Source: Octopus vulgaris
Lineage: Eukaryota
Direction: 5' to 3'
DNA: 64,000 nt
NCBI GenBank assembly: GCA_951406725.2
Contig: OX597821.1
Coordinates: 75,702,001 to 75,766,000, forward strand
The position numbers and the translations under genes were made by a program. Shown in pieces: positions 1 to 64,000 of this stretch. The notes below the pieces were generated by a model. The model searched no databases. It was not told the DNA's origin and worked only from the letters and a program-made list of their open reading frames with translations. Numbering within the stretch: the stretch's first letter is position 1; every line of letters starts with the position of its first letter.

Positions 1-372
1 TGAAATATTTAAATATATTTACATTTTAAGATGGAAGTATTAAAATATAATATAGTTTCTCTTTAATACAAATTTACCATCTATCTACCTATATATCTGT
101 CTGTCTATTTATTTGTCTATTTCTCTCTCCCCCTCTCATTCATCTCTCTGTCTGTTTACATGTATATCTATTAATATACTTAAGTTGATATCTACGATAA
201 GTTTGTCTCCCATATGCTTCTACATTAAAACTAAAAGTTTGTATTATATAATTTACAATTAGTCGCATTTTATATGATCATATATACAATTTAGGATTTG
301 TAACAACGCACTTTCTCTCATGGATGCAAGAATCATATGTATATATATATATTGGTGTATCTTCTTGCGCTG

Positions 373-413
<41 letters not shown>

Positions 414-950
414 CACACACACATAGATGCATGTTGTCGCAGCAGAAACACGTGTCCACGTTTATCCTCTTATTTTCAGACAATATGTCCAATGAGATGT
501 CAGCTTTAGAGACATCTTGACGTTGTCTCCTTTTGTCATATAAAGCAGCCCTTAATTGCCATTTTATTCATTGTATAACATCTTCAAAAGGAAAAGAATT
601 TACGTCTATATTATATTTGATACACCTGTATTTGTGTATCATTTTCATACATATGCTATTGGCCACTTTGTGTCATTTCTTTTACTCCCTTTTTATATAT
701 ACACACACAAACACACACTCACACTTCAATATATTATATTATGATGTATTATATTACATATTATATTCTTTTTCAAACAACTTGCTTGCAAGTTTAAGGG
801 GTCATCAGGAGAGAATGGATATTTTCATACATATGTGTACGCACTCGACTATGGAAATTCCAAAAGGGATTTACCTCGAAATATAAAAGACGATTTTAAG
901 TTAATTTGGAGTAAAACTAAAATGAATGTGTGAAATATGAAAATAAAGTA

Positions 951-1340
951 TTATTATTTTTATTTTTTTTATTTCATCTAGTTTCAGCTCACGAGCTGTG
1001 GCCATGCTGGGGTAAGGCTATTTGGTGTTGCTACATAATTTTACTTAACGAATGCTTTTTAGCTATTGACATTTGGTGCATGAGAAAGTTTGATACAGCT
1101 GCCCTCGTCTGCACTTCCTACCGCGAAGTTAGTTCATCTGGGACACCTGACAGGAAGAGGTCCAGCATTATTTTGAAGACACCTACATCTACTCCATGCA
1201 GGTCTCTCAGGTCCTTCGGTGGGATATAGAAGAGCTGTGGACCTCTGAAGCCCAGGCTATTGCAGTATCTTGTCCTAAGTCTTGATGGCAAATTTGGAAA
1301 CCTTGGCTCTATGCAGTGGAGCCCAGTTATTCTATACCTT
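951..1340 (-). mobile_element. CR1/L2-group LINE 3' fragment (ORF2 C-terminus, 3' UTR, A-rich tail)
   Basis: Minus frame reads ...NSLGFRGPQLFYIPPKDLRDLHGVDVGVFKIMLDLFLSGVPDE, resembling CR1-type ORF2 C-termini (SF..RG..L.N.LP..........FK..LD.FL). It ends in CCCCAGCATGGCCACAGCTCGTGAGCTGAAAC plus an A-rich tail. Confidence 0.75.
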
Positions 1341-1881
1341 CCATATTGCCGAATAATGTAACACGTTTTTGGCAAGTGGTGGTCAGTGGCAGGAAGATGT
1401 GACTTGAATGTTTCATATACACTAGATTTCGTGAAAATTTTATAGTAATTATATAATAAAATTGCTTCGATACAATATTTAATGGCGTCAAGCGTTAAAC
1501 ATTTTATATTTCAGCCATCAGAGATTTTGTGTACTATTGCAATCGGTTTTGTTTGTGTAAATATTTTTCATATCTATATGTAGTATAAATATAGAGCGGT
1601 GGAAGAACAATGCACTAATATTTACTGGAAATAGCAGTCGATACAACGCTATAGTAAAGCTTCACTATATATTTATATGTAAATAATATTTATATGTAAA
1701 TAGACTGAGTTTCTAAGGAACGTTAAACGCACCTCATGAAATACATGTAGAAGAGAAACTTAGAACTGATTAGTAAGTATTAAAATAAAATTCTATGATA
1801 TGGTGTTATGTATATATATATATATATATTAATATATTGTTAATATATTTTAAATATATATATATAAAGAGAGACAGAGAG

Positions 1882-1960
<79 letters not shown>

Positions 1961-2527
1961 TGTACATACATACATATGTATGTAATATATATAAATATGC
2001 ACACATGTAAATATGTATGTCTGTATGTATGAAGGAAGATGTAACTGATATGTAAATGATTGTAATTCATTTCCAAGTTCTGGCTTACTTTGCCGTTATA
2101 AGATGCAAATATTGATATGCATGTGTCTGTTTTTCTGTGAGCGAGTGAATAGGTGCAAGCGTGCGTATGCATATGTGTGTCTCTGAGTATGAGGGTGAGT
2201 TATGTGTGTGTGTGTGTTTGTGTTGTCACTAGTTGGAAGATCTGTACCCAGTGAAAGCGATTGTGAAAAAGCACAGTGTCATTATCTTTGAAGAAAACTG
2301 TTTTCCTTACAGTCGGCCGACATTTTTTGAACTTTGAACAACTGAGTGTCCCTCGGCTTTTCATTAGTGTCGTTCGTCTAAATAGGTATTGCACCTAAAT
2401 TACTGGAACACACACATGCATCTATGCATACACAACTATAAATATGCATATAGGAATACGGTTGTATATATACGAGTATGCCTCGAGTATGCATGTACGT
2501 ATGTACGTGTGAATGCATGTATGTAAG

Positions 2528-2583
<56 letters not shown>

Positions 2584-2672
2584 CATATGTATATATATAT
2601 ATACCCACATATATATATGTATGTGTGTATATATATATATGGGTATATATATATATAATATTATATATATTT

Positions 2673-2703
<31 letters not shown>

Positions 2704-2800
2704 ACGACCTTTTACACACACATATCTATATCTAACTATCTTTCTATATATATACATATATACATACATACATATACCCATACATAGATACATACATATA

Positions 2801-2850
<50 letters not shown>

Positions 2851-2867
2851 GAGAGAGAGAGAGAGAG

Positions 2868-2912
<45 letters not shown>

Positions 2913-3388
2913 TACCTATACATATATGAGATTATTAATTGGTCAGCTTTTGTTATCTGAACAGGGTAGGAAATCCGTTCGCCAGATTCGTGAAAGGCCG
3001 GTCATAATGAATGCAACTAGACAAATGTTAGCATTGTTCCGCTTAATACCTGTTTCTTTACACTGCTCTGTAAAGTAGATATTCTATTTCCTTATCATCT
3101 TCAAACTGTCATCAAATGGTGATTGTGAGCAAATATCATACAATCATGAACTCTGACGTTATTATTTCGTCTACATCATGTATATCATCATCTATCATCT
3201 ACGCCGTGCACTTTAATATATGCATTGAACTGACCAGCGCCACTCATATATCATTACGACGAAACTGCTTATATTTTTCAATATTTATACGTTGCATTTA
3301 ATATCATACATGCAACTATGTTGCCAAAGCCCTTTCCTCCCGCGTTTATATTTTCCTGTTACACACACAAACACACTCATAAAGTTAT

Positions 3389-3429
<41 letters not shown>

Positions 3430-3458
3430 TACATATGCATATACATATATATATATAG

Positions 3459-3496
<38 letters not shown>

Positions 3497-3729
3497 ATAT
3501 ATATATATACATGCACCTATACAAAAATATATATGTATATATAAGTGTATATATGTATATATATATATTTATACATATATATATATATGTCTATTTATAA
3601 ATATATATATATAAATGTCTATTTATAAATATATATTTATGTATATATGTATATATATAGATATTAATATATATGTAGATATATGTATATATACATGTAT
3701 ATATATATGTGTGTGTGTGTATATATATA

Positions 3730-3760
<31 letters not shown>

Positions 3761-4252
3761 CTAGAGAGAGAGAGAAAGAGATACATCCACACACACATAC
3801 ACGCGTATATTATTGTTTTGTGTGATTAGTCTGTAGATTTGCGGATGTCCCATTTATCACTCAGTAAGAAAAGCGATGTTTGAAACTGATAGAAGTGGCC
3901 AAAGTATAACTGGACAGAAAGAATGTCAGTCTTATTAAACCTGCTAATGAGCATATTCCATGTCCATCAGTTTGTCTGAAATATCTATGGTTATGCCAAA
4001 ACGTAAAGGGATACACAAATTCCTGACGTGGTATGTCTCCCTTCTTCTGTCTTGTCTGAATCTAATATAAATTAGCAGTTCAAAAAATGTACCTTCATGA
4101 ATAAAGATGTTGCATACACAGATTTCTGAATATTTATAGAATGCTTTTTTTCTTGATAAAACGTAAATTTCAAAAGACAAAGAAAATACCAGGAAACACA
4201 TTTACCTAAATGTCCTTCATTTCTTGCCTCCATCAAACATGTTAAGTTTATC

Positions 4253-4298
<46 letters not shown>

Positions 4299-4442
4299 AG
4301 AGAGAGAGAGAGAGAAAATGTGAGAAAGCGAAAGAGATAGATAAATAGGTTGCTAGCTAAATAGATAGATATATTCAAACATGTTCAAGAATTACACAAA
4401 TTTATGCATGCATATACATATGAGACATACATATATACACAA

Positions 4443-4539
<97 letters not shown>

Positions 4540-4549
4540 GTATATATTT

Positions 4550-4902
4550 CTTCCAGCGTTCACCATTTTCCTCTTATTCTGGTCTAACGACCTTCCATGT
4601 CTGTTTTCGTTCGGTTACCTTGTATGTCTCCACTGTCCAGTTTTTGTCCCCAACTTTGATCCTCCATAAACCCTAAATATTATGTGGGAATTTATGGGAG
4701 CAACTGTCCTTGAAGACTCATATTGTCGTTGAATGCTCGAAATGAGGAGTAGACAGACACTCGACAGACACTCGACAACGGATGAAGGGTCGTTCTTTGT
4801 GTTTATCTGTACTGTTTTCCATTTTTGTCTTTTGTTGTTTGCGCAGTTCTCGTTTGTTTTTGTATTCCATGTTGTTTACACTGTAGTTGACGTCTTGTAC
4901 CT
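4550..4902. mobile_element. Unclassified ~350-bp element embedded in (TA)n
   Basis: Complex sequence bounded on both sides by (TA)n runs, the same context as the hammerhead-bearing elements at 11.6, 23.6 and 38.7 kb. Only one copy in the window. Confidence 0.3.
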
Positions 4903-4967
4903 ATATATATATATATATATATATATATACGGAGAGTAGAAGTGTAATCCCATGCAGAAAAAATATT

Positions 4968-5513
4968 TCAGAAATGATTTTGTGGTTTCAAAATGCACCT
5001 GAATTTGTAGTCGTTTTCAAATTCTTGTTTTGTAACAGATTTATTGATATACCAAACCGGTTTCGACGATGTTTAGCTTATCAATATTAAAAATATGCAA
5101 ATAAAGTGTTTACGCGAATTGAGGTAAAATTCTGGAAATCATGTCTAAACGATCAAATATTCAAATGTTTACAAAACGCTGTATGTGTTTTACAGGGGTA
5201 TATAAGAATATAAGTGTAAATGTTCGATTCGATGAAGGTCATAACATACATACTGAAAATTTACTATGATATGACTGTCTATCTCTTTGAAACGCATTGA
5301 AATTTCTGTAAACATTTCATCGTTTAAACTTTGTTTTCCGAATTACACCTTGTAACTTTTAACTCGTTTAACCTCTTTAGTTACATATTTGTACAATTGA
5401 TGAGCAAAACATTGTCGAAACCGGTTTGGTATTTGAATAGATCTATTACAAAATTTTCAAACGACTACACGTTTTGAAACTCAGGTGTATTTTCAAACAT
5501 AAAAACAAATTCT
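4968..5513. mobile_element. Foldback/MITE-like element with long imperfect inverted arms
   Basis: TACCAAACCGGTTTCGACGATGTTT (~5050) is the near reverse complement of AAACATTGTCGAAACCGGTTTGGTA (~5407). Outer and inner segments also pair (TGTAGTCGTTT/AAACGACTACA; AAATGTTTACA/TGTAAACATTT). Confidence 0.65.
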
Positions 5514-6765
5514 CTTATACACACGTACACATAACAACACACACACAAACACACAATAAGTGGTCAAGCAACGTAAGAGATAAATCCATCTTCTTAATAT
5601 GTTTTCTTGGCAACAATATCATTATAGTTGTTAGATTATTAATTATTGCAGAAATATATGTGATACTTTGTAAAGCCTTTCGTACTGTTGTCTCGAAACC
5701 TTACGATATTTTGAATTTCAGCATCAGTTTTCGGATTACATCTAATTAATATTAACATCAGAGAGAAGAAATTTGTAGCTAAATAACAATTTATAAATTT
5801 GAACTTATGAAATATATCATTACAAAAATGATTATATTTATATTCTCTTGAATTTTATTAGTTATAAGCTAATGAATTTTTAAATATCTAATGGAGTCTG
5901 TGTTGCAAGGACTCCTTGATTTCCGGTCGAAAAATATATCTCCTTTAACTACTTCAACATGCTTTTACATTTAATCCAGACATTTCCTGTTTTGCCTCCA
6001 GGTATATTGTACCAAGAGACTTCCCAAAGTACTTCCGATCTGCAAAGCAGATGCATATGGAATATTGCATTTGATTTTACAGAAAATACTGCAATTTATA
6101 ATGATGCACACACATACATACACAATGTTGCGTTTTGCCTGGTTCTTTTTTTTTTTTTCAATAAAATCTGCATTACCAAAAGTGAAGAATACATAAAGAT
6201 TCTCTGCTCTTAGCTGAAAACGTGTTTTCTGCTTTGCTGCTGGTATTTCAAACCACAATTCATTTTAAGGGAATTTATGAAACACTGAGAGTTAGAAACT
6301 TTGCAATACTTTTTCTATTTTGTCAATAATAGAGTTTTATATATAATGTATTTAATAATGTATTGGCTAAAAATCTCTGAAGACAGTTTCATCTTGGCTT
6401 GAACCGCTAGACGGCAGCTATAAGGGAAATACTTGGAGACTTGGGTCAGTGACTCGTATTACATATAGGTGCGGATGAGCACTGCATGTAAAACAAATTT
6501 CAGTCTTGTATCTAACCGGTTCTTATAGGTCTGCAAATAGAGGTGTGTTGCTATGAATTTGAGAACAGCCTTCACACAGCTCGGCAAGTGTTTTCTCTTC
6601 TAGTCATAAGGCCCGAAATTGGCATTTTGTTTTCCTTTTTCTTTTTCATCTTAATCCTGTGCGATGAAATTGGATGTGCTGGAAGCCTGAACTATGGCGT
6701 CCACTAACAAAATATTTCTAAACCAGCATCGAAAATCTACCACCATCAATATTAACACCGTCAAA

Positions 6766-6879
6766 AACCACCGCCGCCACCACCGCCACCACCGCCACCA
6801 CAGCCGCCGCCACCGCCGCCTCTGTCAATTACAACCACCACCACCCCTACAAGCACCGCCACCAGCACCATCACTACCA

Positions 6880-6910
<31 letters not shown>

Positions 6911-6919
6911 AACTACTAC

Positions 6920-6980
<61 letters not shown>
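6766..6980. repeat. Compound trinucleotide microsatellite (CAC/CGC)n grading into (CTA)n
   Basis: Seen directly. Confidence 0.95.
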
Positions 6981-6981
<1 letters not shown>

Positions 6982-7286
6982 GAAAGTGACAATTTACAGT
7001 AGAACAGAAAGAATTCCTGCGTCAGTTGATAAAATGGTGAACAGAAATGCTGACGCAGTCTGACGGGATTGGATGTAGCTTGGCTGATTGTAACAAAACC
7101 TCTGAGAGGATGCTGCACAGTTGGATGAGTAAAACAGGTTTGGAACAGCAGAAAATATGGAGAAAATGGTCCAGTGTAGGTATGAAACACTGGACTACTG
7201 AATTCGTAGGGGGGAAACCAAAAATTGCGATGGTGAACAATACCCTTCCTTGTGTCAAAATTCGGAACCATTATTACATGAGTGAC

Positions 7287-7509
7287 AAGGCGGAGAGCTG
7301 GCAGAACCGTGAGCATGCCGGGCAAAATGTTTTGCGCTATCTTATCTGTCCTTATGGCCTGAGCTCAAATTCCGAAGAGGTCGACTTCGTCTTTTATTCT
7401 TTCGGAGTCGATGGAATAAGTACCAGTTGAACACGGAGGAAAGGGGTTGATGTCATCATCTTACTCCCGCCCCCAAACCTACTGGAATTGTGCCAAAATT
7501 TGAAACCAG
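7287..7509 (+). mobile_element. tRNA-derived SINE, group M (Meta-domain-like core), diverged monomer with tail X
   Basis: AAGGCGGAGAGCTGGCAGAA head, GAGCTCAAATTCC box-B region, GAGGTCGACTT...TTCGGAGTCGAT...AAGTACCAG core; alignable to 35189-35402. Confidence 0.8.
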
Positions 7510-9036
7510 TATTACATACATGACACACTATCGAATGTGAAATAAAATATAAGCCGACTTATGACTGATTCATTTTATTTTCTCAATGGTACAAGATTGG
7601 TGGGCCGGGAATATTAGGGAGGATACCTACACCTGTTTTCTATTTCAACAAAGACCCATATATTATTTTAATGTTGACGAAGACTATTTAGGTAACTTGA
7701 AATGAAGCTGGAACGGATTGGTTATTTACCAAACGCGATTAATTGAATAAGTAAATGAAAATTACATCAATATATAACATATCTCCTGTGGCCATAAGCG
7801 TATGTTTCGATCTAAATAAAAAATGAATACGATACATTATTATGACGAAACTACACGAGTTACCCACCTTTGATCCCTCTTTCGATTCTCATATTCTGTG
7901 AACTTGTGGATAAATGTCAACCATTAGTATGTATCATTTCTTCCTATAATATAAGCGTATCTACAGCATGTTTAAAAGAAACAATGTTTTGTAATAGCAT
8001 TAGACTATTGTTTGTTCTCATCATTAGTTAGTAAATATAGCAGTTATTAACTTCTGATTTCTTAGAATTAAATTCACATCACGTTCCTTAAGAATACAAG
8101 TTTCGCTTGACTCAAGATTCTTACAACATTCTTTACCTCCACCATATACGTTCTTTATTCGGAAAAGACAAGCCAAAATTGGTTTTCGCAGCACAAAATC
8201 GTGGCGGTATTTTCTAAGCATAAATGTGGTTGGTGAGGATGCTTTGAATAATATATTATCGAGATTTTTGGCTGTGCATCTGTAGTATGTTTTCAAATTA
8301 CATTTCGAGACTTAAAAGACTGATAAAAAGAATTAAAAAAAAAAATAATACAAAAGCAAAAACTATTTTTTAAAACAAATATGACAATGCTGCTGTGATA
8401 TTAAAAGCAATTACGCATGAAAGAAAAGGTGAAATGTACATTCATTTCTATTATGTTTGCTTCCAGTGAATTAGAAAACCTAACTATGACAAAATTTACA
8501 TATTTTAACAACCTGAAGCATCCATGCATGTAAGCAATATCTTACTTGGGTTTTACTGTCAACCACTGGTGACAGAACAAACCCTATTCTTAAGCAGTTA
8601 TCGATATTTCATCAATTGTAGAAGACCTGACAGAAACGAAATGCATAATGCAGGCAAAAAGAAAAAAAGTCTATTACAATTGCCAAAGAAAAAATTTAAA
8701 TACAAAATATAGAAACTAAAACATTGATAATGTCCATGAAATTGAAGGGAACAACCCCCACCACACAGCTTCCTCGGTGAGATTCCTTAATGGTTGTGAC
8801 GTCAATACTGCTTCTTCACTTAAGCAAGTTGTTTACTGAGTAAATTATCCACTACATTGTGTTCTAGCTTCGCCTGTTGTTCTTTGCCCTTCTCTAACAC
8901 TTGCTTTCACAACTATAAAGTAAATATAATTATCAAAACATATTCATTACTTTGCTGATTTCAGTTTCGTTTCAGGGTTTTTCTTTCTCCTACTGCCGTT
9001 ACTATAACACAACGGTGTCACAAAAATGATGATAGC

Positions 9037-9080
<44 letters not shown>

Positions 9081-9104
9081 TAATAATAATAATAATAATA
9101 AAAA

Positions 9105-9857
9105 TAATGGAGCAGACCCAAAATGCCGATTCTGCAACGACATGATTGAAACAGTGGACCACCTAATCTCTGGATGTAAAGTCTTAGCACCAGTGGAGTA
9201 TAAATTAAGACATGACAGAGTTGGCTAATATCTCCACTGGCTAATAAGTCGGCATTACAATATCAAAACTGCCGACAAGTGGTATAATCACCACCCTGAG
9301 GCTGTAACTGAAAGAGAAAATGTAACCATTCTGTGGGACTTTCCAGTACATACAGACCGAACCATCAAGGCCAATAAACCATATATTGTTGTGAAAGACC
9401 AAAACAATAAAGTTTGCTTATTGATCGACATGAGCATCCCCTGTGATCATAATATCTCAGCGAAAGAGTTTGACAAGCTCAGAAAATATAAAGACCTACT
9501 CATTGAAATTGAGAAAATGTGGCATCTCAAGGCGGTTACAATACCAGTGATCGTAGGAGCACTAGGAATGATCAAGAAGGGAACCGAAAATTATATGAGA
9601 ATGATCCCTGGCTTACCATCCCTGCAAGAAGTGCAAAAGATTGTCTTAACTGGTACATCACACGTATTGAGAAGAGCATTGTCGATGTGAGAACTGTTGC
9701 TGCTCATGTATTTTAATTTAACTTAAAAAAAAAAAATGAACGAACTACTGAGTTTGGTTTAATGGCCTACCAATGTATACTATGAGTTTCTTTGCCCTAG
9801 GAGTCGGGAAGACACTCGGCAAGAAATGGAAGCAAATTTGAAAGAAGAAAAAAAAAA

Positions 9858-9858
<1 letters not shown>
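9105..9858 (+). mobile_element. R4/Dong-type non-LTR retrotransposon, family A, 5'-truncated copy in (TAA)n
   Basis: Encodes NGADPKCRFCNDMIETVDHLISGC (CCHC knuckle), RHD, ILWDF and IDMSIP...KY of the restriction-like endonuclease. Has a premature TAA at 9226 and catalytic PD changed to PY at 9382. Flanked by (TAA)n on both sides and nearly identical to 58551-59350. Confidence 0.92.
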
Positions 9859-9903
<45 letters not shown>

Positions 9904-9929
9904 TGATGATGATGATATTAAATAATGTA

Positions 9930-10108
9930 CGTGGAACTAATAGTGGCTGCAAAAAGGGTGGAGCACTTGCAGAAAACAGCACTGCTTAGAAACGCTCGAA
10001 AACTCCGGAAGGTACTCGAAAAGTAAGAGGTGTTATACCTTAGTTCACTGGTAGTGAACAGCTAACACCATAGTATATTTCCAGCGTTAGAAGCTGTGCA
10101 AAGGCAAT
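9930..10108 (+). mobile_element. R4/Dong-type family B, 3' end fragment
   Basis: Frame VEHLQKTALLRNARKLRKVLEK* (9958-10026) matches the LQK..LLGTARILR.VL C-terminus of this clade, followed by a short 3' UTR and a TGA/TAA tail. Confidence 0.7.
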
Positions 10109-10124
10109 GATGATAATAATATGG

Positions 10125-10800
10125 TATGAACAAAAATTGCAGAGAGTGACTTACTAACTGCAGCCTACGGTATCATGCTATTCGTTCTTTTAAGCAATCT
10201 GATACTTTCTTGATTATTCTGGCCGTGCCAAGGTGGCAAACCTTTTGTAACAGTTCTACTAGGCACTCTATTCCAAATTCCTTTATACTCCAGTTGATGT
10301 CTTCTAGTGCCAATAATAATTGGCACTATCTTCACCTTTTTCATTTTCCATAGCCGAACTATTTCGTACTTAAAAGGGCTATATTTACCTATCTTTTCGC
10401 CTTCCTTATTGATTATTCATGGGTCAAAGGGACATGCAACATCAATTATATAAAATATATGGTGCCCCTTGTCCACCACCCCGAGATCCTATCTTTTATG
10501 CTCAGCACCTGATCTGTTTGGATTGGGAAGTCCCAGAGTATTTTGCTAGTCTCCGACTCTGCTACTCTCTGCGACATTCGAAGTCTGCCCGCATTGATCA
10601 CAAGCCCCTATCTCCTTTATCTCTTCTTAGGGTAAGCCTGTCGATTTCACTATTTATGTGGAGATTTCCAGTTGACGTCAGTATCTTGCAATTTTTCAAG
10701 TCTATGGAATGGATTTCTTCTACAGACCAGTTAAGAATCCTTAATGTTGGAAACTGCACTGGTACTGTAAACACATTGTGGGATATTGCCTTCTTGTAAG
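10125..10800 (-). mobile_element. R4/Dong-type family C, internally deleted degenerate relic
   Basis: Minus-strand peptides ILNWSVEEIHSID.K..KILT....HINSEIDRL.LRRDKGDRGL, SKILWDFPIQTDQV, IIDVACPFD...KEGEKIGKYSP.KYEIVRLWKMKKVKIVPIIIG and ELLQKVCHLGTARIIKKV are collinear with the family A protein. Confidence 0.8.
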
Positions 10801-11632
10801 AGGAGAATTTCGACTGCCATGTATGCCTGTATGTATGTATGTATGTATGTATGTATGTATGTATGTATGTATGTATGTATGTGCAAATGCTCATGCATGT
10901 ATGTATGCATTATGTATGTATGTATGTGAGTGTATATGTTTATGCATGTATGTATGTATTATGAATGTATGTGAGAGCATATGCTTATGTATGTATGTGT
11001 GTGAGTGCATATGCTTAATATGGCGTATATGAAAAACCTTAGATGAATCTAATATATTTTAACTACAGATTTTAAGCCTTCGCTATTCAGCGTTAAAAAG
11101 AGGCGAATAATTTTGATATACTCATTGCACTCAGGAAAATAACAGAGTTGTCTGTTTAAATCAAGCATACTCTAGAATTTTGTTGTAAATATCTAGTGCA
11201 ATTAGCACAGTGCACGTTTGTTGGCGGCATAATTAATTTCCTAAGTTGGAAAATCAAAAATAAATTTAAATTAGTGAAATTAACTTCTTAATGTAAATGC
11301 AAGAAATACACGCTACGAAATCCTAAGAGTTGAACATTAATGTATTGTTCATAAGCATCAAATCAATTGTAAAACGTTAGATGTATCGACAGCCCTAGGA
11401 TTTGTACTCTGAGCCAAATATCAGAAACTCTCTTTTATCTGAAATATTTCCTTCAAAGAAAGCTCCTTATCTAGCGTCGGGTAATCGACGGGAGACCCAA
11501 GATTTGAGTATGCTTGCTCACATGCATAAAATCATGGAGGTTTAACAGAAAAATGAGTTCAAAAATAAACTCCAAGCTTATAAAACAATATATATATATA
11601 TATATATATATATCGCCATATATATATATATA

Positions 11633-11822
11633 TCGCCATGATAGATCGGTAGCCACTAAACACATTTTTTTCTCTCCTTGTATCTTTCTGCGTTCCTTTC
11701 TGTAGAAGAGCCTAGGCTCGAAACGTAAAAGACTTTTTCTATTTCTGAGCGTTATACTAATACATCTGTTTGTTTTGTACACCACCTGTCTTCGTCTTTT
11801 GTTTTTTTTTCGTGAACTCTCC
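11633..11822 (+). mobile_element. ~190-bp (TA)n-embedded repeat, Penelope pLTR/retrozyme-like, copy 1
   Basis: Homologous to 23655-23843, both in or next to (TA)n; contains a hammerhead-like motif. Confidence 0.75.
11696..11731 (+). ncRNA. Minimal type I hammerhead-like motif with variant core CUGUAGA
   Basis: CTTT-CTGTAGA-A-GAGC(CTAG)GCTC-GAAA-C-GTA-AAAG: stem I CTTT/AAAG, stem II GAGC/GCTC, palindromic ACGT in place of stem III, GUA triplet. Confidence 0.55.
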
Positions 11823-12796
11823 ATATATATATATTAATATTTACTACTTACATACATAAATGCATACATACATACATGTTTTTGTGTGTGTTTGCTCTAT
11901 GACAGTCCATGAAAAGTGATGACAGCATGTATCCATGATATTCATCTTTCTCCGCATCCAGCTTATTGCTTCTGATGAGAAAAGAGGTGGCTGGTAAGAC
12001 CGTTATGAGATAAGCAGAACCTGCGACACTGAGGGTGTCTTCCGAAATAGAACAATAGTGTTAAAATAGATTGTTTGCTCAGATTATTTAGGAATTAATG
12101 TCTGGACTTATTATTTCCTAGGAATCGATTGTTCATATCAATTACGAGAGGCAAGATTCGTTTGTTAGTCTGTGTATAATATATACCGAGCAAGTCAACT
12201 TAAAACGGATTATTCCTTTAGACGCCCTCCCTAAAGAAGCTGAATTTAAAAGTGCAAATAAACGAAACGTTCGTTAGATTTACATCCGAATCGCTTTAAC
12301 CTGTGGTATTTGTCAACATTAAGGTGGTTTGCCAGATTTCAGGAGTAGAGAAACCTGATTCGAATCAAACTTCTACTGCACAGTTGCAAGCCCTGTTGAC
12401 CTCTGAATACATTGTCTCTTCTCTAAAATCTCCTACCTCTGTGACATCAATAGAATGGTGCAGTTTGTGGAAACATTATTAGACTATTACCCACCGATAA
12501 CAATTTTAGTGACAACGTGTCTTTAACGAGTCAGTGGATGCTGACGTGATTTTCAGCTCAGGTACTGAAAACTATAATTTATATATGAAACGGAAGCATA
12601 CTGCATTCGCTCCAACGGTTATTGGTACTTTCGTCTCCCTCCTTGTAGATTCTACATTTGCTGTCGGACTAAATTTTGTCGATCTTTGCTTTTATCAGAT
12701 TTTTTTGTTTGTAATGGTTGTTTCAGTCTCTCGTTTGAAGTTCCCGTCTTCCAACGAGGGTTCTTTACTTCCAGCATTCTCGGTTTGTTGCATAAA

Positions 12797-12803
12797 TCAT
12801 CAC

Positions 12804-12861
<58 letters not shown>

Positions 12862-12910
12862 GTCGTCGTCGTCATCGTCATCATCATCGTCGTCGTCGTC
12901 GTCATCGTCA
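12797..12910. repeat. (CAT)n/(CGT)n microsatellite
   Basis: Seen directly. Confidence 0.95.
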
Positions 12911-14398
12911 CACGAGAATCCTTATTGTTGTGCTTATTGCTCAAGACAAGTCGCAATATGGACAATATGGACAATATGGTTTATAAATCCGATGACATGA
13001 CAACATGAGAAAGTCTGACGAGTTCATTGGGAAGTTGATTGGTCGCCAATAACTCTTGTAGTAGTTTGTGAATGTTCAGTTGGTCATGTAGAGTAATTAG
13101 TGGTACTAATGTCCACGATATGAGTCTGAATTACAGAAATCTGTCTCCTTGCTCCTATTAAGAACGAAATTACAGCTGAAAACTTGACTCGCAAGCAACC
13201 CTTGTCGTATTGGTGGGCGGTGGGTGCAGGGGACAGTGTTTAAGTCATTCGAAGAACAGTTTAGTAAACGCTGTTCACATTATTAAATTCAATTTGCTTC
13301 TCATTAGGGTTCCAGAGAAATCCTTGTTCTGATAAAATCCTAATTGCAACTATTTCAGATCATAAATTCACTGTTTTCAATCCATAAAGTCAATTTGCTA
13401 TAAAAATTATCAATTCATGTAGTTAGGCACTTAACCGAATATCGTACACTCTCTCCTTTTCTCTTCCCTCTCACTTTTTCCTTTCTGTATATCACTCCCC
13501 CTTCTTTCTCGATCTCTTTCTCTCTCTCAGAATAAACACACACATTCACACACACACTCACAAAACTTGTAGAGAAAAAGTACTGTACACTTGCTACACT
13601 TTACGTTGTCACTGGTTCTTAGTTTTGTGTGTTTCTTCAGAAGAGGATCACAGAAGTGTAGATTCGTATTCAGAGGAAAGGCTTCAAGCGAGCTGTTATA
13701 ATTTCATCCTACAAAATCACTTTCAATAAGTGTTAAACATCAATTAACAGTGAATATTCGAATACGTTAACGCGAATAGTTGTTACCAATGCCAAATCTT
13801 ATTCCTTTGTACACACTGAGCAGATACACACGGCCGACAGAAAGACACAAACAATATATTTAATAAACTATATAAACCGAATACATTCTTGATATAGAAT
13901 GAATACCTCATTAAATAGAACAAAATATTTTATAATTAACCATAATTAACAGAATATTTTACAAATGAAAAACTGTATTAAAAATGATCACTGCGGCACG
14001 AAGCGACACAACTTTCAACAAGAGGAATCTGTTCTGAAAGCCAGAGTAATATTTAGATTTATGTGTCGAAACCATTACACGTTCTTGTAGATAAGCCATG
14101 CAACGCATTGACAACAAAGAGACACGAATTTATAGTTTCATAGTGTAGGAACTATACAGGGAAATATTTAACTGTTAAGTCTGTCTCATATAAAAGTTAA
14201 TAAAAGATAGATTATCTGTAGAAGACATATTGATACCCAAATCCAAACCAAAAGTAAATACATAGATATCTGTCACTGGAGATTAAAAACAAATGAAATC
14301 TGATGAAGATATAACTCCCATATAACTCCCTAAAATCTGTTAAGTGCTTAATATGTATATATATATGTATATATATATAAATATATATATATATAAAT

Positions 14399-14465
<67 letters not shown>

Positions 14466-16412
14466 TACACACACACACATACAGTATTATTTGATTTTCT
14501 GTCCGAAGAATTTTGGATATGAAATTTCTTACATTGTAATCCAACATGTACAACTTTGTAATCTCTATTAGTGAATGAAACACATGGAATGGTAAATATA
14601 TATTACCAAAATCTTTCACCATTTCCCGAGACCTATTTTCACTCATATAAATATGTGAGTGTGTGTGTGTATATATATGTATGAGTGTTCGCGGACAAAT
14701 TGAATTTCCTCGAATGATAAAAAATAATCCGCAGCTACTTGATTACTACTCACTCCCACCATTCAGTATGGAAGTAGAAAATGGATATAAACCGACCATC
14801 AGCCTTGCAATAAGTACTTAAACCCACTAATTTAAGTTTCTCAATATATGAAATCTTACCGTAGTTTTATCGATTAATTATTTGCCATTATTTTCCTTGA
14901 ATAATATTTATTTGACACATCACCGTTAATTTTTTCTGGAGTGGGGGAAGTATCAGCTCAAATACATCATAATTTTTAGTCTATCATTTGTAACTAAAGT
15001 GTTTACACTGGGAAACTGACGTGGTCTTTTGGCTCCGAAAAGCTTGCAAGGGTATTTGCCATGAGCATTTGTTGTGAACCTCATAAATTATTTGATTGGC
15101 AGCAAACCACTGAAATTTGCCATTTATTTGGTGCACATGTAGAAATCTGTGTAATGGAGCTCATCATTCTTTTTACTATAGTTTTAATCGGATTTTATAC
15201 CGAGTTACTTAAACTAACGAAACGTTTGCCATTTACAATGATTTCTGCTCGTTAGAGATTATTCATATCAACAATACGACGCTAGGCTGAGTATACTGTC
15301 TGTTAGTACGTCTTAATTTCATGGTCGGAACAAAAGCCATTTTTTTCCTGTTAATTGATTGTGGACTACTGACACATAATCTATCCCTTTAGCTAGCCAA
15401 AAAAAAAAAAAAAAAGAAAATAGAAATGAAAAGAAATAACTTTTTCATTTCTCATTGGGAAACTCAAAAAAATAATATTACAGAAATAATTCACATCAAG
15501 AAGTTTAGGTTACCGAAGCTAAAGCTCGCTCTCTTATCCTCTCTTGTGTTTATAAAAAATATTGGTTTATTATATTTTTTATAGACTCACAAAGATAATG
15601 GTTCTAACTGTGTATAAATAAATGTGAAAATTTGCTTCTATTTACATATATAATTTCGATGTTCTACAGAGACACCTGTTTTCTTTACTGGTTGCAATAA
15701 AACGATGCATTTCAAAGTCCGAATTCCCTTAATGTCAAAAATTTTGAATAATACTTCAACAAATATGCTTTCGGTACCTTTGATTGACAAAAATTCGATG
15801 ATGCTATTTGGCCGGCGACTACGATTACTTTGCATACTAATAAATGACGATCATTAGTGAACTATAAGTGGAATTTAGTTTGAAACTAAGTGAAAGTTCA
15901 CAGTCAATTAGGGAGCTATATATTCTGAGTTCGTTTTCATTTCAATCTAAATATGTTCCGTCGAACATATCAGGAACACCGAGAGAATAAAACGTAAAGG
16001 ATTTCAGACAGTCGAACCCCATCAAGTGAATAGTGATGAAGCTTCATTTTATTCTAATTAAGCATTATGTAAATTTTATTATGCAAAATGGAAATTAATT
16101 GCTGAATTAGCATATATCATTTATACATGAAGAACAATACTTAATTAGTGGCACAAACCCACCAAAATAAGAACCGCTAAATGGTTATTGAATGGTTGTA
16201 AGAATCCAAATGAAGATTCACAATGTTCGTGCTTGGCTGTGTTTGCCTCAATACTTCTGGTCAGCACAACGACATTGAAGGCATTAGGACTATGCTGATA
16301 ACGCTGGATAGGAAATGTCGAATATTCGGTGACGACAGCTTTAAAACAATAAACTATATTAACAATTGCTTCAAATATTTGATCAAGAAATAGCTTTTAA
16401 TAAGTACAAGAA

Positions 16413-16463
<51 letters not shown>
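16413..16463. repeat. (TAG)n microsatellite
   Basis: Seen directly. Confidence 0.95.
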
Positions 16464-18268
16464 ATTAGAGAAAATCAATATTTACTTCAAAATCGCTACG
16501 AGCCTTGTTAATATAGCCTAGATTTGAAATACTACCAAAATGTTTCAAACTTGCTCTATTTCTATTAATAAAATAACATATCCATCCGTTCATATATCTT
16601 GTATGATATTTAATATATTCTTATACGTATTTGTAGTTCAAATATATGCCACTCACCTCTCAGTGTTATTTGTTTCCGTTCATTTGCGAACTCTTTGTGG
16701 AACTGCTACTTGCTATACTCTCATGCTGAGAACGCCTATTGAGACAGAAAAACGTATCCAGAGTTACATCCCTTTGTCTCCAGACAAACCGTCATTTTTA
16801 TGAAGACATATCTATTTTGGAGAATTTCTCATTGATGAGATTATTTTAATTTTTAATTCGTAGTTTGTTCCAATTGACACAAAGCGATCGTTCTTCCATC
16901 CTTCGAAGCGGAGAAAATTTCAGGAAATTAGGGTGCTTGTATGATATTTACTACTCGCTCACATCAATGAGAGGAAATATCTCATGCCATGGAAGTTAGA
17001 AAGATGAGTGCAGGAGCAGGGCTACTTGAATTCTAGTAAACTCAATTCAATGAGTGATGATGCTGATACTAATACCTATGATAAATATCCTTATACTAAC
17101 ATACATGTGAATTCATGTATGTGCGTATGCTTTAATGTTACTGTCTGTGCTTTTGTGGTTTTAGGTTTGTTTTTGTTTTCACAGAAACTGTTTAGCAGAA
17201 TCGCCAAAGCGTTGGATGAAATAAGTTTACAGTCGGTGTACAAATCTTGCTTTGGTCAACTTCTAGGATCGATTAAATGAAATAACCGTCAAGTACAAGA
17301 ATCGATGATATCGACCAATCCCTTCTCCTCAAAACTACTTGCGTTGAATCTAAATGAGAAAGAGTGAAAATTGGCAGAATCGTTTGAGTGTCGGGAAACA
17401 TGCATTACAGCTCTTTACTTTCTGACTTCAAATCTCGCCGAGTTTAAATTTGCAGTAGAATAAAATAGCAGTCAAGTACCGGGGTAGACGGTAACGACAA
17501 ACTCACGATCCTCAAAAATGATTAGTATTGTGCTTAAATTAGAACACATACTATAATCCTCCCCATCATCATCATCATCATCAACAACAAATGCAACAAC
17601 AACAACAACAACAACTACAAAAACATCATCTTCTTTGGCTTCGCATGTGGAATTCCATTTTGGAACATCATTTAGGGAGCTTTTCTTAAATGCATCTTCC
17701 TTTCTGTCGCTGAAATTATGATGAATATTTCGAAGTTATTTTCGCGCTTCCATAGAAATTGTATCACTATGTTTCACTCGCAAAACAGGCGTCCACACTT
17801 TCTAGAGTTTTCGTTTACATCATTTCTGGATAATATAAATTTTTTTGCATTTTTCACAATATGGTCGGTGGATGCTAAAATGGTGGAGTGAATCTAGGAG
17901 AGAACTCTTTGTCTCTTTTCTTTTGTCCCCTGCGTTGGTAATGTCAGCAATAGTAGTCAATCGCTCAGTGTCGAATGTGATGTGGTAGCTACTCCCGACT
18001 AAAGAGTTATAGAATGTAAAAAGAGTAATAGCAGCAACATTACCCCGACGGAGTACATGGGATGATGCGTAATAACAGAAACAAAACCAACAGCTTAAGC
18101 TGCAGCAAAAACAAGAACAACGATGACAGAATACAGCAACAGCAGCAATTGCAGCAGAAGTAACGATAAAAACAGCAGCATCAACAATTACAGCTGCAAC
18201 TTCCAATTATTTTACTACTACAAAAACTTATGCAAAGACAATAAGGATTCAAACAGCAACAATACAAA

Positions 18269-19010
18269 CAAGGACAGCATCAACAACGGTAATGGTGACA
18301 AATCCATAAAGTGGAGGAACATATTGCTTGAAGATGTCACAAACCAATCGAAAAGTTGACGTATCTGAAAATTTTAAGAACGAAATCATTCTCTCTAGAG
18401 GCTGTCAAAAGAGGAAATCTTGTTCAAAATTAAGTAAATTTATTTACAAGAGATTTAAGGCAGCGAGCAAGGAGAAGCGTTAGCAGGTCGGATAAAATGT
18501 TTAGCGGTATTTTTTCCGGCTCTTTACGTCCTGAGTTGAAAATCCGCTGTGCAGTAGCTGTAGTGCAAAAAGATTGTGAAGGAGACTCGTCTGAAAGTTA
18601 TGAAGATTAGCATTTTTCTATGTGGCCAAAAATGATTTAAACAACAACAACAACAAAACAACCAAGGACAGAATCAACAACGGTAATGGCGACAAATCCA
18701 TAAACTGGGGGAACGTTTCGCTTGACCGTGTCACAAACCTATCGAAAATTTGACGTATCTGAAAATTTTAAGAACGAAATCATTCTCTCTAGAGGCTGTC
18801 AAAAGAGGAAATCTTGTTCAAAAATAAGTAAATTTATTTACAAGAGATTTAAGGCAGCGAGCAAGGAGAAGCGTTAGCAGGTCGGATAAAATGTTCCGGC
18901 TCTTTACGTCCTGAGTTGAAAATCCGCTGTGTAGTGGCTGTGGTGCAAAAAGATTGTGAAGGAGATTCGTCTGAAAGTTATGAAGATTAGCATTTTTCTA
19001 TGTGGCCAAA
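18269..19010 (+). repeat. Tandem duplication, ~394-bp period, each unit containing the 5' part of a group M SINE
   Basis: CAAGGACAG...TATGTGGCCAAA occurs at 18269-18630 and 18663-19010; the second copy lacks a short segment around TAGCGGTATTTTT. Confidence 0.92.
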
Positions 19011-19359
19011 CTCTAATAAACTCGTTCAAGTACCATTTGAAAAGTAAAAAGTAAGTTTATTGAAAATTGCGTAAAATGACAAGACTGGTGATTGTAAACG
19101 AACCTGGCTACAATATACGATTCAAAGAGGAAAGAACCCGGATACTTTGGAGATTCCAGAGTAATCTAGACTTTTACTTGGCAATATGGCCCCCAGAATT
19201 ACTCTCGGTGGACTGTTTTCCAGGAATCTTTTGTAATATTTGTTATTGTTGTTGATTTCCTTTTCAGCGGCGTAAGTCCCACATTTTATGTGTCATATTT
19301 CGTCGTTTGATATTTCCCCAGTGTCTTGTGACAAATAAAAGAAATAATTAATATTATTA

Positions 19360-19462
19360 TCCTGCGTTTGTCTTCTTCAGTTTTTGTTTCCATTTCTTTC
19401 CGAGTGTCCTCCCGACACCTAGAGCAATGAAACACATTGTATCCGTAGAGAGGCCATTAAAG
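19360..19462 (-). mobile_element. Diverged 3' UTR fragment related to Dong family A, near (TTA)n tracts
   Basis: CCATTTCTTTCCGAGTGTCCTCCCGACACCTAGAGCAATGAAAC aligns with CCATTTCTTGCCGAGTGTCTTCCCGACTCCTAGGGCAAAGAAAC at 58581. Confidence 0.7.
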
Positions 19463-19510
19463 TAAACACAAGAGTGTTCATTTACAAAATCAAATAAAAT
19501 GTTATTATTA

Positions 19511-19553
<43 letters not shown>

Positions 19554-19579
19554 ATTATTATCATTATTATTAGCAATAG

Positions 19580-19798
19580 CAGGTTAAAGCGCTGGCCGAT
19601 TCGTTAGCACGTCGGAAAAATTGTTTAGGGACATTTCTTCCTTCTTTACATTCTGATTTCAAATTTCGCCGAGGTCAGGTTTACCTTTCAGTATTTTGAG
19701 GTCGATAAAATAAGTACCAGTCCAGAACTGGGTCCGATGTAATCACCTAGCCCTTTCTCACCAGATTTCAAGCGTTGTTTGTGTCTAGAGTAGAAAGA
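19580..19798 (+). mobile_element. Group M SINE, diverged, tail X
   Basis: GTCGATAAAATAAGTACCAG core and CTAGAGTAGAAAG tail. Confidence 0.75.
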
Positions 19799-21028
19799 GT
19801 TATGATTATTGTTAATATTAATATTTGTAATATTTGCAGATGAAATTAACTCGATGAGAAAGAACAATACGAAATTTCTCCTCGCATTTGACCACAAAGG
19901 AATTTGAACGTCAAAAAAAAAAAAGAAAAAGAAAAAGATATATGCATACATAGAAGAAAGAGAGTGAAACAATATAAGCAAAAACATAAACAATATTACG
20001 GAATTGTATTTTGGGGGAAAATATCGGACAGAAGAAAGTATTGAATGAACGAGGGCAGAATAGGAAAAAAACAAAAACAAAAAAGGGCAAAGAGGCAAAA
20101 AAAAAATGAATAAATAAATAGAAAAAATAAAAATAAAAGAAGCTGGAAGACAGGACGAAGAATTGTAAATTGAAAATTGAGTGCAAGAATGTGAAAGTTG
20201 GAAAAATAGAAGAATGGTAAAAAGAGAGAGGGTTGTATGAGAAGCGGAAGAAATAGGAATGGTTAAAAGAAACGTCGCGAATGATATAATGGGAGCAATT
20301 GAGAGGGAAAGATAAGAAAGACGAAAGATGTTGTAGTAAGGAATGGTGAGGGATGGGGAAGGACAATAGGCAAGAGACTTGGGAGAAAGAACATTAGGAA
20401 CGTTGTTAGATCGAATTCTGGTAGAGCAAAGCCAAAACAAGCCAGTTTAATCATTGTGAAGGAAAAACCGTAAATTCTCTAAAATGGACTTTCTCTTTTT
20501 TTTTTATATAAAATCTTTTTTTAATGATAAAAATAAAAAAAAATAAATTAACAAAAATCGATAAATTTAATTCTGCATTTTTCTTATTTTTTATTTTTCA
20601 ATTCTTTTCCTTTTTTATATTTCGATTTCTCTATTTTCAATTCTATTTTTCTGTTTTATATTATTTTAATTTTCTGTGGTGCTTTATGTTTTTTACTGCC
20701 AACTACATGGAAGCTGAGATAGGAGAATTATCATTTCGTCTATTGTACAACAAAATGGTAATACGCACAGAAAATTGGCATTCCCATCATACAATACCAT
20801 AGAAAAACACAAATGCATACACTTACATACACACAAAGCCATGCATATATATGGGCATGTGTGTGTGTCTAAATATATATACATACGTGCATGTAAATAT
20901 ATATATATATATACATAAACAAGTATACATGCACATGTACTTATATATATATGCGTGTTGATATACATTTATATATACACACATACACACACATATATGC
21001 ATATGAACATATACACACACATGTATAA

Positions 21029-21068
<40 letters not shown>

Positions 21069-21349
21069 TGAAGAATGGCAACTTATATGGCCTTATCACA
21101 TGAGAGTAAGAGTTAAAAAATTATCTTACTCATACAGATTTTAATATAGATGAGCCTACATCTTCTCTAATCACATATCTAGACGCGTACGTAAATATAT
21201 ATCTGAAAATAGACACACGCATCTACGTGCATATATCCACCCAGTTACACAAATCTGTCCATACATCTGACACACTCACATATATATATGCTCATATACA
21301 AACATACACATTGATATATATATATATGCACATATACAAACATACACAT

Positions 21350-21407
<58 letters not shown>

Positions 21408-21798
21408 CTACATGTACACACACATATATGCCCATATACACACCTACGCATTGATATATATTTATATCAACATGCACACATACACACACATATATACATA
21501 TATATGCAAGTATAGAAGTATTCAAAACATGTCACCACGCGTATAGATATCTACACTCATTATGCAGTCATATATGTGAAATAAAGACTGATAACGTGTT
21601 TTATTTTCGGAGTTAAATCTATGTAAAATATACACACATGAAAGAAAATGTAACTCGAAATCTGCTGAAGATGCAAAACTGCTTAGCATAGTTTATTATA
21701 GCAATGGGTGTTGACATCTACAACAGCCATAGCAAAAGTTGTATACCAACTTATATCATAGGCACAAGGCCATAAAGTTTATTAAATTAGTGTATATT

Positions 21799-22122
21799 AA
21801 AGACTCCGCCAGTTACGACGATGAGGGTCCCAGCTGATACGATCAACGGAACAGCTTGCTCGTGAAATTAACGTGCAAATGGCTGAGCATTCCACAGACA
21901 CGTGTACCCTTAACGTAGTTCTCGGGGATAATCAGCGTGACACAGAGAGTGACAAGGCTGACCCTTTGAAATACAAGTACAACTCATTTTTGCCAGCTGA
22001 ATGGACTGGAGCAACGTGAAATAAAGTGTCTTGCTCAAAGACACAACGCGTCGCTGGGAATCGAACTCACAACCTTACGATCATGAGCCGAATGCCCTAA
22101 CCACTAAGCCACGCGCCCTCCC
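21799..22122 (-). mobile_element. tRNA-derived SINE, group V, full length with 14-bp TSD
   Basis: Minus strand has box A TGGCTTAGTGG and box B GTTCGATTCCC, then GTGTCTTTGAGCAAGACAC. TSD AAATTAGTGTATAT at 21784-21797 and 22123-22136. Confidence 0.9.
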
Positions 22123-22337
22123 AAATTAGTGTATATATATGTGAGCGGGTTGACGATATTGCATCATTATCTCATTACGAGAGACAAAACACGGAAAGAT
22201 AAGTAGATTAACAGTCAGAATTTGAAGTAAAACAATTACGGCGTGTAACTAAATGTTCCAAGGTATTCCGTCCTCGACCCTCAACTCATTCTGTTAGTCC
22301 ACGGTCTTTTGTTATTTTTGGCTCGCCTCGAACGTAT

Positions 22338-22672
<335 letters not shown>

Positions 22673-22696
22673 ACACAAAGAACAACAGATGCATAG

Positions 22697-23063
22697 TTGG
22701 AGTAAAGATTGTTTGCCAATATAACATGGCAGTCCTGGTTTAAGACGAATGTTGCTGTAATTTAGCCCCAGGAGACATTGTCTCCAGCTGGCTATACGAT
22801 CTGTGTTCTTATATTTTCGAAAAAGGGAATTTAGTATCACCACTCAGCTCAAAACAATATCTGTGTATCGCAATTTCCGGGTTATTTCCCTTCATCAGCA
22901 CAAAATAGCAACAGTATTTTGGAGTAAATATTTTTGCCAATATAACATAGCAGTCGTGGTTTAGGACGATGTCTGCTGGGGCTCATTTACAGCAACATTC
23001 TTCCTAAACCAGCACTGCCATATTATGTTGGCAAACAATCTTTACTCCAAAGTACTGTTGCTG
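22697..23063 (-). mobile_element. Hammerhead-containing element: partial tandem (222-bp period) plus inverted segment, Penelope/retrozyme-like
   Basis: TTGGAGTAAA.ATT.TTTGCCAATATAACAT occurs at 22697 and 22919, with an inverted copy at ~22975-23063. A hammerhead lies between the direct copies. Confidence 0.75.
22862..22902 (-). ncRNA. Minimal type I hammerhead ribozyme motif
   Basis: Minus strand TGTG-CTGATGA-A-GGG(AAATAA)CCC-G-GAAA-TTGCG-ATA-CACA: canonical core, stem I TGTG/CACA, near-palindromic stem III AUUGCGAU, AUA triplet. Confidence 0.75.
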
Positions 23064-23556
23064 AATATCTCTCATTGTGAGATTTATAAATAGTAATTTT
23101 ATAAGATGGATAGTTGGTTCCTACAGATGTTTCAAACGTGCTTTTTATTTTTGAATAGAAGTGTTGCATCATGGTAAAAAAGCCCATTTTCATCACGTTA
23201 ATGCATGAAACAGTTAAAAATTTTGATTATCTCAATAACAAGTATAAAGTGCCATATGACTCTACTGACCAAAATGCGGTCAGGATTCGCTTGAATCCGT
23301 GGGGCAGCTGATGATGGAGGTGTGTTGGATTGCTGTTATGGCTGTTATTGTAAATGTGGAATACTTTGAGATATATATGCTTGTGTGTGTATCTCTGCGT
23401 TTGTTCCCCACACCACTGTAACTTAGCGGTAAGGCAAAGGGGAATGTTAGACTAACCACCAGCGTTATAAAATAAATTCTGGGGACGATTCACTAAATAT
23501 TATTCACAGTACCCCATCCTAGCTGCTGTCTAAAGAGTGAAACAAAAAGGAGATAA

Positions 23557-23622
<66 letters not shown>

Positions 23623-23654
23623 TTTTATTCTTTCTATTTCTTTTACTTGCTTCA

Positions 23655-23843
23655 GTCGCTATGATAGATCGTTAGCCACTACACACATTTTTTCTCTCCT
23701 TGGTTTTTTCTGTGTCACTTTCTGTAGAAGAGCGTAGGCTTGAAATGTAAAAGACTTTTTCTATTCCTCAGCGTTATACTAATACATCTGTTTGTTTTGT
23801 ACACCACCTATCTTCGTCTTTTGTTTTTTTCGTAAACTATCCC
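23655..23843 (+). mobile_element. ~190-bp (TA)n-associated repeat, copy 2 (hammerhead-like motif 23718-23753, decayed)
   Basis: Homologous to 11633-11822. Motif reads CTTT-CTGTAGA-A-GAGC(GTAG)GCTT-GAAA-T-GTA-AAAG, with two CpG-type C>T changes. Confidence 0.75.
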
Positions 23844-23853
23844 TATATTTGTA

Positions 23854-23889
<36 letters not shown>

Positions 23890-23911
23890 TGTATGTATGT
23901 ATGTATGTATG

Positions 23912-23987
<76 letters not shown>

Positions 23988-24737
23988 GGTTATAAGAGGT
24001 AATGGTGTCAATAAGACCCAAAGGTATCAGGTAATGCTGAGTAAGTGGTATGGACAGACCATAGTTAAGCTTCGGTGATTATGCGAATAAGGAGTCCAAC
24101 GTAGGTCATATATGAGCATGTATATATACAATTTATTTTTTCGGAATGAATCATAAACCCTTCGTCCGTGCGTGCAAACACATGAAAGCGAACTGAATAA
24201 AAACCCTTTCCAGATATATGCGCGAGACTATACGCTTATTGCATATTAATTTTATCTAGCGAACATTTAAATCAGTTCAAATCTAATTGGGGCATTGCTG
24301 GCCTGAACAACCATATTTGATTTGATTTAAATGTATGTTTACTTGAAACATTGTTTTCGCGCGCCTCCTACAATAATTTTGTTTTGATATGGAATCAAGT
24401 TAATCGATGGTTAAAGATAAACTTAAAGCGTATCCTTTTATTAGGAATGAACCAGTATTACGAAAAATAACCTAGGGGAAATGACATCATTCTGTATATA
24501 TATACAACATTGGTCAGATTGAGATGTAACGCATCAACAAGAAGGTTTAGCGATGAACTGGTGATAATCTCCAGTGATGATTAATAATTATTTATAATAC
24601 TTCGAGGAGTTGATTTTAAGAACAACACCACATAACATAACTTTGTGTCTGAGGTATGGAGATGAAACTTTCATGTAATGATATCACCTGAAAGAAGCAC
24701 AAATGAATATAAAAGAAGACCATCTGTCTAAAAGAAT

Positions 24738-25136
24738 CTTTTCTACTCTAGGCACAAAACCCGAAATTTTGGTGGAGGGGGCCAGTCAATTAGATCGACT
24801 CCAGTACGCAACTGGTACTTAATTTATCAACCTCGAAAGGGATGAAAGGCAAAGTCAACCTCGGCGGGATTTGAACCCTGAACTTAAAGACAGACAATAT
24901 ACCTACTTCTTTATTGCCCACAAGGGACTAAACACAGAGGGGACAAACAAGGACAGACAAATGGATTAAGTCGATTACATCGACCCCAGTGCGTAACTGT
25001 TACTTAATTTATCGACCCCGAAAGGATGAAAGGCAAAGTCGATCTCGGCGGAATTTGAACTCAGAACATAACGGCAGACAAACTACGGCTACGCATTTCG
25101 CCCGGCGTGCTAATGTATGTGCCAGCTCGCAGCCTT
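24738..25136 (-). mobile_element. Group M SINE dimer: head-core-Y-core-X
   Basis: Two copies of the core (GAAAGGATGAAAGGCAAAGTC) ~185 bp apart. Imperfect TSD TGTCTAAAAGAAT (24725) / TGTCTGAAAGAAT (25137). Confidence 0.9.
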
Positions 25137-26140
25137 TGTCTGAAAGAATGGCTTAAAACTGTAATCAGTAATGAGAAAGAAATATCATCCATGGGGGATC
25201 ATTTGGTCAGGGTTTGAGGAAAAGGACACTCATCAAACCTTGTGAAACAAACTCAAAGTGAAAGATAAAGAACAACATTGGAAGACGATTCTGTCACTGC
25301 TCAGATTTTTTGCGATATACAATCATTCAACCGAAAAATAGGGATGTATAAGTTTAGTTAGGGTGTTTCAGGTAGTGACAAACGGAACATGTTGAATTAT
25401 TAGATTTTCATTGGTCAGTTTTGGCTAAACTGATACATGTTATTACGCATGGTCATTACGCATGCACTTCTTGAGTGGACAGATCTATGAAAAATCGTTA
25501 GTTTCTTGTCCCACGTCCCACGTCCTGTTTGGGAGAGAAGAGAATTATCGTAAAGTTTATAACATAATATACTTGGGTGTGTCTCTAGCAATGATCTATA
25601 ACAGTCGCAACAGAGTCAGTTGTGCGGTCTGCGTTTGAAATACATTTAGTAAGCGTATGTGTATAACCTCTACGAATTATCATTTTTCTTCTCTAACATG
25701 ATGCAACTTTTCTCAATATTTATATTTATTAGATATAAATTAGGAGTACTATTTTCTTCTTTAAAATCTGCACTAAAAGTCCATGTGCCAGCTCCTGGTA
25801 TATCTCAAGGTTATGATTGGTTGCATCTTTCATTACTCTCTTATAAATATTGCTTCAGTAATGAATCGGTTTATCAAACATTGAAAATGATCATTGTTTG
25901 TACTTGCGAAGCCTAAACCCTGATGAGGATGAAAGGCCAATACTTGTTTTATCAAACAGAGAGCCGCATTTATAATAAAGTTAATATCATCCTGTTTTTT
26001 CCATCTATTTCATCTTCCTTTTTTGAATTTGCAAACCCAATCTCCATAATTTTTTCGAGAAACAATTGAAATGTGTCAAGGAAAATCTTCCTCATCATTT
26101 TGTACGTTTTACATTTGTCGTGATTTCCAGTTCCCTTTCA

Positions 26141-26406
26141 CTTTTGCTTGTTTCAGTCATTTGACTGTGGCCTTGCTGGAGCACCGCCTTTAGTCGAGCA
26201 AATCGACCCCAGGACTTATACTTTGTAAGCCCAGTACTTATACTATCTGTCTCTTTTGCCGAACCGCTAAGTTACGGAGACGTAAACACACCAGCATCGG
26301 TTGTCAAGCGATGTTGGGGGGACAAAAACAGACACGCAAACATACGCACACACATACATACATACATATATACATACATACATACATACATACATACATA
26401 CATACA

Positions 26407-26477
<71 letters not shown>

Positions 26478-26646
26478 TTACATATATATGACGGCCTTCT
26501 TTCAGTTTCCGTCTACCAAATCCACTCACAAGACTTTGGTCGACCCGAGGCTATAGTAGAAGACACTTGCCGAAGGTGCCATGCAGTGGGAATGAACCTG
26601 GAACCATGTGGTTGTTATGCAAGCTACTTACCACACAGCCACTCCT
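26141..26646 (-). mobile_element. CORE-like SINE (group C), full length, internal (TACA)n(TA)n
   Basis: tRNA-like head GGAGTGGCTGTGTGGTAAG, CORE-like GCACCTT(C/G)GGCAAGTG, internal microsatellite and 3' CAGTCAAATGACTGAAAC hairpin. Confidence 0.92.
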
Positions 26647-26740
26647 TTCCTTTAAGAAAGTCCGTAGAATCAGTTTTTGTATCGTTTAAGCATCTGACAA
26701 GAAAACCAAGTGGCACGGAAATATTGCCGTGCTACAGGTA

Positions 26741-27306
26741 CAGGGTGACTCAAAACAAACAGAACCCACAAATCTTTGAATAAAATTGTTTGAATAAAAC
26801 GACGCAGATGAATAGATCAAGATGAACCGTGCTTCCAGCAAGACTAGGCCACCCCCAGCGCATCAACTGACTCCCTAGTCCTAGCTTGGCTAAGAGAACG
26901 ATTTCAGGAGAGACTGCTCAGCAGGAAGTGTGACGGTAAGTGGACACTACATTCACTGGACTTGAACACCCCGACTCCCAGTTTTTTTTATCTGATGGGG
27001 GTATCTTAAGGACAGTGTTTACCAGAATAACCCTCAAGCGATTGATGAACTGAAGGCTGCAATCACAAGAGAAATCAAGGAAATTACCAAAGAGGAATGT
27101 GTTCGAGTAATTGACAATTTTGCACGATGTATGCAAGTGTTTGAAGTGTTTGCGCGACATATGCCATTTGGAGCATATTTTGAAAAGAAAATGACTTTTA
27201 TGCAATGGGAATGATCGTACAGAAACCGAAGTTTAAGTCCAGAAAATGTCAATGCTGGACCTTGTTTTTATGGGTTCTGTTTTTTTTTTTGTGGGGAGTG
27301 ACCCTG
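26741..27306 (+). mobile_element. Tc1/mariner-superfamily DNA transposon, internally deleted relic
   Basis: Imperfect TIRs TA|CAGGGTGACTC...AAACAGAACCC and GGGTTCTGTTT...GAGTGACCCTG. Degenerate transposase FQQD*ATP...W..HSLDLN...GYLKDSVYQNNPQAIDELKAAITREI. Confidence 0.88.
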
Positions 27307-28095
27307 CATTTCACAAACAGCTGTACATCTGATGGCTATTCTATGAAGGTGGCTTATAATCGCTTATAGGAAGTCTACTGAAGGAATCACATCATTTAAG
27401 GTTTCTACTTGAACTACATGTGAGTCCCAACATTGAGGGTACCGTCAATTTCAGTCTATGGACAATCACTGGCCCAGAGGCTGAAACTTCGTCACAACAA
27501 CTTTTTTAAGCTGCTGCCTTATGTATGAAACAGAACGGCTTCAGCACTGTCTGTTTTCTCCTGGACTGAAGGTAACAAATTTCTAGTAACTTTTACCTCT
27601 GGAACGGCAGACATTGTTTGTGTCACTAATAAAATGTTGGCGACTAATCACGGAGAGTTTTAAGATTCTTTTTCTTCAAATTGCAACTTCTTCCATTTTC
27701 GTTTTGTCCAACACAGATTACTTTTTTAAGAAATTTTCTCCATGGTGTACGTGAACAGAAGAAATCTAGTATAGTGTCAGGAAGAGACAAGAATATATTA
27801 TAATAACGCAATTTGCGGTAATGATTCTTGGCTTAGTATTGACTTTTGGTCACCAGTAAGTGAATTACGCAAATCAACGCTCAGCCTACTTTCTTTTCTA
27901 TCCCGAGAAATATTTCACTAGTTGCGATATTTGATAAAAATCGGTTGGTTGCCAAATTGTTGCTGTAAGTTGAGTATGTGAGAAAGGACAAAAACAGAAG
28001 TAACTTCTGTGTGTGTATGTGTGTGTGTGAGTGTGTGTGTATATATCATTTAAGTGGCTCGACGTAATTTCAAAACGAAACATTTATATACATAC

Positions 28096-28157
<62 letters not shown>

Positions 28158-28258
28158 CAATTGAGGATAAAATCTTTAAAAGAAATTATCAGTAGTTAGC
28201 GTAAAAAACCTCGTAACAGAAAAAATCCGTAAATTTTTCCACTTTGAAAATATTTATT

Positions 28259-28444
28259 TATATTATATTGAGGGTACTACTATTCGTAGATACCATACGC
28301 TAAGAGGGACCAATGCGGTCAAAACTACTAAAATAAACAAAATTTTACCGAATGCAAAACTTCAAAGCAAATCATTTAAAAAAAGAATTTAGGTCCCTCT
28401 TAGCGTATGGTATCTACGAATAGTAGTACCCTCAATATAATATA
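28259..28444. repeat. Perfect 53-bp inverted repeat with 80-bp spacer
   Basis: TATATTATATTGAGGGTACTACTATTCGTAGATACCATACGCTAAGAGGGACC (28259-28311) and its exact reverse complement (28392-28444). Confidence 0.95.
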
Positions 28445-28694
28445 TATATATAAGAAGTTTGAAAACGCCACTATATAAGATAAAATTTAATATTCTTAGA
28501 AATTTTACATGTTTCGCTTCTTCTTGAAAAAACGAACCTTATCAAAAATATTTTTAAAAGTTAAGTGTAATAAAAAAAAGTTCATAATTGTTTCTTACTA
28601 GTCTCAAAAGAATCCACGTAGTGGTCTTATGTTGCGGAGAGCATAATAGCTGTCTTGTGTGTTGACTAAAGTTTGGGAAATGACCAGTGGCCGA

Positions 28695-29017
28695 AATACT
28701 ACCGTCCGATTTCACTCACCTCTCATATGATTAAAATAATTGAGAGGGTGGTGAGATCGTGAATAACTCACTTCTTTGAAGACAAGAATCTGCTGAAGCC
28801 CAACTAGCATGGTTTCCGTGATGGCAGGGCTCCCTGTCGCAGCTTCTGCACCATTTTGATGACATTTTAAAATATTTGTCAGAAGGCTGCAACACTGACG
28901 TCATATACCTTCATCTCAGCAAGGCACTTGACAGAGTGGACGACAAAATCCTGCTGTCTAACATTGGAGTACGTGGAAAGCTGCTGCAGTGTATAAAGTG
29001 TTCCTTGAGAAACAGAA
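28695..29017 (+). pseudogene. CR1-like reverse transcriptase fragment (degenerate)
   Basis: YRPISLTSHMIKIIERVV...*HGFRDGR / QLLHHFDDILKYLSEGCNTDVIYLHLSKALDRVD...IGVRGKLLQCIK, i.e. RT domains 1-3 with stops and a frameshift. Confidence 0.88.
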
Positions 29018-29327
29018 CCTAACATATTGCATCTAGTTATAAAGTAAAGGAACATAGTAAACATATTTAGAGGAAATTAGCAGCTTTTAACTGCGACAAG
29101 GATTTGGGAAAGCAGCGAAAGTTTGTTTTCTTATCGAACTGAAGAACATTCGAGGTCATTGTTGCTGAGTTGTTTGTGTTTACTCTTTTTGGTTGAACTA
29201 TCTTTCAGACAGAAAAGGATCTGCTTGCTTATTTCTTATTGTTAAAAGGGGATTTATTGCGTGAATTCGCAACCTGTGGAAACTGATCAGGGTGTATGAT
29301 ATAAGTGAGAGAAAGGAAGAGAGAGTT

Positions 29328-29417
<90 letters not shown>

Positions 29418-29496
29418 TAGAGTTAAGAGAAAAGGTTTTATAGCTGGTTCGGCAACAGGCCTTCTCTCTAAAGAAATTAATGTAGAAGAACAGACA

Positions 29497-29760
29497 AGTG
29501 TACCCTTAACGTAGTTCTCGGGAGATTCAGCGTGACACAGAGTATGACAAGTCTGGCTCTTTGAAATACAGGTACAAAAAAAGAAAACAAGAAGAAAAAG
29601 TGAGAGAAACATGTGGTGAAAGAGTATAGCAGGGGTCGCCACCAACGTCTGCCGGAACATCGTGGAGCTTTAGGTGTTTTCGATCAATAAACACTCACAA
29701 CCCTCGGTCTGGGTATCGAAACCGCGATCCCACGACCGCGAGTCCGCTTCCCTAACAACT
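29497..29760 (-). mobile_element. tRNA-derived SINE sharing the group V 3' module but with a different middle
   Basis: GTACCCTTAACGTAGTTCTCGGG.GAT..AGCGTGACACAGAG is shared with 21904-21948; box B-like GGTTTCGATACCC on the minus strand. Confidence 0.75.
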
Positions 29761-30359
29761 TACACACACACATACATACATACACGTCAAGCCATATAAG
29801 TGTTTGTATAAATTTAGTGGGGCGAGGAGAATAATTTGCCATCTATGAGGCTTCTTCTTGGCTGCAGGTTTAAGTGGCTCACTCTATATTTTGAAGAGCA
29901 TATTGCCGAGAATATTTTGAAAATCTGAATAACCTTCGCTTGTCATTTTGAGAAACCTTCCCCAAATCCTGTCTTCCGCTTATCTTCTTCGGATACATTT
30001 CTAACAAGCATTTGTAAACACCCTGTAAAAGAGTTTACTCCCTTGTCGATGCCTCTTGAGTTTTTTTTTGTTTTTCTGTTATTTAGAAAGGATATATAAA
30101 TAGATGAACGAGAAAACCGCAAAAACGAAAAAAAAATGAGGCTCCTTAGAATAAGATACAATGAGAAATGAAGACCGAGGAAGAGACAAGGAAACAAGGT
30201 GTAAACACTGAGTGAAGTGAACAACAAGTAAATTGATGGAAACTTCCGCTAATAAGAGCTAACGATGTTTGTCTTCTTCAACGCTTAACACAACACTGAG
30301 GGAACAGTAAAAGCAGCCCACGGCAAAAATCCCTTTCTGCTGCATTCAGACTTCTTCGC

Positions 30360-30929
<570 letters not shown>

Positions 30930-31479
30930 TCTTAGACAACAAATATGTGTGCATGTATCTATCCTGCGCAAGCGTGAATAAACAAATTGTTATAGTTGGA
31001 TTATATGTTGACGTGTTTCCGTGTGAGTGTGTGTGTGTGTATGATTTGTTTGTGTCTGTACGGACGAGTGTATTCCATGGTTATGAATGCGTTTGTATTT
31101 ATATGTATAAGTATATATATATATATATATATGTGCATGTGTGTGTGTGTATAGGTGTGTATATATGTATGTATGTATGTGGTCTTTATCATTTTTTGTG
31201 GCTGTTATTATTATGCCACGAATTTATTTATTTATCATTTACTCAAATTTTGTGAATGCACAAACTCTCAATCGGATTTGGGTGAGCGAAATTACGGCTA
31301 ATTCTCAAGAATTGCTGCCGCAAGACATAGTCTGGACTGAGCCTGCAGGTAATGGCCCTAATGCATGTTGGGATGCATGCATTCACATCATCCTTTCCCC
31401 CCCACCCTACGTCTCTAAGCTTCTGGCAATCTATACAATGTGCCAACGAATCACTCTTTGCCTCTCTTATTATTGTTAT

Positions 31480-32150
31480 CATTCTTCTTCTTCTCCTTCT
31501 TCTTCTTCTTCTTCTTCTTCTATTTCTTCTCCTTCTTCTTCTTCTTCTCATTGTTATTATTATTCAATCTCACTCTTTCTCCTGCTTTTCTCCTCCCCCC
31601 ACCTCCTCCCTACCTCGTAAATCATCTTACAGAACCCTATTCTTTACTAATGGTCTTCTTTTATTGTTTTCGCTCCCATCATTTTCCTTCATTCACTTCA
31701 CCGACAGCTGTTACTGTAGCATCTCTTTCTTTCTCGCACCTCTCAAATTCATCCTCAACCTCCCCTTCGTCCCCCTCCCCCTCATCCTCCCCCTCTTACA
31801 TATTTCCCTCATTTCTTTAACTTTTTCTTAAAGCATCCCTCCGTTTCTCCCCCCCTTTGGTCTGTCTCTCTTTTTAACTGCCTCTGTTTCTCTCCTCCCC
31901 TTCTCTTATTCTCTTGCTTCATCCCACGTCCCTTGCTTCTTTAAATTTTATTAAAGATCTCTCCCTCTCTCTTTCCCTCTCCCCTCCTCTCTCACTCTCT
32001 CTTCCACAGCTCCTCAATCCCCCTCCCTCTTATTTCCTACTCTCTTCTCTTTCTCTTCTTCTGTTTTGTGTAAATCTTCCCATTTTCTTCTTTTCTTGCC
32101 TTCTTGTTTCTCTCTCAGTTTTTCTTAATTTTTCTTCATTTATTTTGCTT
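31480..32150. repeat. (CTT)n and long pyrimidine-rich low-complexity tract
   Basis: Seen directly; the ORFs here are compositional artefacts. Confidence 0.85.
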
Positions 32151-32534
32151 TGTTTCATAAAAGTTTCTTCTTTTTATTTTATTCAATAAGACCGTTAACT
32201 CTTGTTTTGTTTTTCTTTACACTGCTTGACATATATGCAGCTTGTTCACTTCATTTTCTAGACATTCACTTTATCTCCTCTCGCCGCTCTTTACCTCAAC
32301 AATTGTATTTTCCATTTTTCATATCAATTTCAGATCTCACTTTCACATTAACCTTCTCCACCCTTGTAGCCTTGCACCCAACGCTGGCCTCTAATCGTGT
32401 CCGAAACACTAACGCTGATACATCTTATATACGGTGCTGCGCCTTGGAGCAAAACGAAGCGTGTGGAATAACATACTCGCGAAACATTTCCAATTCTCAG
32501 TCATTTCATTTAAGCAGATAATGTTAGCTTCAGA

Positions 32535-32890
32535 TTTTTGGCGCAAGGCCAACAATTTCGGGTGAGGGGTAAGTCAGTTAGATCGACCCCGGTGCCCGAC
32601 TGGTGCTTATTTCATCAATTTCGAAAGGATGAAATGCAAAGTCGATCCCGTTGGAATTTGAACCCTGAACGTAAGAACGGGCGAAATGCCGCTGTGCAAT
32701 TTATTTCCCCCTGGTCAACACCTTTCGTTTTTCATTGAACCCAGTGCATAACTGGTACATATTCCATCAACCTCGAAAGGAGAAAAGACAAAGTCGATCC
32801 CGGTTGAATTTGAACTCAGAACGCAAAGTCGCAAAAAATGCAGTTAAGCATTTTATCCGGAGCGATAACGATTTTCTAAACTCGACGTCC
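32535..32890 (-). mobile_element. Two diverged group M SINE cores in tandem
   Basis: GAAAGGA.....CAAAGTCGATCCCG....AATTTGAAC occurs at ~32623 and ~32775. Confidence 0.75.
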
Positions 32891-33746
32891 TAATTAAGTA
32901 AATAATAACGGCTTTGGGAAATAAATGTTTCTTCCCTTGTAACCGGAGGGTGAAGGCAGAACATAGCAGTCCACAGTAAGTGTTGTCTTTGTTCGTGCTT
33001 CAAGATTTTAGTCGTATCATTGTGAACTTGACCCTAATCGGAAATTCTATCTGTCTTAATACGCCGGGGCAACATGAAATAAAGTATCTCATTTGAGGAT
33101 ATAATGCTTCTTTCTGTAAAGGAATCGAACCCATGACCTCATCGAAGTCCATTTACTGATCTACTAAGTCACGTGCCTTTCCATAGCTTTAAGATATTCG
33201 TGTTAATAAAATGAAACCGTTATTTCTGATATTTTATTGTGTTTAATAAATATATAATCTCATCTCCTGGTGTAACAGATTCACAAGTTTAATTATTCAA
33301 AGTGAACTTGTTATATAGATTGAATGTGCATTGTCAAATAATCAATTATAAAATATTTCCCCCCGTTTACAGATACTTTATATCGTAATCGTTATTTCCG
33401 TAGAGTGCGTAAAGTGGTAATCTCTCAGTAGATACAGTTCCTGGTAGTATATACTTCCTCGCCGATATAGCTATTTCTTTAACTGTTATCCAAGTCAACA
33501 ATATCATATTTTACAGGACTCAGCAAGGTACTCCACTTTAGGATAGCAACAAAATATAAAACAGAGATGAATTTCGAGCCTTTTATGATTAAAGACGAGA
33601 CAGCACCACGGTTTCAATCCTTGCTTGTAAGTTTTGCATGACATTGCTTTATTTTGTTAAACGTATGAAATACTGATGTTGTCCTCAAACTTTATGTACG
33701 TATGGCCGAGCACAATAGTAATTTAGATATCTTTTTACGAAAATCA

Positions 33747-33918
33747 GGAGTGGCTGTGTGGTAAGTAGCTTGCTTACGAACCACATGGTTCCGAGTTCAG
33801 TCCCACTGCGTGGCACCTTGGGCAAGTGTCTACTATTATAGCCTCGGGCCAACCAAAGACTTGAGTGGGTATTTGGTAGACGGAAACTGAAAGAAGCCCG
33901 TCGTATATATGTATATAA

Positions 33919-33979
<61 letters not shown>

Positions 33980-34180
33980 TCTGTGTTTGTCCCCCGAACA
34001 TCGCTTGACAACCGATGCTTGTGTGTTTACATCCCCGTAACTTAGCGGTTCGACAAAATAGATGGATAAAATAAGTACTATGCTTACAACAAATAAGTCC
34101 TGGGGTCGATTTGATCGACCAAAGGCAGTGCTCCAGCATGGCTACAGTCAAATGACTGAAACAAGTAAAAGACTAAGAGA
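33747..34180 (+). mobile_element. CORE-like SINE (group C), full length, internal (TA)n(TG)n
   Basis: GGAGTGGCTGTGTGGTAAG...GAGTTCAGTCCC...GCACCTTGGGCAAGTGTC...CCAGCATGGCTACAGTCAAATGACTGAAACAAG. Confidence 0.92.
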
Positions 34181-35188
34181 GATAGAAGAGAATTGTAATT
34201 GAATAGCTTGAAATGGGTGTCTAACCGCTTCTCACTTCATCGACCAGACTGTGACGAAAACAACACCGCTTCTGTCGTACGCCTCGAACTCGGATCAACT
34301 CGGTTAAAATCTATTTGCGGCTTTGATCTTGTGAGAATGTAGTTTAGCTTATTGAATTCTGACTATAAAAACGGCTATTTGTTGTATTTATTTCTCCACA
34401 ATGATAAAGGCTGGGCACTGAGAGAATAAAGTTAATTGCAGACCATCCCAAAATACAACAATAGATGTGTAGACAAAATGCTAGACCAAATGAGATAACA
34501 AAAGCCTATAAAATATAAAATATATTAAGATATTGTAGTTGCAATTCCGTTATTCGCGGAAAGTGATGTGTAGAAACTTAATATGTTTTATATATCTTTA
34601 TATGGTTTGTATTCTATATTTTACTTCTACTTTTATTCATTTATTTCCCTCTGTATTCTCTATCTCCTCCTTTTCCACAATAATTCCTTATTTCGAACTC
34701 AAATATTTACCTCTATTCAACCATCTCACATCGTCACTGATGAAAGGAAATCCGTAATATCGCAGTAATAGCTGTAAGTCTATATCTACATATTTTTCCT
34801 TATAGATGTCCTCAAAACTCCTCAGCGCCTTGTCTATATATATGCACGCTAATACAAGACCCATATTACACTCCTCACCCGTATCACTATCGAACCAAGA
34901 GTTTAACTAGCACTTACCTGCCATTCTTTGGATCTTCTAGATACCAATTCCTCTCATATATATACATATAAGGTGACGTTGTAATTGTCTGGCAACTGGT
35001 TGGATTAAAAATGCTATACAGGTACTGAAACAATTTCACCTAGGGGAATATTGTCAAACATTGAATCGTCCACTTGGTAACATAACTAAAATGTATCCAG
35101 TATTGAGTTTAGCAAGCAGAAATATTTGATAAATGATTTAGATTCTTTATCCTTTATTCTATTTTTCAGTTATAATATTTGTCATGTT

Positions 35189-35402
35189 AAGGCGGCGAGC
35201 TGGCAGAAGCGTTAGCATGCCGGGTGGAATGCTTAGCGATATGTTGTCTGCCGTTACGTTCCCAGTTCAAATTCCGCCGAGGTCGACTTTGCCTTTAATC
35301 CTTTCAGAGCCGATAAATTAAGTACCAGTTACGCACTGGGGTCGATATAATCGACTGACCCCTTCCCCCAAAATTTCAGGCCTTGTGCCTAGAGTAGAAA
35401 AG
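35189..35402 (+). mobile_element. Group M SINE monomer head-core-X with 15-bp TSD
   Basis: AAGGCGGCGAGCTGGCAGAA...AGTTCAAATTCCGCC...GATAAATTAAGTACCAG. TSD AATATTTGT(C/G)ATGTT at 35174 and 35403. Confidence 0.92.
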
Positions 35403-37898
35403 AATATTTGTGATGTTGAATTTCGTTTTCCAATTCAGTATTCACCCCAGATCCTATTCTTAATTACATTTAAGAATTGCGAACAGCATCAGAGTCTCAA
35501 TGCTCCAACAACGGGCGAAAGCATAATAAACATCAAAGCTCACCTTCTGTGTGTTCCTAACTAAGCAATAGCTATCATGTGTTGACCAACACGTTCTCAT
35601 TGTGTATTATCGTATGGGTACCTTTATGATGGTATCTTAAATGTTCTACCTAAATGTTCATATGAAAGATTTCGCTCATTCACTTAGATAAAAATAAATA
35701 GTACATTAAGCTGGAATACTTCACCGGAGCAGCCACCAGTAGTACCTGATATTTTAATTTGTTGGTACTTTTCAACGATGCGGATCTTCAATGAATTTGA
35801 TGAAGATAACGGTAAATTACTTCAAATATTTTCCCCCCTGCTAAATTAAACACGTATTTATATGATAAACTGACTGAATAATACACAAGTTTTTGTCTAA
35901 AATTCGTTGCTTAACTAATATTTGTTTAAGCTTCAAGTTAAATAAAAATAAACTAACATACGTGAAAGCTGTGTAGAACATCCTGCCATAAGTAGTAAGT
36001 TAAGTAGAGGTTTTAATAAGAAACCTCCACAATAATTAAGCTGGTGTGCCGCTATTTATGTTATGACATCTCTCAGGCAAAATGGTGGATCTACATCCAA
36101 TATTGTATACTTAAAATACCATTCTCATTTGCTATACCACGTCACTAGGTGTTGCACTATTAGGATGTTACTGTCACAGGTATAAACCTAGAATCACATT
36201 TTCCCATGACTACAGCAATATGATAAAATGGAAGGAAGCAAAGATGGGAATAAACTAAAACAACGACACAACAAATGTGCATGAAAATTCCTTGATGAAA
36301 AAGACCCAGTCACAAGAATACCACGATGGCTAAAGACTAAAACTTTGAACTCATAACCTGGTATTATTAATAACAAATTTGTCATTTCTTCTTCCATTTT
36401 CACCTTTCGTTCGAGCCACACGTAATAGCATTAAATAACATACAAAAAGAAAACATTTTCTTTAAATTACCATACACCTTTGATTGTTATAAATGAATAA
36501 CAAAGAAAATGTAGTAATATAAGTAAAAGGAAATAAATTATGGTTATTAACCTGTTCAAAATAAACAGAACATTTGTCATTGGCCATTCCTACTAGCTTT
36601 GAAAATACAAGATTAGCTAGGATATGCTTATTGTCCATCTGTAAACGAAGTTGTAAAGAAAATTAGACTGGCTGCAAAGAAATGCTATATTGAATTACTC
36701 AGATGGCATTTGTTCTCCTTGTCAAAATGTATCTTCCTACATAGACATTTTATTATATAAATGTATGCTCTTCTACAACCATAAATACATTTTAGACTTA
36801 TGTGACGAATTTCATTATTTCAGGACTATTGATTTACAAAATATTACAGCAAAAAGTGCAAAGTTTACTGGTTTTGTCATTACATTAGATATTTTCTTTG
36901 AAGGTGTAATCAAATTGATATTTTAACCCATACTTCCTTCTTGAAGGAGAGAATTGATAGGTTGTTTATTTCATTATGAACGTCAGTTGGTCACTAAACA
37001 GAATACATCAAAATGTTAGTGAGTTTTGTTTGTTTTCGAAACCACCTCTGTTATATTTAATATGATGAATGACATATAGAGAAAAGAAATTTGAAAGACA
37101 TTTAAAAGACGAGGATTGGGAAATACGTCAAAACGCTAAATGTTTTCTGATAGCAATTTTCTTGTAAGTGTTGAAAGAATTTTCGATTTAAATATTGCCG
37201 TCTGATTCTATTTCTGATATATTATAACGAACGTGAAAAAGTATTCAGAAATGAAGTTATTGAAAAATATTTTCCAGAATATGTTTTTAATTTAAGATGT
37301 TTGATGCTATGAAAACGTAAGCGTAGGATGCTACATTTATTTCGGTAAAAACTACGTGTCGCCTAACTTTCACGAAATGTTCAAACAGGAAGTAAATGGA
37401 ATTTATTTGCAAGGTTTGCAAATGTATACGTAGACACGGACTGCAACTGGACCAGTATCGCGAAAACTCAGTTTGAATCTCAGTGACATGTAAACAGAAA
37501 TTATTTTAAAATATCATTCTTCTGCTGTATATCTTAGCATAACATACACACACATATCTCTAATATGCAAAAAAAAAAACATGCGCACATATGTATGTGC
37601 ATATTATATCCATATGCTTATGTAAGTCCGGACATGTTCCCTTGGCATAAGTAGCTACGGTCTCCTTACCCTGTTAAGTATTATGGCATCAAGAGGTTCG
37701 TCACAAAGAACTGTTGGATAGACTCAGGCTATAAGGAAGAAAAGGCTTTTCTTTTTATAATTTGGTTACATCAATTTAAAAGAAGTAAAGTGGAACAATC
37801 TGGTCAAAATATCGCAAAAGCAAATTTCATAAAAACATGAAAGAAATAAGAAAGAGAAAATAATTCAGATATTATATTTTAAACAGAAATTGATATAA

Positions 37899-38083
37899 AT
37901 TTCTTTATTACCCACAAGGGGCTAAACATAGAGAGGAAAAACAAGGAAAGACAAAGGTACTAAGTCGATTACATCGACCCCAGTGTGAAACTGGTACTTT
38001 ATTTATCGACCCCGAAAGGATGAAAGGCAAAGTCGACCTCGGCGGAATTTGAACTCAGAACGTAACGACAGACGAAATACCTA
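37899..38083 (-). mobile_element. Group M SINE headless core-Y monomer with 18-bp TSD
   Basis: TSD AAACAGAAATTGATATAA at 37881-37898 and 38084-38101. The insert equals one period of the multimer repeat. Confidence 0.9.
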
Positions 38084-38797
38084 AAACAGAAATTGATATA
38101 ATTAGTTAAGCAACAGCTTACTGTCAACTTGATTTAAATTTAGTTATGAGTTCATATTTAGTTAGCGCTCTCCAATAGTAGAATTGCCCTCATTTTACGT
38201 AGGAATTTTAGAGTGTTTTTCTGTCAGCTGCAGAAAATACACTTTAAGCATAAATAATTGTTTAGTTAATAATTTTAAAATATCGAATCGGGTAAAAGAA
38301 ATATCATTCAATGACAATAATTACCCACAAAATACAGGGTCAACAACAGATATTTTATAAAATTACATTAACGATTATTTTACATTCTATTTCCACAAAA
38401 TATAATTATTTCTTGCTAGTGTTGCCATGTATTTACCTGAAGAATCAACTATGTTTATTAGGGTAGCAATTACGTCGTCGTCTTAACTGTTCAAATTTAA
38501 AGTTGGTATTTAACCTCAGGTAAACCTTTAAATGGGCCGTTCCTCAATTGTTGTTGAATTTATATATATAGTCTCTGACTATTTTCTCTTTCTCACTAGA
38601 CCGCTGGTGGCGAAAAAATTTCTATTGAATTTTTTGCTACCCTATATTGATTAAATATATATATATATATATATTCTTCAACTATGGATTTGACGAACTT
38701 TGAACCCAACTAAAATGTAAGACTTTCGAATCATTGAACATTTTCTTTTCCGATTTCTCCCTCTATTTTTCACTCTATTCTCCTCTCTACTTTCTCC

Positions 38798-38875
38798 GTT
38801 CTGATGACGTTTACCATTTGCAACGAGGTAAATACTTATTTACCTCAACTTTGGTACACAGAAACAGCTGTAAAC
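38798..38875 (+). ncRNA. Hammerhead-like motif with long stem II inside a (TA)n-flanked element (~38674-39105)
   Basis: GTT-CTGATGA-C-GTTTACCA...GAGGTAAATA(CT)TATTTACCTC...TGGTACAC-A-GAAA-CAGCT-GTA-AAC: palindromic stem III ACAGCTGT, GUA triplet, stem I GTT/AAC. Confidence 0.6.
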
Positions 38876-39119
38876 TCACTCTTACCTTCTCCTTGCTTAA
38901 CTAATTAAATAATGGCTTCTATTTGTTGTCTTTCTTCCATTTTCTGATCGTCTATATATACATTAAACTACGGTTTACCTCTTAAATTACCTGATACCGT
39001 ATACCTTTTATCTTATAAGGACAACACTTACGGAGGTAATTACCAGAAGTGCCTCTGGATACTCCTATCCCTTAGAGGGCTTAACACCTCTAACTTATAC
39101 CTTACACACACATATATAT

Positions 39120-39711
39120 ATGAGGGGTGGTGGGAGACAAACACAGATATATATACACGACTACTTTCTTTCAGTTTCTTATTTCTTTATTGTCCACGAG
39201 GGACTAAACATAGAGAGGACAAAGAAGAGCAGACAAAGAAATTAAGTCGATTACATCGACCCCAGTGCATAACTGGTACTTATTTAATCGATCTCAAAAA
39301 GATGAATTGCTAAGTCAACCTCGGCGGAATTTGAACTAAGAATATAGCGGCAGACGAAATACCTATTTCTTTACTACTCACAAGAGGCTAAACACAGAGG
39401 GGACAAACATGGACAGACAAACGGATTAAGTCGATTACATCTACCCCCAGTGCGTAACCGGTACTTAATTTATCGACCCCGAAAGGATGAATGGCTAAGT
39501 CAACCTCGGCGGAATTTGAACTCAGAACGTAGCGGCAGTGGTAACGCTTCTGCCAGATCGCCGAATTTAAGTTTCTGTCTACCAAATCCACTAACGAGAC
39601 TTTGAGAGGCGATAATAAAAGAAACTTGCCCAAAGTTCAAGCAGTGCAATTGAACACGGAACCGTGTAGTTGGGAGGCACAATTCTTACCACACAGCTAC
39701 GCCCGCGCCTA
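39120..39711 (-). mobile_element. Old group C SINE interrupted by a group M core-Y dimer (39180-39569)
   Basis: Group C sequence ...TTTCAGTTTCT resumes as AGTTTCTGTCTACCAAATCCACT after two ~183-bp group M units. Confidence 0.8.
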
Positions 39712-40425
39712 CATTTAGGCTAGTTATATAAAAAAAATATATTTCATCGTTTCTATTTTTTCCTACCAGATTTCTTCAACACTATTGACATTTATGGTTG
39801 CTTTAAAGCAGACATATATACAAATATTCTTGCCTGTACATACCTGTGGGCCTGTTTGCGCGTGTGTGCTTCTGTGTATGCATGTATGCGTGTGAATGTG
39901 TGCGTGCATGCATGTGTGTGTATGTGTGTGTGCTTGCTCGTGTGTGTGTGTGCGTGCGTGCTTGTGTGTGCAAATGTGCACGCGCACCGTAGAATGAAAA
40001 TAAGCAAATTTAAGAAAGTTTCGGAGAACACAAAAAGGAAATAATGGAGAAGTCATGAAAATAAACAGTACAGAGGTTTATAAACAGCGAAAGCAAGAAT
40101 AACGGGTCGTTCTAATTTATCTCCGATACGAGGCGAGTATTGCTCTGTGAAGCACTTCTTAACACCCCATTTGCTAATAAACTCTTTTGTTATTGTGTGA
40201 TTCAAGCCACTGAAGATAATGCATAACGGCGCATCTCGAATAAAGATTGTGATTGGTTAAATGTTCTTATCATAGATGGTGTGTCAATGACACGGTGGTT
40301 CGTTTGTGCTTGTGTTATGCGAGTACATGTGTGTATAAGTATTTGTCGCTGACTAGCTATGCTTTCATGAAAGCATTTAAGACTTAATATCAATAAGATT
40401 TTTATCATTTCGTTTGAAAGACTTC

Positions 40426-40471
<46 letters not shown>

Positions 40472-41051
40472 GTAACAGGGTATTTTGTTTAAAATTACGT
40501 GACACGAACGAAAGCTTTTAAAATGCCGTCCTTGAAATCTGCCGTAATAGACAGAGCTATCTTGCGTCAAATGTATCGTGTTTACAATGCCAATTATTCA
40601 CCCTGTGTGTATAAGTGCGAATGAAAAGATTAAATGATGTCGGGTGTAGAGACACCAAACAAAAAAGAAAAAAACCTGAAAGGTGAGTGCCACATATACG
40701 ATCATCTCTAGCATTACGATGTGTATGTATTTCTTAACTATTCAACCTTTTAGATATAGCAGTTGAATTACCTCAAATCATAGCCTAAGATTTGAAGAAA
40801 AGAATGGATGGTTTCGTCGGGATTAGAACGTCATTTATCAAAGGTATGCTTAACAGGGATGTGAGAAAGGTGTGATTCTTTTTTGGTATGCTTTGAGAAA
40901 AACTTCTCTGCTATTTTTAGCAAGTCACATAGACTTTGGTATGATTCGACAGGACTTGTAAAAGTAGAAATTACAACTATTTGTTTTGCATGTGTGACAA
41001 TGGTTGTGTGTATTTGTAGGTTGTGTTATTTCCACTTATATCTGTAACAAT

Positions 41052-41092
<41 letters not shown>

Positions 41093-41247
41093 AAGTGTGT
41101 GTGTGTGTAACTGCGCGACGAACGGGAACGTAAAACTCTGAGTAGCAGTTTTTGTGATATTTTTGCAGTCTTAACAAAAATGCATATTACTCTACCTTCG
41201 GTATTCGAGTACTATTTTGTCCACCTTGTTTTGAATTTATGTGCTTA

Positions 41248-41296
<49 letters not shown>

Positions 41297-43326
41297 CATG
41301 CATATATGTATGCATGTATGTATGTATGTATGTATGTATGTATGTATGTATGTATGTATGCATGTATGTATGTATGTAGGTATGTATGTATGTATGTATG
41401 TATGTATGTATGTATGTATGTATATGTGTATGTGTGTGTTCAGGAATTTAAAAAGTATATCTATTTTTGTATATTTGGCGCTGAATGGAGATTAGCCATT
41501 TTTTTTTAACCTATAATAGACTTGATAATGTTTAAATAATAGGCTTAATCTCTCGTGTTGAAAGCTAAAAATCGAGAGCTGATTTTTTTTTTAACCACAA
41601 TAGAAAATCTGAAGTGGTATACGAAAATGCGTATCTAAGCCCACAGTTGGTAACACTTTTAGCAAAACTATTTAATTGACAATGCGTCAGTTCGTCAAAA
41701 TGTAAATAAACGTGGTATGTGTAAATCAATGATAAGCTGTAGGAGTATAGTATAGTTATCGAGGTGAGATTGGCTGAAGAAAATGGGAAGATTTTTTTAC
41801 TTTAGCATGGTCACGTCACTACGCACTGGAAGCATGGATTCATTTGTGCAACATACCCCATAACATCGTTTGTTAATTCCCATCAAAGCAACTTTTTTTT
41901 CTGTTATTCATTCTTACTGTAGGTGTACACAGGATGTCTCATGCCACAATAGGAAACCAACGCAAGTGAAGCAAAGCGTCGGTTTTTTTAATCTCATGCA
42001 TTATTCCATATCATTCTTCTTCTATAGTTATATGTGTAGGTCTAGCGAAGATTCAAATAATGCTATGTTCATAAAATGATGCATTGCTTAGAGTGATGCC
42101 GTGCATCAGTTATACAAAATTTTGCTGATTTTGATTCTGTGGAGGGTAGATAAAATTCTTGAGGATAGACGTTAGATATTATTCCGTACAAAATCTTATG
42201 CTCCTTAAGAACGATGTTTGGCATCAGTATTTGAGCGACTGGATTTACCGTCATCCTTAAAGTTACATCACTTTTATTCTTTCTTCAAATCCTATTACTG
42301 TGAGGCAAAAAAGAAATATATATGTACTGGATTCGATTTCGTTGTCTTTGCACCTATTCGAAATCTTTTTGGTTATGATGTCTTGCAAACAACTTGCACA
42401 TGCAAGTGCTACCAGTCAAAAACTCCGCATACCGGAAGCCAGCAAGTGTATGGGGTCATCAGGAGAGAATGCGCGCCGTTTCGGGGCCTACCTCTCAACG
42501 GCATCAATGCGCTCCTGCCTCCCCCACACTGATATGAGGCTCCGCTTGCTAGATCAACTGGTTATCAAATAAAACTCAATATTCTTCTAGCCATCGTTCA
42601 TCGTCTCTTTTTAACCAAATCCAGTGGCTAGATATCCAAACTACCGATATCCACTGTAGTTTGGATATCGGTCAACAAATATAAGAACTCATTTTGAATT
42701 AGAAGTGAAGGTAGAGGAACAGAAGCAGTACAGAGATGATTTGAAGGACTTTATGAATTTCATTTCGTAACTCTAAGCTTTTTGGGTAATACAATAGGTT
42801 GTCTGTCTCAAAAATAAACAGTTGGTCCTTGAGTGCCTTCAGCAGATATCAGTCTGTTTAGTATTTATTCTTAGTCTCCGTTCTAGAGTAAGCCAATAAG
42901 CCGGGATTTCTTTCCCCCCTTTACCAGTCTTACAGGTCTTCCAAAAAATCTTGGATGCTACCCATCCTTCTCTTAGTCATGAAAAAGGGTTCGAATTTGC
43001 CGTTCAGCCTTCCACAAGCTATAAATATCAGATATATGCTAAAATCTTACCATTGCAAGGAATAATTGTCTATTGAGAAACGTAAAGACAAATTTGAAGA
43101 AAACACATTTGAAGATATCTTTTTTTTTTTTCATTTTTCTCCAATCTCGAAACTTGATGCAAATCAGTTTGTTCGCTTAGAAAGTGGCGGGTTTGAAAGT
43201 TGGTAAAACGAAGAAGGTTTTATTTTGTTTTCTAAATGAATGAAACATAACTTTTATACGTGTATAAACATAAACAAACATTTGCTTTTTAAGCGTTGAA
43301 AATGTGTATTGTACGATACAAATAAA

Positions 43327-43509
43327 ATAATTCTTTTCGGACGGAGAAATGCCGATAGAGCAGCAGATATATTGGGTAAATAAACCTTATAAAGCGGGAA
43401 AATTTGTCAACAGTGATGGCTGTTTGTTGACGAATTGTTTCACTTTGTAAAGGTAATTTACCCAATATTTCTGCTGTTCTAACGGCGTTTTTGCATTCGA
43501 ATAAATTAT
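43327..43509. repeat. Imperfect palindrome with ~80-bp arms (hairpin MITE-like)
   Basis: GCAGCAGATATATTGGGTAAAT...TTTGTCAACA pairs with TGTTGACGAA...ATTTACCCAATATTTCTGCTGT; centre ~43418. Confidence 0.8.
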
Positions 43510-43852
43510 GTTTTACAGGATCACTGGAGCGTAACTAAAGTTCAAGCTTACATTTACATGTCAGAAACAAATTTGCCAGGTAAGGCATATGTGTTGTAAA
43601 CCACAAAACCAAGAACACTGAATCCAATACAAGATACATGACATAGAATTTTGTGCATTTATTTTGAGACTTTCGATGATTGAGAGAATATGGAAACGGA
43701 CATCTACCTATGAATCTGACACTATATATAGATCCATGCCCTCGTTACAATACAGTGCTCATAACTTAGATTCTTCATTTTCGAAATTTTCGAAATTGTC
43801 TAACTCGCTTTGTTCATATTATGTAGTGAAGCATGTCAGTAGTATCAATATT

Positions 43853-43980
43853 CTTTTCTACTCTAGGAACAAGGCCCGAAATTTTGGAGGCGGGGCCCAC
43901 AGGATTAGATCGACCCAAGTACGCATCTGGTACTTAATTTATGGACCCCGAAATGATGAAAGGTAAAGTCGACCTCGGAA
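43853..43980 (-). mobile_element. 5'-truncated group M SINE (core-X) with 17-bp TSD
   Basis: TSD TCAGTAGTATCAATATT at 43836-43852 and 43981-43997. Confidence 0.88.
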
Positions 43981-44619
43981 TCAGTAGTATCAATATTGAA
44001 AAATAGATGAATATTTCTTGAACCACATTTTAAAGTTATCTCTACAGATTTGCTATGGAATTTAGAGCCAGCACCGAAAGTTACGATGTTTCATACACGA
44101 ATACGTCCATGTAAAGAATGCAATCGAAGATAGAAAAATAGGTAATGGGCTTGTGTGCATATTTCAGGTGTTTTGACTCATTCTTCAGCACCACATGGAA
44201 CCCATTACGAACACATTAAATAGGGATGACCTTAAAAACTGACTGAATCGTTCTGCAAACACAACAGGACACAATATTAACTTATAAAGCCCTTAACATA
44301 CTTTGTACAATAGTATGGTTGCATAACGAAACACAGAGTCCCTACCACCAATTAATATTTCTCGAATGTTCCATGCTGTATTCAAGTGTGCTTATTCGCT
44401 CATTTGAATCACTTCATGAGACACGGGTCTTTCTCTGAGCATGCGCATCAATACGATGGGATTGATCCTACCATCAACACACTCTTAGATCTTATTGTTT
44501 TGATCTGGTAGAAAATGGAGTCCGGCAATAAAAAGATAATGAATGTTTCTATACATCCCTATGTTTTACCAACAATTGCATTTATTTATGAAACGGTTCT
44601 TAGAACTAAGATATATCTC

Positions 44620-45215
44620 TCTTTACTCTCTTTGTACTCTTATACTTGTTTCAGTCATTTGACTGTGGCCATGCTGGAGCCAGGCCTTTAGTCAAGCAAA
44701 TCGACCCCATGACTTATTCTTTGTAAGCCTGGTACTTATTCTATCGGTCTCTTTTGCCGAACCGCTAAATTACGGGGACGAAAACACACCAACATCGGTT
44801 GTCAAGCGATGTTGGGAGGACATACGAAGACACACAAGCACACACACACATACATACATACATACATACATACATACATACATACATACATACATACATA
44901 CATACATACATACATACATACATACATACATACATACATACATACATACATACATACATACATACATACATACATACATACATACATACATACATACATA
45001 CATACATACATACATACATACATACATACATACATACATACATACATACATACGACGGGCTCCTTTCAGTTTCCGTCTACCAAATCCACTCACAAGGCTT
45101 TGGTCGGCCCGAGGCTATAGTAGAAGACACTTGCCCAAGTTGCCACACAGTGGGATTGAACTCAGAACCATGTGGTTCGTAAGCAAGATACTTACCACAC
45201 AGCCACTCCTACACC
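44620..45215 (-). mobile_element. CORE-like SINE (group C), full length, internal (TACA)n of ~200 bp
   Basis: Aligns with 26141-26646 and 33747-34180. Confidence 0.92.
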
Positions 45216-47020
45216 TATCTCGGCGTTAATAATACGGGGTAAGTACTACTAACCGTTCGGGTAACTGTTTTACATATTATAGACATCTTGGGATCCCGTT
45301 TGCCATTCTATAACATTTATTCCCAAATATAATTTATTAAATACGAATTGCGATATTGTGATTTGTACACGTACCAGTATATATTTGTGTGTGTGTGTGT
45401 GGGGGGGTGATATATGATATATGAATTTACAGACAATGTTATCTCGTTGAATGTGATAAGGAATAAAAATTATTAAATTCTTAAACTGACGAGAATAGAT
45501 AATAAATCTATGGTGAGCGTAAAATATAAAAAAAAAGTTTATTCTTTCAAGTCCGTATTGCTATCTTGATCTATGATAATAATGATAATGGAAATATCGG
45601 TTTAATAATAACTTGATGCTAATAAGTTTAACCAATACGTTAAAATAGACTGGACTCAAATACGAAGGCATGGCTTTTCTAGGTTTGTTACTTCGAGTTG
45701 TGCGCTTCAGTTGATTAAGCAAGTTGAAACATTGTTGCAGAATGTGGTCAAAGTTATGAGATATGCAATACTGATTTGATAACTACATCAACACAGCCTG
45801 GTAGAAAGTAAAATTAAGGACACTTGTATCATGGTGGATTAAAAAAACGTAACAATAGATTTAAGAACAACATTCGGCAGAAACTTTAACATGCTTTGAA
45901 ATCGACAGACAAGACACTGTGGGGCGCATAGATGCATGTGAAGGAACATCGTATGTTGATTAGATTGTTAAGTGCAAAATTGACATTGACAAACATTTAT
46001 ATTTCAGTTGTTTTCTTAATGAAAGGTAGGATGGAAGGAAAGAAGAGGTACACAGGAAGAATAATCATGCCATTAAAGAAAACGGCAAAGGAATACAATA
46101 ACTGTGTCTGCACATACATACAAAACACACACACGCACTAATTCACACACTAACATACACATATACACACGAACACACAGTGTGTCAATCTAATACAGGA
46201 TCGTGCACACATGTCCAAACCTTATTTTGAGGTCATAGTCTAGTACGACGCCCAGTTATTCTGCCACAGATATTCACACAAGCGCAAAACAAATCCAACG
46301 ACACTAATACACATTCACATGCTTACTTATCTTTACACACACACACATACATATGCACACACACACACATATGCACACACACACACATATGCACACACAC
46401 ACACATATGCACACACACACACACACATATGCACACACACACACACACGCGCATACGCATGTAAGCATACATACTTGCGTAAACTTTGTTTAGCATGCTT
46501 TAATGAATTTTCCTGTGGATCTCGCAGTTTCTGCAACGAGCAAAATATCTCGAGGCATTGATAGTCACATGACATTCGGTATCTGTCGTGTGTACAGAGG
46601 CCGAAGCCGATGCATCAGAGCTGAAAGCTGATAGTCGTCTACTCTGCACTGCGTAACTAACATCTTAGTGTCTCTTTCACATTGCTATGGGCAATTGCTG
46701 GTGTGTTTATCAATTTTTACAAGTCACTTTTCATGTAACTCATTTTGTTATTGTCTTCTTTGTATAATTAACAACATTCCAGCAGAAACACTTCTTTTTT
46801 TTATTTTTATTTTTCCCTTGTAGTTTGCACTACAGTATTCCACATTTCTCAAAAAATATTCTTGATATCGCATCTAACACTTCGTTTGATTTAGGTTCTG
46901 AATTTTTTTTTTAATTCTTAATTCTCTGTTCAACTTTAGTGATTTGGTTACTTAAACTTATGTAAAATAGATTAAATCCCGAAATATCAGAGATTTGGAA
47001 ATTTCGAAAAATACCTTAGG

Positions 47021-47145
47021 AATGAGAACCCAGATTCGAAAGTTCTCCAGGACACCTGAAGGCGGCAGAGATTATATAAGCCGAAACGTTGCGTTAACAA
47101 CAAACACGATGAGGACAAATATCCATCAAATGTAAATAATGTAAA
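47021..47145 (+). mobile_element. ~130-bp hammerhead-bearing repeat (family H1), degenerate copy
   Basis: ATACCTTAGGAATGAGAACCCAG...GACAC-CTGAAGG...GCC-GAAACGTT-GCGTT...ATGTAAATAATGTAA; homologous to 53531-53675 and 60708-60836. Confidence 0.8.
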
Positions 47146-49392
47146 AGTGAAATTCATGGGGGAGAAAAGCTGTAGATTGTGTTGTTGCTGCTGTTATTAA
47201 TGATATTTTTGTATTTGTTTTGTTTCTTTCGTACGTTTCACCGTATTTGTGAGTTTTGTATTTTTATTGTTGGGGACCTTATACTCACGTCATACTTTAT
47301 TGACTTTTGTGAGTGACAAAATTTTTCTACTTCCACACCGACTTCAAAACAACTTTCCATCTCTTTAACAATTTCTGTTTATGTATCAGTAGGGCGTCGT
47401 ACCTCTGTAGGTTCTTGAATCACTTCTTGCACCGCGATCAGCGCGACTTCTCTATTCTCATTTTCTCATCATCTCCTACAACTCTTGCAGTTACTTTTCT
47501 CCAATCGTCATTGCTTCTCTTATGGGTATTGCTGCTTCGACGTTGACCGAGCAGGGGCCCACTTGAAAGTTGTGCTAATAATTGGTCAGTAGTTTACGAC
47601 CGTTTTCTCACCGAAATAGTGTGATGGTACTGAGTTAATTTTATTTTCCTCATCATTGATGTTGTTGTTGCTATGTTTTGATGTTGCATCGTATCTGGTT
47701 AGAGATCGCTATGAGAAATACATGGGTTTCGCAGGAAATAATCGCTTATGCCCGGTTGTATATTTTAAGGTCGATGTAAGCATTCACCACCCCTGGTGAC
47801 TTTCGATGGTGAGTTTAAATCATTTCTAAGTGAAATTAGCAATCCCACTCCAAACTTCGTCCTAGTTCCCATCCCCTAGGTACCCCCAGAGAATCATAGC
47901 TCTCAAGTAAAATAACTAGATTCCCGCTCCAATGTCAGATGACGGTCTAATTAAATTTAATCCTCCAAATGCGACAACTGCAAGTCCGCTTATCTAATAC
48001 TTATTCTTACTTCGACCTCTCACCCATTCATTATGATAACGACTAGCTTGCTTTCTTTGGTATTAGAAAATCTGTCGATGACATCGATAGATACATAGAT
48101 ATGATAAGAGAGATGTTTAGACGCTATTTCTAGCTATTTGCAGGCTTGCTCCTTGGTGCGATAAACGTCAGATAATATGCTGCGCTCGTTTCTCTACTTC
48201 GTACATTTATATTCGTCTGTTTACATTCAGAATGGACGTGAAACGTGCAGCTGCCACGCTCTGTGATAGCGAGAGTAATCTTAGCGATAGGTAGTTATGA
48301 GATTACCTTACATCCTTCTAGGTTCAGTTTTCTCTAGTAATCGATTTTGGTTCTATAAATTCTGAACTGACAAAATAAGTACCAGTAATAAGATGATTTT
48401 GATTCAGTGAGAAATACAACATCCTTTGTAAAAGTTGGTGCTGGGACAAGTCAAACGAAATCAATATCTCTTTCTCTCTCAGCACCATTTTGATTCTCTC
48501 CTCTAATTTTTGCTCCTCAATTTAGACTCCCAACCATTACAACAATTCTCCTAATTTGGCTTCTATTTTAGCGTTTATTTCGCTTTTTTGTTACGAATTT
48601 TTTCATCATCGTCTACAAATTTATCATTTTATAGACTTATTCTTCTTGATAGTTCGCGTAATTTGACCGATTATCTTCGAAATCAGTCTAAGATAAATAA
48701 ATGAGAAGCAATGGAAGCTTCTATTCTTCTAATTTCCCCGTCATTCCGACCAATTTGAGAATTTGCGGGGAGGAATTAATGCTATTTATCGGTCTGCTTG
48801 CTGCTATTTTAAATGTGACAACCGCTGTGACACAACCAAACCTGTTTCACGTTCACTCTTCCACTCCAAACCCTCCTCCACCGTCTCTTTGTTGTTTCCT
48901 TCGAATTTCGCCTCTTTTAGCCGTTCGCTTCCTTCTTGCTTTCGTTCAATTACAAACATTATTTCACAATCTCACTAACTCACCATTAAGCAATAATCAC
49001 ACCAACTCGGAGTTGCTCCCTAACTCATTAATTCGTTGACGCCTAACCACTTGGTCAGCCATTCTAAAATTACCCAGTAACTTATACACAAATCTTACTC
49101 AATGTCTGTGTTGACTGAATATCTTCAATTAGGTTTCCCTCCATTAAACTGTTTATTCAGTTAATTTTTACATACATTTCACTCTATTTCTTTCTCTTTC
49201 ACTGAACGGCTGAGAGGAGATGAAGAACACCAACACACATAACAACTTCATCATGAAGATGATCTATCAGTCTGTCATTCTCTCTGCCTCAACCCCTCTC
49301 ACTATTTCTCTGTTTCATAACCTTCTTCTTCCTAAGGGATGGCTGCTTTAAATGTCTTGCCTAAAACATGGCTCAAAGTTAATAATGATGAA

Positions 49393-49629
49393 GAAGGCGG
49401 CGAGCTGGCAGAAACGTTAGCACACCGGGCGAAATGCTTCGCTGTATTTCGTCTGCTGTTACGTTCTGAGTTCAAATTTCGCCGAGATCAACTTTGCCTT
49501 TCATCCTTTCGGGGTCGATAAATTAAGTACCAATTACGCACTAGGGTCGATATAATCGACTTAATCCGTGTGTCCGTCTTTGTTTGTCCTCTCTGTCTTT
49601 AGCCCCTTGTGGGTAGTAAAGAAATAGGT
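49393..49629 (+). mobile_element. Group M SINE head-core-Y with 12-bp TSD
   Basis: TSD AATAATGATGAA at 49381 and 49630; ends GTAAAGAAATAGGT. Confidence 0.9.
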
Positions 49630-52549
49630 AATAATGATGAATGATCTCATAACCCTTCACCTTTATAGACCACTGCTACTCACTGTTGTCCTTTTATACT
49701 CAAATAGTTTCCAAAAGTGAAAAACACCATTGAGTATGAAGTAAGAGTTTTGAATATTTCACAACATGCAATCAGTTCTCAGTGCACAATATTTCTCTTT
49801 TGCAACGAACTCTCAATTCTCTGATTCTCTGTGCGCTAAAATCTTATTTTGTACCATTAGTTCACCTGTTGTCAAAGTATTTGTGCAATTTACGTAAATA
49901 TAACGGAGTTAATCCTTTGTGCAAAGCTGTACGAATGCACGAGGCACTAATGTTTGTGCCAACTACAGGAATATAGAAATATATATATAAGAGTTAAACT
50001 TTAATCGCTACATATTCACATATGTTTCTCTGTAAAAAAATAAAAGTTATCAACCATCGTGGAAATATTATTCTAGAATAGAAATTTGTGGAATAAAATA
50101 GAGCAGTTATTTCATAAAATTAGGAGGCATTCTTTTAAAAATTTAATAAAGAGCAGGCAGAAAAGAAGAAAAAAGTTGAAAAGTAGAAAAAGGGAAGAAA
50201 GAGCCAAAGAAGCCCTTCCAATAACTCTTGTCAATTAATCGTCATTTGTCGTTTTCTAGTCAAGTCAATAGATAGTGTGGGTGCGTGATAAACGAGACAT
50301 TGTTAACTTGAGGCAGTGGATGTTATAGCTCATTGCGCACGAAATTTTTGAGCACTTTTATACATCGAAAGTACTGTATTTATATAATATGTATATGCGC
50401 ATATGTTTATGTACATGCACACACACACGCAAACGTATACATACATACACACGCACACACACGTATATATATATATATATATACTTACATACATACATAG
50501 ATACATACACACACTCAGATACACACATACATACATAGAAACATAGATAGATAAATAGATAGATTGATAGATAGATATATAGATAGATAGAGTAAACGTT
50601 ACACTATGCTTCAGTGAAAAAGTTTAATTGCACCGAAACATGTCAGCAATTGTCTCTCTATGTCTAAACATTAACATTTTTTTCTACTAATCTTCTATAT
50701 TTAATTTCAATCAAGATTAGTAATTTAGTTAATAATTATTCTGAGTACTAATTAATGAAATTTTCTTACTACATCAACTATACTAGCACCCATTATATTA
50801 TTACGTTTTCCTACATCCGGCTCTTGTGACTACTTTCTCGCGGTTGTTCTTATATATATTTTATGCACACAAGCAAACTAAGAGAGATATATCATTTTAG
50901 AAGTTTAAGTTGGTATATGCATCCATATGCTCCTTTTCTCACTTTCTCTCTATCTTTCACATTATTTCTCAATTTCTTGCACTTTCTTTCATTCACACAA
51001 TCTCTCTGTTTTCACGTCTCTCTTGCATTTGTCTAGTTCTCTATTTATGTCAGTTTAAGTGATTTGATATCAGGGACATTTTAGCCTCCAATAAATGAAA
51101 TGACACTGTATCTGCAACATTCAAGCTGCGTTAGAATAGTTGTATAAATAGACAATATGTTCCCAGAGAGCTTTACAGGAACATCAATCATGCCAATAAC
51201 AACTGTTTATAGTCGTTGTGGCTCACTTTGTTGTTATTTAAGTTGTTATCCTAAAATACGCGAGTAGAATCTGCAGTAAGATAATGCGATTAGATTAGCA
51301 AAAATCGACGCAAGGCCAGTTTTATGAAACCTTTATCAATTGGCTAACAAATATAAAAATTAGTTGAATAAGATGGTATCAAATTTCGAAAGAGCTTAGG
51401 CCATCCATTTAATAGTTGCACTTATTTTTGAGCCAATGCCATTGTTGCCACCTTGTTGTCTGACATAGACTTCTGCCAACGCTCTTTTACGTTCCTCTGG
51501 CTATCTCGACGACTACAATTATCTTACACAGAAATTTTTATGCTTTTTCCGAGCTTTTAAAACGTTATATCTTTTAGATAATCACTTGTATATTTTTGAC
51601 CATCGTTCCATCGCGAACATAATCTTTTCTCCATATACAAGGGTGTTGGTGAGACATTGGCGGTTTATAGTTTCCAGACAGACTTATACTAAGAGGTTTC
51701 GATATTACACTATTTTATCAGGTAGAAGATGTACCAAAGTTTCGACTTTATTTATTTGATATTAACCATTCTCAGATACTTCAAATACCAGAGACGCCTT
51801 TGAGACGGCAGATAAGAAGTGGAAAACGACGAAGAATGACATCAACGTTAAACAGATTTGTTTTCTCTGAATTCGGTTGTAATTCAGCATCGTTGTGGTA
51901 GGTTAGCTATTGGTTTTCTTGTATGATTGTTGCTCACAGCCATATTTCATAACACTGAAGTGGTGAAGTTAAAGTGGAATGCTGATTTTAGATTTGTTTG
52001 TGAGAGAACACCCTGCAGTGGTTTCCTTTTTACCTTCTAAATAATAATATTTCTAACTTAATTGCAGTAGAACCAGCCTAAAACTAGAAGGCACTTGGAA
52101 ACTTCAACCATAATATTACGGAGCAATGAACACGCGGATCGCATCTAATCGTGTAGATGTGCGTGATCAAAGCTAACAGAGATAATCCTCAACGATTATT
52201 ACCAATTAACCACCGAATTAACTAGCGAATTAACCAACCGACCAATTAACCAGCGAATGACCCTCTGTATGGTCTCTAGAACTGTTAGAAATAACAGCTA
52301 AATATCTTTCAAATTAAGTCCTACCATAATAATAAAAAGGAAGGCACATCGTAAGATGTAAATTTTAGTGATATTATATTTGAATATATAAGGCGTGATG
52401 TTTATGGGTGGAATGTGATCAACGACGCCATCGGGGATGATCTGTGGGGGAAAACGACACCAATACAATATTTGTACCTCATCACACGGTAATGCAAGGC
52501 TACAGGAGCTCACCGTATTTTTATGATTATTTCTCTTATCCGTTCACAC

Positions 52550-52873
52550 GTACACACACACACACACACACGCACACGAACATACACACACGCACATACA
52601 CACACACACACAAACGCACATACACAGACGCACGCACACGCGTGCGCACACACACTCGTGTACACACATGCATGCGCACACACACGCAGGCATGCACGCG
52701 CGCACACAAACAGACATACACAAGCACACGCACACACGTACACACACACGAACACGCACACATACTCACAAATACACACACAGACACACAAGCACGCGCG
52801 TGCGCATGCACACACGCACTCACGCACACACACACACACGCATACGAACAGATGTACGCACGCGCGCACACAA

Positions 52874-52922
<49 letters not shown>
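52550..52922. repeat. Degenerate (CA/CG)n purine-pyrimidine alternating tract
   Basis: Seen directly. Confidence 0.9.
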
Positions 52923-53530
52923 AATCAAACTTACAACCCTGCATAAAGCTACCACACAATACCACAGCACAAACAGCTCTCATCTATTTCTATTCCATTC
53001 TGCTGCGGACTTCTTGAATATTGAAACAAAAGTTCCGCAATCCATCTTCAGTCTGGCTTCCAGGGTCTGATCTCTTCAAATACGTTTCGAGATTCGCTCA
53101 ACAATTTTTGACAGTCAAGTTTGTCTTCAACGTTTCATTATTTTGAATTGCATTTTGTTCGGTCCATTCTCTTCTGTCTTTCAAGTGCATTATTCTCACG
53201 AACGAACGCTTATCGCCCTCAGCTAGATATGAACACTGAAATCTTTGTAGGGAACAATGGCATTTATTGAAACTAATCACAGAGATATATTCTATGACAA
53301 GATAATCCACCTAAAGACGAGTGCACAGGGATCTAATAAAACGCATGAAACAAATCAAAAACCAACAACAAAACAAAACATTATAGTGTGAACATTTCAA
53401 TTGTTTTTTCTTAATGCTAATGGTTATTGAAGACATTTACTCGTAAGTGTCAGAAATAATATTGGTATTGAATTAAGGAGTCTCTACATTAAAGCGTTAC
53501 ATATTGGAAAACTGAAAAATTAATACATTA

Positions 53531-53760
53531 CTTACATTATTTACATTATTTACATTTGACGGATATTTGTCCTCACCTTGTTTATTATTAACACAACGTT
53601 TCGGCTGATATACCCTCCAGCCTTCATCAGGTGTCTTGGGGGAAATTTCGAACCTGGGTTCTCATTGCTAAGGTATGAAGGCTGGAGGGGATACCAGCTG
53701 GAAACGTTGTGTTAAAACAAACTAGATGACGACAAATATCCATCGAATGTAAATAATGTA
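53531..53760. mobile_element. Family H1 element (minus, 53531-53675) fused to an inverted 5'-truncated copy (plus, 53675-53760)
   Basis: Both arms share AAGGCTGGAGGG...GAAACGTTGTGTTAA...GACAAATATCC...ATGTAAATAATGTA, pointing outward. Confidence 0.85.
53590..53635 (-). ncRNA. Minimal type I hammerhead ribozyme motif (best H1 copy)
   Basis: Minus strand GACAC-CTGATGA-A-GGCTG(GAGGGTATAT)CAGCC-GAAA-C-GTT-GTGTT: canonical core, 5-bp stems I and II, palindromic AACGTT replacing stem III, GUU triplet. Confidence 0.8.
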
Positions 53761-53869
53761 AAATATATATAAATAATGTAATTAATTTTCTCATCTCTTA
53801 AATATAGAGCTGAAAAATTAATGTTAGAATACTATAGATTGTTTCTTCGGTCTTTATCGAACGCAGAAG

Positions 53870-54440
53870 TAAGATCGTGTATGGGGTCAGGCGTCGTTGT
53901 AGCGCGTTGCTGTATCCTCCGTTTGTAGTGAATTTGCTTAGATTACCTCGGGTAACATTCTGAGCAGTGTCCCGACCATTTCCCATCTCCGAGTGATGCG
54001 TCTTTATCCGCCCTGTCCATGCGGTATGTGGGCAACCAACACAAGCCGTCACTCCAGAAAGATCCCCAGAAAGGAGTACGATACGCAGGAGTCAAGTCGG
54101 AGTACCGAGCAACGTGGTCAAACTGTCTGAGCTGACGCTCCGGCATCAAACGAGTAACAGGGGTCATCTTAGTTTCTGACTGTAGTTGTTGGTTGAATGC
54201 AAACTCGACAACTGCTTCCGCATGCGAAAGTATTTTTAAGACTTGAGACTTGCAGCCCAGTCTGCTATGCATCTCATTGCCGTGATAAGTGAAGTAGCCA
54301 GCTACTTTGACATTCTCATCCGAGACAGACAATATGAAGTCCCCCAGGAAGCCAGCGAAAACTGGATATGTGTCTTAACCAAAGAAACTCTAAGGCCACT
54401 TCCTCGTTTAGTGAAAGAAAGCATTCCTTAAACATCCATA
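53870..54440 (-). pseudogene. RTE-like LINE ORF C-terminal relic
   Basis: Minus frame ENVKVAGYFTYHG...VTRLMPERQLRQFDHVAR resembles the RTE motifs V..FTYLGS and RRL.WFGHV.R; heavily degenerate. Confidence 0.55.
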
Positions 54441-55024
54441 GTCTCAGTTTGAGCTCAAATGTAACCCTGACGTGTCTCTGATCTGACTGGCTAAAAGTTA
54501 AATATTGATCCTCTCCCACCTCTCAATCCGAACTGCTCTCACTGTTCCAAGGCCACTGTTCCAAAGCCACTGTTCCAAGGCCACTATCAACGCCATCTGC
54601 CGGGGAAGTATACCTCGCAACTCCAGAATCCTCCAGACGAACAGATGAACATATCCGTCTTGTAAATCATTCCAGTCACTACAATCCCATATTTTTCAAA
54701 CCAACTACGCAGGATCTCTTTATTCAATTTGTCCTTGTGTGCGAGGTTAGGATTCAGCATTAAAAACATTGTGTATCGTTAAGTGTTTTTTCTTTCCCTG
54801 ATACAAGTCTTCGCTACTGCAGGTGTGGTGAGAATGATTCCTTTTAATGGTACGAGAGTACACTTTCGCAAGGATGCAATGTTCTAACTTAGATCGACAT
54901 CTGATTTAGACGAAAAGCAAAATGATTCCAGTTGGTGATATTTGATGACATCCAATCCATTGCCACTCCATTTCCCTTGGCAACTAATTTTTTAAAAGTA
55001 CATAGGCTTCTGTGAAGTTGTCTA

Positions 55025-55265
55025 GTTGTTAGGCTGTGTACTCACGATCGTTAGATCGTAGTTTCGATTCCCCGAGTGGGCGGTGCGTTGTATTCTTGAG
55101 TAAAGCACTTCATTTCACGTTTCTCCAGTCTTCCTTTCGATAAGGGGTTAATGTTGGCTTGCTCGCCTAGCCAACGGGATTGCGTCATTTGAAAGCTAAA
55201 ACAATGCAAAAGCGCATTGTGACCAGCGATGTATAAGAACATCTGATAGCCTGATCGGTCACATG
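55025..55265 (+). mobile_element. Diverged group V-related SINE with a different 3' module
   Basis: GTTTCGATTCCCC box B and GCGTTGTATTCTTGAGTAAAGCACTTCATTTCACGTTTCTCCAGTC match the head and middle of 21799-22122. Confidence 0.7.
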
Positions 55266-55450
55266 TAATGTCACGTGGTAATGTGACATAGGTTTCTAAT
55301 TCAATTCAATTATTATTTGAGGGACCTATATCAAAAACATAAAATAAGGATTATATAATACAATACGTTTTGTCCCCTGCTCTATTGCTGCTAATATACG
55401 AATATAAGGACCTCAAAATATTAATTATATTAGTATATTATATCATAACG

Positions 55451-55500
55451 GCGTTGCCCCAGTATGACCGCAGCTCTTGAGCTAGAACAAGAGAAAACAA
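55451..55500 (+). mobile_element. Short 3' terminus of the CR1-like LINE
   Basis: CCCCAGTATGACCGCAGCTCTTGAGCTAGAACAAG resembles CCCCAGCATGGCCACAGCTCGTGAGCTGAAACTAG (reverse complement of 978-1012). Confidence 0.55.
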
Positions 55501-55731
55501 AATAGAGTTGGAACAAGGAACAACGTTGCTATGGTAAATGATACTCAAGTCTATATTAGTCTTGACCTGGAGACTCTGTTTAATAAGCACCGTATGTTGG
55601 ATATTTGCCATTTGGAACTCGTCCTTCTTCGGTTCACCGTTCAAAAACACGACTCTTGATCTCTTTCATTCAAGTTAGTTACGCATGCAAATTGCTTATC
55701 GTATTTCATATACGTTTATCATAGATATATA

Positions 55732-55875
55732 CGAGAAGCGTATGAAAAGTTTTAAGACTTCAAGGCCTTGAAGTTTTGAAACTTCAAGGCCTTTAAGCCT
55801 CGAAGTCTTGTACCTTCATCAGAAGTTTTGTACCATGTCTTTTTTTTGTGCTAAAGACCTTTCATACACACCTCG
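55732..55875. mobile_element. Mariner-type MITE (144 bp) with TA target duplication
   Basis: TA|CGAGAAGCGTATGAAAAGTTTTAAG ... CTAAAGACCTTTCATACACACCTCG|TA imperfect TIRs; internal palindrome ACTTCAAGGCCTTGAAGT. Confidence 0.7.
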
Positions 55876-58408
55876 TACTACCGGGCTCTAGTCATCACAT
55901 CAAAGGCTTAAGTCTAGTGTCAGTATGAAAGAATACATTTTCTGTTAATATATTTGGAACTGTGACAAGCTAAAACGCATCGCTACGACCCAACGACTTC
56001 GTTATGTTGTGCGGATCAGCGACAGCTTCGGTTTTGCATGCACACAATAGGAATATAAAGCTTTAGAGTACACGAACATAAATACTATTCTGGATAATAA
56101 CAATGTAACTAGCAACAATGAGAGCAAAATCTATTCCGCTGCCTGTCAACATTTCATATCACCAAACAAAAATCTTTACTTTAAGAAATATTTTTCCCGG
56201 TCTGTAATTTAACCCATTAACAGTCAATTTTTTTATTCATAATTTTTGGTTTTGCCACGTGTTTTAGGAGTTAAAATAATATATAATACTTAAATTTTCT
56301 TCATATGTGAATTATTTTGGAAGTTATGGTAAAATTTTCAAAAAGTCACAAATGAGGATCGTCGAATAAAATCATATTTATCCTTTTCTATTCAATTGCA
56401 ATAATAAACATTTTAGTTGTTACATTTTTTTTGAAACTATAATGCGAATGTGTATGAAATATCAATGAATGGTATAGACAGGAAAGGCAAAAAAAAAGAC
56501 AAAAACAAATATCGTTTTCAAAACTTTCGATATTTTTGTAGTTCAAAAATTGTGATTTATGACATAAAATGTCCTCCAGAATTAACAAGAGCTTATAATG
56601 ACAAACTTTAACTACTAAATATTATTAAACACACCTTTGCAAATGTGATGTACATAAGCGATTCACTTTAAATACAACGAACAATCGACAGTGAGATTGC
56701 TTTTAGTAGACCCTCAAATCGGGTTAAGTTGTTACAGCCTTGAAGAATAAATACGATTGATTTAAAGATACGAACCTCTGAGCCTAATATATCCTCTATT
56801 TGTTCGTATCGCCTTTATCGTACGTCTATCTGGGACCCTAATGCTTCTATCCCCATTACAGCAATAAATAGGCATCATTTCGAATTATAGTTGATCAGCA
56901 AGCAAAAGTTTATTGGTCCGTGGGTGTGGGGTGGATTTGAAAAATTTCGTCTGGAACTGAAATATATTTGTTTTTACGAAATGGCATTCAAATTATAATC
57001 GTTTAGTCGTCTTCATATATAACGGAAAGAGTACAGCAGAGAAAAATTTGAAAGTTTTTTTTCTACTTACTTCTTAGTGCTGACAGAGATGTAATAGCGC
57101 TTGCATGCAATGTTGGTGATAACATCAACATTGCAAAAAGATGTCATTTCTATCTATTTAATAAAGTAAATGAAATAGAAAAAGAAAGATATTGAAAAGT
57201 TGCATAAAATGTTTACTTTATAAGAATAATCTATTGACTGCCACTTGATAAATTCTCGTTCAAAAATTTAATGTCAATTCTTGGTGAATGTCTCACCATT
57301 TTTTCTTTTCAAGACTGAGCCGAAAATTTAAACCCTATTGATAAATTACAAGCGAATGTATTAGGCACTGGCAGTAGTGCCAAAATTTGATTTGTAGAAA
57401 TTCGTGACCAACAGCCCCCTTACTTCCTCAACGACACCAACAGCTACAGCAGCCATATTAGCCGCTATTATAATGAGAAGGGGAATAGAATCTTGTAATT
57501 TTTATTGCTCATCCGTTTCTGTATTTTCTTGTACTTTTTATTTCTGTTCAATCATTAATTTACGTGTATCCGCCAAATAATAGAGTTAACGGACGTTATG
57601 CTGACCAGAGTCGTCGCCATTGGTGCATTGTTGTTACAAGAGAGCCACTGATTTTATAACTGCTATCAATGCTGTTATTTTAACAAGTTCCGTTAATTAG
57701 AAGCTAATATTCGTGGCATAGTTGAAGCCTTTAATATTATTGCTTGTCTGTAGTAGTTAACTGTTGGCCGAGGACTTCTGTTAATTATGTTAAAGTGCTA
57801 GTGCCTGCATGAATTCAGTGGTGGCTGTGAAGGTGTTTTCGTAGTTTTCTCATCTGTTACCTTGTATTTAAGCCCAAAGGTCATAAGTGACACTAATATA
57901 GAGTGAATCAATTTATGTAAAGGTGTCCACCGTTCTATTGACAGAAGGCAATAAAGACAGCGAGAAAGGAAAATAACAAAACGAAAATACAACAATAGTC
58001 GTTTGTGTTTCTGTTAATTTCGTTAACTACCAAAGATTTGGAGCGACAAGAAATTAAATAAGTGTTAAATTCTGAGAAATTACTCGGGTACAATGTTACA
58101 CAAATACGTCGTATAAAGTATTTAATATCGATAAGTGAACTCAAGCTACATTGTTCTCTCAGTGTCATTTGGTGATTGGAAAACAGTGAGAGATTTGCTT
58201 GATTGTTGAGCTTGGAAGTAGTTCATCCCGTTTCAGATTATTATAACAAGAATTATGAGAAGTGAAATGTTTGCACGAGAAACCAAAACTTGTTACGGAT
58301 TAAATGTACCTCTCTCTCGAACTCAAGAAAAAAAAAAGAATATAGATATGTCGAGTCTTTGTAACAATTTATATATCTACGAGTATTCCAGATACGAGGA
58401 ATTGTGTA

Positions 58409-58435
58409 CAGCGTTAGAAGCTGTGCAAAGGCAAT
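58409..58435 (+). mobile_element. Extreme 3' tip of Dong family B followed by (TAA)n
   Basis: CAGCGTTAGAAGCTGTGCAAAGGCAAT is identical to 10082-10108. Confidence 0.75.
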
Positions 58436-58448
58436 AATAATAATAATG

Positions 58449-58482
<34 letters not shown>

Positions 58483-58550
58483 TAATAATAATAACAACAA
58501 CAACAATAACAATTATTATTATTACCATCATTATTATTATTATTATTATT

Positions 58551-60611
58551 ACTTTTTTTTTTCTTCTTTCAAATTTTCTTCCATTTCTTGCCGAGTGTCT
58601 TCCCGACTCCTAGGGCAAAGAAACTCATAGTGTATATTGGTAGGCCATTAAACCAAACTCAGTAGTTCGTTCATTTTTTTTTTTTTTTTTAAAGTTAAAT
58701 TAAAATACATGAGCAGCAACAGTTCTCACATCGACAATGCTCTTCTCAATACGTGTGATGTACCAGTTAAGACAATCTTTTGCACTTCTTGCAGGGATGG
58801 TAAGCCAGGGATCATTCTCATATAATTTTCGGTTCCCTTCTTGATCATTCCTAGTGCTCCTACGATCACTGGTATTGTAACCGCCTTGAGATGCCACATT
58901 TTCTCAATTTCAATGAGTAGGTCTTTATATTTTCTGAGCTTGTCAAACTCTTTCGCTGAGATATTATGATCACAGGGGATGCTCATGTCGATCAATAAGC
59001 AAACTTTATTGTTTTGGTCTTTCACAACAATATCTGGTTTATTGGCCTTGATGGTTCGGTCTGTATGTACTGGAAAGTCCCACAGAATGGTTACATTTTC
59101 TCCTTCAGTTACAGCCTCAGGGTGGTGATTATACCACTTGTCGGCAGTTTTGATATTGTAATGCCGACTTATTAGCCAGTGGAGATATTGGCCAACTCTG
59201 TCATGTCTTAATTTATACTCCACTGGTGCTAAGACTTTACATCCAGAGATTAGGTGGTCCACTGTGCTAAGACTTTACATCCAGAGGTTAGGTGGTCCAC
59301 TGTTTCAATCATGTCGTTGCAGAATCGGCATTTTGGGTCTGCTCCATTTTTCATCACATTGGCCTGGTAGTTCCGGGTTGATAGGCTTTGGTCTTGAGCA
59401 GCCCGGATGAAACCTTCGCTCTCTGCTTTTAGCCCTGAGCTCCGCAGCCACTGATGGGTTTGCTTCTGGTCAACATCAGCTTGTTTGCTGCGGGTCACAT
59501 ATTTGCCGTGCAGAGGTTTCTCCTCCCACCTATCAGCCAATTGCTCGTGCGCTTTTTTCATTGCCATCATTTTCACCTTCTTTGCAACAATAGTTGCCGT
59601 ACTTCCCTCGGGTTGTTCAGTTTGGGTATCCTGCACGAGATCAATAGCAAATTTTTTGCTTTCCTTGATGATAGAATGAAGCTTCTTTCGTCTCTCGTGA
59701 TTTTCCACGAGCTTTAGCATCCAGTCATTCGATATTTCGAGATATTTGGCCAGTCCAATTGTGGTTGTTTTGTAAGCTACTTCAAATTGGATCAGGCCTC
59801 GACCTCCTTGGGCTCTGGGAAGGTAAAGGCGATCTACGTCTGCCTTTGGGTGGTGCATCCTATTACAACTCAGCAGCTTGCGTATTTTTCTATCTATATT
59901 CTTTACTTCACTCATATTCCAGTTCAACACATTGTAGCTATAAGTAACAACTGGAACTGCTAGGGAATTTATAGCTAACACCTTGTTACATGCATTTAGT
60001 TCAGATTTCAGGACTGCACGAACTCTCCTATAACATTCCTTCCTGATTATCTCTTTCATGCTTGCATGCTGAATACCAGAGCCTTCATTTATCCCTAAAT
60101 ATTTGTATGTTTGTTCTTGCTCAAGCTCTCTTATGACTGTGTCAACATCTAACACGACTGAATTTGTGGTATTCACTTTTCCTTTCTGGAAAGTGGCCTT
60201 GGCACACTTCTCAAGTCCAAACTCCATCCCGATGTCATCGCTGAATGATTTCACGGTGCGCAATAGGCCTTCAAGTTCATTATTGTCTTTACCATAAAGT
60301 TTTAAGTCATCCATATAAAATAGATGGCTTATTTTTTTATTGGCAATTTTATACCCATACCCTGTTCTGTTTAATTCACTTGTAAGGGTATTAGGGCTAT
60401 GCAGAATATTAAAGGTGAAAGTGAGTCACCTTGAAAAATTCCACAGTTGATGTTTATATTTTCTGAGGCAAGTACTCCATTAGAGTGGTATAATTGGAGA
60501 TTCGTATTCCACAACGACATATTGTGCTTCAGGAAGTTTGAAATCACAGGGGAAATTTTGAAGATGTCCAGCGATCTCAAGATCCATGGATGCGGTATAC
60601 TGTCGAAGGCC

Positions 60612-60612
<1 letters not shown>
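58551..60612 (-). mobile_element. R4/Dong-type non-LTR retrotransposon family A, 2.06-kb 5'-truncated copy in (TAA)n
   Basis: RT motifs KAFDS, GIFQGDSLSP, YMDDLKLY and YKYLG, a CCHC knuckle, and a PDIVV...IDMSIP...KY endonuclease. (TTA)n arrays at 58530-58550 and 60615-60697. Confidence 0.95.
58726..60612 (-). pseudogene. RT plus restriction-like endonuclease ORF, broken by two frameshifts
   Basis: Track ORFs 60371-60580, 59250-60314 and 58726-59262 join into one protein once a 1-bp deletion (~60386) and a 38-bp duplication (59226-59301) are corrected. Confidence 0.92.
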
Positions 60613-60672
<60 letters not shown>

Positions 60673-60707
60673 CATTATTATTATTATTATTATTATAACA
60701 TCGAAAG

Positions 60708-60836
60708 ATACCTTAGGAATGAGAACCCAGGTTCGAAATTTCCCCCAAGACACCTGAAGAAGGCTGAAACGTTGTGTTAACAACAAACAAGATGGGGACA
60801 AATATGCGTCAAATGTAAATAATGTAAATAATGTAA
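60708..60836 (+). mobile_element. Family H1 element, hammerhead stem II collapsed
   Basis: GACAC-CTGAAGA-A-GGCT-GAAACGTT-GTGTT (60749-60778), with the same 5' boundary and (GTAAATAAT)n tail as the other copies. Confidence 0.85.
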
Positions 60837-60968
60837 CTATGTGTATATTGATTTCTTGATTTAGCAGGCCATAGATTTTAAAGATATACTGTAGTTTATA
60901 TATTTAATGAAAGAATAAGATGAAATAAATTTATTTCATCGATTCCGATAAGTCGAATATCGAATTGG

Positions 60969-61072
<104 letters not shown>

Positions 61073-61619
61073 TTTAAACTGAAGGGTGTTTGTAAATACC
61101 GAAGGTTATTAAATTTGTAAACTACCTTTTCTGCCATTGCACACTCATATATCTCCCCTTCATGTCTCTCCTCTACATACAAGCCTATACAAACACACAC
61201 ACACACTTTCACCAACATATATTTTAAAATACATGTAGTGGTTTTTTTTATAATATGAATTGATCCTTCCTTCCTTCTGGTAAAGTAATGTGTATTTACA
61301 GATTATTAGGTTCTGTCTCCCGAATGTCATACCGTGAAGTGTCTGACCGTCAATTTCTTACACTTGGACAATTTATTTGTAAATACGCAGCGGAGTTGGA
61401 CATTCTCCAGACTTAATTTCATTCACATTAAACTAAAGCAATTTTTCTCATCTTAAGAAGGAAATAATTAAAATGTTTACAATCTAATGGGATATTTGCT
61501 CTTATTGGATATACTTTACTTTTCCTAGATGCAATAAATACCAGAAAAATACTAGGGTCGAAGTAACCCTCTGCTGTACTCTTAGGCTCTCATGTGTGTG
61601 TGTGTGTGTGTGTGTGTGT

Positions 61620-61710
61620 ATTAAGCTCTCACATAAGGCAAAACGTGTGTGCTTATAAGCTCTCGCATAAGGCACGAAAGTGTGTGCTCTTAAGCTTTCG
61701 CATAAGACAG
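61620..61710. repeat. Short tandem repeat, ~34-35-bp unit, ~2.6 copies
   Basis: TAAGCTCTC(A/G)CATAAGGCA...GTGTGTGCT is repeated. Confidence 0.8.
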
Positions 61711-62814
61711 GAATAGTTCAACCGAATGAAGCATTTTATTGGAACCAGAAAGAGAAGATTGTATTGTTACCAGTCCGAATATGTTTGATGCACGTTAGAC
61801 CTGGGGAACAAACCACCCACTGCGTTTTGTCACTGAGAATATGTCTCTCTTGTTGACAAAGGGAAGAGATGAAATACTCTAATATAGTTCTGAGTAACTG
61901 TCCCTCTTTGTGGTTCGATAATTTTTTTGATAAAACACAGTCATAGGGATTGACATTGATGTGGCGTAAAATGAAGATGTAGTAACTAGTTATCCTTTAT
62001 GAATAGTGAAGAGACGTCAGCGAAAGTCGACATTTGTGGGTTTGAACTCAGAATGATTAAGCGAAGAATGAAATTTTTAAAAACATTTAATCGCTAAATC
62101 GCACGAAATGCATTATTTCCACCATTGTTCATTACTCTAATCTGGTTCCTAAATAAAATGATTTCTGCTGCGATTAGTTTTGAATTCTGTTTGAAAATTA
62201 AATGCAAGTTTATATTATGAATTTACTGGGAAAATAATTCTGCTTTTTTATTCCCGATTGAAACAATTTCTCATTTCAACAGCAAAAAGGATTAGGAACA
62301 ACTTATGGAAAAGAACGATGCTCGTAACGGAGTTTTCTTCAATTATAAATTGAAATTTGGTGTTCAGAGTTTAATAACTTAACAACAATGTACACCTGGT
62401 TCGTAGATAGACACACAACAACAACAACACACATGCGTATGCAAACACACACGCGCACACACACAAACACACACATATACACACATATATATATATATAT
62501 ATATACAAGTATATGTATCTGTGTGTGTAAATTTATATATATTGTTATATCTAAATATATATATATACGTCTAGGTTTGTATTCATGTATGTGCGAGTCT
62601 GTGTGTAAATATTCAGCCGAAAAAGCTATAATTTCTGATTAGCTAATGACTTTTAAATAACTACAATATTTAAATTTCTTCCCAGATACGAGGACCTCGT
62701 TCGAATACAGTATATTTGAGGTGGTTACTTCATCTTTGCGATTCTATTAAGGTTTAATATATATTTTGAGGCGATTTAAATTTAGAATCTAAAGAACGGC
62801 TATTAAGTAACACT

Positions 62815-63364
62815 TTGTAATAAAGGTACAAGGCCTGGAATTTTAGGAGAAGGGACTAGTCGATTGCATCGACCTTACCGTTTCACTGGTACTTAATTTA
62901 TCGATCCCAAAAGGATAAAAAGCAAAATCGACCTCGATGTGATTTGAATTTAGAACGTAGCGACGGACAAAATATCTATTTCTTTACTACCCACAAGGGG
63001 CTAAACACAGAGGGGACAAACAAGGACAGACAAACGGATTAAGTCGATTGCATCGACCCCAGTGCATAACTGGTACTTATTTAATCGACCCCGAAAGGAT
63101 GAAAGGCAACGTCGACCTCAGCGGAATTTGATCTCAGAACGCAGCGGCAGACGAAATACCTATTTCATTACTGCCCACAAGGGGCTAAACCCAGATGGGA
63201 CAAACAAGGACAGACAAAGGGATTAAGTCGGTTATATCGACCCCAGTGCGAAAGGATGAAAGGGAAAGTCGACCTCGGCGTAATTTGAACTCAGAACGTA
63301 ACGGCAGACGAAATACGGCTACGCATTTTGTCCAGCCTGCGAACATCTCTGCCAGTTCGCCGTC
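62815..63364 (-). mobile_element. Group M SINE trimer: head-core-Y-core-Y-core-X
   Basis: Three cores (~62910, ~63093, ~63250) separated by CCCACAAGGGGCTAAAC...ACAAACAAGGACAGACAAA linkers. Confidence 0.9.
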
Positions 63365-64000
63365 GTAAGACTATTATTAGCACTGTATTAAATATAATCC
63401 TAATAACATTCTTTTATGAAAGGTTATTAATGATAAAGCATTATTTCCTGAAGAAATAAGATCAGACTGAATTGATCGCAGCACATCATCAGTATTTATT
63501 TTTTCATCCAGAGTGGTGTCTGGTAGTATTTGTTCTCGAAGCATGAAGAAATCTAATGCCATAATTAATGTAGTTCAATGATTGACGTTTATTAATATTG
63601 CACACGTGTTCAAGAATGGTAGAGATACAGAGCATTCTAAAGTGACTCCACATTAATCACAGGTGTTTCTTTGATCGATACAGTAGATTATTAAAGAAGT
63701 CAAACCCGGCAACGTTTGAATAAAAAAAAAATGCATGTAGTCGATTGTTCTAGCAATCGTGCAAATCTACCAAATACTATAGTGAAATATTAATCCTATC
63801 ATTGGCACAAAGCCATGATGCTGGGAGAGGGAAATATCCATTTATTTCACTGGTGCTTATTTCATTGAGAAAAGGAATTGTAGCACGATATGAAATCGGG
63901 AGATAATAAGACGTAACTGAGTTCATCATAGAAATGTTGTGCTCTGATACACAACTGTCCCTTCTTCAGTTGATGTTAAGTAGGTGAGTAGTGAAAAAGT

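What the first reader, a model, noticed from the sequence alone, without database searches (positions are those of the whole stretch)
22697..23063. Second hammerhead family: 222-nt repeat unit in partial tandem plus inversion (retrozyme-like)
Seen: direct repeat with 222-bp period (22697 and 22919), a canonical CUGAUGA/GAAA hammerhead on the minus strand between them (22862-22902), then an inverted copy of the unit. It lies just beyond the (TA)n of a SINE whose 5' half is missing, and has no similarity to H1 outside the core. Inference: a more-than-one-unit copy is what reverse transcription of a ~222-nt circular or multimeric RNA, or of a Penelope pseudo-LTR, would leave. The size fits known metazoan non-LTR retrozymes.
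Basis: partly seen in the sequence, partly recalled or inferred. Interest (0 to 1): 0.75.

Follow-up and report, generated by a model that had tools for sequence, protein, structure and literature searches.

The report
Clipped Penelope-pasted hammerhead retrozyme copy
This is one damaged copy of an abundant, protein-less 352-base repeat that carries a predicted self-cutting RNA motif, a known kind of genomic parasite; the 222-base unit first proposed is an accident of this copy, and the fixed way the family's copies end suggests they were likely pasted in by Penelope-type retrotransposon enzymes.

Summary
The hammerhead motif, a partial direct repeat and the inversion are real. The 222-nt unit is not: the family monomer is 352 nt, and this copy alone skips 124 nt (junction unique in the genome). 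The true insertion is 22701-23103: two arms head to head, flanked by a 14-bp target duplication (13/14). Across 135 insertions, 205 of 243 arms end at two fixed sites about 55 nt apart; 87 of 89 classifiable head-to-head pairs use one of each; 60 of 87 carry 11-17-bp duplications (control 1 of 261). These are Penelope-like-element footprints on an ORF-less tandem hammerhead unit: a non-LTR retrozyme, likely mobilised by Penelope enzymes. No coding partner was found. A sister family keeps the hammerhead by compensatory changes. This copy has one ribozyme and lacks the putative promoter, so it likely releases no circle. RNA-seq depth follows genomic truncation, not an abundant circle (inconclusive). 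An L1/Tx1-like LINE inserts at one fixed site ahead of the ribozyme in sister families. The scan's earlier notes report both patterns on other DNA of this and other genomes. New member of a known kind.

The parts
22687..22700 (+). Target-site duplication, left copy (14 bp; its last 4 bases also fit the element's short 3' end)
   Evidence: 13 of 14 identical to 23104-23117; family duplications mostly 12-15 bp
22701..22907 (-). Main arm: monomer positions 1 to about 212-216, ending at the short (S) 3' end; 93% to the family majority sequence, one 5-nt deletion
22861..22903 (-). Type I hammerhead motif: 5-bp stem I, CUGAUGA core, A.G mismatch plus 3-bp stem II with 6-nt loop, GAAA, 2-bp stem III with near-palindromic tetraloop, AUA triplet; predicted cut 22866/22865. 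Two changes from the family (outer stem I C-G to U.G; loop 3 C to U)
   Evidence: covariation with sister family B
22907..22969 (-). Short same-strand segment, monomer positions about 165-228, joined to position 1 across a 124-nt gap (1-nt microhomology at 22907); source of the apparent 222-nt period
   Evidence: junction unique in genome
22965..23103 (+). Inverted arm, monomer positions 131 to about 266-269, ending at the long (tailed, T) 3' end; no hammerhead; joined to the other arm through a 5-nt microhomology (22965-22969)
23104..23117 (+). Target-site duplication, right copy

Best explanation
The locus is a 403-bp, head-to-head, target-duplicated insertion of an ORF-less 352-nt hammerhead repeat (a non-LTR retrozyme), likely written into the genome by the reverse transcriptase and GIY-YIG endonuclease of a Penelope-like element acting in trans. 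Shown: 352-nt tandem unit, two fixed 3' ends, scattered 5' ends, one short and one long end per inverted pair, 12-15-bp duplications, read-through across the predicted cut site. Inferred: the endonuclease nicks both strands about 13 bp apart; each nick primes reverse transcription, one at the short site (monomer about 215) and one at the long site (about 268), on a circular or uncut multimeric RNA; the two incomplete cDNAs join, often by short complementarity. Inferred: in this copy a template jump or later deletion removed positions 229-352 (TATA-like box and the 5' strand of the long stem), leaving one hammerhead, so the copy is likely dead as a source of circles.
For: 205 of 243 arms end in two windows covering 27 of 352 positions. 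107 of 135 insertions are head-to-head; 87 have one S and one T end, 1 SS, 1 TT, 18 with one unclassified end (binomial p 6e-24 on 89); in the 100 insertions found by pattern only: 80 head-to-head, 64 S+T, 1 SS, 1 TT. Duplications of 11 bp or more (1 mismatch allowed): 60 of 87 vs 1 of 261 mismatched-flank controls. Contigs from four runs with four organism labels show loose ends piled at 22701 and 23100. 154 of 243 arms cross the cut site, 41 exceed one monomer and continue into the previous unit; 5' ends at the cut site are rare, most apparent ones being stem self-complementarity. The layout matches that described for endonuclease-bearing Penelope-like elements: inverted 5'-truncated copy, tail at one end, 8-10-bp duplications (PMC8557442, PMC3846280 passages), and two internal start sites with both strands cut in vitro (PMC11167929). 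Intact RT+GIY-YIG ORFs exist in the genome. Sister family B (357 nt, 57% identical) keeps the hammerhead with double changes in 5 of 6 stem I pairs and 1 of 2 stem III pairs and 24 of 71 pairs overall; monomer folds score z -7.7 and -7.0 against 60 shuffles. The two arms of one insertion share non-CpG derived variants 3 times more often than arms of different insertions (5.7 vs 1.8 per kb).
Against: No coding Penelope-like element sharing this sequence was found: 80 loci around GIY-YIG hits held only unlinked family copies, and flanks of 135 insertions shared no coding sequence, so the partner is inferred from footprints. The tail is about 55 nt, longer than the 30-40 nt described. Only 4 of 25 single-orientation copies have a duplication of 11 bp or more. 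The covariation rests on two families, i.e. few independent events; inside family A changes are mostly CpG decay and only 63 of 146 hammerheads keep core and all stems. Three RNA-seq runs gave depth rising about 20-fold from monomer 273-300 to 190-215, both orientations alike, 70-77% of reads running on into other sequence and no end pile-up: this looks like read-through of genomic copies, not an abundant circle. No contig bridged this locus's own junctions. Shared variants between arms could also come from gene conversion.
Confidence: 0.85

Rival explanations
1. The locus records reverse transcription of a distinct 222-nt circular or multimeric hammerhead RNA.
For: Spacing of 221-222 between partial repeats; size within the published retrozyme range (PMC7229834).
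Against: Junction found once in 2.8 Gb; none of the other 39 best-scored candidates matched the first 11 bases of the 222-nt query; tandem copies have a 350-353 period.
Confidence: 0.02
2. The copies are only clipped pseudo-LTR ends of a coding Penelope-like element not yet found; the 352-nt tandem arises from serial short insertions.
For: All insertion footprints are Penelope-type; retrozymes resemble pLTRs in frogs (bioRxiv 10.64898/2026.07.22.740005); only a small part of the genome's Penelope families was sampled.
Against: All 41 arms longer than 352 nt run into the previous monomer; no shared coding flank among 135 insertions; three ORFs next to copies had no Pfam hit; at least three sister families share the same closed 350-360-nt design.
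Confidence: 0.08
3. Sub-rival on the template (compatible with the main reading): the copied RNA was a linear, uncut read-through of a tandem master locus, and the hammerhead plays no part in insertion.
For: No arm crosses more than three cut sites; no circle signal in RNA-seq; uncut RNA was the main substrate for a Penelope enzyme in vitro (PMC11167929); weak stems II and III predict slow monomer cleavage.
Against: The hammerhead and a long self-paired fold are kept by compensation between families; tandem units in one arm share derived variants at 10 per kb (28 pairs); published retrozymes of this size are circles (PMC7229834). None of these separates circle from multimer.
Confidence: 0.45
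4. A fold-back or MITE-like DNA transposon with long terminal inverted repeats.
For: Most insertions look like large inverted repeats with a target duplication.
Against: The two ends differ by about 55 nt in 87 of 89 pairs, inner junctions are scattered, 28 of 135 insertions have one orientation, duplication length varies.
Confidence: 0.02

Closest known systems
Metazoan non-LTR retrozymes (Cervera and de la Pena 2020, PMC7229834; mussel 350-390-bp repeats, axolotl 330/350-bp repeats)
   Same: Non-coding tandem unit of about 350 nt, one type I hammerhead per unit with short stem III and palindromic tetraloop, GC under 50%, long target duplications, strongly self-paired predicted fold; a mismatch at the base of stem II is also described for axolotl HHR_Amex2 (U.U).
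   Different: Mostly 5'-truncated head-to-head pairs rather than long arrays (maximum three units seen); two fixed 3' ends with a one-short-one-long rule, not reported in the parts read; circle and cleavage not shown here.
Endonuclease-bearing Penelope-like elements (PMC8557442, PMC3846280, PMC11167929)
   Same: Inverted 5'-truncated partner, tail at one end, target duplication, hammerhead upstream of two reverse-transcription start sites.
   Different: No ORF; tail about 55 nt instead of 30-40; no coding element with this sequence found.
Retrozymes as non-autonomous Penelope derivatives (Li, Clavereau, Pollet 2026, bioRxiv 10.64898/2026.07.22.740005)
   Same: Same conclusion about the partner.
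   Different: That paper argues from co-occurrence and pLTR homology, mainly in vertebrates; here the evidence is insertion anatomy. By its definition (two consecutive units with hammerheads) this copy is an inactive monomer derivative.
Target-specific Tx1-clade LINEs (Tx1L in Tx1D, Tx1-Mar, Keno; PMC4494074 passages)
   Same: For the side finding only: a LINE inserting at one site of another repeat, with tandem arrays.
   Different: The target is a hammerhead retrozyme; not among the targets in the passages read. Clade not tested by a tree.

Membership tests
non-LTR retrozyme | Type I hammerhead in each unit | tested here: met
   107 of 146 hammerhead-spanning copies keep the core; compensatory changes with family B; Rfam did not detect it
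non-LTR retrozyme | Tandem units of 150-450 bp | tested here: met
   352-nt monomer; 9 of 243 arms cross two or three cut sites
non-LTR retrozyme | No coding capacity, no LTR structure | tested here: met
   No shared coding flank; primer-binding site and polypurine tract not searched
non-LTR retrozyme | GC under 50% and target duplications longer than 4 bp | tested here: met
   GC 41%; duplications mostly 12-15 bp
non-LTR retrozyme | Highly self-paired monomer | tested here: met
   Predicted only: circular fold z -7.7, 64% paired
non-LTR retrozyme | Expressed as circular and linear monomer RNA | tested here: inconclusive
   Three RNA-seq runs (6% read each, selection and species match unknown) show a truncation-like gradient and no end pile-up
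non-LTR retrozyme | Self-cleavage in vitro | not testable with these tools
   Needs transcription assay
active retrozyme locus (Li et al. 2026 definition) | Two consecutive units with complete hammerheads | tested here: not met
   This copy has one hammerhead
autonomous Penelope-like element | RT plus GIY-YIG ORF | tested here: not met
   None in or joined to 135 insertions
non-autonomous Penelope-like element | Inverted 5'-truncated partner, tail at one end, target duplication | tested here: met
non-autonomous Penelope-like element | 3' sequence shared with an autonomous family | tested here: inconclusive
   No match among 80 GIY-YIG loci dominated by two families
Tx1 clade (for the LINE side finding) | RT phylogeny within Tx1 | not tested
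   Only zf-RVT (E 2.3e-6) and weak zf-CCHC hits

The most novel reading that the evidence does not exclude
A group of sister retrozymes is copied from 350-360-nt RNA circles by a dimeric Penelope enzyme whose two active sites must start at two different RNA sites, one per nicked DNA strand (87 of 89 pairs), and these ribozyme parasites are themselves parasitised by a LINE that lands about 25 nt ahead of the hammerhead core, borrowing their promoter and their ribozyme as its 3'-end cutter.
Probability: 0.3. Interest if true: 0.68.

Novelty: new member of a known kind. Interest (0 to 1): 0.36.

Why it matters
The locus itself is a dead copy. The family matters because the partner of animal retrozymes has been proposed from co-occurrence and homology, while here an ORF-less hammerhead unit carries countable Penelope footprints, and the strict one-short-one-long end rule is a testable prediction for how a Penelope enzyme uses its two start sites. 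The qualitative rule (tail at one end) is already in print, and earlier notes of this scan report the same on other families.

Tried and rejected
Rfam scan: no hammerhead model at E<=1. Isolated fold of the motif: no better than shuffles. 5' ends at the cut site: looked enriched but mostly came from self-complementarity of the long stem; rejected. The 5'-end peak at monomer 307 has the same cause. ORFs beside L016, L017, L018: no Pfam hit (3 of the 12 long frames listed were scanned). Family copies near Penelope ORFs in L188 and L192 have unrelated sequence in between; taken as chance neighbours. Search for a coding partner: 80 loci, none. No RNA holder listed on record in the run search; contig run X1 is a guessed RNA run and was not used. 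Contigs did not bridge this locus, which proves nothing. The first idea that the shared upstream sequence at monomer 336 was the partner's 3' UTR was rejected: it is a LINE flanked by both halves of the monomer. A link between this copy's deletion end (position 352/1) and the LINE target edge was considered; one case, not pursued. Paper searches returned no description of this family, of the end-pairing count, or of a LINE targeting retrozymes; Repbase/Dfam and subscription journals were not searchable, bioRxiv supplements were closed and the PMC7229834 supplement was not opened, so the family may already be catalogued.

Full report
Observation. Alone the motif is unimpressive: no Rfam hit, fold z about 0, and an A.G mismatch where stem II starts.

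Family. The window lies in a 2.8-Gb animal genome; that it is octopus-like is my inference from the repeat landscape and from the scan's notes, not a tool result. The 222-nt query had 2521 first-look candidates, 40 scored; every other top hit matched from base 12 or later. Exact patterns gave 245 and 532 hits with 0 in controls. From 60 loci a 352-nt monomer converged. I gathered 153 loci: 30 best hits, 60 first pattern hits, 3 junction hits, 54 further pattern hits and 6 hand-picked inverted pairs; 16 were duplicates and 2 had no family sequence, leaving 135 insertions. All were selected for containing the hammerhead or the stretch just behind it, so short 3' stubs are under-sampled.

This copy. 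Read on the minus strand it is: inverted arm (monomer 131 to about 268), short segment (about 165-228), main arm (1-216). The jump from 228 to 1 skips 124 nt; with two small deletions this gives 222. The junction pattern has one exact hit, the window itself; its two 2-mismatch hits are not family members. A 14-bp duplication (13/14) brackets 22701-23103. The copy holds one hammerhead and has lost the TATA-like box and the 5' strand of the long stem.

Insertion footprints. 205 of 243 arms end at monomer 209-220 or 263-277; 5' ends are scattered. 107 of 135 insertions are head-to-head; with wide windows 87 pair a short with a long end, 1 is short-short, 1 long-long, 18 have an unclassified end; with narrow windows 75, 1, 1. 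Duplications of 11 bp or more occur in 60 of 87 such pairs against 1 of 261 controls, but in only 4 of 25 single-orientation copies. Contigs of four runs with four organism labels have loose ends piled at the same two sites. 154 arms cross the predicted cut, 41 exceed a monomer, 9 cross two or three cut sites; ends exactly at the cut are rare. So the template was continuous across the cut site: a circle or an uncut multimer. Arms of one insertion share derived variants three times more often than arms of different insertions (a test prompted by note e1-8662707); this fits one template or one source locus, and also gene conversion. The window's own two arms share none over 68 sites.

Ribozyme evidence. 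A 64% hit near a Penelope ORF led to sister family B, 357 nt, 57% identical, also tandem and head-to-head. On 7 A and 7 B genomic copies 93% of hammerhead cells pair, with double changes in 5 of 6 stem I pairs and 1 of 2 stem III pairs; slid controls give 6-57%. These are differences between two families, so few independent events. The base of stem II is a mismatch in both (A.G, C.A). A third family C has the same design. Within A, decay is mostly at CpG (24% vs 2-3%), and 63 of 146 hammerheads keep core and stems: most copies are neutral relics, median 93% to the majority sequence.

Partner. The genome has many intact RT+GIY-YIG ORFs, but none of 80 such loci shares the monomer as its own end, and family flanks share no coding sequence. 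The partner is inferred.

Expression. Three raw RNA-seq runs of one organism label (about 6% read each; 1954, 1630, 1560 reads laid at 85% likeness) show both orientations alike, depth rising about 20-fold towards monomer 190-215, 70-77% of reads running on into other sequence, and no end pile-up. That resembles read-through of genomic copies. Library selection and species match are unknown, so circles are neither shown nor excluded.

Side finding. Several copies begin at monomer 335-337 behind the 3' end of a LINE; 23 such exact junctions exist, all at one spacing. In L243, L244, L245, L248, L285 and L297 the LINE is flanked by both halves of the monomer, with a duplication of about 16 nt in those not eroded. 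Of the 30 best LINE 3' ends (one is the query), 22 are followed by a hammerhead core 24-38 nt later (17 at 31-32 nt; 6 family A, 14 family C, 2 others), 7 by another LINE start, 1 unclear. Pieces carry zf-RVT and weak zf-CCHC hits; Tx1 is a resemblance, not tested by a tree. The site lies about 25 nt behind a TATA-like box; promoter borrowing is inference. The window copy lacks this site.

Literature seen. bioRxiv 10.64898/2026.07.22.740005 parts 1-3 of 5 (supplements closed); PMC7229834 parts 2-4 of 6; PMC4209133 part 1 of 4; PMC11167929 parts 1-2 of 4; passages of PMC8557442, PMC3846280, PMC8869645, PMC4640811, PMC4494074. They describe retrozymes of this size, Penelope as likely partner, the inverted copy and one-sided tail, two start sites in vitro, and Tx1 LINEs targeting other repeats. 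Eight searches found no account of this family. Earlier notes of this scan (unchecked AI notes) report Penelope-type ends on retrozymes and LINEs at retrozyme start sites on other DNA of this and other genomes; my readings were noted before I saw them, and they are not counted as support.

Verdict. A real but dead copy of a 352-nt non-LTR retrozyme family with Penelope-type insertion anatomy; the 222-nt unit is a local accident. New member of a known kind; interest 0.36.

Noticed in passing
L243:7516-9268, L244, L245, L248, L285, L297 and others: An L1/Tx1-like LINE, often as a 1.75-kb one-gene derivative, sits at a fixed site about 25 nt ahead of the hammerhead core in families A and C, and in tandem arrays at that site; 22 of its 30 best 3' ends are followed by a hammerhead core.
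   Followed up: partly
L204-L228 (family B); downstream parts of L258-L283 (family C); L320:12-740 and L172:22-273: Sister retrozyme families of 350-360 nt with the same fold and two 3' ends; L320 and L172 look like further, more distant relatives.
   Followed up: partly
monomer positions 17 and 30; families A, B, C: The first pair of stem II is a mismatch in A (A.G) and B (C.A) and U.U or A-U in C, possibly a kept brake on monomer cleavage.
   Followed up: partly
L010, L050, L062, L080, L105; L074, L099, L127: Inner junctions of inverted pairs recur at short complementary spots of the predicted stem around the hammerhead.
   Followed up: no
L188:3082-5480, L305-L334: A very young, high-copy Penelope-like family (775-aa ORF, 99% identical hits) with two 3' ends about 30 nt apart next to (TA)n; its hammerhead-like core reads CCGAAGA.
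   Followed up: no
   Followed up: no
window about 22335-22672 and 21790-22125: Half of a common SINE-like repeat ending in (CA)n(TA)n just left of the insertion, and a tRNA-like SINE on the minus strand (tRNA model 27.8 bits at 22047-22116) with a 14-nt direct repeat at 21784/22123.
   Followed up: no
window 58726-60900 (minus) and 9229-9690: Pieces of a LINE reverse transcriptase with a restriction-like endonuclease C-terminus (from translations; naming from recall).
   Followed up: no
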